Below are positions 1 to 64,000 of a stretch of DNA of 64,000 nucleotides, one piece after another. The notes under the pieces are model-generated. The model was not told the origin of the DNA and ran no database searches. It saw nothing but the letters and a program-made list of their open reading frames with translations. Position 1 is the stretch's first letter. Every line of letters begins with the position of its first letter. Source of the DNA: Thermoplasmatota archaeon (lineage in GTDB: Archaea > Thermoplasmatota > E2 > DHVEG-1); NCBI GenBank assembly GCA_041550515.1, contig JBFEOQ010000003.1:2537-66536 (forward strand). The letters run 5' to 3'. Made by a program: the position numbers and the translations under genes.

Positions 1-189
1 TGTCCATGGTGTCATAGACAATATGATTTTAAACAGATAAAAGCAGGTGAAACTGTAGCTACAAAACTAGAGATGCCTGTATTTTATTTAACACAATTAA
101 TTGGTCTTTCAATGGGAATTTCTTTTGATAAACTTGGTCTTGAATTAAACCTGAGCCCTGTTGATAAACTATCTTTTGGGGGCACATAG
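1..189 (+). CDS. 3' end of a CCG-domain Fe-S protein (HdrB-like heterodisulfide reductase subunit), 5'-truncated by the window edge
   Basis: Frame 1 is open from the left edge to TAG at 187-189. The translation CPWCHRQYDF...EMPVFYLTQLIGLSMGI looks like the terminal CxxC and the PV.Y.TQL.GL..G tail of HdrB/GlpC-type CCG domains. It ends 2 nt before hdrA. Confidence 0.55.
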   Translation, partial: CPWCHRQYDFKQIKAGETVATKLEMPVFYLTQLIGLSMGISFDKLGLELNLSPVDKLSFGGT

Positions 190-191
190 AT

Positions 192-2162
192 ATGGGTAAC
201 AAAATAGGTGTTTTTGTCTGTCATTGTGGTATTAACATTTCACAGACAGTTGATGTTAATAAATTAGTTGATTATGCAAAAAACCTTGATGGTGTTATTG
301 TAAGTAAAGATTACAAATATATGTGCTCTGATGTTGGAGCAAAACTGATTAAAGATTCAATAAAAAAATATAAACTTGATGGAGTAGTAATTGCTTGCTG
401 TAGCCCCCGTATGCATGAACATACTTTTCAAGGTGTTGTAGAAGATGGAGGAATTAACGCTTTTAATCTTGAAATTGCTAATATTCGTGAGCAATGTAGT
501 TGGGTACATAATGACAAACTGATGGCAACAGAAAAAGCAAAAATACTAGTTCGTGGAGCTGTTGCAAAAGCAAAACTACTAGAACCTCTAGAAAAATCCA
601 AAATTAATGTTATACCTGAAGCACTTGTTATAGGCGGAGGAATTGCAGGTATTCAATCAGCACTTGATCTTGCAGAGGAAGGTCATAAGGTATATCTTGT
701 TGAAAAGACCCCGACTCTTGGGGGACATATGGCTCAACTTGATAAAACTTTTCCAACCTTAGATTGCAGTGGATGTATTTTAACACCTAAAATGATGGAG
801 GCTGCAAATCATCATAATATCGAGCTTTTTACTTATTCTGAAGTTGTAAGTATTGAAGGAAGCATTGGTAATTATACTGTGAAGATAAAAAAGAAAGCTC
901 GTTTTGTAGATTTAGATAAATGTACGGGTTGTGGAGACTGTGTAGATGCTTGTCGTATGAAGGGCCATGTTTCTAGTGATTTTGATGAAAATATAGGTAA
1001 ACGTAGTGCAATTTATATACCATTTCCACAAGCAATTCCTTTGAAATGTACTGTTGATCCAAAGAATTGTCTAATGATTACTAAGGGTAAATGTGGAAAA
1101 GGTCCACTTTGTATTGAAGCTTGTAAAGCTAATGCTATTAATTTTAAACAAGAGGATCAAGAAATACAGATAAAAGTTGGAGCAATTGTTGTTACAACAG
1201 GCTATGATTTAATAAATCCTGAGTCTGTTTTTGAATTTGGTTATTCTAAATCACTTGATGTTGTAACTAGTCTTCAGATGGAGCGTCTAATAAATTCATC
1301 AGGACCTACAAAAGGTGAAATTATTAAACCATCTAATGGAGAAAAACCAAAAAGCATAACATATATTTTATGTGTTGGTAGTCGTGATGAAACAGAAAAG
1401 CCCTGGTGCTGTCGTATAGGCTGCATGAGCGCTCTAAAACAAATGTATCTTTTAAAAGAAAAACTGGGTGATGAAATTGAATTAAATATATGTTATATGG
1501 ATATTCGTAGTTTTGGTAAAGGATATGAAGAATTTTATCGAAAAATTCGTGGTTTTAATACAAACTTTTTCCGTGGAAGACCAAGTGAAGTCCGCCTTTT
1601 AGAAGATTACTTAAGCATTGATATTTTTGATACTACAACAAATAAACTTTTTGAAATAAAAACAGATTTGGTAGTATTGGTCCCAGCTCTTATTCCAAGA
1701 TCAGATTCAAACGAAATAGCAAATATTCTGCGTATATCTACAGGCTCTGATGGATTTCTACTAGAAGCACATCCAAAACTTAAACCTGTTGACACTTCAA
1801 CTAATGGTATCTTTATTGCAGGATGCTGTCAAGGACCAAAAGATATTCAAGATACAGTTGCTCAAGCAAGTGCTGCAGCAGCTCGAGCATCTAATATATT
1901 ATCTAAAAAAGAATTAGAAGCAGAACCACAAATTTCATTGGTAAACGAAGATTTTTGCTCTGGTTGTGGAACATGTATTTCAGTTTGTGCATATAATGCA
2001 ATAGAACTAGTTAAAGAAAAAGATGATAAATTACATGCAAAAGTAAATGAAGCTCTTTGTCTGGGCTGTGGCGCATGTGTTGTAGCATGTCCATCTGGTG
2101 CAATGCAACAACATAGTTATAAAGATAAACAAATTATACCTGCAATTGAGGAAACAATTTAA
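192..2162 (+). CDS. hdrA: Heterodisulfide reductase subunit A-like FAD/Fe-S flavoprotein
   Basis: 656 aa. N-terminal IGVFVCHCG motif and FAD fold VIGGGIAGIQSALDLAEEGHKVYLVEK..LGGHM..LDKTFPTLDCSGCILTPKM. Several CxxCxxCxxxC ferredoxin motifs, including two at the C-terminus. Confidence 0.9.
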   Translation: MGNKIGVFVCHCGINISQTVDVNKLVDYAKNLDGVIVSKDYKYMCSDVGAKLIKDSIKKYKLDGVVIACCSPRMHEHTFQGVVEDGGINAFNLEIANIREQCSWVHNDKLMATEKAKILVRGAVAKAKLLEPLEKSKINVIPEALVIGGGIAGIQSALDLAEEGHKVYLVEKTPTLGGHMAQLDKTFPTLDCSGCILTPKMMEAANHHNIELFTYSEVVSIEGSIGNYTVKIKKKARFVDLDKCTGCGDCVDACRMKGHVSSDFDENIGKRSAIYIPFPQAIPLKCTVDPKNCLMITKGKCGKGPLCIEACKANAINFKQEDQEIQIKVGAIVVTTGYDLINPESVFEFGYSKSLDVVTSLQMERLINSSGPTKGEIIKPSNGEKPKSITYILCVGSRDETEKPWCCRIGCMSALKQMYLLKEKLGDEIELNICYMDIRSFGKGYEEFYRKIRGFNTNFFRGRPSEVRLLEDYLSIDIFDTTTNKLFEIKTDLVVLVPALIPRSDSNEIANILRISTGSDGFLLEAHPKLKPVDTSTNGIFIAGCCQGPKDIQDTVAQASAAAARASNILSKKELEAEPQISLVNEDFCSGCGTCISVCAYNAIELVKEKDDKLHAKVNEALCLGCGACVVACPSGAMQQHSYKDKQIIPAIEETI

Positions 2163-2189
2163 ATCATTCTGTTTTATTTCTTTGAATAA

Positions 2190-3182
2190 ATGAATAATAT
2201 TGGGGCTCTACTTCCTGATTATATAAACATATTAAATCAGGAGAAATATGCAAAATATTTAATATCTAAAAATAGTCCTGCATTGTTTAATAAATCTGAG
2301 TTAACTAAAAATCTCTGGAGAATGCATAATGATCTTTTAAAAAAAATAAAACTGAGTGATTATGAACCAGAAATCTCTTTACTAGATCTTAAAATTGAAC
2401 TTGCAAGTCGTATTTTTAAAAAATGTAACTTATGTGAAAATAAATGTAATGTTGATAGAAACATAACTGAGGGAAAATGCGGGGTAAGACAATCAAAGAT
2501 TGCATCTGAATTTTTGCATATAGGTGAAGAAAGAATTTTTATTCCATCTCATACTATTTTTTTCTCAGGATGCACGTTTAATTGTGTTTTTTGTCAAAAC
2601 TGGGATATAAGTCAAAAGAAATGTGGTGTATATATTGAACCTTCAAAACTTGTAGATATTATCGGTTCTAGAAAAAAACAAGGTTCACAAAATGTGAATT
2701 GGGTTGGAGGTGAACCAACTCCAAATATCTATTATATTTTTAAAACTTTAAAAAAAATGAATATTAACCTTCCACAAATTTGGAATTCAAACATGTATTG
2801 TAGTCTGGATACTATGAACCTTTTAAATGGAGTTTTTGATGTGTATCTTACTGATTATAAATATGGAAATAATAAGTGTGCAAAAAAATTATCACAGATT
2901 AATAAATATTTTGAAATTGTATCACGTAACCATAAAATTGCATATGAAAATGGTGAGATAATTCTACGTCATCTTGTTATGCCTAATCATTTCAAATGCT
3001 GTTCAAAACCAATATTAGATTGGGTAATTAAAAACATACCTAACTGTGTTGTAAATATAATGGCACAATATAGACCAGAATATAAAGCATTTAAATTTAA
3101 AGATATTTCACGTTCTATTACAATAGATGAGTTCTATAAAGTTAAAAATTATGCAAATAAGATAGGAATTAATCAGTTTTAA
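2190..3182 (+). CDS. Radical SAM protein, PflX-like (pyruvate formate-lyase activase homolog family)
   Basis: GCTFNCVFCQNWD (CX3CX2C SAM cluster motif) preceded by a Cys-rich CNLCENKCNVDR...GKCGV segment typical of COG1313-type proteins. 330 aa. Confidence 0.8.
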   Translation: MNNIGALLPDYINILNQEKYAKYLISKNSPALFNKSELTKNLWRMHNDLLKKIKLSDYEPEISLLDLKIELASRIFKKCNLCENKCNVDRNITEGKCGVRQSKIASEFLHIGEERIFIPSHTIFFSGCTFNCVFCQNWDISQKKCGVYIEPSKLVDIIGSRKKQGSQNVNWVGGEPTPNIYYIFKTLKKMNINLPQIWNSNMYCSLDTMNLLNGVFDVYLTDYKYGNNKCAKKLSQINKYFEIVSRNHKIAYENGEIILRHLVMPNHFKCCSKPILDWVIKNIPNCVVNIMAQYRPEYKAFKFKDISRSITIDEFYKVKNYANKIGINQF

Positions 3183-3202
3183 AAAGAAATTACTAATTTA
3201 TC

Positions 3203-5101
3203 TTAAATTGTGTGGTTAAGTTTATTTATCCTATCACGTAGTTTTATTGCTTTTTCAAAATCAAGGTTATCTGCTGCATCTCTCATTTGTATTTCTAAAT
3301 CTATTATTATGTTCGGTATATCTTTTTTAGGTATATGTTTAACATCTTTTATATCAACTATTTTTTCTTTTATTGGTTTTATTATCGTTTCTGGAATAAT
3401 ATTATGTTTTTTATTAAACTTTAACTGTAGATTTCTTCTCCTTTTAGTTTCTTCCAAAGCATTCTGAATTGAATCTGTCATTTTATCTGCATATAATATT
3501 ACTTTAGAATTTACATTTCGTGCTGCACGACCAATAATTTGAATTAAACTTCTATGATCTCTTAAAAATCCTTCTTTATCAGCGTCAAGAATTCCAATTA
3601 ATCCTATTTCGGGTATATCTATACCTTCACGAAGTAAATTTATTCCAACAAGAACATCAAATACTCCAAGACGTAATTGTCTTATAATCTCTGAACGCTC
3701 AAGAGTATCTATCTCAGAATGCAAATAACGGGTTTTGATATTTTTCTCTGCAAGGTATTCAGATAATTCTTCAGCAAGACGTTTTGTAAGAGTCGTTACT
3801 AGGATTCTATTTCCTTGTTCTACTGTTTTATTAATCTCATTTATTAAATTATTTATTTGACCTTTAATAGGTCTTAATTCGCAGAGAGGATCAACTAAAC
3901 CTGTTGGTCTTATTATCTGTTCGACAATTTGATTTGAAATACTAAGTTCATAATCACCAGGGGTTGCAGATACAAAAACAACATTTCTCATATATTTTTT
4001 AAATTCATTAAAAGTAAGTGGTCTATTATCAAAAGCACTCGGAAGTCTGAAGCCATAATCAATTAATGATTTTTTTCTAGAGTAATCCCCTTGATGCATT
4101 CCATGAATCTGAGGAATTGTTCTATGACTTTCATCTATAAACATAAGAAAATCTTTTGGAAAATAATCAAGGAAACAAAATGGTTTTTCACCAGGTTTTC
4201 TTCCATCCATATGTCTTGAGTAGTTTTCTATACCCTTGCAAAAACCTGTTTCTTCTATCATTTCAAGATCATAAAGTGTACGCTGTTTTAATCTATGAGC
4301 TTCAAACATATCAAGCTGAGGTAATATCTCTTCGAGTTCTTGCTTAATTGACTCAATTGCTCGTCTTCTTTTTTTTTCACTGATCACAAAATGTTTTGCA
4401 GGATAGATATAGATATATTCAAATTCATCTTTTATCTCTCCTGTGATTTTATCTATTTCAGTAATTTTTTCAACTTCATCCTCATTGGTTTCAATACGTA
4501 TTATATCATCATAATAACTAGGAATTATATCAATTATTTCACCTTTTACTCTAAAACAACCTGATTTAAGATCTATATCATTTCGCTCGTATTGCATATC
4601 TATTAAATGATCTAATATTTCATTTCGTTCTACATTTGTTTTTTTTCTAATTTCATATCCAAGATTCCTATATTCAGATGGATCACCTACATTGTATATA
4701 CATGAAACTGATGCCACGACTATTGTATCTTTTCTATCAAGAATTGAGGCTGTTGCTGATAATCTCATTTGTTCAATTTTTGGATTTACATCAGCATCTT
4801 TTTCAATATATTGATCTTTTTCAGGAATATATGATTCTGGTTGATAATAATCATAATATGAAACAAAATATTCCACTCGATTTTCTGGAAAAAATTCTTT
4901 GAACTCTGAATAAAGTTGTGCTGCAAGGGTTTTGTTATGGGCAATAACAACTGTTGGTTTTTGAATTTGTTCTATAACATTTGCCATCGAGAAGGTTTTT
5001 CCCGATCCTGTTACACCTAATAGTGTTTGATTTTTCATTTTATTTTTAAATCCGTTAACAATTTTTTTTATTGCATCAGGTTGAGAACCCTTCGGTTTCA
5101 T
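3203..5101 (-). CDS. uvrB: Excinuclease ABC subunit B
   Basis: 632 aa. Walker A GVTGSGKT, helicase motifs and a C-terminal UVR domain (EFEKAIKLRDRI). Confidence 0.95.
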   Translation of the reverse strand: MKPKGSQPDAIKKIVNGFKNKMKNQTLLGVTGSGKTFSMANVIEQIQKPTVVIAHNKTLAAQLYSEFKEFFPENRVEYFVSYYDYYQPESYIPEKDQYIEKDADVNPKIEQMRLSATASILDRKDTIVVASVSCIYNVGDPSEYRNLGYEIRKKTNVERNEILDHLIDMQYERNDIDLKSGCFRVKGEIIDIIPSYYDDIIRIETNEDEVEKITEIDKITGEIKDEFEYIYIYPAKHFVISEKKRRRAIESIKQELEEILPQLDMFEAHRLKQRTLYDLEMIEETGFCKGIENYSRHMDGRKPGEKPFCFLDYFPKDFLMFIDESHRTIPQIHGMHQGDYSRKKSLIDYGFRLPSAFDNRPLTFNEFKKYMRNVVFVSATPGDYELSISNQIVEQIIRPTGLVDPLCELRPIKGQINNLINEINKTVEQGNRILVTTLTKRLAEELSEYLAEKNIKTRYLHSEIDTLERSEIIRQLRLGVFDVLVGINLLREGIDIPEIGLIGILDADKEGFLRDHRSLIQIIGRAARNVNSKVILYADKMTDSIQNALEETKRRRNLQLKFNKKHNIIPETIIKPIKEKIVDIKDVKHIPKKDIPNIIIDLEIQMRDAADNLDFEKAIKLRDRINKLNHTI

Positions 5102-5127
5102 ATCAGTTAATAGTTTGAATTTATCTG

Positions 5128-6678
5128 CTATTTTATCATCTCCTTTTTTCTCAGCAGTCTATTGTATTTTATTGCAAATCTATGTGCTTCATTTCTTATT
5201 TCTTGTATAAATCTTAATGCCTTGTCTTTTTTTGAAAGTCTAATTGGTGTCATATATCCAGGTATATATATTTCTTCAAAATGTTTTGCAATTGAAATTA
5301 TCGGAATCTTAATATTTAATTTTTCAAGTTCTGCTAGTGCAAAATTAAGTTGTGCACGACCTCCATCAATAATAATCAAGTTAGGCATTTCTATATATTC
5401 ATTTTTTAGACGGGTGTATCTTCTTTTTACAATTTCTGCTAGTGCTCTAGTATCATCGGTCTCGGTAACAGATCTTATTTTAAAACGACGATAATTGTTT
5501 TTATCAGGTTTACCATTTCTAAATTGCACCATTGAACCTACCATATTTGTACCTGATAAATGGCTTATATCAAAACACTCAATTACCGCTGGATTTTCCT
5601 GTAAGTGAATTCTTTCTTTAAGTGTTTTAACTTTATCAAGATCCGAAAAAAACATAATTTCGATATTTTTTAAAACAAGTAATAAAAGTTGATGTTTTTC
5701 ACCCTTAACAGGAATTGTAATTTTTACTTTGTAATTTTTTTTATCAGATAAAAAATGAAAAAGTGAGTTAGATATCGTTTGTGGGATAATAAGTTCTTTT
5801 GGAATAGGATTCTCTGAATAATATTGAATTAAAAATTCTTCAAAAAAATCAGAGTTATAATCAAATACAAACTCGTTTTTATTAGTCAGTGTTCCTTTAG
5901 ATATATTAAAAATCATAAGATAAACGATCTCATCTTTTATCATATAATTAATAATATCTTCATTGTATTTTTTTTCACGCTGCATTTTTTGATTTTTACT
6001 GAGATTCTTAAGAGCATTTATTTCCTCACGAATTCTTAATGCCTGCTCAAATTTGTTATTTTTTGAATAACTATTCATTTCTTTTTCAAGATTTTTAATT
6101 AGTTCTTGTGATTTACCAGATAACATCATTGTTACTTTCTTTATTTTTTTAAGATACTCTTTTTTAGAAATTTGACCTATGCATGGTGCATCACATAAGT
6201 TAATGTGATAACGTAAACAAGGTTTTTTTGGCATTTTTTTACATGTTTTAAGTAGAAATATTTTATTTAAAAAATGTAGTACATAATCCCGTTCATGTGC
6301 ACTAATAAAAGGTCCATAAAATTTACCTTTCCCTATTTTAGATCTATCAATAATAACCCGTGGATAATCTTCGTTTGTTAAAAGTAAATAAGTATGACTC
6401 TTTGCATCTTTTAATCTGATATTATATCTAGGTTGATGTTTTTTTATAAGCGTGTTCTCTAAAATTAATGATTCCACTTCATTGTCTGTTATTAAAAAAT
6501 CAACTTTTTTTATTTGAGGAATCATTACTTGTTTTTTTACATCTAAATCTTTTTTATTGTTATAAGCCCTAAGTCGGTTTTTTAAATTTTTTGCTTTTCC
6601 AACATAAATAATTCTATCTTTTTTATCTTTAAACAAATAGCAACCAGGATTTTTTGGTATGTTTTCTATGCTAAACAT
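5128..6678 (-). CDS. uvrC: Excinuclease ABC subunit C
   Basis: GIY-YIG N-terminus ([23 protein letters not shown]), UVR domain and a C-terminal RNase H-like/HhH region. I prefer the ATG at 6678 (MFSIENIP...) over the ORF-track start at 6741. It overlaps the uvrA 3' end by 13 nt. Confidence 0.9.
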
Positions 6679-9494
6679 ATCTCTTTTTTTCCTCTTGATA
6701 AAACAGGTTTTAAAATCCGACCTGTAAAAGATTGTGCGCATTCTGAAACATCTTCAGGACTTCCATGTGCAACTATTTTCCCACCCAAATCACCACCTTC
6801 TGGTCCAATATCTATAATATAATCTGCTGATTTAATAACTTCAAGATTATGCTCTATTACAACAACAGTATTACCCTTATCAACAAGACTATTTAGAACA
6901 TCTATTAATTTCTTTACATCATGAAAATGTAAACCTGTAGTTGGTTCATCTAAAAGATATAATGTTTTTCCAGTACTTCTTTTTGCTAATTCTCTTGTTA
7001 ATTTGATTCTCTGCGCTTCTCCTCCGGATAATGTTGTTGAACTTTGTCCTAGTTTTATATAATTAAGACCTACTTTTGATAAAGTTTCTAGTTTTCTTTT
7101 AATACTTGGTATATTTAAAAATAGTACTAATGATTCCTCTACACTCATCTCTAGAACTTCTGCAATATTTTTATTTTTATAGGTTACTTCTAAAGTTTCT
7201 TTGTTATATCTTTTTCCTTTACATTCTTCACATTGTATATATATATCTGGTAGAAAATTCATTTCAATTTTTAACAATCCATCACCTTGACATGCCTCAC
7301 AGCGACCGCCTTTTACATTAAATGAAAACCTACCTGGTTTGTATCCCCTTTTTTTTGCTTCAATTGTTTTAGCAAATATTTTTCTAATTTCATCAAATAC
7401 TTTTGTATAGGTTGCAGGATTGCTTCGGGGAGTTTTTCCGATTGGACTTTGATCTATTATTATAACTTTGTCTATTAATTCATCAAATTTTATTTCATCG
7501 TGGTCTCCAGGAATTTCTTTTGAATTATGTAATTTTTTCATCATTCCTTTGTATAGGATTTCATAGATTAATGTTGATTTACCACTACCTGATAGACCAG
7601 TTATTAATGTAAGTAGACCTATTGGTATTTTAACATTTATATTTTTTAGATTATGTTGCCTACAACCATATATATTTATATAACTATTTGGATATCTTCT
7701 TTTTTCTGGTGTTTCTATATATAATTCCCCAGATAGATATTTACCAGTAAGAGAAGAAGGATGTTTTTCAATTTCTTGCGGAGTCCCTTGTGCTATAATT
7801 TTTCCACCATGTATTCCTGCACCAGGGCCCATATCAACAACATAATCAGCATTACGAATTGTTTCCTCGTCATGCTCAACTACAATTAAGGTATTTCCAA
7901 GATCTCTTAAACTACGAAGTGTATCAATTAATTTTTTATTATCACGTTGATGAAGCCCAATACTTGGTTCATCAAGAATATAAAGTACACCCATAAGATT
8001 TGAACCAATCTGTGTTGCAAGTCTAATTCTCTGAGCTTCTCCTCCAGATAATGTTCCTGAGCTACGAGAAAGAGTAATATAATTTAAACCAACTTTATCT
8101 AAGAAATCAAGACGTTCTTTTATTTCTTTTAATATCTGCCAAGCGATTTCTTCTTGTTTTTTTGAAAGAATCAGTGTCTTAAAAAACACAATACACTCTT
8201 TAATAGACATATCAGTAATGTCAGCTATAGATTTATTTGCAATTTTTACTGATAATATTTTTCTCTTCAAACGTTTACCATCACAAGAAGGACAAGGCGT
8301 AATTCGCATGAAACGTTCTAAATCTCTACGACGATGTTCAGATTCTGTTTGTTTGAATAACCTTTCTGATTGAGGAATGAGACCTTCCCAAGCCCCATGA
8401 CCAGACCATTGAGCATCACCACCTCTTGAAACCATATTGAATTTTATCTTTTCATTAGAACCATACATTAAAACATTGTATTGGTCTTCAGCTAAATCTT
8501 TGATAGGTGTAAAAATATCAAAACCAAAATGCTTGGCGACTGAACCAAGATATTTTATTCTCCAACCATCCATTACATTTCTATAAAGACTTATTGCACC
8601 ATCAGCAATACAAAGCTTTTTATCAGGAATTACTAGATCAGGATCAAAATCCATTCTTATACCTAGACCATGGCAGGTTTCACAAGCCCCAAAAGGACTA
8701 TTAAAAGAAAACATTCGAGGCTGAAGTTCCTCAAATATCATACCGCAAACAGGACAAGCCATTTTTGAAGAATAGACTTTCTCATTTTGTTTTTTATCAA
8801 CTACAAAAATAAGCCCATCTGATTTATTCAAAGCATTTTCACAAGCCTCAGCAAGCCTTGTTCTATCATTTGTTTTAATTCTGTCAATAACAATTTCAAT
8901 ATCGTGTTTCTTATATCTATCAAGTTTAATATTATCATCTGTACGGTATATTGCTTTGTCAACACGTACTCGAATATATCCTTCTTTGTTTAAATCTTTA
9001 AATAGTTGTTCATATGTTCCTTTTTTTTGTAAAATAATTGGAGCTAGTACTAGGACTGTATCTGAGAAATCATGACCTATTCTTTCAGTAATTTTTTGTG
9101 GACTTTGCGATAAAATTTTTCTATTGTGGTCTGGACAGTATGGCTCTCCAATCCTTGCAAAAAGTAAACGCAGATAGTCGTAGATTTCAGTAATAGTTCC
9201 AACAGTACTTCGTGGATTTTTACTAGTACTTTTTTGTTCAATTGAAATTGCGGGTGATAATCCTTCTATACTATCAACATCAGGTTTATTCATTAGACCT
9301 AAAAATTGTCTTGCATATGCTGAGAGTGACTCAACATATCTTCGTTGACCTTCTGCATAAATTGTGTCAAATGCAAGTGTAGATTTTCCACTACCTGAAA
9401 GTCCTGTAATTACAATGAATTTGTCTCTAGGGAGTTCTAGATTAATATTTTTTAAATTATGTTCCCTTGCTCCTTTTATTTTTATGTTTTTCAA
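6666..9494 (-). CDS. uvrA: Excinuclease ABC subunit A
   Basis: 942 aa. Two ABC ATPase modules (GLSGSGKST twice, LSGGEAQR twice) and zinc-finger CxxC pairs. Confidence 0.95.
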
Positions 9495-9690
9495 TTTTTT
9501 CCCCCTAAGTATAAAATCGGCATTAATTAACTCTTGTTAATTCTTTCTATTGTTTTAGATTTTATTAATCTATTAAAAGAATGATATTCAAATCATTTAT
9601 TAATAAACTATTATATGGAGTATTAAAAGTACCAATATATTTATTGGTAAATACTTATATTTATTTAAATACTATTTTTGTCCCATATTT

Positions 9691-9728
9691 TACCATTTTT
9701 CTTCTTAAAATAAGTATAAAAAATGGTA
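9691..9728. repeat. Perfect 10-bp inverted repeat (TACCATTTTT / AAAAATGGTA) with an 18-nt loop, in the permease-uvrA intergenic region
   Basis: Read directly from the sequence: 9691-9700 pairs with 9719-9728. Possible terminator hairpin or operator. The AT-rich background lowers its significance. Confidence 0.3.
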
Positions 9729-9848
9729 CATGAGATCTCAGTATTAAAGTATCAGATAAACCGGATAATATATTCATTATATTTTTATGATATAATATAT
9801 TTATTTTAACTAGTTAATTAAAATATCTTTTGAATTAAATTAGGAGTT

Positions 9849-11012
9849 TTAGAAAAAAATATTAAAGATATATCCTAAAAAAATGATTTGAGGGACTGTA
9901 ATAATTGGTAACCATAATGCTGCTTTTTTTCCTATGTTGTGCCAAATTAATCCAATTTCAGTATAATCTGTTGCAACACCTGCCATCAAAAAGGTAAAAG
10001 AGTTTCCAAATGCTCCTGTTTTACTATAAATTTCAAATGCTAATGGGGAGCTTCCTTCAGAACATACTTCAATTATTGTAGCAAATATTAGTGTAACAAT
10101 TAAACCTATTAAACTAGGACCCATATATTCCATAAATAAATGTCCTGGAATGTATGCTCTGGCAAAAGCAGCCATTATCATTCCAATGATTAACCACCAC
10201 ATTACCATTTTTGTAAGAGCCCAGCTTCCTTTAAATGTTCCAAATAAAGCATCTTTAATATTTTTTAATGAGAATTGGAATTCTGTTAACCTTTTTTTAA
10301 TATCCTTTATAATTGAAAAATCTTCAAGTGTTGATTTATCCTCACCTTTTTCACAAAGCCTGCATTCAATTAATCCTTTTTTTTCAAATGCTTGGTAAAT
10401 TAATCCAGTTATTGTCGCGATGATTAATGCTGATATAATAATGAATAATGCTTTTAAACCAAAAAATCCCATGAGTAGTAAAGTTATTGGTAAATTTGCC
10501 CATGGTGATGCTAAAAGAAATGCAATTACTGATGATGTATTTGCTCCTTTTTTATAAAGTTCGATACTAATTGCAAGTATTCCATGTGAGCAAGCACTCA
10601 TCAGAAATCCGAATATAATAGAATAAATTATTGTACGCTTCCTATGTCTTGATAGATATTTTTCAATGTATTTTCTTGGAATAAAATAATCTATTATTCC
10701 ACCTATTAGAAATCCAATTAATATTGCCCACCAAATCAATACTAAATATTCAATAAATGCATTAAAAAAGTATCTATGTGGTTCAAAAATATAAGTAATT
10801 ATTAGTAGGACTATAGTTAATATTGTAAATATATATAATTTTTCCTTGTACCAAGGTGTTCCAGGTTTTATATTACAGCTTGGACAGTATGTTTTTTCTT
10901 TTGGAATGTTATGTTCTTGTTCATATTTTTTGATACAATGTTCACTGCAAAATAGATGTCCATGCGCGGGTATTGTGCCTTTCATTCCACATATTGGATC
11001 TATTTTGTCCAT
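9849..11012 (-). CDS. UPF0718/ArsP-type permease with N-terminal TRASH/YHS-like metal-binding zinc ribbon
   Basis: The N-terminus DPICGM..HGHLFCSEHCIKKY plus CPSC is followed by about 10 hydrophobic helices. An internal cytoplasmic loop carries CRLCEKG. Confidence 0.7.
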   Translation of the reverse strand: MDKIDPICGMKGTIPAHGHLFCSEHCIKKYEQEHNIPKEKTYCPSCNIKPGTPWYKEKLYIFTILTIVLLIITYIFEPHRYFFNAFIEYLVLIWWAILIGFLIGGIIDYFIPRKYIEKYLSRHRKRTIIYSIIFGFLMSACSHGILAISIELYKKGANTSSVIAFLLASPWANLPITLLLMGFFGLKALFIIISALIIATITGLIYQAFEKKGLIECRLCEKGEDKSTLEDFSIIKDIKKRLTEFQFSLKNIKDALFGTFKGSWALTKMVMWWLIIGMIMAAFARAYIPGHLFMEYMGPSLIGLIVTLIFATIIEVCSEGSSPLAFEIYSKTGAFGNSFTFLMAGVATDYTEIGLIWHNIGKKAALWLPIITVPQIIFLGYIFNIFF

Positions 11013-11345
11013 AATTGGATGAATAGTTAATACAAGATTAAATTAATAATTTTGGGTGTAATATTTTTTGTTTGATTGATGGGCATTAAAGTACTTTAAG
11101 TATATTTAATAGTATATATATTAAAAATTCTATTTAGATATATAAAAAGGTATACTAAGAATAATAAAATATATGGCCTAAAAAAAATAATAAATATTGA
11201 GATTATTAGTAAGTATGCTTAATATTATAAAACTATATAGATAGAATACTGGAAAAATTTGGAAAATACTAGAAGATCATGACCACTTAAAACAAATACA
11301 ATAATCAAGAATAAAGGTCTTACTCAACAAGATTCTTATGTTGCA

Positions 11346-11552
11346 GTGGGTTGGCTTGTGAAAGAAAATAAAGTGTGGTTCAGCGAAGATACATATGAAC
11401 TAAAACCAACTAATTATGATAATTACAAAAGGGATAATGAAGGGAAAATATATCGTATATTAAACACTTATAATGAGATAGATGCAGCATATATACCAAA
11501 GCTAGCTGTAGTAACAGAAAAGACACATTTTATTCTACAAGTTGATTTGTAA
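11346..11552 (+). CDS. Hypothetical small protein (GTG start), doubtful
   Basis: The only ORF in an 860-bp gap. Its composition is more protein-like than the flanks, but there is no ATG, no clear RBS and no recognisable motif. Confidence 0.25.
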   Translation: MGWLVKENKVWFSEDTYELKPTNYDNYKRDNEGKIYRILNTYNEIDAAYIPKLAVVTEKTHFILQVDL

Positions 11553-11873
11553 GAGAAAGAAAAATTTTAACTAAGAAATTCAAACCAAAAAAGCTTAAAC
11601 AAAATATCAACTAAAATAATAAAATTAAGTCTACTAAAATTATTAGTTTCGACAATATTCTATTATTTTCTTTTCTAAATTTTTAATATATTAATCAATA
11701 AAATAAGCATTTTGTTAATAATTGATAACATAAAAATCGTCAATAGTCTATAAAGATTAAGGCAAAATTTTTATATACATATTATATGTTAAAATAGGGA
11801 GCTGATAAGCAATTTGTTTTTATGAAGTCTCCTCACCGGGCTTCTCTTGAAAATAATTGCTTACCTAACTCCT

Positions 11874-12290
11874 TTAATCTTTTGAAACTTGTTTATTATT
11901 ATTAAAAATGATTTTCTGCTCAATAGACATAAACCATGAATATAGACCTTCAACAGTTTTAGTTGTTGCTTTTGTAGCAAATAATTCTCTATAATACAAA
12001 TTACATTTGACACGACCTTCAAGATTTCTCTCGATTGTATGGCAAATATAACCACCTTTTCTATCCCAGTCTGTTAGTAAAATTATTTCTTTGTATTTAT
12101 TAGCTATTTTATCACAAAAATCAATAATTGATAAACCAGAATTTACAGTTATAATTTCACCGATGATACCAAGTTTTTTAAGTGAAAAAACATCTTTATC
12201 ACCCTCAACAACAATAGGTATTTTTTTATTTTCTTCAATAAGTTCAAATAGTCCTTTTTCAATCTCTTGAAAATTTTTTTTATAATCCAT
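11874..12290 (-). CDS. Small Toprim-domain protein (archaeal UPF0292 / RNase M5-like)
   Basis: 138 aa with Toprim signatures IVVEGDKD and LTDWDRKGG. Confidence 0.7.
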   Translation of the reverse strand: MDYKKNFQEIEKGLFELIEENKKIPIVVEGDKDVFSLKKLGIIGEIITVNSGLSIIDFCDKIANKYKEIILLTDWDRKGGYICHTIERNLEGRVKCNLYYRELFATKATTKTVEGLYSWFMSIEQKIIFNNNKQVSKD

Positions 12291-12603
12291 TAAGTGATTC
12301 CCTCAATTTATTCGATACAAAGTCAGTTGTTACACCTTTAAGAACAATTGTTTTCTTGGAATTTTTAGCACCAGTTAAAATAAAAACATCATTTACTGAT
12401 TTTTTAAAAAATTTAGCAACTGTTTTTATAACTTCATTATTCGCTCTGTTTTCAAATGCTGGTGATTTAACCTTTATTTCTATACATTTACGCCATTCAT
12501 TAATCCCCGCAGGGAAGATAGTATATAAAGTATCCGTTGTAACAAAAAGATTTAAAATCGCACCATCATGGTGTTTTTTAACAATCTCCTTTAATTTCCC
12601 CAT
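12280..12603 (-). CDS. DUF167 / YggU-family (UPF0235) protein
   Basis: 107 aa. The pattern ...IKVKSPAFENRANNEVIKTVAKFF...VFILTGAKNSKKTIVLKG is typical of YggU-like proteins. It overlaps the downstream Toprim gene by 11 nt. Confidence 0.65.
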   Translation of the reverse strand: MGKLKEIVKKHHDGAILNLFVTTDTLYTIFPAGINEWRKCIEIKVKSPAFENRANNEVIKTVAKFFKKSVNDVFILTGAKNSKKTIVLKGVTTDFVSNKLRESLNGL

Positions 12604-12691
12604 TCCAATTGATATTTCTAATATTTTGTTTATTTAAATAATTATGCTAAATTAATTATCAAGATAAAAAAAGAAAAAAATTTTAGAAATT

Positions 12692-16852
<4,161 letters not shown>

Positions 16853-16853
<1 letters not shown>

Positions 16854-18127
16854 TATTTGCCCCCCAATGCCATATTAACAATACGTGTCATATGCGTCTC
16901 GGGACCATATACATCAATTGGAATTCCTAATTCTTTTCCAAGTTCTTTCATAATGCGAAGACCTTCCTGATAGTTAGGTCCTCCTCGTCGTACATATATT
17001 TTCACATTTGTATCCTTAAGTTTCTTTTTATAATCCCGTAGTGCCATAGTAATGCCTGTAAATGTCTTTGCAACATCAGTAAAGTTTGCAATACCACCAC
17101 CAACTAGTAAGAACTTTGGTCGTCCTTTTGGATCTTTCTCACGAGTCATTAAATCAAGAATAGTTTTTGCATATTCATATGTAAGATCCGTTGTCGGATT
17201 ACCACTGTATTCACCATAATTTGCTAGTTCATCTCTGTAGCCTAAATCAACGATAGTATCAGTATAAATTACACTACCTCCACCACCTGCGACCATGGTC
17301 CAAACGCGACCTTTGGGATTTAGAACGGTGAGTTTGAGTGATGCACCACTTTTTTCATCCATTGTCTTGACATATTGTTCTTCCTTGGATAGTTTTCGTC
17401 CGAATGGTGCTGGAAATGTAAGATCTCCCCATTTTTCACTACTTTCAAAATGACCTGTATCATCAAGCCTTGCAACAAGGTCAAGTGGTATAATGTTTTT
17501 TCCAGTTACAACAAATGGATTTATTTCAAGATATGCATAGTTAAGTTCTCTGTAGAATTTGTAAAGTCCTTTAATGAATTCTGCAAACATTTTCTTATTT
17601 TGCTTCGATGTGTCTTTTGGAAGCTTGTTTTCGATATTAATTTTTTCAATGTCTTGATTAACGTTGACTTGGATTTCTGCAACTGTTTTCCAGACTGATT
17701 CGATATCTACTCCTCCGTGGTTCGAGAAGTATATTGTATCGCCTTCACGGTTGCTTTTTATTGCAACATAAAATTCTCCTTCATGAGGTATAAAAGGTTC
17801 GATGATAAAATGAGTCAATATTCCTGTTACTTTTCCGATTTTTGTTTCTTTGTTCATGTATTCTTTGATCCATTTTTTAGCTTCGGCAAAATTTACATTT
17901 GCTTTAATTAATCCATGTTTTCCACGTTTACCAAAAAGCTGATCAGGTTTTACCACTAGCTTTTCTTCTTTTAACCATTTATATTTTTTTGGAAGATCAT
18001 CAAGTTTTGTTTTTGGATCTACCAAAACAATTTTTCCAGGGAAATTAAAATCTTTACCGAAATACTCTTTCCAGTATTTAGCAAGCATTTTCTTCCCATC
18101 ATATTCTCTAATTCCTCTTTGTGCCAT
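16853..18127 (-). CDS. aclB: ATP-citrate lyase beta subunit (ATP-grasp)
   Basis: The N-terminus [15 protein letters not shown].. is ACLY-like, followed by an ATP-grasp fold and the [11 protein letters not shown] motif. I prefer the ATG at 18127, which has GAGGG upstream, over the TTG at 18142. Confidence 0.9.
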
Positions 18128-18148
18128 AATTTTTTCCCTCAATTTTTT

Positions 18149-20098
18149 TTATTTGGATTTCTCTCTCATATATGCAAGAGTACCTCCTGCAAGAATTATT
18201 TCACGTTGTCTATCTGAGAGATTATATTCTACTTCAAATTCAGTTCCTTTAGTTTTATTTTTTACCTTTAAAACTCCACCATCTTTAATTGTGTTTATTA
18301 CATCAGGTATTTCTATGTCATCCCCCTGATCGATTTTGTTATAATCAATTTCGTTTTTAAAAGTCAAAGGTATTATTCCAAAATTTATCAAGTTAGCAGT
18401 ATGAATTCTTTCAAATGATTTTGCTATGACCGCTTTTGTCCCCATATACATTGGACAAAGTGCTGCATGCTCACGAGATGAACCCTGTCCATAACTTAAT
18501 CCTGCAACAAAAATGTTGTGTTTACCACTATCTCTTATCTTTTTTGCCCTTTCATAAAATTTATCATCTATTACCTCAAATAAAAATTCTGAATATTTTG
18601 GGACATTAGATCTATATTTCATCTTACTTCCTGCAGGAATTATATGGTCTGTTGTAATTTGATCTTCTACTTTTATTGTGACTTCTCCAGTTATTTTGTC
18701 AGGCATTGGTAAACTATCGGGTGGATTACCAATATTTGGTCCCCGATAGATCTTTATTTTTTCTCCATTTTTTGGGGGATAAATAAACATAGTATCATCA
18801 ATATAAAATTTATCTGGCATTTCTACTTCTGGATATGTAATTCCTATTTTTTCTAAATCTCTAGGATCAGTCATTTTACCAGTTATAACTGCAGCCGCCG
18901 CAGTTTCTGGACTTACTAGATAAACATTTGCACTTTTTGTACCAGATCTCCCTAAAAAATTTCTATTACTTGTTCGAAGAGATATTGCTTCAGTTTTTGG
19001 AGATTGACTATTTCCGATACAAAAACCACATGCAGATTCGGCAATGCGGGCGCCGGCCGAAATCATATTTGTTAGACCACCATCTTTTTCAATATTTTGA
19101 AGTACTTGTCTTGAACCAGGTGCAATAACAAAGCTAACATTGGTATTTGTAACCTTACCATCTAGAATTTTTGCTACTCTCATAAGATCTCTGTATGAAG
19201 AGTTAGTGCAACTTCCAAGACAAACCTGATCCACTTCTATTCCTTCAAGTTCTTTTACTTTTTTTATATTTCCAGGACTATGTGGTGTAGATGCTAATGG
19301 TTCAAGTTCACTAAGATTAATTTCAACTATTTTATCGTAAATAGCATCCTCATCAGCTTTAATTTCAATCCAATCTTTTTCTCTTCCTTGTGCTTTTAAA
19401 AATTCTTTTGTTATCTCATCGCTTGGAAAAACACTTGTTGTAACACCGCATTCTGCACCCATGTTTGTAATTGTTGCTCGCTCTGGTACAGATAGTGTTT
19501 TAACCCCAGATCCTGAATATTCAAATACTGTTCCAACGTTTCCTTTTGTTGTAAATATTTCAAGTACCTTTAAAATTAAATCTTTTGCGGACACCCAGGG
19601 TTTAAGTTTACCTGTTAAATTTATTTTTGTTATTTTAGGATAGATCATATAAAATGGTCCACCAGCCATTGCAACTGCTACATCAAGACCACCTGCACCT
19701 ATTGCAATCATGCCAATTCCCCCGCCAGTTGGTGTGTGCGAATCAGAACCAAGAAGCGTTTTACCAGGTTTACCAAATCGCTCTAGATGTACTTGGTGGC
19801 ATATTCCATTTCCTCCGCGTGAATATATAATTCCATATTTTGCAGCTACACTTTGTAAGTATTTATGGTCATCAGCGTTTTCAAAGCCAATTTGTACAGT
19901 ATTATGATCAACATAGCTAACTGATAACTCTGTTTTAACTTTTGAAACATTCATCGCTTCAAATTGAAGATATGCCATCGTACCTGTTGCGTCTTGAGTA
20001 AGGGTTTGATCTATTTTTATACCTACTTCTTTACCTCTTTCAGCTTTTCCTTTTATTATATGTTTATTTAACATTTTTTCAGTTATTGTAAGTCCCAT
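18149..20098 (-). CDS. acn: Aconitate hydratase (fused large+small domain, about 650-aa type)
   Basis: Aconitase cluster and substrate motifs GSDSHT, GSCTNSS and ACGFCIGN, plus a C-terminal swivel domain. Confidence 0.9.
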   Translation of the reverse strand: MGLTITEKMLNKHIIKGKAERGKEVGIKIDQTLTQDATGTMAYLQFEAMNVSKVKTELSVSYVDHNTVQIGFENADDHKYLQSVAAKYGIIYSRGGNGICHQVHLERFGKPGKTLLGSDSHTPTGGGIGMIAIGAGGLDVAVAMAGGPFYMIYPKITKINLTGKLKPWVSAKDLILKVLEIFTTKGNVGTVFEYSGSGVKTLSVPERATITNMGAECGVTTSVFPSDEITKEFLKAQGREKDWIEIKADEDAIYDKIVEINLSELEPLASTPHSPGNIKKVKELEGIEVDQVCLGSCTNSSYRDLMRVAKILDGKVTNTNVSFVIAPGSRQVLQNIEKDGGLTNMISAGARIAESACGFCIGNSQSPKTEAISLRTSNRNFLGRSGTKSANVYLVSPETAAAAVITGKMTDPRDLEKIGITYPEVEMPDKFYIDDTMFIYPPKNGEKIKIYRGPNIGNPPDSLPMPDKITGEVTIKVEDQITTDHIIPAGSKMKYRSNVPKYSEFLFEVIDDKFYERAKKIRDSGKHNIFVAGLSYGQGSSREHAALCPMYMGTKAVIAKSFERIHTANLINFGIIPLTFKNEIDYNKIDQGDDIEIPDVINTIKDGGVLKVKNKTKGTEFEVEYNLSDRQREIILAGGTLAYMREKSK

Positions 20099-20551
20099 AA
20101 TTCACCGCCCCATAATTTTGATTTCTTTCGGAGAATGATAAATTATTTAATAAATTTTTGTATTTAATTTTAAAAGTACAGGATAAAAATAAAATAAAAA
20201 TAAAAACTATAATTTTTTAATTTGCTATAAAAATTACTATAAAACTTAATATACTATTGTTTTAAACATTATAGTTTTTTGGTTTAAATATTATAATTCG
20301 AAAAAATAAAATTCAATTTTTTTATCTAACTACATACAAACTTAAAAAAATTAATATATCCAATTGAAAATATATTAATGCTTAACAATAAATTTTGTTA
20401 TTATATTGATTAGTAATATGGAGAAAATATACATAAAATACTTATACTAAAATAGTATTCGAGCAACGCATTTAAGGTTTATTTTATCCTTAATTTAAGC
20501 CTATGAAAAATGGAAGGGGGACACTTAAAAATAAATTGGGAGTGACAATAT
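20099..20551. promoter_or_regulatory. Divergent promoter region between the acn-aclBA-icd operon and acs
   Basis: A 453-bp non-coding AT-rich spacer between two divergently oriented, strongly supported genes. GGGAGTGA lies 8 nt upstream of the acs ATG. The exact TATA/BRE elements are not resolvable by eye. Confidence 0.5.
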
Positions 20552-22498
20552 ATGCCTGAAGAGGAGATAATCCAAGTTTATAAGCCTGACCCTGACTTTA
20601 GCTATAAAGCATACATTAAAAATATGCATGAATATAAAAATATGTATGAAGAGTCCATAAAAGATCCTGATAATTTTTGGAGTAAGCTTGCTACAGAACA
20701 TGTATCCTGGTATAAAAAATGGAATAAAGTACAGGAATATGATTTTAAAAAAGGGAATATAAAATGGTTTGATGGTGCAAAACTAAATGTTTCTTATAAT
20801 TGCCTTGATCGTCATGTTGAAAATGGTCACGGTGATGATATCGCAATTATTTGGGAAGGAAATGAACCGACTCTAGAAAAGAAATTTACATATAAACAAC
20901 TTCTTGATGAAGTTCAAAAATTTACCAATGTATTAGAATCTAAGGGAGTAAAAAAAGGGGATCGTGTTTGTATTTATTTACAAATGTTACCTGAACTTGT
21001 AATTTCAATGCTTGCTTGTACTCGTATCGGTGCTATTCATTCTATTGTTTTTGGAGGTTTTTCAGCTGAATCACTACGTGATAGAATAAATGATTCAAGT
21101 TGTAAAATTTTAATTACTCAGGATCAAGGTTTTCGTGGTGGTAAACCACTACCTATGAAACAAGTAGCTGATAAAGCCTTACAAAGCTGTCCTTCTATTG
21201 AATCAGTAATTGTTGTAAAACGTATTGGAGAAAATGTTGATTGGTTTGATAAAGACTACTGGTGGCATGAAGAAATGAAAAAAGTAGAGCCAATTTGTCC
21301 TCCAGAAAAAATGGATTCAGAAGACCCTTTATTTATTTTATATACATCTGGCTCAACTGGTAAACCTAAAGGTGTATTACATACAACAGGTGGATACCTT
21401 GTTTTCGTATCTGTAACTCATAAATATATTTTTGACTATCATCCGGGAGATATATACTGGTGTACAGCCGATATAGGCTGGGTTACAGGACATTCGTATA
21501 TAGTTTATGGACCGTTATGTAACAAAGCAACAACTATTATTTTTGAGGGAGTTCCAAACTATCCTGATTGGGGTCGTTTCTGGGCTATCTGTGAAAAATA
21601 TAAAGTAAACATATTTTACACTGCACCTACAGCTCTTCGTGCACTTATGAAAGAAGGAGATGAATGGGTTAAAAAATATAATCTCAATTCGCTTAAACTA
21701 CTTGGTAGTGTTGGTGAGCCAATAAAATTACAAGAATGGAAATGGTATTACAACCTTGTAGGTGGTGGACGTTGTCCAATAGTTGATACTTGGTGGCAAA
21801 CTGAAACCGGCGGTATCCTTATCACACCAATCCCGGGTGCGACACCACTTAAGCCGGGTAGTGCATCTTTTCCCTTTTTTGGTGTTGAACCCGCTTTACT
21901 TGATGATAAAGGAAAGGAATTAATAGGAAATGATGTTTCTGGCAATCTTGTAATCAAATCAGCATGGCCTGGTATAATGAGAACTGTTTACGGTGATCAT
22001 GAACGTTTTAGAAAAACTTATTTTTCAATTTATCCTGGTTACTTTTTCACTGGTGATGGTTGTCTAAGAGATGAAGACGGTTATTACTGGATAACTGGTC
22101 GAGTTGATGATGTTATTAATGTTTCAGGTCATCGTATTGGCACTGCTGAAATTGAAGGGGCAATTGGTAAACATTCAAAAGTAGCAGAAGCTGCAGTTGT
22201 TGGTTTCCCTCATGAAATAAAAGGTCAGGGAATCTATGCTTATGTAACTTTAAAAACTGGTGAGAAATTTGATCAAAATCTAACGAAAGAGCTTATTGGT
22301 ATGGTTAGACAAGAAATAGGACCTATTGCAACTCCAGATAAAATTCAATATACTGATGGACTTCCAAAAACTCGATCCGGTAAAATTATGAGGCGTATTC
22401 TACGAAAAATTGCAGATGGAAATGTTAGTCAAATTGGTGACACTAGTACATTAGCTGATCCAAGTATTGTAGATTCACTTGTAAAAAATAGGCAGTAA
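20552..22498 (+). CDS. acs: Acetyl-CoA synthetase (AMP-forming)
   Basis: 648 aa. [11 protein letters not shown], the canonical Acs N-terminal region and the C-terminal [11 protein letters not shown] with the acetylatable Lys. Confidence 0.95.
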
Positions 22499-22628
22499 AT
22501 TCTTCTATCTAAAAATCCTATTTTAATACAAAAAATCTTTTCTATACTAATTGATACCATTGTGATTATAACAATGAAAAAATTTCTAAGATCAATTTAT
22601 ACAAACCATATTAAAATTATTTTAAGAG

Positions 22629-23450
22629 GTGATAAAAATTACGTTAGACTATAATGAAGTTACAATTGTAATAAAAGATTTCATTCAATCATATTTTGAA
22701 AACTCTGGTTGTAAAGGGGTAGTGATTGGTCTCTCAGGTGGTGTTGATTCTGCAATAACAGCAATTCTTTGTAGAAGAGTTTTAGGTAAAAATAAAACTT
22801 ATTGTCTTTTTATACCTGATGATACAACCCCTGAAATTGATATTAAACATCAGAAAATTCTTATTGAAAAATATGATTTGTCATGTAAAACAAAAAATAT
22901 AACAGAAATAATAAAAAATATGACAAAAACTTGTATTATTAAACCAGAAAAAATTGCACTCGCAAATATGAAAGCCCGAATCCGTATGATTCTCTTATAC
23001 GAATATGCAAATATGACAAATTCATTAGTTTGTGGGACTTGTAACAAATCTGAATTATTAATTGGTTATTTTACAAAGTATGGTGATGGGGCTGCAGATA
23101 TAGTGCCAATAGGGGATTTATATAAAACCCAGATTTTTCAACTAGCAGAATTTTTAAAAATACCAAGGGCAATAATTTACAAAACACCAACTGCCGGCTT
23201 AATTAAAGATCAAACTGATGAAAAAGAACTTGGTTTTAAATATGAAATTCTTGATAAGGTCCTCATTGGTATAGAACAAAAGCAAACTATTTCTGATATT
23301 GCAAAAAATACTAGTTTAAAAAGATCTGATGTCGAAAAGATTAAATTCATGTGTATTAAAACTCAACATAAAAGATGCAATCCTTTAATTCCTAAAATTA
23401 GTGGAAAAACTCCTGGTTTTGATTGGCGTTCACCAATTCAAGAAGGATAG
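22629..23450 (+). CDS. nadE: NH3-dependent NAD+ synthetase
   Basis: PP-loop GLSGGVDS and ...YGDG..D..PIGDLYKTQ. GTG start. Confidence 0.85.
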   Translation: MIKITLDYNEVTIVIKDFIQSYFENSGCKGVVIGLSGGVDSAITAILCRRVLGKNKTYCLFIPDDTTPEIDIKHQKILIEKYDLSCKTKNITEIIKNMTKTCIIKPEKIALANMKARIRMILLYEYANMTNSLVCGTCNKSELLIGYFTKYGDGAADIVPIGDLYKTQIFQLAEFLKIPRAIIYKTPTAGLIKDQTDEKELGFKYEILDKVLIGIEQKQTISDIAKNTSLKRSDVEKIKFMCIKTQHKRCNPLIPKISGKTPGFDWRSPIQEG

Positions 23451-23457
23451 ATATACT

Positions 23458-24510
23458 TTAATATATATATAATAATATCCCAAATAATATACTATTTAAT
23501 ATATTTGAAACTCTTAATGGAACTTCAATATTACGAAATTTTGAGTGATATTCAACCTTAACATTTTCTTCCAACCAGACATCTCCATTAATTACGGATA
23601 TATTTCTATAATTACAATCTGGATAACTTTTATCATCTACTTTATTTGCTTTTGATTGAACAAAAAGTGTAGTATAATTAGAAGCATTTATTGGATAATC
23701 AGAATATCTATTTTCATTACTGTCAAAAACTCTAGAATAATGAGTATGACCTGTCAACACAAGATCAACATCATTTTTCTCACAAAGTTCAATAAAAACT
23801 TCTCTATTATTTAATAATATATTAGACATTTCACCATCACTTTTTCTATCATTTATTGCTGGGTGATGCATTAAAACAATTTTATAATCTGAGCTACAAT
23901 TATTCAATTTTTCTTTTAACCATTTTATATCTGCATTTTCTAAACCACGCGCAAAAACATCTAACCAATATTTAGGTTTTTTAAAATAGTGCGGTCCTGA
24001 ATCTAAGAAAAACAAAGTCATATCTTCATAAGTTATAATATATTTTCTTTCATTGGTTATATAACTTTGATAATTATCTAAATTCCAATTAAAATAATAA
24101 TCATGATTACCCGGTGTAAAATAAACAGGAATTAAACAATCTGAATCTATGTAATATTGATTACTTTCTTTAAAAAAACAACTTACTAAAGTCTCATAAT
24201 TAGAAGAACCAGATTCGCCACTACCCCATTCTACAAGATCTCCAGTAATAATTAAAAATGCTGGTTTATTCTCAAATGAATTAATTTCACTTAAAACTTT
24301 TATAAAACGATCTTTACTATATCCATTATAAATATTACCAAATGATTCAGTCATAATATGAATATCAGTCATATGAATAAAATAAAAATCAGAATTCTCC
24401 TTTTTATCAATATTATTATAATTAATATGTAAGCTATTTACATTATAACTAGAAATGAATAATAAACAAATAAAAAAAATTGTTATATAACTAGAATTCT
24501 TCTCACTCAT
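23458..24510 (-). CDS. Secreted/membrane-anchored calcineurin-like metallophosphoesterase
   Basis: Motifs HMTDIH, GDLVE, GNHD, MHHP and GHTH, with an N-terminal signal/anchor and a C-terminal hydrophobic tail. Confidence 0.75.
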   Translation of the reverse strand: MSEKNSSYITIFFICLLFISSYNVNSLHINYNNIDKKENSDFYFIHMTDIHIMTESFGNIYNGYSKDRFIKVLSEINSFENKPAFLIITGDLVEWGSGESGSSNYETLVSCFFKESNQYYIDSDCLIPVYFTPGNHDYYFNWNLDNYQSYITNERKYIITYEDMTLFFLDSGPHYFKKPKYWLDVFARGLENADIKWLKEKLNNCSSDYKIVLMHHPAINDRKSDGEMSNILLNNREVFIELCEKNDVDLVLTGHTHYSRVFDSNENRYSDYPINASNYTTLFVQSKANKVDDKSYPDCNYRNISVINGDVWLEENVKVEYHSKFRNIEVPLRVSNILNSILFGILLYIY

Positions 24511-24549
24511 ATATTAATAAGAGTAAAATATAGTATTTATATATTTCTT

Positions 24550-25452
24550 TTAGCTTAAAATTAATTTTTCTCCTGTAATCTTTTCATACGCTTCCTTATA
24601 TTTAAGTTGGGTCTCAGTAATTACTTCAGCGGGTAAATGAGGAGGATCGCTATTTTTATCCCAATCAGTACTATTTAAATAATCACGAACATACTGTTTA
24701 TCAAAACTAAGTTGACTTTTACCTGGTTCATATAAATCAGCCGGCCAAAAACGAGAACTATCAGGCGTTAATACTTCATCAACAACTATTATCTGATCAC
24801 CAATTTTACCAAACTCAAACTTAGTATCAGCGATAATAATACCTTTTTTTAAAGAATATTCTGATCCTTTGTTGTATAATTTAAGAGAAAATTCCTTTAG
24901 TTTTTCGGCATCATTTTTTCCTATTAGTTTTTTCATTTCATCAAAGGATATATTAATATCATGACCAGTATCTGCTTTTGTACTAGGTGTAAAAAGCGGC
25001 GCTTCAAATTTATCAGATTCTTTTAAACCTGTAGGTAATTTTATACCACAAACAGTTCTATCTTTTTGATAACTTTTCCATGCAGAACCAGAAAGATAGC
25101 CACGAACTATACACTCGATAGGAAAAACATTTGCTTTTTTAACAATCATACTTCTACCATTTAGAATATTTGCATATGATTTAATCTTTTCAGGGAAATC
25201 CTCAACATCTGTACTGATTACATGACTAGGAATTGTATTTTTAAAGTAATCAAACCAGAATTTAGAAATCTGGGTAAGATATATCCCTTTTTTTGGAATT
25301 GGTTCATGAAGAATAAAATCAAAAGCACTGATTCTATCGGTTACAATTAATAGTAATTTATCACCTAGATCATATACATCTCTTACCTTTCCTTTTTTAA
25401 AAGCTTTTAAAGGTAACTCCGTTTTAATTACAGCAGTCATTTTTTTCTCCAT
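24550..25452 (-). CDS. purC: SAICAR synthase
   Basis: GKVRDVYDLGDKLLLIVTDRISAFD. I use the ATG at 25452 (MEKKMTAV...); the longer ORF-track start would overlap metG. Confidence 0.9.
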   Translation of the reverse strand: MEKKMTAVIKTELPLKAFKKGKVRDVYDLGDKLLLIVTDRISAFDFILHEPIPKKGIYLTQISKFWFDYFKNTIPSHVISTDVEDFPEKIKSYANILNGRSMIVKKANVFPIECIVRGYLSGSAWKSYQKDRTVCGIKLPTGLKESDKFEAPLFTPSTKADTGHDINISFDEMKKLIGKNDAEKLKEFSLKLYNKGSEYSLKKGIIIADTKFEFGKIGDQIIVVDEVLTPDSSRFWPADLYEPGKSQLSFDKQYVRDYLNSTDWDKNSDPPHLPAEVITETQLKYKEAYEKITGEKLILS

Positions 25453-25456
25453 TAAA

Positions 25457-27595
25457 TTATAATATTTTTGCCCCTTTTTTGATAGGTTTGTCTGATATGA
25501 CATCAGATTTTTCAGAATGTAATATATTTTTATTATAAGTAGCTTTTCCAGACTCATCTACTATAAGTTTGATTTTCTTAAAATCTTCAAATTCTAAAAT
25601 ATTTGCAGGTTTTCTAACTACACCATCAACATATATTTCAGATCCCGGGGTAGACTCTCCTGGGTAAAGTAGAGATACAACACCTTCACCATCTTCTGCA
25701 GCGAGCAGCATACCATTTGATGTAACACCACGAATATTTGCTGATTTAAGATTTACTACAACAACAATATTTTTACCATTAATTTCACTTTTAGAATAAT
25801 GTGGTTTCATACCTGCGACAATTATTCTTTTTCCAAGTTCACCTAGATCAATATGTAGAATGAAAAGTTTATCTGCTTTAGGGTGATCTTTTACTCCGAT
25901 TACTTTTGCAACACGAAGATCAACTTTTGAAAAAGGATCATCCTTGGTCATTATGATATCTTTTATATCAAGTTTTTTAAACAAGGGTTGAGGTCTTTGT
26001 AACTCAAAATCAATCTGTAAATCATCAAATGCACTATCCCAGTTTTTATTATGAATAGATCCTTCCTCACCCAGTAAATGCCATATCTTATCAGATGAAA
26101 AAGGTAAATAAGGTGCCATAAAAATAGATAAGGCTTTAACAATTTTGAGACATATATATAGAGTATTACCACATACTTGTTTATCAGTTTTAACTAGTAA
26201 CCAGGGTTTCTTGTGATCAAAATAAAAATTACCAAATTGAGCAAGAGACATTGCAGCACGAAGTCCTTTTTTAAATTCAAAGTTATCGAGGGATGTAGAT
26301 ATTTCTTTTGATATTTGTTTTATTTTATCAAAAGCTTCTTTATCAAAATTATTAAGAGTACCAGGCTTAGGAATTTTACCAAAATTCTTTTCTGTAAAAG
26401 TTATCACTCTATGAACAAAATTACCATATGCTCCAACAAGTTCATCATTGATTTTTGCTACAAAATCATCCCAAAGCCAATCTGTATCTTTATTTTCAGG
26501 CATGTTTATAGAAAGATAATACCTAATTGCATCAACATCAAAATTATTTAAAATATCAGGAACCCATATAGCGATACCACGACTTTTAGAAAACTGCTCG
26601 CCTTTAAATCTTAAATATTCGTTTGCAGGTATATTATAAGCAAGATTCAGCTCATCATTATATCCCATTAGAATAGCTGGCCAAATAAGGGTGTGAAATG
26701 GAATATTATCTTTTGCTAGAAAATAATAATGTAAAACTTTTGGATCTTTCCACCATTTTTCCCAATAATCTGTTTTAAGTTGTTTTTCAGCCCATTCAAT
26801 ACTCGCAGAAAGATAACCAATTACAGCATCAAACCAAACATAAATACGTTTATCATCAAAACCTTCTATTGGAACTTTTATTCCCCACTCCATATCTCTA
26901 GTAATTGCTCTATCCTGTAGCCCGTTTTCAAGCCAATTCTTCGTGAATTTTAAAACACTTGATTTCCAGTGTTCTTTATCTTTCAACCAAATTAAAAGTC
27001 TATCTTCAAATTTAGAAAGAGCAAAAAACAAATGATCGGTATATTTAATCACAGGGATATTCCCACAAATTTTACAGTAAATATTTAATAAATCTTCTGG
27101 ATCTAGAAGTTTCCCACATTCATCGCATTGATCACCACGAGCATTTTTACTGCCACAGTTTGGGCATTTACCTACAATATATCGATCTGGTAAAAACTTA
27201 TTACAATGATTACAATAAAAAGCTTTAATTCTTTTTTTGTAGATGTATCCTTTCTTATATAATGTTAGAAAAATATCTTGAACTATTTTTTCATGATTTT
27301 TTGTAGTAGTTCTGGTAAAAAGATTAAATGAAATACCCATTTCTTTCATATTATTTGCATGCTCTGTATGATATCGATCAACTATATTCTGAGGTGATGT
27401 TTTTTCTTTATCTGCTGTGATAGTAATTGGAGTCCCATGTTCATCACTGCCCGATACCATTAAAACGTCTCTATCTTTCATCCGTGAATATCTTGCAAAG
27501 ATATCTGCTGGAAGATAACAACCTGCAATATGACCAAGATGTAGAGAACCATTCGAATAAGGCCATGCAACTCCTATATAGATTTTTTTCTTCAT
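25457..27595 (-). CDS. metG: Methionyl-tRNA synthetase with C-terminal tRNA-binding (Trbp111/EMAP-like) domain
   Basis: HLGH and KFSKSRG signatures, a zinc knuckle CNHC..CPNCG and a C-terminal OB-fold LRVAKV...HPKADKL. The start is taken at ATG 27595. Confidence 0.95.
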   Translation of the reverse strand: MKKKIYIGVAWPYSNGSLHLGHIAGCYLPADIFARYSRMKDRDVLMVSGSDEHGTPITITADKEKTSPQNIVDRYHTEHANNMKEMGISFNLFTRTTTKNHEKIVQDIFLTLYKKGYIYKKRIKAFYCNHCNKFLPDRYIVGKCPNCGSKNARGDQCDECGKLLDPEDLLNIYCKICGNIPVIKYTDHLFFALSKFEDRLLIWLKDKEHWKSSVLKFTKNWLENGLQDRAITRDMEWGIKVPIEGFDDKRIYVWFDAVIGYLSASIEWAEKQLKTDYWEKWWKDPKVLHYYFLAKDNIPFHTLIWPAILMGYNDELNLAYNIPANEYLRFKGEQFSKSRGIAIWVPDILNNFDVDAIRYYLSINMPENKDTDWLWDDFVAKINDELVGAYGNFVHRVITFTEKNFGKIPKPGTLNNFDKEAFDKIKQISKEISTSLDNFEFKKGLRAAMSLAQFGNFYFDHKKPWLLVKTDKQVCGNTLYICLKIVKALSIFMAPYLPFSSDKIWHLLGEEGSIHNKNWDSAFDDLQIDFELQRPQPLFKKLDIKDIIMTKDDPFSKVDLRVAKVIGVKDHPKADKLFILHIDLGELGKRIIVAGMKPHYSKSEINGKNIVVVVNLKSANIRGVTSNGMLLAAEDGEGVVSLLYPGESTPGSEIYVDGVVRKPANILEFEDFKKIKLIVDESGKATYNKNILHSEKSDVISDKPIKKGAKIL

Positions 27596-27871
27596 GCGAT
27601 TTCTCAATGCCATATATAAGCACAACATTTAAATATGGTGCATGACTAATAAATAAATGTCAAATAAATATAATTGAAAAATAACACCTTAAAAGGTGCA
27701 TTAATCAATTGAGATTAATTTGTATTTAACCGCTTAACTAATATTTCATAATAAAAATAATGCATAACAAACTAGGAATGGTAAAAAAAATCCACCTATT
27801 ATTTGCTAAAGAGCGTATAAAGGTGCTATTTTTCAGAAAAAATTAAAAAATAAATTAAAAGGTGATAATTA

Positions 27872-29194
27872 ATGGTTATTGATCCAGCAACAACAAAATA
27901 TTTAATTAAAGCTCATATAAAAGCTGATGGAATAATTGAAAAATCCGATGTAGTAGGAGCAATATTTGGTCAAACTGAAGGTCTTTTAGGTGATGAATTA
28001 GATCTTCGTGAACTTCAACGTTCAGCTCGTGTGGGAAGAATAGAAGTTGAACTAGAATCAAAAAATGGTAAAAGCGAAGGGGAGATTACTCTACCAACAT
28101 CTCTTGATAAAGTAGAAACAGTAATTCTTGCTGCAGCCTTTGAGAGCATTGACAGAGTTGGTCCCTGTAAAGCAACTATTAAAACAGAGCATGTTGAAGA
28201 TGTGAGAGTGGTAAGAAGAAAACAAGTAGTAGAACGGGCAAAAGAACTATTAAACAAAGTAATTGAGGAAGGAAAAACTGAAGGAGAAAGTATCGCAGAT
28301 AATGTCCGACAATCAGTTCAAATTGAAGAAATAACACACTTTGGTTCTGATCATTGTCCAGCAGGACCAAACATTGATAAAAGTGATGCAATAATAATTG
28401 TTGAAGGAAGAAGAGATGTATTAAATCTTTTAAAATATGGTATTAAAAATGTAATCGCAGTGGGTGGAACAAACATACCAAAAACAGTGATAGAACTTAC
28501 CAAAGAACGAATTACTACAGCTTTTGTAGATGGAGATCGTGGAGGAGAACTGATTCTAAAAGAACTATTGCAAACATCCGATGTTGATTTTGTATCTCGT
28601 GCACCACAAACTCGTGAAGTTGAGGAAATACCTCAAAAACTAATAATGAAAGCTTTGAAAAACAAAATTCCTGCTGAACAATATGCAGAAATGTATGATA
28701 TTAAAATCGAGAAAAAAGAAAAAGTTAGCCTTCCTATCAAAACCCAACCTGTTTCTCCTAAAAAAGAAAAAAAGGAAGAAAGACCGCTTAAAGCTATATC
28801 AAAAGGTGAAGAAAAAAGAAAAGAACAAGATGAAGAAATAAAAAAAGTAACATCTGAAAAAGAGGCTGAAGTAGATAAAAAAGAATTAGAGAGAATAGTA
28901 ACAGAAAAACAACGTAATTATGGTAGAATTCTTGATGATATCTCAGGTAGTCTTAAAGCTGTTTTATTTGATACCAATAATAAAGAAATTAAAAAAATAC
29001 CTGTGCGGGAACTTACTGACTCTCTTAAAAAAAGTAATAATATTTCAACCGTTGTTTTTGATGGTATTATAACTCAGAGACTTTTAGATATTGCCAATAG
29101 TAAAAATGTAAAAGAAATAATAGGTATTAAACTTGGTAATGTTATTAAAATTCCAAATTCGGTAAAGGTATTAACAAAAAAAGATTTAAATTAA
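27872..29194 (+). CDS. dnaG: Archaeal DnaG-type primase / exosome-associated Toprim protein
   Basis: The N-terminus KYLIKAHIKADG..E..DVVGAIFGQTEGLLG..LDLRELQ is diagnostic for archaeal DnaG. Toprim motifs IIVEGRRD and DGDRGG. Contains a K/E-rich low-complexity insert. Confidence 0.9.
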   Translation: MVIDPATTKYLIKAHIKADGIIEKSDVVGAIFGQTEGLLGDELDLRELQRSARVGRIEVELESKNGKSEGEITLPTSLDKVETVILAAAFESIDRVGPCKATIKTEHVEDVRVVRRKQVVERAKELLNKVIEEGKTEGESIADNVRQSVQIEEITHFGSDHCPAGPNIDKSDAIIIVEGRRDVLNLLKYGIKNVIAVGGTNIPKTVIELTKERITTAFVDGDRGGELILKELLQTSDVDFVSRAPQTREVEEIPQKLIMKALKNKIPAEQYAEMYDIKIEKKEKVSLPIKTQPVSPKKEKKEERPLKAISKGEEKRKEQDEEIKKVTSEKEAEVDKKELERIVTEKQRNYGRILDDISGSLKAVLFDTNNKEIKKIPVRELTDSLKKSNNISTVVFDGIITQRLLDIANSKNVKEIIGIKLGNVIKIPNSVKVLTKKDLN

Positions 29195-29334
29195 TTTTTT
29201 TTATTTTTTTTATTTCATAAAATTTTTTATAAACCCGTATCAATTTTTAATATATAAATTTTTGACAAAAAAACATAAAAAGGCTTTTGAGTATGTGGTT
29301 ATAAAATTGTTTTGAAAATTGAGGGAAGAATATT

Positions 29335-29658
29335 ATGCAAAAAGATGAATTGATACAACTTCATACTTTTTTATTACAATTAAAAACTCATTTAGAGGAT
29401 ATAGTTAAAAACAATGGTGGTGTGGAATTTATATCTTATAAGAAACTTGATGTTACTCCTTTTCAGGTTTATAAGTCAAAACGTGAACATAAACTCGCAG
29501 TTTTTACATTAAGTCGTGGTATCGCGACTTTGATGTCTAATAATAATTGTCCAGGTCTTGAAAAAGTATCAAGCAGATTAGACCAAATGGCTGAACGTTT
29601 TATGACTGAGAAAGAAAAAGAACTCCTTCGTTCTAATACTATTGAGTTAAAAGCTTAA
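29335..29658 (+). CDS. Small conserved archaeal protein (possibly UPF0058-like)
   Basis: 107 aa. The MQKDELIQLHTFLLQLKTHLE N-terminus resembles small archaeal helical proteins I associate with UPF0058. GAGGG RBS. The family call is from memory only. Confidence 0.45.
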   Translation: MQKDELIQLHTFLLQLKTHLEDIVKNNGGVEFISYKKLDVTPFQVYKSKREHKLAVFTLSRGIATLMSNNNCPGLEKVSSRLDQMAERFMTEKEKELLRSNTIELKA

Positions 29659-30084
29659 TTGCATTGTATACGCATCTTTATTATCCTGATAAAATTCTTT
29701 TCTTTTTAGCATTATTTTAAAACCATGTTTTTCATAAAATTTTATTGCTTTATAATTATCGGCTCTTACTTCTAATTCAATTTTATTTATTTTTTCTTTT
29801 TTTGTTCTTTTTATAAATTCATTTAGTAATTTGGTCCCAATTTTTTGTTTTTGATGTCTTGGTAAAACTGATATCATTAATATTTTTGTTTTTTGATCGT
29901 TTATTTTCACTCCTATTAAAAACCCTATTATTTTGTTATAAAAGCTAGCAACAATGAAACCATCTGGATTTGTTTCATAAAAATATGCAAATAAGCTTGG
30001 ACTGTATTTTTCAGTTAGAGTTTGGCTTGATAGTTTAATTACACCGAATGTATCGTTAGGTTCAAAGTTTCTTATTTCTATCAC
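29647..30084 (-). CDS. GNAT N-acetyltransferase (RimI/Ard1-like)
   Basis: 145 aa. The acetyl-CoA binding motif RHQKQKIGTKLL and ..AIKFYEKHGF. Confidence 0.8.
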   Translation of the reverse strand: MIEIRNFEPNDTFGVIKLSSQTLTEKYSPSLFAYFYETNPDGFIVASFYNKIIGFLIGVKINDQKTKILMISVLPRHQKQKIGTKLLNEFIKRTKKEKINKIELEVRADNYKAIKFYEKHGFKIMLKRKEFYQDNKDAYTMQLSF

Positions 30085-30178
30085 TTTTTTTTGTTATAAT
30101 TATTTATTTTTTATTTGTATTGCTTATTTTAAAACGATAATTATATAAGCAGTTAATAAATTTCTATTAATAATTAAT

Positions 30179-30979
30179 ATGGCTATTGAAGTATTTCTTA
30201 TTGGGGGAGAAAAGACAATAAATCTAAAAAAGGCGATAGCAAGAATACTTTATAGTAAAAAAATGGATCAAATAAAGATATCAACAATTCTTAAATTATC
30301 TCAACCAATGGTTAGTCACTACTGTAGCTCAACAGAAAAAATATCAGAAAATATTTCAAAGATTGCTCAGGAAATTGCAGAAAAAATTATTAATAATCAA
30401 TCTATTAATTTTCAAACATGTATAACCTTTTTAAATAAAAATTTTGAAGGCAATTATTTAATTGCAGATAAAAATGAAATAATCACTGATGAAAATAACA
30501 AAATTATTGACAACTTAAGACAAGCATTTTATAAATTAAAAGATGAAAATATTGAGGATTTTATCCCTGAGGTAAAGGTAAATATAGCAATGAGTAAGAA
30601 GAATGCTAAAAAACCTGATGATGTAGCAAGTTTTCTAAATGGTTTAATAATCTTTGAAGACAAGATCAAAGATTATAACACTATAAGCTTTGGTAAAAGC
30701 AGACATTTATCAGCACTACTTATTAAACTTAGAAAAAAACTGAATATAAATGCAATTATGAATATTGCATATTTAAAAGAATTTGAAAAAACAAAATTTA
30801 ATATAGGTTTTTTAACAAAAGATTTCAAATTAAAATATACAGATAAAAATTTTGATATATTAATCCACAAAGGAGACTTTGGAATTGAACCCTGTGCATA
30901 CATACTTGGTAATGATGCTATTGAAGTTTCAAAGAAACTTTTAAAATTATCAGATGAGGTTAAAACTTGGAAAAAATAG
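30179..30979 (+). CDS. HTH + ThiN-domain protein (ThiR-like thiamine regulator candidate)
   Basis: An N-terminal HTH-like region (ISTILKLSQPMVSHY) is joined to a C-terminal region with ThiN-like blocks (PEVKVNIA, FGKSRHLSALL, AIMNIAY, GDFGIEPCAYILGNDAIEV). It overlaps the downstream TPK gene by 13 nt. Confidence 0.5.
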   Translation: MAIEVFLIGGEKTINLKKAIARILYSKKMDQIKISTILKLSQPMVSHYCSSTEKISENISKIAQEIAEKIINNQSINFQTCITFLNKNFEGNYLIADKNEIITDENNKIIDNLRQAFYKLKDENIEDFIPEVKVNIAMSKKNAKKPDDVASFLNGLIIFEDKIKDYNTISFGKSRHLSALLIKLRKKLNINAIMNIAYLKEFEKTKFNIGFLTKDFKLKYTDKNFDILIHKGDFGIEPCAYILGNDAIEVSKKLLKLSDEVKTWKK

Positions 30980-31596
30980 CAATTATTGCAAATGGGACAA
31001 TCAAAGATAACGATTTTCACAAAAAATCATTAAAAGATTTTGATATTGTTATTTGTGCAGACGGCGGGGCAAATGTCGCCAAAGAACTTCAGATAATACC
31101 TGATTATATTATTGGAGATTTAGATTCTATTAAATTTTCTGTTCTTAATTATTTTAAGGATTTGAATAAAACAGAGATTATCAAAGATGAAAATCAGGAT
31201 AAAACAGATCTTGAGCTTGCAATAGCTCTTGCAGAAACTCTGAATCCCTCTGAGATTACTATTTTTGGAGCAATAGGTGATCGTATTGATCACACTCTTG
31301 CAAACATTTTATGTCTATGTAAAATTAAACCGGAAATTAAGACACAAATCATTGATGAAAGAAATGTTATCGAACTTATAGAAAGCTCATTGGATCTAGA
31401 TGGAAATAGGGGCGATATAATTTCTGTTATTCCTATAACTGATATTTCAAACCTATGTTACAATGGTTTGAAATGGAATGTAAAAAATCAGAATACAAAT
31501 ATTGGTTGGTTTGGAATTTCTAACATTCTTGAAAATAATCAAGCTAATATTTCATTTTCAAAAGGTAAAATTTTGTTAATTAAAGTGATGGAGTAA
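30967..31596 (+). CDS. Thiamine pyrophosphokinase
   Basis: 209 aa. The TPK motifs ADGGAN, IIGDLDS, QDKTDLELA and GAIGDRIDHTLAN, plus a C-terminal thiamine-binding beta domain. TTG start. Confidence 0.8.
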   Translation: MEKIAIIANGTIKDNDFHKKSLKDFDIVICADGGANVAKELQIIPDYIIGDLDSIKFSVLNYFKDLNKTEIIKDENQDKTDLELAIALAETLNPSEITIFGAIGDRIDHTLANILCLCKIKPEIKTQIIDERNVIELIESSLDLDGNRGDIISVIPITDISNLCYNGLKWNVKNQNTNIGWFGISNILENNQANISFSKGKILLIKVME

Positions 31597-31601
31597 ATAA
31601 T

Positions 31602-33050
31602 ATGGAGATTTCAACAATTGATTATGGAATACTTCTAGGGTATTTTGTGATACTTTTTATAATAGGATATTTTGTTAAAAGAAGAATTCATAGTTTAAAT
31701 GATTATTTTCTAGCAGGACGAAGATTAACATTACCGATTTTTGTTGCAACACTAGTAAGTACTTGGTATGGTGGTTTACTAGGTGTTGGTGAGATGTCAT
31801 TTTCTTTTGGTTTTGTTAATTGGATAGTTAATGGTTTCTTTTGGTATCTAGTGTATTTGTTTTTCGCATTCTTTTTAGCAAATAGAATTAGAAAAACTAA
31901 ATTGTATACAATTCCTGATCAACTAGAACGATTTTACGATAAAAAATCAAGATTTTTAGGAGCAATTTTTAATTTTATTATGGTTTCACCTGCTCCCTAT
32001 ATACTCTCCCTTGGAATTATTTTTAATTTCTTATTTGGCTTAGAACTTTGGATAACAATTCTTTTTGTAGCGCTTGTGATGATATTTTATACAATAAGAG
32101 GCGGATTTGTTGGTGTAATTTACACTGATATCATTCAGTTTATACTTATGATGATTGGTGTTGCTATGATAATCCCAATCGCTGTTCAAACATACGGAGG
32201 TTTTGATTTTTTAACATCCGCTTTAAGCAATCCTGATTTAGCTTTAGGTTATATCAATACAACTCGACACTTAACGCTCACAGGTACACAAACTACTCAA
32301 TGGATTATAATATGGGGTTTTATTGCTTTTTGGACTCTTGCCGATCCAGGTTTTTATCAAAGATGTTATGCTGCAAAGGATGATAAGTTACCAAAGAAAG
32401 GAATTCTAGTTTCAATTGGTTTCTGGTTATTGTTTGATATTTGTACAACATTTACAGGAATTTATGCAGTTGCTGCATCACAAGCAGGTCTTTTAGAAGT
32501 AGAATCTGCATTGACATCTTATCTATCAATAGCTGGTGCGTTGTTACCTGTGGGTCTTTTAGGATTGTTCTTAACAGGTCTAATTGCGACAGTTATGAGC
32601 ACTGCTGATTCTTTTACATTTCTGGGAGCTATGAACATTTCTCATGATCTTTATAAAAACATTTTCAAAAAAGATGCAACAGAAAAACAGGTAATTCGGG
32701 CAACAAAAATTGGAATAGTAATAACAGTTGGTTTTGCAATAGTTCTGTCATTATATTTTGATTCTATTGTAGATATGTGGTATTATATTGGAACGATTGG
32801 AATATCTGCAATGATTGTACCTATCCTTGTTGGATTTTTCTATAAAGAAAAAAAGTCTCCTTTAGCTGCATTTCTTTCAATGATTGCGGGATCTGGCACA
32901 TCGCTTATATGGGTAATACATGGTTATTTAAATGCTTTTGATGGATGGCCTGTGTATCTGGGAGGAGTTGAACCATTATATCCTGGTCTTTTAGCATCTC
33001 TACTTATCTATGCAATTGTAAATGTTATTCATGTGAGGAGGATGGACTAA
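31602..33050 (+). CDS. Sodium:solute symporter family (SSF) transporter
   Basis: 482 aa, about 13 TM helices, SSF-like N-terminal LAGRRL..P..ATLVSTWYGG. Confidence 0.85.
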   Translation: MEISTIDYGILLGYFVILFIIGYFVKRRIHSLNDYFLAGRRLTLPIFVATLVSTWYGGLLGVGEMSFSFGFVNWIVNGFFWYLVYLFFAFFLANRIRKTKLYTIPDQLERFYDKKSRFLGAIFNFIMVSPAPYILSLGIIFNFLFGLELWITILFVALVMIFYTIRGGFVGVIYTDIIQFILMMIGVAMIIPIAVQTYGGFDFLTSALSNPDLALGYINTTRHLTLTGTQTTQWIIIWGFIAFWTLADPGFYQRCYAAKDDKLPKKGILVSIGFWLLFDICTTFTGIYAVAASQAGLLEVESALTSYLSIAGALLPVGLLGLFLTGLIATVMSTADSFTFLGAMNISHDLYKNIFKKDATEKQVIRATKIGIVITVGFAIVLSLYFDSIVDMWYYIGTIGISAMIVPILVGFFYKEKKSPLAAFLSMIAGSGTSLIWVIHGYLNAFDGWPVYLGGVEPLYPGLLASLLIYAIVNVIHVRRMD

Positions 33051-33051
33051 A

Positions 33052-33165
33052 ATGGATCTGGCATACCTTTTAGTTTTAAATGCAGTAGCTCTTATCATTG
33101 CAACAGTTGCTCTAACATATTTTTTCCTCAGAGATCTGTTAAAAGAAAAGAAGAAGAAAAATTAA
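33052..33165 (+). CDS. Unannotated 37-aa single-TM peptide (candidate symporter accessory subunit)
   Basis: The ATG lies 1 nt after the symporter stop. The translation is MDLAYLLVLNAVALIIATVALTYFFLRDLLKEKKKKN: one hydrophobic helix plus a basic tail. It is below the ORF-track length cutoff. Confidence 0.45.
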   Translation: MDLAYLLVLNAVALIIATVALTYFFLRDLLKEKKKKN

Positions 33166-33168
33166 GAT

Positions 33169-34374
33169 TTACTTGTAAGGCAGAAACTCTTTCCCTAATA
33201 ATTCTCTTGCAATAATTATTCTCATAATATTCATTGTACCTTCTGCACCAATAGAGTATGATCTAACACCACGTATAGCCATCTCAATTGGGTATTCTTT
33301 TGTGTAGCCTAATGCACCAAGCCAGTCAGCAACTTCATTCATTACACTAAAGGCATAAATTGGTGCTCTAAGTTTTGATATAGCTGCAGCAATTGCAACA
33401 TCATTATGGGTTGCTTTATTTTCCATATACATCTTATCCATTGTCCATGCAGCTCGATATGTTTGTAGTTTTACAGCATCAATATTACAATGATGCTCAG
33501 CGAGTGGAAACTGTATTCCTTCAAAGCGTCCTAGAGGTCGTCCAAATGCTTTTCGTGTTTTGATATGTTCAACACCTAGTTCTAAGGCAGCTTCAGATGC
33601 TCCCACACATGTTGCACCAATAAGGACACGTGCAGCTGAAAAACCTTCCATAGCATAATAAAAACCTCTATTGAACTCACCAATTAGATGATCTTCAGGT
33701 AACTCAACATTATTCATAGTAAAACCCCCTGTTGAGATGCCCATACGTCCCATATCCTCAAACAACGTAGTTTCAATATTTTTATTATCTTTCAATGGCA
33801 GTGCATAAAAAGAAAATCCTTTATGACCTTTGGATGGATCAGTTCGAGCAAGTGTAAGATGAATTCCACCCCATTTACTTGCTTCGGTTATACCGCTAAT
33901 AAATATCTTCTCACCATTTAGTACCCATTTTTTACCTTTTTTCTCTGCTTTAGTTTTTGCAGCACCAACAATATCTGAACCTCCCTCCGGTTCAGTTACT
34001 GCAATACCACAAAAAGCTTGACCGGAGGTAATTTTTGGTAAATACAACTTTTTTGCTTCTTCACTTCCATATCGACTAAAGATAAACCCCCAAGATGCTT
34101 CGACAAGATACATTACAGGTATTGCTAGACTTATATCTGCTCGTCCGAGTTCTTCAGCTGCAATTGCAGCCATTGTCCAATCTACTCCAGCACCACCATA
34201 TTCTTGAGATGCAGTAGGCGCAAGAAGTCCAAGCTGAGCCATTCCTTTGATTATTTCTTCTGGAATTTTTTTGTTAGTATCAATTTCTCTAACTCTTGGT
34301 TTTATTTTTTTCTGAGCAAAATCTCTAACTGTTTTTTTCCATATCTCTTGTTCATCTGTCCAACTAAAATCCAT
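33169..34374 (-). CDS. Acyl-CoA dehydrogenase (short-chain/glutaryl-CoA-dehydrogenase-like)
   Basis: 401 aa. ACAD N, M and C domains, with the catalytic-Glu region IGAEGTMNIMRIIIAREL. Confidence 0.9.
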   Translation of the reverse strand: MDFSWTDEQEIWKKTVRDFAQKKIKPRVREIDTNKKIPEEIIKGMAQLGLLAPTASQEYGGAGVDWTMAAIAAEELGRADISLAIPVMYLVEASWGFIFSRYGSEEAKKLYLPKITSGQAFCGIAVTEPEGGSDIVGAAKTKAEKKGKKWVLNGEKIFISGITEASKWGGIHLTLARTDPSKGHKGFSFYALPLKDNKNIETTLFEDMGRMGISTGGFTMNNVELPEDHLIGEFNRGFYYAMEGFSAARVLIGATCVGASEAALELGVEHIKTRKAFGRPLGRFEGIQFPLAEHHCNIDAVKLQTYRAAWTMDKMYMENKATHNDVAIAAAISKLRAPIYAFSVMNEVADWLGALGYTKEYPIEMAIRGVRSYSIGAEGTMNIMRIIIARELLGKEFLPYK

Positions 34375-34502
34375 CTATTATACCTCCTCCAAATATCCTA
34401 AATTAGGGATTTATGTATATTAGATTTCTTTTAATAATTTTGTAATTTATTAAGGAGATAGAAATTTATATAGTAAATATAATACAAGGATGGGGAGTTT
34501 AA

Positions 34503-35708
34503 ATGGCATTTAATAATACATATATACCTTACGGTGGTTATTGGAGTACACCGTTCTGTAGTTGGCAGGGTAGTTTTCAAAATCTCCATGCTATTAAATT
34601 TGCTGCTGAAACTGGAAAAAGATTTTTTGATGAACATAAAATTTCACCTAAAGATTTTGATGAAATTGTACTTGGTATAACAATTCCCCAGCTTTCAGCT
34701 TTTTATGGAACACCCTGGCTTGCAGGTATGATTGGGGCAGATAATGTAACAGGTCCAATGATTGGTCAGGCATGTGCTACTGGTGCAAAGTGTATTGAAT
34801 TTGCTGCATTAAGTGTTGATGCAGGTGTTCATAAAAATGTTCTTGCAGTATACGCAGATAGGTGTTCTAATGGCCCCCATTTGGTTTATCCAAATCCTGA
34901 GAAACCTGGAGGAACTCAAGATAAAGAAAGTTGGGTTTGGGATAATTTTGGGTATGATCCTTATGCTAAAAATTCGATGATAGAAACAGCTGAAAATGTT
35001 GCAAAAGAAGCTGGAATTGCAAAAGATGAACAAGATAAAATCACAGCTTTACGCTATAAACAATATCAAGATGCAGTGAAAAATAACAAAGCATTTCAAA
35101 AGAAATTCATGATTTTTCCAATTGAAGTTTTGAATCAATCCGGTCGAAAAGTAATTGCTACTGTGAATGGAGATGAAGGTATTTATCCAACAACTTTAGA
35201 AGGACTGCAGAAACTTAAACCAGTATTACAAAATGGAACAGTTTCTTATGGTACTCAAACACATCCTGCAGATGGAAACTGCGGAATTATTATTACCAAT
35301 CATGAAAAAGCAAAGAAGTATACAAAAAACATCAATATAGAAATCCAGTTGGTATCCTATGGTGAAGCTAGAACTAAGAAAGGTTATATGGCAAAGGCAA
35401 TTGTTCCTGCTGCAAAAAATGCTCTAAAGTCAGCAGGAATATCAATGGATGATATTTGTGCAATTAAAACACATAATCCATTTGCTGTAAATGACATATT
35501 TTTCTGTAGAGAAATGGATATAAAATGGGAGGATATGAACAATTATGGATCTTCTTTAATTTATGGACATGCTCAAGGACCTACAGGTGCAAGATTAATA
35601 ATCGAACTTATTGAAGAACTAGTTTTAAAGGGTGGCGGATATGGCTTATTTGATGGATGTGCTGCGGGAGATACCGGTGCGGCAATTGTTTTAGATGTAA
35701 AAGTTTAA
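34503..35708 (+). CDS. Thiolase-family acyl-CoA acetyltransferase
   Basis: 401 aa. Thiolase fold with the nucleophile region GQACATG and a C-terminal GCAAGDTGAA. Confidence 0.85.
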   Translation: MAFNNTYIPYGGYWSTPFCSWQGSFQNLHAIKFAAETGKRFFDEHKISPKDFDEIVLGITIPQLSAFYGTPWLAGMIGADNVTGPMIGQACATGAKCIEFAALSVDAGVHKNVLAVYADRCSNGPHLVYPNPEKPGGTQDKESWVWDNFGYDPYAKNSMIETAENVAKEAGIAKDEQDKITALRYKQYQDAVKNNKAFQKKFMIFPIEVLNQSGRKVIATVNGDEGIYPTTLEGLQKLKPVLQNGTVSYGTQTHPADGNCGIIITNHEKAKKYTKNINIEIQLVSYGEARTKKGYMAKAIVPAAKNALKSAGISMDDICAIKTHNPFAVNDIFFCREMDIKWEDMNNYGSSLIYGHAQGPTGARLIIELIEELVLKGGGYGLFDGCAAGDTGAAIVLDVKV

Positions 35709-35736
35709 TAATTTTTTTATAAAAAGGTGAAAAATA

Positions 35737-37776
35737 ATGACTATGCAAAAAGTCGGTGTTATTGGTGCAGGAAATATGGGTAGCGGTATCGCACAGAAAA
35801 TCGCTCAAGAAGGCATCAATGTAGTGATGATTGATATCAAAGACGAATTTGTACAAAAAGGTCTGGAAAATATTAAAAAAACTTTATCTAAAGCTGTCGA
35901 AAGAAAAATATTTACAACTGAACAAAAAGAAGCAATTATAGACTGTGTTAAAGGTACGACAAACATGGATGAAATCAAAGATGCTGACCTTGTTATAGAA
36001 GCGGTTTTTGAAGATATGGATGTCAAAAAGAACCTTTTTAAAAAACTTGATAAAATATGCGATAAAAAAACTATTTTTTCTTCAAATACATCATCATTTT
36101 CTATAACTGAACTTGCCAAATCAGTAAAACGAGATGACCGATTTCTTGGGCTTCATTTCTTTTATCATCCAGCGATGAACCGTCTAGTAGAAATTGTTCC
36201 AGGAAAAAATACAAAGAAAGACACGATTTTATTAGCTAATACTTTTTCTCAGATGATTGGAAAAACTGCAATTCATGTAAAAGACGCTCCAGGTTTCGCA
36301 GTAAACCGTTTTTTTGTACCTTGGTTGAACGAAGCAACAAGAATTCTTGAGGAAGATATTGCAAATATTCCTACTATAGATGATATTGCTAAAAAAGTTT
36401 TTAAGATACCTATGGGACCATTTGAATTAATGAATGCGACTGGTCCACCTATTGCTTATCATTCTTGTATAGGTCTTGGAAATAAACTAGGTGAATTCTA
36501 TTTACCTAGCAGTTGCCTCAAGGAACAGATTGACAAAGGTAGTCTATGGAACTTAAATGGTGATATTGATGATACAAAAATTGGGGCGATAGAAGAACGA
36601 CTTCTTGGGGCAGTTTTCACGGTCGCTTGTACATTACTACAAGAAGATGTAACTAGCCTTGAAGATATTGATAGAGGTGCAAAAGTAGGTCTTAGATGGC
36701 AAAAAGGTCCATTTGAAATGATGAACAGATACAATATTGAAAATTCGTATGATATAGTTAAAAAGTTTGTAGAGAAATATTCCACCTTAAAAATGCCATC
36801 CAATATTAAACAACAATATGAAAAAGGACAGAATTGGACTTTTAACTATGTTGACCTTGAAATTAAGGATGACATTGCAAAAATCTTAATAAACAGACCT
36901 GAGGCAATGAACGCAATAAACGAATTAATTATTCAGCAATTAGATGAACAATTTACTAAAGCAGACAAAAATCCAAATGTTAAAGCTATTATTCTAGAAG
37001 GAGCTGGAAAAGCGTTTGTTGCAGGAGCAGATATTGGGTATTTTATCAAGAAGATAAAACAAAACAAAATCGATGATATCTGCAAATTCACAAGATATGG
37101 TCATACTGTTCTCAATAAAATAGATACATCCGAAAAACCGGTTATAGCCAAACTTGATGGTCTTGCATTAGGTGGTGGCGCTGAGATAGCACTTGCTGCA
37201 GATACAATAATTGCAACAGATAAAGGAAGTATAGGATTTCCGGAGACAGGGATAGGAATATATCCTGGCCTTGGTGGAACTCAGAGAACCACACGATACC
37301 TTGGTAAAGAATTAGCAAAATACTTGATTTTTACTGGTAAGGTTCTTGATGCTAGAACCGCTGCATCGATAGGCCTTGTAGAATATTTGTTACCAACAGA
37401 AGAAATAGACAAAAAGGTATCTGAACTTGTAAACAGTGGAAAAATATTGAGAAAATCAATGAAAAAAGAAGTTGAGCTTCCTGAAGATTTTCAAAAAATC
37501 AAGAACTATTTTTCAGACACCAATATCCAAAATATATTATCTGGTAATGGAGATTTAAACGAAGTTGAACAGAAGATTTCAAAAACGATATCTTATAAAG
37601 CACCACTTGCAATAAAACTAGCAAATAAAGTCATAGATGAAGGTAGTCAACTTGATTTAAAAAAGGGATTGGAAGTTGAGCTTTTCCATCTTAGAGAAAT
37701 ATTTTCAACTCAGGATGCCCTTGAAGGTTTAAACTCAGTAATAGTTAGAAAAAGACCTGAGTTTAAAGGGAAATAA
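35737..37776 (+). CDS. Fused 3-hydroxyacyl-CoA dehydrogenase (N) / enoyl-CoA hydratase (C)
   Basis: 679 aa. Rossmann motif VGVIGAGNMGSGIA at the N-terminus and a crotonase domain (GAGKAFVAGADI, GGGAEIALAAD) at the C-terminus. This is the reverse of bacterial FadB and is typical of archaea. Confidence 0.9.
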   Translation: MTMQKVGVIGAGNMGSGIAQKIAQEGINVVMIDIKDEFVQKGLENIKKTLSKAVERKIFTTEQKEAIIDCVKGTTNMDEIKDADLVIEAVFEDMDVKKNLFKKLDKICDKKTIFSSNTSSFSITELAKSVKRDDRFLGLHFFYHPAMNRLVEIVPGKNTKKDTILLANTFSQMIGKTAIHVKDAPGFAVNRFFVPWLNEATRILEEDIANIPTIDDIAKKVFKIPMGPFELMNATGPPIAYHSCIGLGNKLGEFYLPSSCLKEQIDKGSLWNLNGDIDDTKIGAIEERLLGAVFTVACTLLQEDVTSLEDIDRGAKVGLRWQKGPFEMMNRYNIENSYDIVKKFVEKYSTLKMPSNIKQQYEKGQNWTFNYVDLEIKDDIAKILINRPEAMNAINELIIQQLDEQFTKADKNPNVKAIILEGAGKAFVAGADIGYFIKKIKQNKIDDICKFTRYGHTVLNKIDTSEKPVIAKLDGLALGGGAEIALAADTIIATDKGSIGFPETGIGIYPGLGGTQRTTRYLGKELAKYLIFTGKVLDARTAASIGLVEYLLPTEEIDKKVSELVNSGKILRKSMKKEVELPEDFQKIKNYFSDTNIQNILSGNGDLNEVEQKISKTISYKAPLAIKLANKVIDEGSQLDLKKGLEVELFHLREIFSTQDALEGLNSVIVRKRPEFKGK

Positions 37777-37782
37777 ATAAAT

Positions 37783-38550
37783 TTATTTGTTTTTCCAAAT
37801 AGGCTGTCTTTTTTCCATAAAAGCTGATAATCCTTCATTTGCATCATCAGTTTTCATTAGTTCATTAAGGTAAATATCTTCAATTTTCTTAATTGAATTT
37901 GAATAGTTTTGACTTACTCCTTCTATAAATGCTCTCTTTGTAAGTTGCATAACAACTGCACTATTACTTGCAAGTTTTTCATTAATGAACTTTTCAGCCT
38001 CAGCTTCAAATTTTTCAAATGGAAGAATATGATTAACAAGTCCAAGATCTTTCGCTTCATCTGCTTTAATTATATCACCAGTCACGATTAGCTCAAGTGC
38101 TTTTTTACTACACATGAGCTTTGGGAAAATTGCTGCTGCTACTGGTGGTATTACACCAACTTTGATTTCAGGTTGTCCAAATTTCGCTTTCTCAGAAGCA
38201 ATAACTATATCACAAAACATAGCAACTTCGCATCCTCCTCCAAGTGCTGCACCATTAACAAGTGCAACAGTTGGAGCTTTGATTTTCAGGAGATTAGTGA
38301 AAATATTATGAAAAACCTGGATCATCTCATTGACTTTTTCTTTTGTATGATCAGATATATCAACACCAGCTGAGAATGCTTTACCATCTGCATCAATAAT
38401 AAGAACTTTCAAATAACGACCTTGAAATTCTTCCAATGCCTGATTTATCTCCTTCATCATTTCGATATTCAGAACATTTAAAGGTGGTTTATTGAATGTG
38501 ATTCTACCAATCATATCTTTTTCTTCTACAAGTATTGTCTTATAACCCAC
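37783..38550 (-). CDS. dch: Crotonase-family hydratase, cyclohexa-1,5-diene-1-carbonyl-CoA hydratase (Dch/BamR)-like
   Basis: 255 aa. KPPLNVL, KAFSAGVDISDH, KFGQPEIKVGVIPPVAA and the C-terminal YLNELM..DDANEGLSAFMEKR match my recollection of Dch-type hydratases. It sits 9 nt downstream of the had-like gene. Confidence 0.7.
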   Translation of the reverse strand: MGYKTILVEEKDMIGRITFNKPPLNVLNIEMMKEINQALEEFQGRYLKVLIIDADGKAFSAGVDISDHTKEKVNEMIQVFHNIFTNLLKIKAPTVALVNGAALGGGCEVAMFCDIVIASEKAKFGQPEIKVGVIPPVAAAIFPKLMCSKKALELIVTGDIIKADEAKDLGLVNHILPFEKFEAEAEKFINEKLASNSAVVMQLTKRAFIEGVSQNYSNSIKKIEDIYLNELMKTDDANEGLSAFMEKRQPIWKNK

Positions 38551-38559
38551 AATCTCACC

Positions 38560-39732
38560 TCATAAAATATTAATGGTTGCTCTTCCAAGGATCTTCCCGG
38601 CTTCCAAATCATGTATCGCATTTTCTAATCTATCAAGAGTATAATTCTTATTTGTAACAAGTAAATTAAGATCAATAATTCCGTCCTCTACAGCCTTTAC
38701 ATTTTCTTCCATTTCATTCATTGGACAAGCCCATGTTCCATTAATTGTAAGATATTTATCCATGATTTTCTGATTCAAAAATTCTTTTACGGGTTTAGGT
38801 GGCCACCCAACTTGAATAACAGTACGATTCTTGCTTGTTGTTTCCACAGCTACTGGAAATGTATCTGGTACACCCGAGCAATCAAGTACACAATCGACCT
38901 GGAATTTATCCTCTGCTAAATTTGAAGATATATGTCTAGCTAGTCCGGATATTGCTTTTGCTTTATCTCGTCCACTAAGCTCATTTATTATGATATTGTT
39001 CTCCTCAAAATAGGTTTTAGAATTTACTGTATGTGTAGCTCCAAGATCTTTAGCAAACTTAAGCTTATTGTCAAAAATATCAACAGCTACCACGTTTTTT
39101 GCTTGGAAATATTTAGCTGCAAGGTTTACAGATGGTCCACCAACACCACCAACTCCAAAGACAACTACATTTTTTCCATTAAGCCAATGAGTGTTACGAT
39201 CTAACAATTTATTCGAATTTGACGAGTTTTGGATTATATGTAAAGGAATAGATCTACTTTTCAATGCATGAAATGGTGTTGAAACAGCATCTGGAATAAT
39301 ACATGCCTCGTCTAAAGGTACATTATTTTTAATCTTGAAAGTATATTTTGAGGGAACAGCGATTAATTCCGCATCACCACCATTTACTCCATGTCCAATA
39401 AAAACAGAATTCTTACATCTATTTGTCAATCCTTCTCTACAAGAAGGACAATTTTCATCATCACATCCTGGATATACAGGAGGAATAATTACATGGTCAC
39501 CAACTTCTAAACCTTTAGCAGATTTACCAAGATCCTCCACAATACCTGCGATTTCATGACCTATAATAAGCGGTGGTTTAAATGGAACAAAACCACGATA
39601 TAGTGTACGGTCTGTACTGCATAATCCTACATTTTTTGATTTAATTAAAACATCGGATTCATTAACAATTGGATCATCATAATCAGTGACAATATTCAGC
39701 TCTTCTTTTCCATATAAAACTGCAGCTTTCAT
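38560..39732 (-). CDS. had: Zn-dependent MDR alcohol dehydrogenase, 6-hydroxycyclohex-1-ene-1-carbonyl-CoA dehydrogenase (Had)-like
   Basis: 390 aa. GHEIAG, a structural-zinc Cys cluster CDDENCPSCREGLTNRC and the Rossmann motif GVGGVGG. The role is inferred from the dch/oah neighbours. Confidence 0.7.
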   Translation of the reverse strand: MKAAVLYGKEELNIVTDYDDPIVNESDVLIKSKNVGLCSTDRTLYRGFVPFKPPLIIGHEIAGIVEDLGKSAKGLEVGDHVIIPPVYPGCDDENCPSCREGLTNRCKNSVFIGHGVNGGDAELIAVPSKYTFKIKNNVPLDEACIIPDAVSTPFHALKSRSIPLHIIQNSSNSNKLLDRNTHWLNGKNVVVFGVGGVGGPSVNLAAKYFQAKNVVAVDIFDNKLKFAKDLGATHTVNSKTYFEENNIIINELSGRDKAKAISGLARHISSNLAEDKFQVDCVLDCSGVPDTFPVAVETTSKNRTVIQVGWPPKPVKEFLNQKIMDKYLTINGTWACPMNEMEENVKAVEDGIIDLNLLVTNKNYTLDRLENAIHDLEAGKILGRATINIL

Positions 39733-39870
39733 ATCTTTCCCCCGGTTTTTGTGATATAATGAAGAGTATATAATATTATTTATTTTTAAGATATGAAGAT
39801 ATTAAAAAAGATATAAATAATATTGACCTTATTCAGCTCTACAATTGTTATGATAAGGGAGGATTGAAAA
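39733..39870. promoter_or_regulatory. Divergent had-dch / oah promoter region with three AAGATAT direct repeats
   Basis: A 138-bp spacer. AAGATAT occurs at 39788-39794, 39796-39802 and 39808-39814. GGGAGG lies upstream of the oah ATG. Confidence 0.4.
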
Positions 39871-41013
39871 ATGTCATTAGATTGGTTACCAAGAGATAAT
39901 GAAATAAAAAATCATGATTTATGGGGCAAAGAATATTTTAGTAAGGAACCTCCAAGTGTAATTTATGAATTAAAACCTGTAATTGATTCTGAAGGAAACA
40001 AAGTAAAAGGACTAAATTCTGCTTGGATTATATTAAACAATCCAACTCAATATAACTCTTATACTACAGATATGACAAAAGGAGTAATTGCAGGCTTTCA
40101 AAAAGCATCTATGGATCGCAGTGTTGTAGCAGCAGTATTTACTGCGGTAGGAGATAAAGCATTTTGTACAGGTGGGAATACAAAAGAATACGCTGAATAC
40201 TATAGTAGTCGACCTAATGAATATGGTTTATACATGGATTTATTCAATGCTATGGTCGATGGAATCCTAAATTGTAAGAAACCAACAATTTGCCGAGTAA
40301 ATGGTATGCGAGTCGCAGGTGGACAAGAAATAGGAATGGCCTGTGATATAGCTATTTCCTCAGATTTAGCGATATTTGGACAAGCAGGTCCCAGACATGG
40401 CTCTGCACCAGATGGAGGTTCTACTGATTTTCTACCATGGTTTTTAGGAATCGAGGATGCAATGTGGAACTGCATATCTTGTGAATTATGGTCGGCATAT
40501 AAAACTAAAAGATTAGGACTCATTAGCAAAGTTGTTCCAGTACTAAAAAAGGGTAACAAATTCATAAGAAACCCAACAGTTATAACTGATAAATACATAG
40601 AAGATGGTGAAATCGTTTATGGTAATTTTCTTAGAGGAGATGAGTTCAAAAAATCAAGAGAGATCATAAAATCTACACCTTCTGATTTTACATTGCTTGA
40701 TAAAGAAGTCGATAAAATCATATGGACTTATACCAATCTTATGCCCGGTTGCTTAATTAAATCCATTGATGGAATCAGATTGAAAAAAAAGTATTTTTGG
40801 GATCAGACAAAACTTGCAAATCGTCACTGGCTTGCAGCTAACATGCAAACTGAAGCTTTCCTTGGATTTAATGCTTTTAACAATAAAAAATTAACCGGAA
40901 AAGACGTTATTGATTTCGTAAAATACAGACAACTAATCGCAGAAGGCCAGCAATTTGATGATGAATTAATCGAGGCAGTTTTACCAAAACCTGTAAAAAA
41001 AAGTAAATCTTAA
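39871..41013 (+). CDS. bamA: 6-oxocyclohex-1-ene-1-carbonyl-CoA hydrolase (ring-cleaving Oah/BamA)
   Basis: A 380-aa atypical crotonase. It contains QYNSYTT (40048-40068) and GQEIGM (40321-40338). To my recollection these are the conserved blocks targeted by the degenerate bamA marker primers. It also carries FCTGGNTKEYAEYY and FGQAGPRHGSAPDGG. Confidence 0.85.
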   Translation: MSLDWLPRDNEIKNHDLWGKEYFSKEPPSVIYELKPVIDSEGNKVKGLNSAWIILNNPTQYNSYTTDMTKGVIAGFQKASMDRSVVAAVFTAVGDKAFCTGGNTKEYAEYYSSRPNEYGLYMDLFNAMVDGILNCKKPTICRVNGMRVAGGQEIGMACDIAISSDLAIFGQAGPRHGSAPDGGSTDFLPWFLGIEDAMWNCISCELWSAYKTKRLGLISKVVPVLKKGNKFIRNPTVITDKYIEDGEIVYGNFLRGDEFKKSREIIKSTPSDFTLLDKEVDKIIWTYTNLMPGCLIKSIDGIRLKKKYFWDQTKLANRHWLAANMQTEAFLGFNAFNNKKLTGKDVIDFVKYRQLIAEGQQFDDELIEAVLPKPVKKSKS

Positions 41014-41429
41014 GTTTTTTCAATTGTGTAATAAAGCTTGATCTCTTCGATTTCCTCAAAGATACGTGGTACAATCTTAACAGGCATGCCGATTTTAATT
41101 TCTTTATCACTTATATCTTTAGTCCATGCTATCAACCGTCCACCTTCCTTAAGATCAACAATACCCAAAGTATAAGGAACAATATCCTCAAAACCTTTTG
41201 GTGCAGCATGTATTTTAGTAAAACTTGCAAGTGTACCTTTACCAGAATATTCAATCCATTCGGTTGTATCGGTTAAACATTTTAGACAATCTGCACGTGG
41301 CGGAAAATACCTTTCACCGCATTTTTTACATTTTGTACCCATGAGTTTTCCTTTCTGAAGATAGTCAGCAAACTTATCTACCTTTGTATAAGGTGTGAAA
41401 TTGATTTTTCCAAAGTATTTAAATGGCAT
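41010..41429 (-). CDS. DUF35 Zn-ribbon/OB-fold protein (thiolase partner, BbsA-like)
   Basis: 139 aa. Zinc ribbon CKKCGERYFPPRADCLKC followed by an OB fold. It lies 4 nt downstream of the SCP-x-type thiolase. Confidence 0.85.
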   Translation of the reverse strand: MPFKYFGKINFTPYTKVDKFADYLQKGKLMGTKCKKCGERYFPPRADCLKCLTDTTEWIEYSGKGTLASFTKIHAAPKGFEDIVPYTLGIVDLKEGGRLIAWTKDISDKEIKIGMPVKIVPRIFEEIEEIKLYYTIEKT

Positions 41430-41433
41430 ATTT

Positions 41434-42585
41434 TTACCTCCTCAAGATATTTACAAAGGTATATTGACCTATTCCACCGACATTATGTGTAAGTCCAACT
41501 TCAGCATTTGAAACCTGTCTTTTACCAGCAATTCCTCGGAGTTGCTTCACAATTTCTACAGTCATTGAAACGCCAGTTGCCCCAACAGGATGACCTTTTG
41601 CTTTAAGTCCTCCATCAACATTAACAGGTGTTTTACCATCAATATAGGATTGTTTTTCTTCTATGAATTTTCCACCTCGACCTTTTGGGCAGAAACTAAG
41701 GTTTTCATATGCCATAATCTCAGCAATTGTAAAGCAATCATGAACTTCAGCAACCTGGATATCAGATGGTTTAACATTTGCCTGATTGTATGCTTGTTTT
41801 CCAGCTTCAATTGCACTGGGTATTTCATATAAGTTTGGTCTACGAAGAAGAGACATTTGTGCAGATGCAGATCCCATACCTTCAAACCAGATAGGTGAAT
41901 CAGAGTATTTCTTTGCAAGTTTTTCATTAGTCATAATAACACATGCCGCTCCATCTGCATTAGCACAGCAATCGAAAACTTTCAAAGGAAAGGCAACTTC
42001 ATCTGATTTTAGTACCCTTTCTAGTGTAACTTCTTTCTGGAAAAAGGAGTTTGGATTCATTGTACCATAATGATGGTTCTTTACTGCCACCTGTGCCATT
42101 TGCTCCATTGTTGTACCGAACTCATGCATATGACTGGTTGCATATAATGCATAATATCCAGGGAATGTGGTACCAAATATTGATTCCCATTGAACATCTC
42201 CAACTCGACCCATTAATGCTAAAATTGCATCAGTTGAAAGTTCTCTCATTTTTTGAACTCCTATCACTGCAACAATGTCATGCATTCCTGACTTTACGGC
42301 CATATAAGCTGTTCTAATTGCAGCACTTCCAGAGGCACAAGCAGCCTCTGTTAACCAGACGGATTTTGGATTCATACCGACATATTCAGCTACAACTCCA
42401 GGAATTGAACGCTGCATGTGATATTCAGGAACTGATCCAACCACCAAAGCATCTATGTCTTCTTTTCTTAGATTTTTAGTATTTTCAATAGCTTGTTTAA
42501 AAGGTTCAAAAGCAAGCTCTTGAACTGTGGCATCACTACGATTACCAAATCTCCCATGACCTATTCCAATGATACCAACCTTCAC
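41434..42585 (-). CDS. SCP-x/archaeal-type thiolase
   Basis: 383 aa. Nucleophile EAACASGSAA, GHPVGATG and the C-terminal HNVGG. Confidence 0.85.
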   Translation of the reverse strand: MKVGIIGIGHGRFGNRSDATVQELAFEPFKQAIENTKNLRKEDIDALVVGSVPEYHMQRSIPGVVAEYVGMNPKSVWLTEAACASGSAAIRTAYMAVKSGMHDIVAVIGVQKMRELSTDAILALMGRVGDVQWESIFGTTFPGYYALYATSHMHEFGTTMEQMAQVAVKNHHYGTMNPNSFFQKEVTLERVLKSDEVAFPLKVFDCCANADGAACVIMTNEKLAKKYSDSPIWFEGMGSASAQMSLLRRPNLYEIPSAIEAGKQAYNQANVKPSDIQVAEVHDCFTIAEIMAYENLSFCPKGRGGKFIEEKQSYIDGKTPVNVDGGLKAKGHPVGATGVSMTVEIVKQLRGIAGKRQVSNAEVGLTHNVGGIGQYTFVNILRR

Positions 42586-42600
42586 TCTTTCACCTACTTT

Positions 42601-43344
42601 CTAAATATATTGACCGCCATCAACTTTGACAACTTCCCCTGTTATGTGTCGTGATTTTTCACTGCATAAGAAAACAACAACATTAGCGATATCCTCAGTT
42701 GTTGCAATACGTCCTAAAACAGTTTCATCAACTGCTTTTTGTAAAAACTCTGGTGGTATTTTCTTAGCCATCTCTGTCATTACCATACCTGGTGCTAAAG
42801 CATTAACGTTAACGTTGAATTTGCCAACTTCTTTAGCAAGTGCTTTCGTTAGAGCGATTATTCCTCCTTTTGAAGCAGAATAATTGGTTTGACCAAATTT
42901 CCCTCTTAATCCATTAATGGATGTGACGTTTACAATTTTTCCAGAACGTTTTCTTTTAAAATGTTCAGCTGCAAGTTTGTTGTATATAAAGTATCCTTTG
43001 AGATTCACATTAATAACATTATCCCAATCTGCTTCGCTCATCTTCCAAATAACACGATCTTTGTTTATACCAGCGTTACATACAAGGATGTCTAAACCAC
43101 CAAATTCTTTTATTGTCTTTTTGAACATTGCCTCTGCATCATTATAATTCGTAACATCTGCTTTTATTACTAGACATTTTTTTCCTAATTTCTCAATCTT
43201 TTTTGCTACTGTTTTTGCTTCGATATCATGTTTTCTATAGTTGATTGCGACATTGGTACCTGCGCGAGCAAGTTCAACTGCGATGGTTGCACCGATTCCT
43301 ATACTACCACCTGTAATAATAGCTGATTTATCTTTTAATTCCAT
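42601..43344 (-). CDS. Short-chain dehydrogenase/reductase (FabG-like 3-oxo/3-hydroxyacyl reductase)
   Basis: TGGSIGIG, NAG and the YSASK catalytic motif. The start is taken at ATG 43344 (MELKDKSAIITGG). Confidence 0.9.
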   Translation of the reverse strand: MELKDKSAIITGGSIGIGATIAVELARAGTNVAINYRKHDIEAKTVAKKIEKLGKKCLVIKADVTNYNDAEAMFKKTIKEFGGLDILVCNAGINKDRVIWKMSEADWDNVINVNLKGYFIYNKLAAEHFKRKRSGKIVNVTSINGLRGKFGQTNYSASKGGIIALTKALAKEVGKFNVNVNALAPGMVMTEMAKKIPPEFLQKAVDETVLGRIATTEDIANVVVFLCSEKSRHITGEVVKVDGGQYI

Positions 43345-43481
43345 TCGATAAGTCTCCAACAATTTAAAATCGGTAGCAATTCTCATATTATTTTAGTTTT
43401 GGGTAAGTATGAGATTATAAAAAGGTTTAAATATAAAATTTTAATGACTATAATATAGCTATAATGTAGCTGGGGATTATT

Positions 43482-43619
43482 ATGGAAAATTATACAAAAT
43501 TTGAAGTTTATGGGGAAGAAATGCTCGAGAAGATTGTTAAAAAATGCGGTAACAGTGGTCGTATTTATCTTCCTCCAGATTGGATTGAAAAAAAAGTCAA
43601 AATAATAAGAATTGATTGA
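43482..43619 (+). CDS. Unannotated 45-aa ORF, DUF2080/AbrB-SpoVT-like small protein
   Basis: The translation is MENYTKFEVYGEEMLEKIVKKCGNSGRIYLPPDWIEKKVKIIRID. The GNSGRIYLP..W..KKVK pattern resembles swapped-hairpin AbrB-like/DUF2080 proteins. It ends 14 nt before the GNAT gene at the head of the operon. Confidence 0.4.
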   Translation: MENYTKFEVYGEEMLEKIVKKCGNSGRIYLPPDWIEKKVKIIRID

Positions 43620-43633
43620 GGAGATAAGTTATT

Positions 43634-44080
43634 ATGAACAAAATAAAAGTAAGACCTATGGAAGTAGAAGATATTACCCAGGCAGCTGACATTCATCGTA
43701 GGGTTGTTAGAAAAGGTCTTGGTCCAAGTACAAACTATCCAATTGAAAACCTGTTTAAATCTTTTATTAAAAAGAGCCCTAAAACTTGTATTGTAGCTGA
43801 AAAGGATAACAGAATTGCTGGTTTTGTTATTGGTAGTATAAAAGAATGGGTATTTGGTGTTGAACGTTCCGGTTGGATAGAGTTGGTTGAGGTTGATCCC
43901 AAACTTATGGGAATGGGTATTGGTAAAAATCTTGGAGATTCTTTAATCGAACATTTTCGAGATGAAGATATAAAAGAGGTTTATACTTCAGTAAAATGGG
44001 ATAGTGGAGATTTAATTGCTTTTTTCAAATCAATAGGACTTTATAAGAGTAGTTTTATAAACCTTGAAAGGGGGTTGTAA
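43634..44080 (+). CDS. GNAT family acetyltransferase
   Basis: 148 aa. Acetyl-CoA motif MGMGIGKNLGDSL. It overlaps the following reductase gene by 17 nt. Confidence 0.8.
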   Translation: MNKIKVRPMEVEDITQAADIHRRVVRKGLGPSTNYPIENLFKSFIKKSPKTCIVAEKDNRIAGFVIGSIKEWVFGVERSGWIELVEVDPKLMGMGIGKNLGDSLIEHFRDEDIKEVYTSVKWDSGDLIAFFKSIGLYKSSFINLERGL

Positions 44081-45212
44081 CATAGAATTAGTTCAAGAAT
44101 TTAAAAAATGGGAAAAAAATAGACACAATTATGCAAAAGAATGGAAAAATAAGACAGGTGGAAAAGTCATTGGGTACTTTTGTACCTATGTACCTGAAGA
44201 AATATTGTATGCTGCAGGTATACTGCCTGTACGGATTTTAGGTAGTCATGAACCGCAGGATGTAACTGAGCCTCATATTTTTGGTATGTTTTGTCCTTTC
44301 TGCAGGGATTGTCTTGCCCAAGGACTCAAGAATAGATATAATTATCTTGATGGTCTTATGATTGCGCAATCGTGTCTACATATCAGGCAAGCGTATACTA
44401 GTTGGATTAAACATAGACCAGTAGAATTTGAAAAATTTCTTTGTATGCCACATAAGGTTCAAAGCCCACATGCCTATGAGTTCCTAACTGAGGAATACAA
44501 GGTTTTTAAGAAAGAAGTGGAAAATTGGACTGGTAAAAAAATAACAGATAAGGACTTGGAAAATGCAATAGAAATTTATAATGAGAACCGTCGTCTAATG
44601 AGACAGCTATATGATCTACGGAAACGTGACAAACCGCCTGTTACTGGTGAGGAAGTTATGGAAATTGTTATTGCTATGCAAATGATGGATAAAGCAGAAC
44701 ATAACAAAATATTAAAAGAAACCTTAGCGAGGCTAGAGAACTATACTCCAGATAGGGAAACTGGTAGCCGATTAATGATCCTTGGGTCTGAGGATGATGA
44801 TACTGTTTTTATGAATATGGTTGAGAATTGTGGTGCCACATTTGTAATAGATGATCATTGCACTGGAACTCGTTATTTTTGGAATGAAGTAGAAAACGGT
44901 AAAGATCCTCTTGCATCTATTGCTGCTAGATATATAAATAGAATTCCTTGCCCTTCAAAAGATTGGGAGGAACGAAAGAGAATTCCACATATTTTAACCC
45001 TATGTAAAGAATGGAACGTTGATGGTGTCATCATAATGCAACAGAAATTCTGCGATCCACATGAACTCGACTTTGTCGCAATAAAAAAAGCATTGGAAGA
45101 TGTTGGTATACCTACATTATTTCTAGAATTTGATGTAACAGTACCAATTGGACAGTTTAAAATCCGAGTGGAAGCTTTTCTTGAAATGATTGGTGAGGAG
45201 GATCTATTTTAG
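44064..45212 (+). CDS. bzdN: Benzoyl-CoA reductase gamma-type subunit (BcrC/BadD/BzdN family)
   Basis: 382 aa. [23 protein letters not shown] and the rest of the HgdB/BcrC-family fold. It is the first of four reductase genes in gamma-beta-delta-alpha order. TTG start, so the start is uncertain. Confidence 0.8.
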
Positions 45213-45219
45213 GAGGTGA
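45211..45219 (+). promoter_or_regulatory. Shine-Dalgarno-like site AGGAGGTGA, 7 nt upstream of the bzdO-like ATG
   Basis: Read directly from the sequence. Similar GGAGG-type motifs precede the genes at 47361 (AAGGAGGT, 47346-47353) and 48245 (GGAGGAT, 48234-48240). Confidence 0.6.
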
Positions 45220-45226
45220 AAATTAT

Positions 45227-46567
45227 ATGGAGCAAGAAGAATTATATCCCACTGAAAAATTAAAATGCTGGAACAAAGCAAAAGAAATCCGTATGAAATT
45301 TTACCAGGATTATGCAGAGGCACATGACAAAGGTGGATTACGATGGGCAGGTGGTGCATGGACCTTTGATGCTATTCCTGCAGGTCTGGGTGATGATGTT
45401 TTTCCTATTACAAGTGAGCCATATAGTGCTACAATTGCATTTGACAAAGAACTTTCTTTAGAATGTATGGAAGCTACTGAAATAAAAGGCTACCCTCGTG
45501 ATCTTTGTTCTTATATGCGCAATTACTGGGGCTCTATCATTACTGACAAATTTGCATTTGGATACAAAGATGGAAAGTTTGTTCCTAGATTTGAGGGTGT
45601 GAAACCAATAGGTTTTCCAAAACCTGATTTTATATGGCAAGATCACATCTGTTGTTCACATGCAAAATGGTATCAAGTAGTATCAGATTTGGAAGGGGGA
45701 ATTCCTATGTATTCAGTGGATAACGCAGTTGGACCTTCACATGAACTTACTGATAGTAAGATTAAATATGTCGTAGAACAACTAAAAGATGGTATAAAAT
45801 TCCTGGAAAAGACTACAGGTAGAGATTACGACGATGAGCTAATGTATAAAGCGATTAGAAATCATTTTATATCAACATCGAAATGGGCTGAGACCTGTGA
45901 ATTGAATAAAGCTATTCCAGCACCCTTAGATGAAAAATCAATTTACTCATTGTATGTCCTTGGAACTCTACAAAAATCAGGGAAAAAAGTAGCAGATTTT
46001 TATGAAAAAGATCTCCTCCCCGAAGTACAGGACCGAGTAAAAAAAGGTATAGCAGCAGTTCCTAATGAAAAATTTAGGGTAATGTCAGATACACAACCTC
46101 CATGGAGTTTCCTGAGTATATTTAGATATCTTGAGAAATTTGGATGTGTTAGTATAGGTTCCCTTTATACCTTTGGACTCATTGGTCAATGGGAAGTAAA
46201 AAAGGATGGTACATGGGGTGCAAAAACCATACCTGATGTAGAGTTTACTAGCCGCGATCAAGCACTTTATGAATATGTTAAATATGAACTTCATAAACCT
46301 GAATGGCAGCATTTCTACTCCTGCCATTTTAAGAGTGATATGATGATACGAATCGCTAAAGAGTGGAAACTTAATGGCGTCATGCTTCACTATAACAGAG
46401 GTTGCGAAGGATTAACCGTAGGTATCGCAGAGAATAGACTTGCTCTTCTTGAAGCAGGTTTCCCAGTTATGGCATTTGAAGGAAATAATGCTGATGAAAG
46501 GGAATTTGATGAAAATCGAACAAAGGCTAAAATAAATGCATTTATGGAAACCCTTGGAGCAAAATAG
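45227..46567 (+). CDS. bzdO: Benzoyl-CoA reductase beta-type subunit (BcrB/BadE/BzdO family)
   Basis: 446 aa. [31 protein letters not shown] and [11 protein letters not shown] are typical of BcrB-family proteins. Confidence 0.8.
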
Positions 46568-46579
46568 GAGATAAGAAAT

Positions 46580-47359
46580 ATGATAACTATGGGTATTGAT
46601 TTAGGTGCAAAATATATCAAAGTAATAATTTTGAAGGACATCAAGATTATTGCAAAGACAAATGTTCTTGCAGGATTTGATGTAGAAAAAAGCGCACAGT
46701 TGGCAGTAGATAAAGCGCTTAAGGAAGCTGGTATTAAAAAGGATGACTTGAATAAAGTTGTATCTACGGGTGTAGGTGAAAAACTTGCTCCTTTTTATGA
46801 TGAAACCAGGTCTACCGTTGGCTGTGACTCATTAGGAGCTGTATATCTTCATCCTAATGCCAGAAGTGTTATCGATGTTGGTGCTGAAGAAGGCCGTGGA
46901 ATGAGGTGTGATGAAACTGGCAAAATTATCGATTTTGAAGTAAATGAAAAATGCGCAGCAGGGGCAGGAGCATTTACAGAAGCTATGTCTCGGGCACTTG
47001 AAGTTCCTCTTGAGGAATTAGGTGCTCTTTCTTTGAAATCTACTGAGGAAATCCCTATGAATGCACAGTGTACTGTATTTGCGGAATCAGAGGTTGTAAC
47101 CATGGTTCATAATAAGGTTTCTAAAGCTAATATGGCCAGAGCAGTTCATGATGCAATGGCAAGTCGAATAACATCAATGATCAGAAAAATAGGTTTCGAT
47201 AAAGACGTAGTACTAGTAGGTGGTGTTGCAAATAATGTGGGCTTCATTGACTCACTTAACAATGATCTTGGACTTAAAGTAGTTGTACCAGAAGATCCTG
47301 AATATGTTGGAGCACTAGGTGCAGCTTTAGCAGCCGCAGGATGGAAAGGAGGTAAATAA
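46580..47359 (+). CDS. bzdP: Benzoyl-CoA reductase ATPase subunit, delta-type (BcrD/BadG/BzdP family)
   Basis: 259 aa, BcrAD_BadFG ATPase. GIDLGAKYIKV, the cluster-ligand region NEKCAAGAGAF and CTVFAESE. Confidence 0.8.
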   Translation: MITMGIDLGAKYIKVIILKDIKIIAKTNVLAGFDVEKSAQLAVDKALKEAGIKKDDLNKVVSTGVGEKLAPFYDETRSTVGCDSLGAVYLHPNARSVIDVGAEEGRGMRCDETGKIIDFEVNEKCAAGAGAFTEAMSRALEVPLEELGALSLKSTEEIPMNAQCTVFAESEVVTMVHNKVSKANMARAVHDAMASRITSMIRKIGFDKDVVLVGGVANNVGFIDSLNNDLGLKVVVPEDPEYVGALGAALAAAGWKGGK

Positions 47360-47360
47360 T

Positions 47361-48230
47361 ATGACACAAAAAACCGAATTTTGGAGATGGACTGAATCCA
47401 GATGGACCAATCCAGATCTTGATTGGAAAGGAAAAGTCGTGACATCTGGTATAGATGTAGGATCAGTTAGCTCACAAGCAGTCATTCTTGCTGATGGTAA
47501 ACTCTATGCTTACTCTAATATGAGAACGGGTTCAGACAGCCCAGATTCAGCAATGAAGGCAATAAATTGGGCTATGGAAAAAACAGGGTTAACTCTTGAA
47601 GATCTCACTTATACAGTAGGTACAGGTTATGGCAGAGTAAACGTACCATTTAGCCAACGTGCTATTACCGAAATCGCGTGTCATGCCCGTGGTGCAAACT
47701 TCATTTATGGTCCAAGTGTACGAACTGTTCTTGACATGGGTGGTCAGGATTGTAAGGCTATACATTGTGATGAGCGTGGGAAAGTTACAAACTTCCTCAT
47801 GAACGACAAATGTGCAGCAGGAACAGGCAGAGGTATGGAGGTATTTGCAGACTTATTGGGTGTATCCATTAATGATGTTGGTGATCTTTCACTTGAGGTA
47901 GAAAAAGAACCTCAACCAGTTAGCAGTACTTGTGTTGTATATGCAAAAACTGAAGCTACAGGTTTACTTAGAGAAGGTTGGCCAAAAAACAAGGTACTAG
48001 CTGCTTATTGTTCTGCTATGGCTCATAGGATTATGACCCTTCTTGAAAGAATAGGTGTAGAGAAAGACTTTGCTATAACAGGTGGAATAGCCAAAAACAA
48101 GGGAGTAGTCACAAGGCTTGAGAAAGAAGTTGGAATACCGATAATGAAAACCGATTTTGACACACAAATTGCTGGTGCTCTTGGTGCAGCTCTTTTTGCA
48201 AAAGCACTTGTTGATAAGGGTAAAAAATAG
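47361..48230 (+). CDS. bzdQ: Benzoyl-CoA reductase ATPase subunit, alpha-type (BcrA/BadF/BzdQ family)
   Basis: 289 aa. A second, non-identical BcrAD_BadFG ATPase with a roughly 30-aa N-terminal extension. GIDVGSVSSQ, NDKCAAGTGRG and CVVYAKTE. Confidence 0.8.
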   Translation: MTQKTEFWRWTESRWTNPDLDWKGKVVTSGIDVGSVSSQAVILADGKLYAYSNMRTGSDSPDSAMKAINWAMEKTGLTLEDLTYTVGTGYGRVNVPFSQRAITEIACHARGANFIYGPSVRTVLDMGGQDCKAIHCDERGKVTNFLMNDKCAAGTGRGMEVFADLLGVSINDVGDLSLEVEKEPQPVSSTCVVYAKTEATGLLREGWPKNKVLAAYCSAMAHRIMTLLERIGVEKDFAITGGIAKNKGVVTRLEKEVGIPIMKTDFDTQIAGALGAALFAKALVDKGKK

Positions 48231-48244
48231 TTTGGAGGATCTCA

Positions 48245-48532
48245 ATGATTGCAAATTATGGATATAAGGATGGCTCTGGTGACTATTTCATAACTATAGA
48301 TACAGATAAATGTAATGGTTGTAAAGATTGTATTACTGCTTGTCCATATGGAGTTTTAGGCGTTGGACCTGATGAGAATGATCCTTTATCTGATGAAGAG
48401 GTGGCATTTGTCACAGAAGCAGAGAGAAAGAAAATAAAATATACCTGTGCTCCGTGTAAACCACTGAAAGATAGACCGCCACTACCATGTATGGTTGCAT
48501 GTAAAAAAGATGCAATCTCTCATTCCTGGTGA
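48245..48532 (+). CDS. 2x[4Fe-4S] ferredoxin (candidate reductase electron donor)
   Basis: 95 aa with 8 Cys: CNGCKDCITACP (CX2CX2CX3CP) and CAPCKPLKDRPPLPCMVAC (CX2CX10CX3C, a long-insert second motif). Confidence 0.8.
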   Translation: MIANYGYKDGSGDYFITIDTDKCNGCKDCITACPYGVLGVGPDENDPLSDEEVAFVTEAERKKIKYTCAPCKPLKDRPPLPCMVACKKDAISHSW

Positions 48533-48549
48533 GATTGCTAGGAGATAAA

Positions 48550-51060
48550 ATGAGTATTTCCATAATGATTAACGGTAACGAGGTTATAGCCGAAAAAAGC
48601 ATGACTATTTTAGAAGCTGCTGAAAAGAGTGATATTTATATTCCAAGACTCTGCTATCATCCTAGTCTGGGGAGTTCACATGGTTTAAAACCTGTTGAAA
48701 AAATCTATAGAGATGATGGCGAGCATAAGAATGATGGTTCAGGGCCAAAAGATGGTTACTCAGGTTGCAGACTCTGTCTTGTTGAGATAAAAGGACAAAA
48801 GGATCTTGTTACATCCTGCGATACCGAAATTAAAGAAGGAATGGTAATAAACTCTGAAACTGATACGATTAAAGAAGCACGCAGGAATAATCTTTCTAAG
48901 ATCCTTAGAGATCATCCACATGCATGTCTACAATGTGCCCAACAAGATGGTTGTTCTAGAACACAATGTTCAGCTAATGTTCCTGAGGATGAACGATGTT
49001 GTCCATTACTTGGACATTGTGAGTTACAAAAAATTTCACAATATATTTGTATTAAACAAGATCTTACTAAATACGTTTTTAAAGATCTACCAAAACATAA
49101 AAATGAACCACTTTTTGAAACTGATTATAACTTTTGTATCTCATGTTTAAGATGTGTAAGAGCCTGTCGAGAACTAAGAGGTATAGAAACCCTAGGATAT
49201 GTTTTTAACAAGGAAAAAACAATTGTAGGTTTAACTAAAAATTCTAATTATGACAAATCAGATTGTAGATTTTGTACAACGTGTGTTGAAGTATGCCCAA
49301 CAGGAGCAATTACTGATAAAGATCTATCTAGAGGGAAAAAAGAAGATATTTTAGTCCCTTGTAATGCTAATTGCCCTGCAGGTTTAGACATACCTATGTA
49401 TATTAGTCTTATCAGCAAGGGAAAATATACTGAAGCAAATTCTGTAATACGGGAAAAGATACCATTCCCAGGAATACTAGGAAGAGTATGTTTTCACCCT
49501 TGTGAGGATGCATGTCGTAGAGGTGAACTAAACAAACCATTGGCTATATGTGCTCTGAAATGGTTTATAGCAGATAATGTTAATTCTCCAGAAAAAAAAC
49601 CAATAAAATCTACTGGAAAAAAAGTTGCTATTGTAGGTAGTGGCCCTAGCGGTCTTTCGGCAGCTTATTATTTAGCTTTATCAGGTCATAATGTGTCAAT
49701 TTTTGAAGCTGAAAATGAAATTGGTGGCATGCTTAGATATGCTCTACCTGAGTATCGTCTATCTCATGAGATTCTAAATGAGGAACTAGAAATACTAAAA
49801 AAATTAAATGTGGAATTTAAAACAAAAACTCAGATTGGAAATAAAATATCAATATCTGATCTTTGCAAAGATTATCAAGCTATTTTCCTAGGTTTTGGAG
49901 CATCTCTCAGCAAAAAAATACCTGTAAAAGGATCTGATTTGAAAGGAGTAAAATGGGGTTTAGATTTCTTAAGGGATGCTAGAAAGAAGAAAGAAACATC
50001 TATTATTGGTCGATTGGTGGTTATCGGTGGTGGAAATGTAGCTATGGATGTTGCAAGAACTGCTATTCGTCTAGGTGCCAGTGAGGTACAACTAGCCTGT
50101 CTTGAATGTGATGCAGAGATCCCTGCTCATGAATGGGAAATTTCAGAAGCAAAAGAAGAAGGAGTAGTTATGCATTCCTCTTGGGGACTTAATGAGATTC
50201 TTGGTAAAGAAGGAAAGGTTGAAGGTATTGAACTTATAAAATGTACATCAGTTTTTGATAAAAAGGGTAATTTTGATCCAAAATTTGATAACTGTATAAC
50301 TAAAAAAATTGAAACAGATCAAGTTATACTTGCCATTGGTCAAAGCTCTGATCTATCTTGTATTAAGAATATAGATACTAAAAATGGTTTTATAACAATT
50401 AATAATGATATGCAAACTAGTCTTCCAGGAGTTTATGCTGGTGGTGAGGTTGCAAGAGGTCCTTCATCTGTAGTAGAAGCTGTAGCTGATGGAGCTTCTG
50501 CAGCAAGTGCAATTGATAAATATCTTGGCGGAGATGGGGATATATATCAAAAAAATACAACATCTTTTGAACAAGATCCATTTGTTGGACGAGTTGAAGG
50601 TTTTGCCAGTATGGAACGTATTGATATTCCAAAAATCAAACCAGATGTTAGAATTAAGAATTTTAAGATGATAAATAACTGCTACACTGAAGAACAAGCT
50701 AAGAAAGAGGCAGCACGTTGTTTAAAATGTAACTTGCGATTAGAAATTCTACCTGTTACGTTTCCACCTGATAAATGGGTGGAGCTTAACAATTCTAATG
50801 TTGCAGAAGTCCCAGCAATTGAAGGTGTATACCAACTACGGGATGAGAACAAAGTAATAATCGTAATAAAAGGATCTCAGAATATACAGGCAGATCTAAA
50901 AGAAAAACTAAACTCAAATACAAAAGCCAAATATTTCTGGTACGAACCAGATCCAATGTACACTAAACGGGAGAGCGAGTTGATACAGCAGTTCCTTCAA
51001 CAATTTGGAAAGATGCCTGAAGGTGATGGAGAAGGTGATGATCTAGATGATCTCTTCTAA
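48550..51060 (+). CDS. Multidomain Fe-S flavoprotein: 2Fe-2S + NuoG-like/4Fe-4S + GltD-like NAD(P)H/FAD module + novel C-terminal domain
   Basis: 836 aa from ATG 48550. Fer2-like N-terminus (ISIMINGNEV...CRLCLVEI), CISCLRCVRAC and CRFCTTCVEVCP. GltD/NfnB-like block CPAGLDIP...GRVCFHPCEDAC. Dinucleotide folds VAIVGSGPSGLSAAYYL and VVIGGGNVAMD. A 95-aa C-terminal extension. Confidence 0.85.
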   Translation: MSISIMINGNEVIAEKSMTILEAAEKSDIYIPRLCYHPSLGSSHGLKPVEKIYRDDGEHKNDGSGPKDGYSGCRLCLVEIKGQKDLVTSCDTEIKEGMVINSETDTIKEARRNNLSKILRDHPHACLQCAQQDGCSRTQCSANVPEDERCCPLLGHCELQKISQYICIKQDLTKYVFKDLPKHKNEPLFETDYNFCISCLRCVRACRELRGIETLGYVFNKEKTIVGLTKNSNYDKSDCRFCTTCVEVCPTGAITDKDLSRGKKEDILVPCNANCPAGLDIPMYISLISKGKYTEANSVIREKIPFPGILGRVCFHPCEDACRRGELNKPLAICALKWFIADNVNSPEKKPIKSTGKKVAIVGSGPSGLSAAYYLALSGHNVSIFEAENEIGGMLRYALPEYRLSHEILNEELEILKKLNVEFKTKTQIGNKISISDLCKDYQAIFLGFGASLSKKIPVKGSDLKGVKWGLDFLRDARKKKETSIIGRLVVIGGGNVAMDVARTAIRLGASEVQLACLECDAEIPAHEWEISEAKEEGVVMHSSWGLNEILGKEGKVEGIELIKCTSVFDKKGNFDPKFDNCITKKIETDQVILAIGQSSDLSCIKNIDTKNGFITINNDMQTSLPGVYAGGEVARGPSSVVEAVADGASAASAIDKYLGGDGDIYQKNTTSFEQDPFVGRVEGFASMERIDIPKIKPDVRIKNFKMINNCYTEEQAKKEAARCLKCNLRLEILPVTFPPDKWVELNNSNVAEVPAIEGVYQLRDENKVIIVIKGSQNIQADLKEKLNSNTKAKYFWYEPDPMYTKRESELIQQFLQQFGKMPEGDGEGDDLDDLF

Positions 51061-51685
51061 ACTCCAAGTCGAACCTTTAATTGTTGGCCCATTATGTTCT
51101 AATTGCTATATTGTTTGGGATGGAGACAAAAAAGAAGGAGTAATTATTGATCCCGGCGATGATGCTGACAATATTCTGAGAGTTATAAATAAACTTGGAA
51201 TTAAGATAAAATATATACTTGCAACACATGGCCATTTTGATCATGTAGGTGGTGTTGCACCACTAAGACGAAATCTTAATGCAGAGTTTCTTGCACATAA
51301 AGAAGATTTCTTTTTCATTGAAGATGGAAAAAATGCAGCTGACAGATGGAATGTTGATATTGAGCAACCACCTAGACCAGACCAATTTATTGAAGATGGA
51401 GAAAAGATAAAGGTTGGAAATTTTGAACTGGAGGTTTTACATACACCAGGACATTCCCCCGGTGGTGTGAGTTTTCTTAATGATAAAATAGTATTTGCAG
51501 GTGACACACTTTTCCAAGGAAGTATTGGTAGAACTGATTTTAGAAAAGGATCTTTTGAAGAATTAGAAAAATCTATTAAAACACGTCTTTACTCTCTTCC
51601 AGATGATACATTAGTTTATACAGGTCATGGGCCTATTACAACTATTAGAGATGAGAAAAAATATAATGCTTTTGTGAGAGCTTAA
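51047..51685 (+). CDS. MBL-fold hydrolase (glyoxalase II / thioesterase-like)
   Basis: 212 aa. The THGHFDH metal motif and the downstream HTPGHSPG and D..F. It overlaps the upstream gene by 14 nt. Confidence 0.85.
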   Translation: MISSKLQVEPLIVGPLCSNCYIVWDGDKKEGVIIDPGDDADNILRVINKLGIKIKYILATHGHFDHVGGVAPLRRNLNAEFLAHKEDFFFIEDGKNAADRWNVDIEQPPRPDQFIEDGEKIKVGNFELEVLHTPGHSPGGVSFLNDKIVFAGDTLFQGSIGRTDFRKGSFEELEKSIKTRLYSLPDDTLVYTGHGPITTIRDEKKYNAFVRA

Positions 51686-51688
51686 CCT

Positions 51689-52429
51689 ATGGATGAATCA
51701 ATTTCTAAACTTAAAAAACTATTATCTACCTCGGATAAAATTGTTGCATTCACAGGAGCAGGTTTTTCTGCAGAAAGTGGAATATCTACCTTTCGAGGAG
51801 CTGGAGGTCTCTGGTCAAAATATGATCCATCAATTTATGCAGATATTAATTATTTTGTCAAAGATCCTAGTTATTATTGGAGTTTTATCAAAGAGGAGAG
51901 ATATCCGGCATTAAAAAAAGCAAAACCAAATGATGGTCATTATGCTTTGGTAGAACTTGAAAAATGCGGTAAACTTTACAGGATAATTACTCAAAACATA
52001 GATGGCTTTCATCAAATAGCAGGATCCTTTGATGTAATCGAGCTTCATGGTAATTCCAGAATGGTAAACTGCATGAGTTGTGATAAAAAATATACGATGG
52101 AAGATGTATATAAAAAATTAGAAAAAGAACTTCCACCAAGATGTTTATGTGGTGGAGTTTTAAAACCTTCAACAGTACTTTTTGGAGAACCTCTACCCCA
52201 GTATGCACTTGATATGGCAACTCTTGCTTCAAAAAATTGTGATATGTTTCTAGTACTAGGTAGTTCACTTGTTGTATATCCTGCTGCATCAATGCCAAGA
52301 CTTGCAAAAAAAGGAGGAGCAAGTTTGGTGATTATTAATATTGATCCTACACCTTTGGATCACATTGCTGATATTGTAATTCATGATAGTACTTCAAAGG
52401 TTTTATCTGCTGTGATTAAAAGAGGATGA
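51689..52429 (+). CDS. cobB: NAD-dependent protein deacylase, Sir2 family
   Basis: 246 aa. GAGFSAESGISTFRG, QNIDGFH and the zinc-ribbon Cys pairs CMSC...CLCGG. Confidence 0.9.
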   Translation: MDESISKLKKLLSTSDKIVAFTGAGFSAESGISTFRGAGGLWSKYDPSIYADINYFVKDPSYYWSFIKEERYPALKKAKPNDGHYALVELEKCGKLYRIITQNIDGFHQIAGSFDVIELHGNSRMVNCMSCDKKYTMEDVYKKLEKELPPRCLCGGVLKPSTVLFGEPLPQYALDMATLASKNCDMFLVLGSSLVVYPAASMPRLAKKGGASLVIINIDPTPLDHIADIVIHDSTSKVLSAVIKRG

Positions 52430-52430
52430 A

Positions 52431-61611: not shown

Positions 61612-61890
61612 TTATCCACCACTTATTGGCACAAAAAATAAGACTTCATCATTGTTTTTAAGTTTAGTATCAAGTCCTTTTAAAGCAGAAGCAGGTTTAT
61701 CATTTACAAATAAACATATATATTCTGCTAATTCATCATTTTTTAAAAAGATTTCATTTTTCAACTTAGGGTATTTATTAACTAGATAAGCAAGTAAATC
61801 ATTTAGAGTCGTACCATTAAAAACTATTTTTAATTCTTTTTTACCAACGACATCTGAAAAAGGTCTGAGTAACTTTATTTTAATTTTCAT
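61612..61890 (-). CDS. MoaD/ThiS/SAMP-type ubiquitin-like beta-grasp protein ending in Gly-Gly
   Basis: 92 aa from ATG 61890. The C-terminus is ...VLFFVPISGG followed by the stop. The overall pattern matches MoaD-like proteins. Confidence 0.7.
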   Translation of the reverse strand: MKIKIKLLRPFSDVVGKKELKIVFNGTTLNDLLAYLVNKYPKLKNEIFLKNDELAEYICLFVNDKPASALKGLDTKLKNNDEVLFFVPISGG

Positions 61891-61904
61891 ATATGATCCT
61901 AATA

Positions 61905-62963
61905 TCAAAAATAAATAGTAAAGATATATATTAAGAATACTATGATAGGGACACTAACAATAGTAGTCCAAGTAATAGATAAAGAGGTTGATTTTTTATC
62001 TATACCATAAGGTAGTAGAAACATATTTGTACTTGTTACTGGTAAAAATGAATTTAGAATAATTATCACAAACCATTTTGTTGAAATTAAACTAAAAATA
62101 ATTAGTATACCAAAAATAAAAAAAATAATCAATGGCGTAATAATCATTGTAATAAGAAATATACTTCTAACCCATAACCAGTGGTCTTCACCATTTTTTG
62201 TTTTTTTACTAAACATTTTTTTTATCTCAGTAATTGTTAAATCACTGGGATGGATACTTGATCCAACATAATAAAGTGCAGCAGGAATAGTAAGTGCTGA
62301 AATAAAGGTAAAAATTATAGCTTCTGGAGTTGCCCAATCTACATTTACTTTCATTGGTCCATGTAATATTATTGCGATAATTACAAAAGAAAGCAGATAC
62401 CATGGATAAAGTTTTAAATACCAAGGAAGTGTAAGCAGATTTTTATCTGATTTATGAGTCTCTTTTTTGTGCATATAAGAAAGTAAATAAGGTATTATTG
62501 CAAATATAAAAACACCACTAATTGCAATAAATATTGCTGCTTCAACTCGCCATGGTGATGTTTCTGTTAATAAAGCTCCTCCAATAAAAGCTGCACTGCG
62601 ACCTTGGCTCGAGAAAACGGTTTTAATAAACAATTGTCTGATAGATTTTTTTAATCCGTATTTATCTGCTTGATATTTTGCAAAAGCATATGTTAAAAAA
62701 TATATGACAATCAATGTAATACTTATAACAACAATAAATAAGATTTGTTTTGTTCCAAAATCAACAAGCAGAAATATTCTAAATAATAATAAGGGAACGA
62801 AGAAAAATAATAAAATGAGACCTATCTTTTTCATGATTCGATCTATTTTATTTCTACTGGTTACTTTTGCAATAAGGAAAGTTACTATTAGTCCAACTAA
62901 AATCCACGGAAGAGCATAGAGGCCAGAAATATATATTATTGCCTCTTTTAATAAATCAATCAT
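61905..62963 (-). CDS. Polytopic membrane protein, AEC (auxin efflux carrier)-like permease
   Basis: 352 aa, about 10 TM helices in a 5+5 arrangement with a central hydrophilic loop. The family assignment is tentative. Confidence 0.55.
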   Translation of the reverse strand: MIDLLKEAIIYISGLYALPWILVGLIVTFLIAKVTSRNKIDRIMKKIGLILLFFFVPLLLFRIFLLVDFGTKQILFIVVISITLIVIYFLTYAFAKYQADKYGLKKSIRQLFIKTVFSSQGRSAAFIGGALLTETSPWRVEAAIFIAISGVFIFAIIPYLLSYMHKKETHKSDKNLLTLPWYLKLYPWYLLSFVIIAIILHGPMKVNVDWATPEAIIFTFISALTIPAALYYVGSSIHPSDLTITEIKKMFSKKTKNGEDHWLWVRSIFLITMIITPLIIFFIFGILIIFSLISTKWFVIIILNSFLPVTSTNMFLLPYGIDKKSTSLSITWTTIVSVPIIVFLIYIFTIYF

Positions 62964-62981
62964 TTAGATTTTGCTCCTGAT

Positions 62982-64000
62982 TTATCGATCTACGACTCTG
63001 ATAGCTTTACCAATACTTCTTGGGATTGATTTTGGTTCGACAACTTTTACAGGTACTCGTAAGCTCAAAATACTAAAGAGTTCTTCCTCTGCTTTATGTT
63101 CAAGATCTTCGATACGTCCATCTTTCCATCTTTTTTCTGTAGTTTCAACTTCGACAGATAGAGAAATTATACTGCCTTTCTTTGTTTTAATAATTTGATA
63201 ATTATTACTTAAATCTTCAATTTGCATTAGGGCTGTTTCAATTTGTGATGGAAAAACAATAACACCTTTTATTTTCATCATATCATCAGATCGACCTTTG
63301 ATACGTGATTGAATTGGGAGTGTTCTACCACATTCACACTTTTCATCATATAGAATCGCCAGATCTCTAGTTCTAAAGCGAAGAGCTGGAAAAGCTTCTT
63401 TAGTAAGAGTAGTAAATATGAGCTCTCCCTCTTCACCATAGGCTAATGATTCCCCGGTAGCTGGATTAATAACCTCAGGATAAAAGTAATCAGCATTAAT
63501 ATGCAACTTTTTACAGCTGCATTCAGAAACAACACCTGGACCAATAATCTCTGTTAATCCATAATGTTCATGAGCAACAATTCCCCAACGCTTTTCAACA
63601 TTTGATCGCAGTTCTTCACTCCAAGATTCAGCACCAAAACAACCGATTCTTAGTTTAAAATCCTTTAGAGGATCAAGACCCATATACTCAGCTGTTTCAG
63701 CCATATACATTGAATATGAAGGAGTACAAACAAGTGCAGTAGTACCAAAATCCTTCATAATAGTTATCTGTCTCTTAGTATTACCAGAACTAATAGTAAT
63801 TACCATCGCACCAATTTTTTGTGCACCTTTTTCAAAACCATGAGCTCCTGTAAACAACCCATAACCATAGGCATTCTGCATAATATCATTTTTACGTAAA
63901 CCGTTAGCCCATAATGACCTTGCCATTACCTCTGCCCAGAGTTCTACATCATTTATTGTATAAGGTCCTACAACTGGTTTACCTGTAGTTCCAGAAGATG
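62982..64000 (-). CDS. paaK: Phenylacetate-CoA ligase (PaaK / F390-synthetase family), 5'-truncated by the window edge
   Basis: The frame stays open past the ORF-track ATG to the window end and reads SSGTTGKPVVGPYTINDVELWAEVMARSL..., the PaaK AMP-binding motif. The C-terminal domain ends at 62982. Confidence 0.9.
   Translation of the reverse strand, partial: SSGTTGKPVVGPYTINDVELWAEVMARSLWANGLRKNDIMQNAYGYGLFTGAHGFEKGAQKIGAMVITISSGNTKRQITIMKDFGTTALVCTPSYSMYMAETAEYMGLDPLKDFKLRIGCFGAESWSEELRSNVEKRWGIVAHEHYGLTEIIGPGVVSECSCKKLHINADYFYPEVINPATGESLAYGEEGELIFTTLTKEAFPALRFRTRDLAILYDEKCECGRTLPIQSRIKGRSDDMMKIKGVIVFPSQIETALMQIEDLSNNYQIIKTKKGSIISLSVEVETTEKRWKDGRIEDLEHKAEEELFSILSLRVPVKVVEPKSIPRSIGKAIRVVDR

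What the first reader, a model, noticed from the sequence alone, without database searches (positions are those of the whole stretch)
37783..41013. Complete dienoyl-CoA ring-opening triad (dch-had divergent from oah/bamA), with the bamA marker motifs intact
**Seen.** A 255-aa crotonase and a 390-aa Zn-ADH form a minus-strand pair 9 nt apart. They are divergent from a 380-aa atypical crotonase.

The 380-aa protein contains QYNSYTT and GQEIGM. To my recollection these are the peptide blocks encoded by the widely used degenerate bamA primers. It also carries FCTGGNTKEYAEYY.

The small crotonase shows FSAGVDISDH, KFGQPEIKVGVIPPVAA and a YLNELM...EGLSAFMEKR tail, as I recall for Dch.

**Established.** Dch, Had and Oah convert cyclohexa-1,5-diene-1-carbonyl-CoA to 3-hydroxypimelyl-CoA in all non-Rhodopseudomonas benzoyl-CoA pathways.

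**Inference.** Their presence argues that the neighbouring reductase really acts on an aromatic ring.
Basis: partly seen in the sequence, partly recalled or inferred. Interest (0 to 1): 0.6.

Follow-up and report, generated by a model that had tools for sequence, protein, structure and literature searches.

The report
Archaeal ring-opening genes, odd dehydrogenase
A sediment archaeon (Marine Benthic Group D) carries the three-gene set that opens the ring after benzoyl-CoA reduction. This pathway is already published for the lineage, so the find is sound but ordinary. The one twist is that its middle enzyme is a lineage-specific alcohol dehydrogenase lying outside the known Had family.

Summary
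All three ORFs, the 9-nt gap, the 138-nt divergent spacer and every quoted peptide motif are present.

**The three proteins**
- **380-aa protein:** a clear Oah/BamA. It scores 574 bits on TIGR03200 (cutoff 464) and is 70% identical to the Aromatoleum enzyme.
- **255-aa crotonase:** it fails the Dch model TIGR03189 (166 vs 292.5 bits). The yardstick BzdW of Aromatoleum also fails (172), as do all 19 other oah-linked crotonases tested. The crotonase is 47% identical to BzdW. Of its 48 homologues, 38 lie within 2.5 kb of oah. It is very probably a Bzd-type dienoyl-CoA hydratase.
- **390-aa Zn-ADH:** not a canonical Had.
  - It scores 116 vs 338.65 bits on TIGR03201.
  - It lies outside the 100/100-supported Had clade, on a long stem, and carries three insertions.
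  - Its full-length relatives above 50% identity are all Thermoplasmata.
  - The oah / adh-ech unit is nevertheless conserved across the lineage, even where the flanks differ.
  - One of its nearest outside relatives sits in an adh-crotonase-oah operon.

It is the best candidate for the Had step (about 65%).

**Verdict:** the triad reading is partly supported.

The parts
37783..38550 (-). 255-aa crotonase; BzdW-type cyclohexa-1,5-diene-1-carbonyl-CoA hydratase (Dch) candidate
   Evidence: Pfam ECH_1, 189 bits. Both crotonase catalytic Glu positions are present: E108 in GGGCE and E128 in GQPE. 47% identity over 245 aa to the Aromatoleum toluvorans crotonase that sits directly upstream of had and oah. 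38 of 48 homologues lie within 2.5 kb of oah. TIGR03189 gives 166.2 bits against a cutoff of 292.5. The yardstick fails equally, at 172.2 bits.
38551..38559 (-). 9-nt spacer with a GGTGA ribosome-binding site; adh and ech form one operon
   Evidence: The sequence reads TGA-GGTGAGATT-GTG. The same adh-ech order and tight spacing recur in L005-L007, L087 and L088.
38560..39732 (-). 390-aa Zn-dependent medium-chain alcohol dehydrogenase; non-canonical candidate for the Had step
   Evidence: Pfam ADH_N plus ADH_zinc_N. Retained features: catalytic Zn ligands C38, H59, E60, D148; structural Zn cysteines C90, C95, C98, C106; GVGGVG; Asp219 in VAVDIFD, which suggests NAD+ use. Three insertions: 2 aa in the Zn lobe, residues ~161-183, and residues ~250-278. 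The AF2 model has pLDDT 94.4 and the inserts are helical. TIGR03201 gives 116.2 bits against a cutoff of 338.65. The protein lies outside the canonical Had clade.
39733..39870 (.). 138-nt AT-rich divergent promoter spacer between adh-ech and oah
   Evidence: Read. GGAGG lies 8 nt before the oah ATG. The AAGATAT repeats noted in an earlier finding are visible.
39871..41013 (+). 380-aa 6-oxocyclohex-1-ene-1-carbonyl-CoA hydrolase (Oah/BamA)
   Evidence: TIGR03200 gives 574.3 bits against a cutoff of 464.45, covering model positions 1-360 of 360. Identity to Oah in 80 species is 66-87%, including Aromatoleum toluvorans at 70%. Homologues are named 6-oxocyclohex-1-ene-1-carbonyl-CoA hydratase/hydrolase by NCBI and JGI.
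42601..43386 (-). 261-aa SDR (context); probably the next-step 3-hydroxypimelyl-CoA dehydrogenase, and an alternative Had candidate
   Evidence: FabG-like, 274 bits. Homologues of 50-60% identity lie directly beside oah in about 25 loci. Of 42 loci with at least 5 kb on both sides of oah, 7 hold this SDR together with a canonical Had.
44064..48230 (+). BzdN, BzdO, BzdP-like and BzdQ subunits of class I benzoyl-CoA reductase (context)
   Evidence: TIGR03190: 489 vs 454 bits. TIGR03191: 607 vs 449 bits. TIGR03192: 434.5 vs 380 bits.

Best explanation
This is the ring-modification and ring-opening module of an archaeal (Marine Benthic Group D / Thermoprofundales) Bzd-type benzoyl-CoA pathway. The proposed steps are:
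1. BzdNOPQ, 3 kb downstream, reduces benzoyl-CoA to cyclohexa-1,5-diene-1-carbonyl-CoA.
2. [quoted passage not shown]
3. The co-transcribed 390-aa NAD+-type Zn alcohol dehydrogenase oxidises the 6-hydroxyl to the 6-oxo compound.
4. The divergently transcribed 380-aa Oah/BamA adds water and cleaves the ring hydrolytically, giving 3-hydroxypimelyl-CoA.
5. The flanking SDR, thiolases, the fused 3-hydroxyacyl-CoA dehydrogenase/crotonase and the acyl-CoA dehydrogenase carry this to acetyl-CoA.

Shown here: the family identity of Oah, the orthology of the crotonase to BzdW, and the conserved three-gene unit.

Inferred: all substrate assignments, and especially the Had role of the dehydrogenase. That protein is a lineage-specific, insertion-bearing Zn-ADH and not a member of the canonical Had family.

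My step-wise confidence is about 0.95 for Oah, 0.85 for Dch and 0.65 for Had.
For: **Oah**
- Passes its equivalog cutoff.
- 70% identical to the Aromatoleum enzyme.

**Crotonase**
- Nests among oah-adjacent crotonases from at least 10 phyla.

**Conserved unit**
- The oah / adh-ech unit is conserved in Thermoplasmata loci L005-L007.
- It also occurs in L087, where the flanking genes are entirely different. There Oah is 71% and the ADH 72% identical to the window's proteins.
- L088 shows the same adh-ech pair.

**Relatives of the ADH**
- The clade's sister group is P0244/P0245/P0250 (support 86/89).
- Each of these three genes is followed by a crotonase-fold gene.
- P0250 stands in an adh-crotonase-oah operon. 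Its Oah scores 508.6 bits on TIGR03200.

**ADH chemistry and placement**
- It keeps all catalytic and structural Zn ligands and an NAD-type Rossmann motif.
- TIGR03201 is among its five best models.
- TIGR03201 is the best model for 4 of its 10 nearest outside relatives.
- A sister position to canonical Had is not rejected (AU p = 0.43).

**Pathway bookkeeping**
- The route to acetyl-CoA needs three secondary-alcohol oxidations.
- The cluster holds exactly three dehydrogenases: the Zn-ADH, the SDR and the HCDH domain.

**Reductase and expression**
- BzdN, BzdO and BzdQ pass their cutoffs.
- Short contigs from four sediment metatranscriptomes match adh, ech and oah.

**Literature**
- A PCL-plus-BCR aromatic pathway in Thermoprofundales is published: Liu et al. 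2020, as cited in PMC10581246 and PMC8329499.
Against: **Against the Had assignment**
- The ADH scores 116 vs 338.65 bits on the Had model and is not that model's top hit.
- It is only 26-30% identical to oah-adjacent canonical Had proteins.
- The canonical clade excludes it with 100/100 support.
- The solved Thauera Had (7QUL/7QUY) ranks 25th and 30th by sequence and 10th and 19th by fold, no better than generic ADHs.

**Open alternatives**
- Two other dehydrogenases in the cluster could oxidise a beta-hydroxyacyl-CoA.

**Weak points in the other evidence**
- The crotonase fails TIGR03189.
- To my knowledge BzdW itself was assigned by similarity and operon position, not by assay.
- The RNA evidence is a handful of 150-260-nt contigs. 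DNA carry-over cannot be excluded.
- No enzyme from this lineage has been assayed.
Confidence: 0.7

Rival explanations
1. The Had step is carried out by another dehydrogenase of the cluster: the 261-aa SDR at 42601-43386 (BadH-like logic) or the HCDH domain of the 679-aa fusion protein. The 390-aa Zn-ADH would then oxidise a different alcohol. Candidates are an aromatic or alicyclic alcohol feeding the pathway together with the nearby AOR-type aldehyde oxidoreductase, or a substituted ring intermediate.
For: - SDR homologues of 50-60% identity sit directly next to oah in about 25 loci. Several of these show no Zn-ADH within 10 kb, for example Latescibacteria and TA06.
- The ADH is no closer to Had than to generic ADHs.
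- An AOR-family gene with an Fe-S partner lies in the same region.
Against: - The SDR co-occurs with a canonical Had in 7 of 42 well-flanked loci. It co-occurs with Had-like ADHs in 3 more. It therefore has a role of its own, most simply 3-hydroxypimelyl-CoA oxidation.
- The ADH is translationally linked to the Dch-type crotonase.
- It stays with ech and oah when all other neighbours change.
- Its relative P0250 also sits in an adh-ech-oah operon.
- The AOR lies about 13 kb away, in another operon.
Confidence: 0.2
2. The three genes act on a related but different alicyclic CoA ester. Examples are ring intermediates from substituted (methyl- or hydroxy-) benzoyl-CoA, or a reversed, fermentative cyclohexane-carboxylate route. 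The divergent dehydrogenase would reflect altered substrate specificity.
For: - The ADH has a long stem (1.76 changes per site) and three structured insertions.
- The lineage is reported to feed on phenylacetate-type substrates.
Against: - Oah is 66-87% identical to enzymes of ordinary benzoate degraders and well above its equivalog cutoff.
- BzdNOQ are standard.
- Nothing in the cluster points to a substituent-handling enzyme.
Confidence: 0.07
3. The adjacency is accidental or the genes are decaying, so no functional triad exists.
For: None beyond the failed Dch and Had cutoffs.
Against: - The ORFs are intact and have ribosome-binding sites.
- More than 100 homologues of 71-93% identity have unchanged length.
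- Synteny is conserved.
- Catalytic residues are conserved.
- Transcript fragments are detected.
Confidence: 0.03

Closest known systems
bzdW-bzdX-bzdY (Dch-Had-Oah) of the bzd cluster of Aromatoleum/Azoarcus, seen here as A. toluvorans Td21, locus L044
   Same: - Same three protein folds: crotonase, Zn-ADH and long crotonase.
- Same association with BzdNOPQ.
- Oah is 70% identical and the crotonase 47% identical.
   Different: - Gene order is dch-had-oah on one strand in Aromatoleum. Here had-dch is divergent from oah.
- Aromatoleum Had scores 621.6 bits on TIGR03201. The window's ADH scores 116 bits, is 28% identical and has three insertions.
[quoted passage not shown]
   Same: - Same fold (TM 0.78).
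- The catalytic and structural Zn ligand positions kept across the alignment with canonical Had proteins are present here.
- Canonical Had proteins (Aromatoleum and others) carry an insertion at the same site after the second Rossmann strand region.
   Different: - Only 24% identity.
- It ranks below many generic ADHs by sequence and by fold.
- The window protein is about 35 residues longer.
BamR-BamQ-BamA of Geobacter metallireducens and Syntrophus aciditrophicus, and Dch/Had/Oah of the archaeon Ferroglobus placidus (Schmid et al. 2015, cited in PMC6500515)
   Same: The same three reactions are proposed. BamA is the accepted functional marker, and its primer peptides are intact here.
   Different: - Those enzymes were assayed; these were not.
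- The window's bamA DNA mismatches the marker primers at 10 of 40 positions.
Sub-threshold 'Had-like' Zn-ADH family (about 340 aa) of Bacteroidota, Ignavibacteriota, Latescibacteria, Acidobacteriota and Bathyarchaeota, which JGI often names Had
   Same: - Linked to oah at 1-9 kb in L009, L011, L026, L058 and L001.
- TIGR03201 is the best model but scores below cutoff: 267 bits for L011, 231-269 bits for P0251 and P0248.
- Falls in the same weakly supported grouping as the window's ADH and canonical Had.
   Different: - 30-35% identity.
- No insertions.
- The window's clade is separated by a very long stem.

Membership tests
Oah/BamA (TIGR03200, 6-oxocyclohex-1-ene-1-carbonyl-CoA hydrolase) | Whole-protein score at or above the curated equivalog cutoff, with full-length model coverage | tested here: met
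   574.3 bits against a cutoff of 464.45; model positions 1-360 of 360.
Oah/BamA (TIGR03200, 6-oxocyclohex-1-ene-1-carbonyl-CoA hydrolase) | About 380-aa crotonase with a C-terminal extension and the conserved blocks QYNSYTT and GQEIGM targeted by the bamA primers | tested here: met
   380 aa; motifs at residues 60 and 151. Primers taken from PMC3794298 and translated.
Oah/BamA (TIGR03200, 6-oxocyclohex-1-ene-1-carbonyl-CoA hydrolase) | Groups with Oah of known benzoate degraders rather than with other long crotonases | tested here: met
   66-87% identity to 80 Oah loci, including Aromatoleum toluvorans. In the tree it sits with Thermoplasmata Oah at 98* support, inside the Oah set. The next-best model is BadI, at only 108 bits.
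Oah/BamA (TIGR03200, 6-oxocyclohex-1-ene-1-carbonyl-CoA hydrolase) | Hydrolytic ring cleavage of 6-oxocyclohex-1-ene-1-carbonyl-CoA to 3-hydroxypimelyl-CoA | not testable with these tools
   Needs an enzyme assay.
Dch (TIGR03189, cyclohexa-1,5-diene-1-carbonyl-CoA hydratase) | Score at or above the curated equivalog cutoff | tested here: not met
   166.2 bits against 292.5. The test does not discriminate. Aromatoleum BzdW scores 172.2. All 19 other oah-linked crotonases tested are at or below 246.6 bits.
Dch, BzdW type | Orthology to the crotonase encoded directly upstream of had and oah in a bzd cluster | tested here: met
   47% identity over 245 aa to L044:7944-8723. That gene precedes a Had of 621.6 bits and an Oah.
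Dch, BzdW type | Crotonase fold with both catalytic glutamates of enoyl-CoA hydratases | tested here: met
   ECH_1 at 189 bits. E108 in GGGCE and E128 in GQPE. The residue roles come from established knowledge of rat enoyl-CoA hydratase.
Dch, BzdW type | Conserved neighbourhood with oah | tested here: met
   38 of 48 homologues lie within 2.5 kb of oah.
[quoted passage not shown] | Score at or above the curated equivalog cutoff | tested here: not met
   116.2 bits against 338.65, and fifth in the list. Yardsticks: Aromatoleum 621.6 bits, L040 478.8 bits.
[quoted passage not shown] | Falls inside the clade of oah-adjacent Zn-ADHs | tested here: not met
   The canonical clade (17 or 36 rows) has 100/100 support and excludes it. 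A sister position is not rejected (AU p = 0.43).
[quoted passage not shown] | Zn-dependent medium-chain ADH fold with catalytic and structural Zn ligands and an NAD+ site | tested here: met
   Residues C38, H59, E60, D148; C90, C95, C98, C106; GVGGVG; Asp219. The AF2 model matches Zn-ADHs at TM 0.75-0.80.
[quoted passage not shown] | Encoded next to dch and oah | tested here: met
   9 nt from the crotonase and 138 nt from oah. Conserved in L005-L007, L087 and L088.
[quoted passage not shown] | [quoted passage not shown] | not testable with these tools
   Needs an enzyme assay.
Bzd-type class I benzoyl-CoA reductase (context) | BzdN, BzdO and BzdQ equivalog cutoffs | tested here: met
   489.2 vs 453.8, 607 vs 448.6, and 434.5 vs 380.2 bits.

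The most novel reading that the evidence does not exclude
- The family would consist of insertion-bearing Zn-ADHs that neither TIGR03201 nor KEGG-style rules recognise.
- 'had missing' calls in archaeal and candidate-phylum genomes would then be annotation artefacts.
- The two structured insertions (residues ~161-183 and ~250-278) would be lineage-specific elements for binding the CoA ester or for oligomerisation.
Probability: 0.5. Interest if true: 0.4.

Novelty: new member of a known kind. Interest (0 to 1): 0.3.

Why it matters
**Ecological reading.** The module supports the published view that Marine Benthic Group D archaea can degrade aromatic compounds through benzoyl-CoA. These archaea are among the most abundant in marine sediments.

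**Three practical points**
- **HMM cutoffs.** The Dch cutoff (TIGR03189) misses Bzd-type and most oah-linked hydratases. The Had cutoff (TIGR03201) misses this lineage's dehydrogenase. Pathway-completeness calls based on these cutoffs will under-report the ring-opening steps.
- **PCR surveys.** The bamA peptide motifs are intact, but the AT-rich archaeal gene mismatches the standard SP9/ASP1 primers at 10 of 40 positions. PCR surveys probably miss these archaea.
- **Enzymology.** The dehydrogenase is a clean target for testing whether a second Zn-ADH lineage has taken over the Had reaction.

Tried and rejected
- **Whole-genome search for a canonical Dch or Had.** The genome search and the fetch from genomes were closed, so this was not done.
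- **TIGR03189 as a Dch test.** Rejected as uninformative. The Aromatoleum yardstick and all other oah-linked crotonases tested fail it too.
- **Fold comparison of an AF2 model of the ADH with the PDB.**
  - The model itself is good (pLDDT 94.4).
  - All Zn-ADHs match at TM 0.75-0.80.
  - Thauera Had ranks 10th and 19th, so fold does not discriminate.
- **PDB sequence searches.** The crotonase and Oah give only generic crotonases and MenB.
- **SDR as the true Had.** Considered and down-weighted, because it co-occurs with canonical Had in 7 well-flanked loci.
- **Metatranscriptome support.**
  - Only short contigs were recovered.
  - Some are identical to the window and some 90-97% alike.
  - This is enough to say transcripts or relatives exist, not enough for operon structure or expression level.
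- **Liu et al. 2020 (Environ Microbiol 22:329).** The key paper on aromatic degradation in Thermoprofundales is not held. Its content is known to me only through citing papers.
- **Deep placement of the ADH.** It stayed unresolved: support of 84/48 for the wider grouping, and AU p = 0.43 for sisterhood with Had.


Full report
**1. Observation**

- a 255-aa crotonase at 37783-38550 on the minus strand, with a GTG start;
- a 390-aa Zn-ADH at 38560-39732 on the minus strand;
- a 380-aa long crotonase at 39871-41013 on the plus strand.

The two minus-strand genes are 9 nt apart. A GGTGA ribosome-binding site lies in that gap. The divergent spacer is 138 nt and AT-rich. All quoted peptide blocks are present. 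Pfam confirms ECH_1, ADH_N plus ADH_zinc_N, and ECH_1.

This is correct. The SP9F and ASP1R primers printed in PMC3794298 translate to those peptides.

**2. Organism and setting**

- The window has about 32% G+C.
- It encodes an archaeal DnaG primase.
- All close homologues of the three proteins come from Thermoplasmatales/Thermoplasmata metagenome bins, including the SG8-52 bins.
- Three kb downstream lie BzdN, BzdO, a BzdP-like subunit and BzdQ. Three of these pass their equivalog cutoffs.
- The flanks hold two thiolases, a DUF35-type partner, an SDR, a fused 3-hydroxyacyl-CoA dehydrogenase/crotonase and an acyl-CoA dehydrogenase.

**3. The 380-aa protein is Oah/BamA**

- It scores 574.3 bits on TIGR03200 (cutoff 464.45) over the whole model. 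The next family, BadI, reaches 108 bits.
- A scan of one genome per species found 565 relatives. The best 80 are 66-87% identical and include Aromatoleum toluvorans at 70%.
- In a tree it sits with the Thermoplasmata sequences (98*). Its next neighbours are a Hodarchaeota sequence and various bacteria. Bathyarchaeia Oah lies elsewhere.

**4. The 255-aa crotonase is very probably a Bzd-type Dch, but the proposed HMM test cannot show it**

- It scores 166.2 bits on TIGR03189 (cutoff 292.5), slightly below a generic crotonase model.
- I used as yardstick the crotonase of Aromatoleum toluvorans. That gene stands directly upstream of a Had scoring 621.6 bits and of Oah. It scores only 172.2 bits.
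- Nineteen further oah-linked crotonases from many phyla all stay at or below 246.6 bits. The cutoff is simply too narrow.
- Positive evidence:
  - 47% identity over 245 residues to the Aromatoleum protein, including the FSAGV.I.DHT, KFGQPEIK.GV.PP.AA and YL.ELM..DDA.EGL.AF.EKR blocks;
  - both crotonase catalytic glutamates, E108 and E128;
  - 38 of its 48 homologues in the fetched loci lie within 2.5 kb of oah.

**5. The 390-aa Zn-ADH is not a canonical Had**

- It scores 116.2 bits on TIGR03201 (cutoff 338.65), fifth in its list.
- A search of 1.84 billion 50%-identity representatives found one full-length cluster of relatives, all from this archaeal lineage. The next hit drops to 39% identity and 183 bits. 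Only 18 proteins fall below E = 1e-30 (names).
- Oah-adjacent Zn-ADHs of 36 loci form a 100*-supported clade that includes Aromatoleum and Bathyarchaeia. The window's clade lies outside it on a stem of 1.2-1.8 changes per site.
- The solved Thauera aromatica Had (7QUL/7QUY) ranks 25th and 30th by sequence and 10th and 19th by fold, no better than generic ADHs.
- The protein nevertheless looks fully functional:
  - catalytic Zn ligands C38, H59, E60, D148;
  - four structural-Zn cysteines;
  - GVGGVG and an Asp typical of NAD+ enzymes.
- It has three insertions relative to its relatives. The two long ones are confidently modelled as helical elements (pLDDT 94.4 overall).

**6. Why it is still the best Had candidate**

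- *Conserved unit.* The unit oah / adh-ech is kept in all Thermoplasmata loci examined (L005-L007).
  - It is also kept in L087, whose other neighbours are completely different (a pectinesterase-like gene and a methyltransferase among others).
  - There Oah and the ADH have diverged in step, to 71% and 72% identity.
  - L088 shows the same adh-ech pair next to the fusion protein and a thiolase.
- *Sister group.* In the careful tree the clade's sister group is P0244/P0245/P0250 (86/89).
  - All three genes are followed by a crotonase-fold gene.
  - P0250 stands in an adh-crotonase-oah operon. Its Oah passes TIGR03200 at 508.6 bits and is 63% identical to the window's.
- *Had-related radiation.* TIGR03201 is the best model for 4 of the 10 nearest outside relatives.
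  - A broad Had-like family of about 340 aa is linked to oah in Bacteroidota, Ignavibacteriota, Acidobacteriota and Latescibacteria. It falls in the same weakly supported grouping (84/48) as canonical Had and the window's clade.
  - An AU test does not reject sisterhood with canonical Had (p = 0.43).
- *Pathway bookkeeping.* The route from dienoyl-CoA to acetyl-CoA needs three secondary-alcohol oxidations: Had, 3-hydroxypimelyl-CoA and 3-hydroxybutyryl-CoA. The cluster offers three dehydrogenases.

**7. The main rival**

- The SDR at 42601-43386 has homologues of 50-60% identity directly beside oah in about 25 loci. Some of these show no Zn-ADH within 10 kb.
- It could be a BadH-like replacement for Had.
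- Among 42 loci with at least 5 kb on both sides of oah, however, the SDR co-occurs with canonical Had in 7 and with Had-like ADHs in 3.
- Its simplest role is therefore the next step, oxidation of 3-hydroxypimelyl-CoA. I give this rival about 0.2.

**8. Expression**

- Four sediment metatranscriptomes contain short contigs matching adh (all four runs), ech, oah, the fusion gene, a thiolase and a bzd subunit.
- Some contigs are identical to the window and others are 90-97% alike.
- This is weak evidence. It is compatible with in-situ transcription, but DNA carry-over cannot be excluded.

**9. Comparison and novelty**

- The module works like BzdW-BzdX-BzdY of Aromatoleum/Azoarcus and like Dch-Had-Oah of Thauera, Geobacter, Syntrophus and Ferroglobus.
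- Membership is shown for Oah, well supported for a BzdW-type Dch, and not met for Had.
- Aromatic degradation through CoA ligases and benzoyl-CoA reductase in Thermoprofundales is already published: Liu et al. 2020, cited in PMC10581246 and PMC8329499. The paper itself is not held.
- NCBI already names the Oah homologues.
- Another agent reached the same verdict on a related genome (e1-3333362).
- What is new here is modest: the Had slot is filled by a lineage-specific, insertion-bearing Zn-ADH, and the Dch and Had equivalog cutoffs are poor tests outside the classical degraders.

**10. Limits**

- No sequences of the assayed Geobacter, Syntrophus or Ferroglobus enzymes were available for direct comparison.
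- All substrate assignments are inferences.

Noticed in passing
window 39871-41013 (primer sites at codons 60-67 and 150-156): The bamA peptide motifs are intact. The AT-rich DNA mismatches the standard primers SP9F at 6 of 22 positions and ASP1R at 4 of 18. The predicted amplicon is 292 bp. PCR-based bamA surveys would probably miss this archaeal lineage.
   Followed up: partly
L001/L002 13990-20304 (Latescibacteria bacterium DG_63, LJNC01000013.1): A radical-SAM/NifB-like gene, two NifH-like genes and two NifD/K-like genes lie between an oah-SDR-thiolase-crotonase block and a Had-like Zn-ADH. All are on one strand. No benzoyl-CoA reductase genes appear in the 21 kb. This is a nitrogenase-like reductase embedded in a ring-cleavage operon.
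   Followed up: no
window 42601-43386 (-): A FabG-like SDR has homologues of 50-60% identity immediately next to oah in about 25 loci from many phyla, with or without a canonical Had. This is a conserved, unnamed fourth partner of the ring-opening genes, probably 3-hydroxypimelyl-CoA dehydrogenase.
   Followed up: partly
L089 4025-7335: A 38% G+C contig carries an operon of Zn-ADH (P0250, 361 aa), an unusual 353-aa crotonase (best model only 80 bits) and a bona fide Oah (508.6 bits). It also holds a thioredoxin-reductase-like gene with intein-domain hits. It looks like a second, independent non-canonical ring-opening set.
   Followed up: partly
L012, L073, L081: Oah is also present in Hodarchaeota (Asgard) and Bathyarchaeia contigs. 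The Bathyarchaeia copies sit with a canonical Had and lie apart from the Thermoplasmata Oah in the tree. This suggests separate acquisitions in different archaeal phyla.
   Followed up: partly
Their conservation in related loci was not examined.
   Followed up: no
window 12692-20098 (-): Genes for a monomeric NADP isocitrate dehydrogenase, an ATP-citrate-lyase-like or citryl-CoA synthetase/lyase-like pair (633 and 429 aa) and an aconitase stand in one row, upstream of an acetyl-CoA synthetase gene.
   Followed up: no
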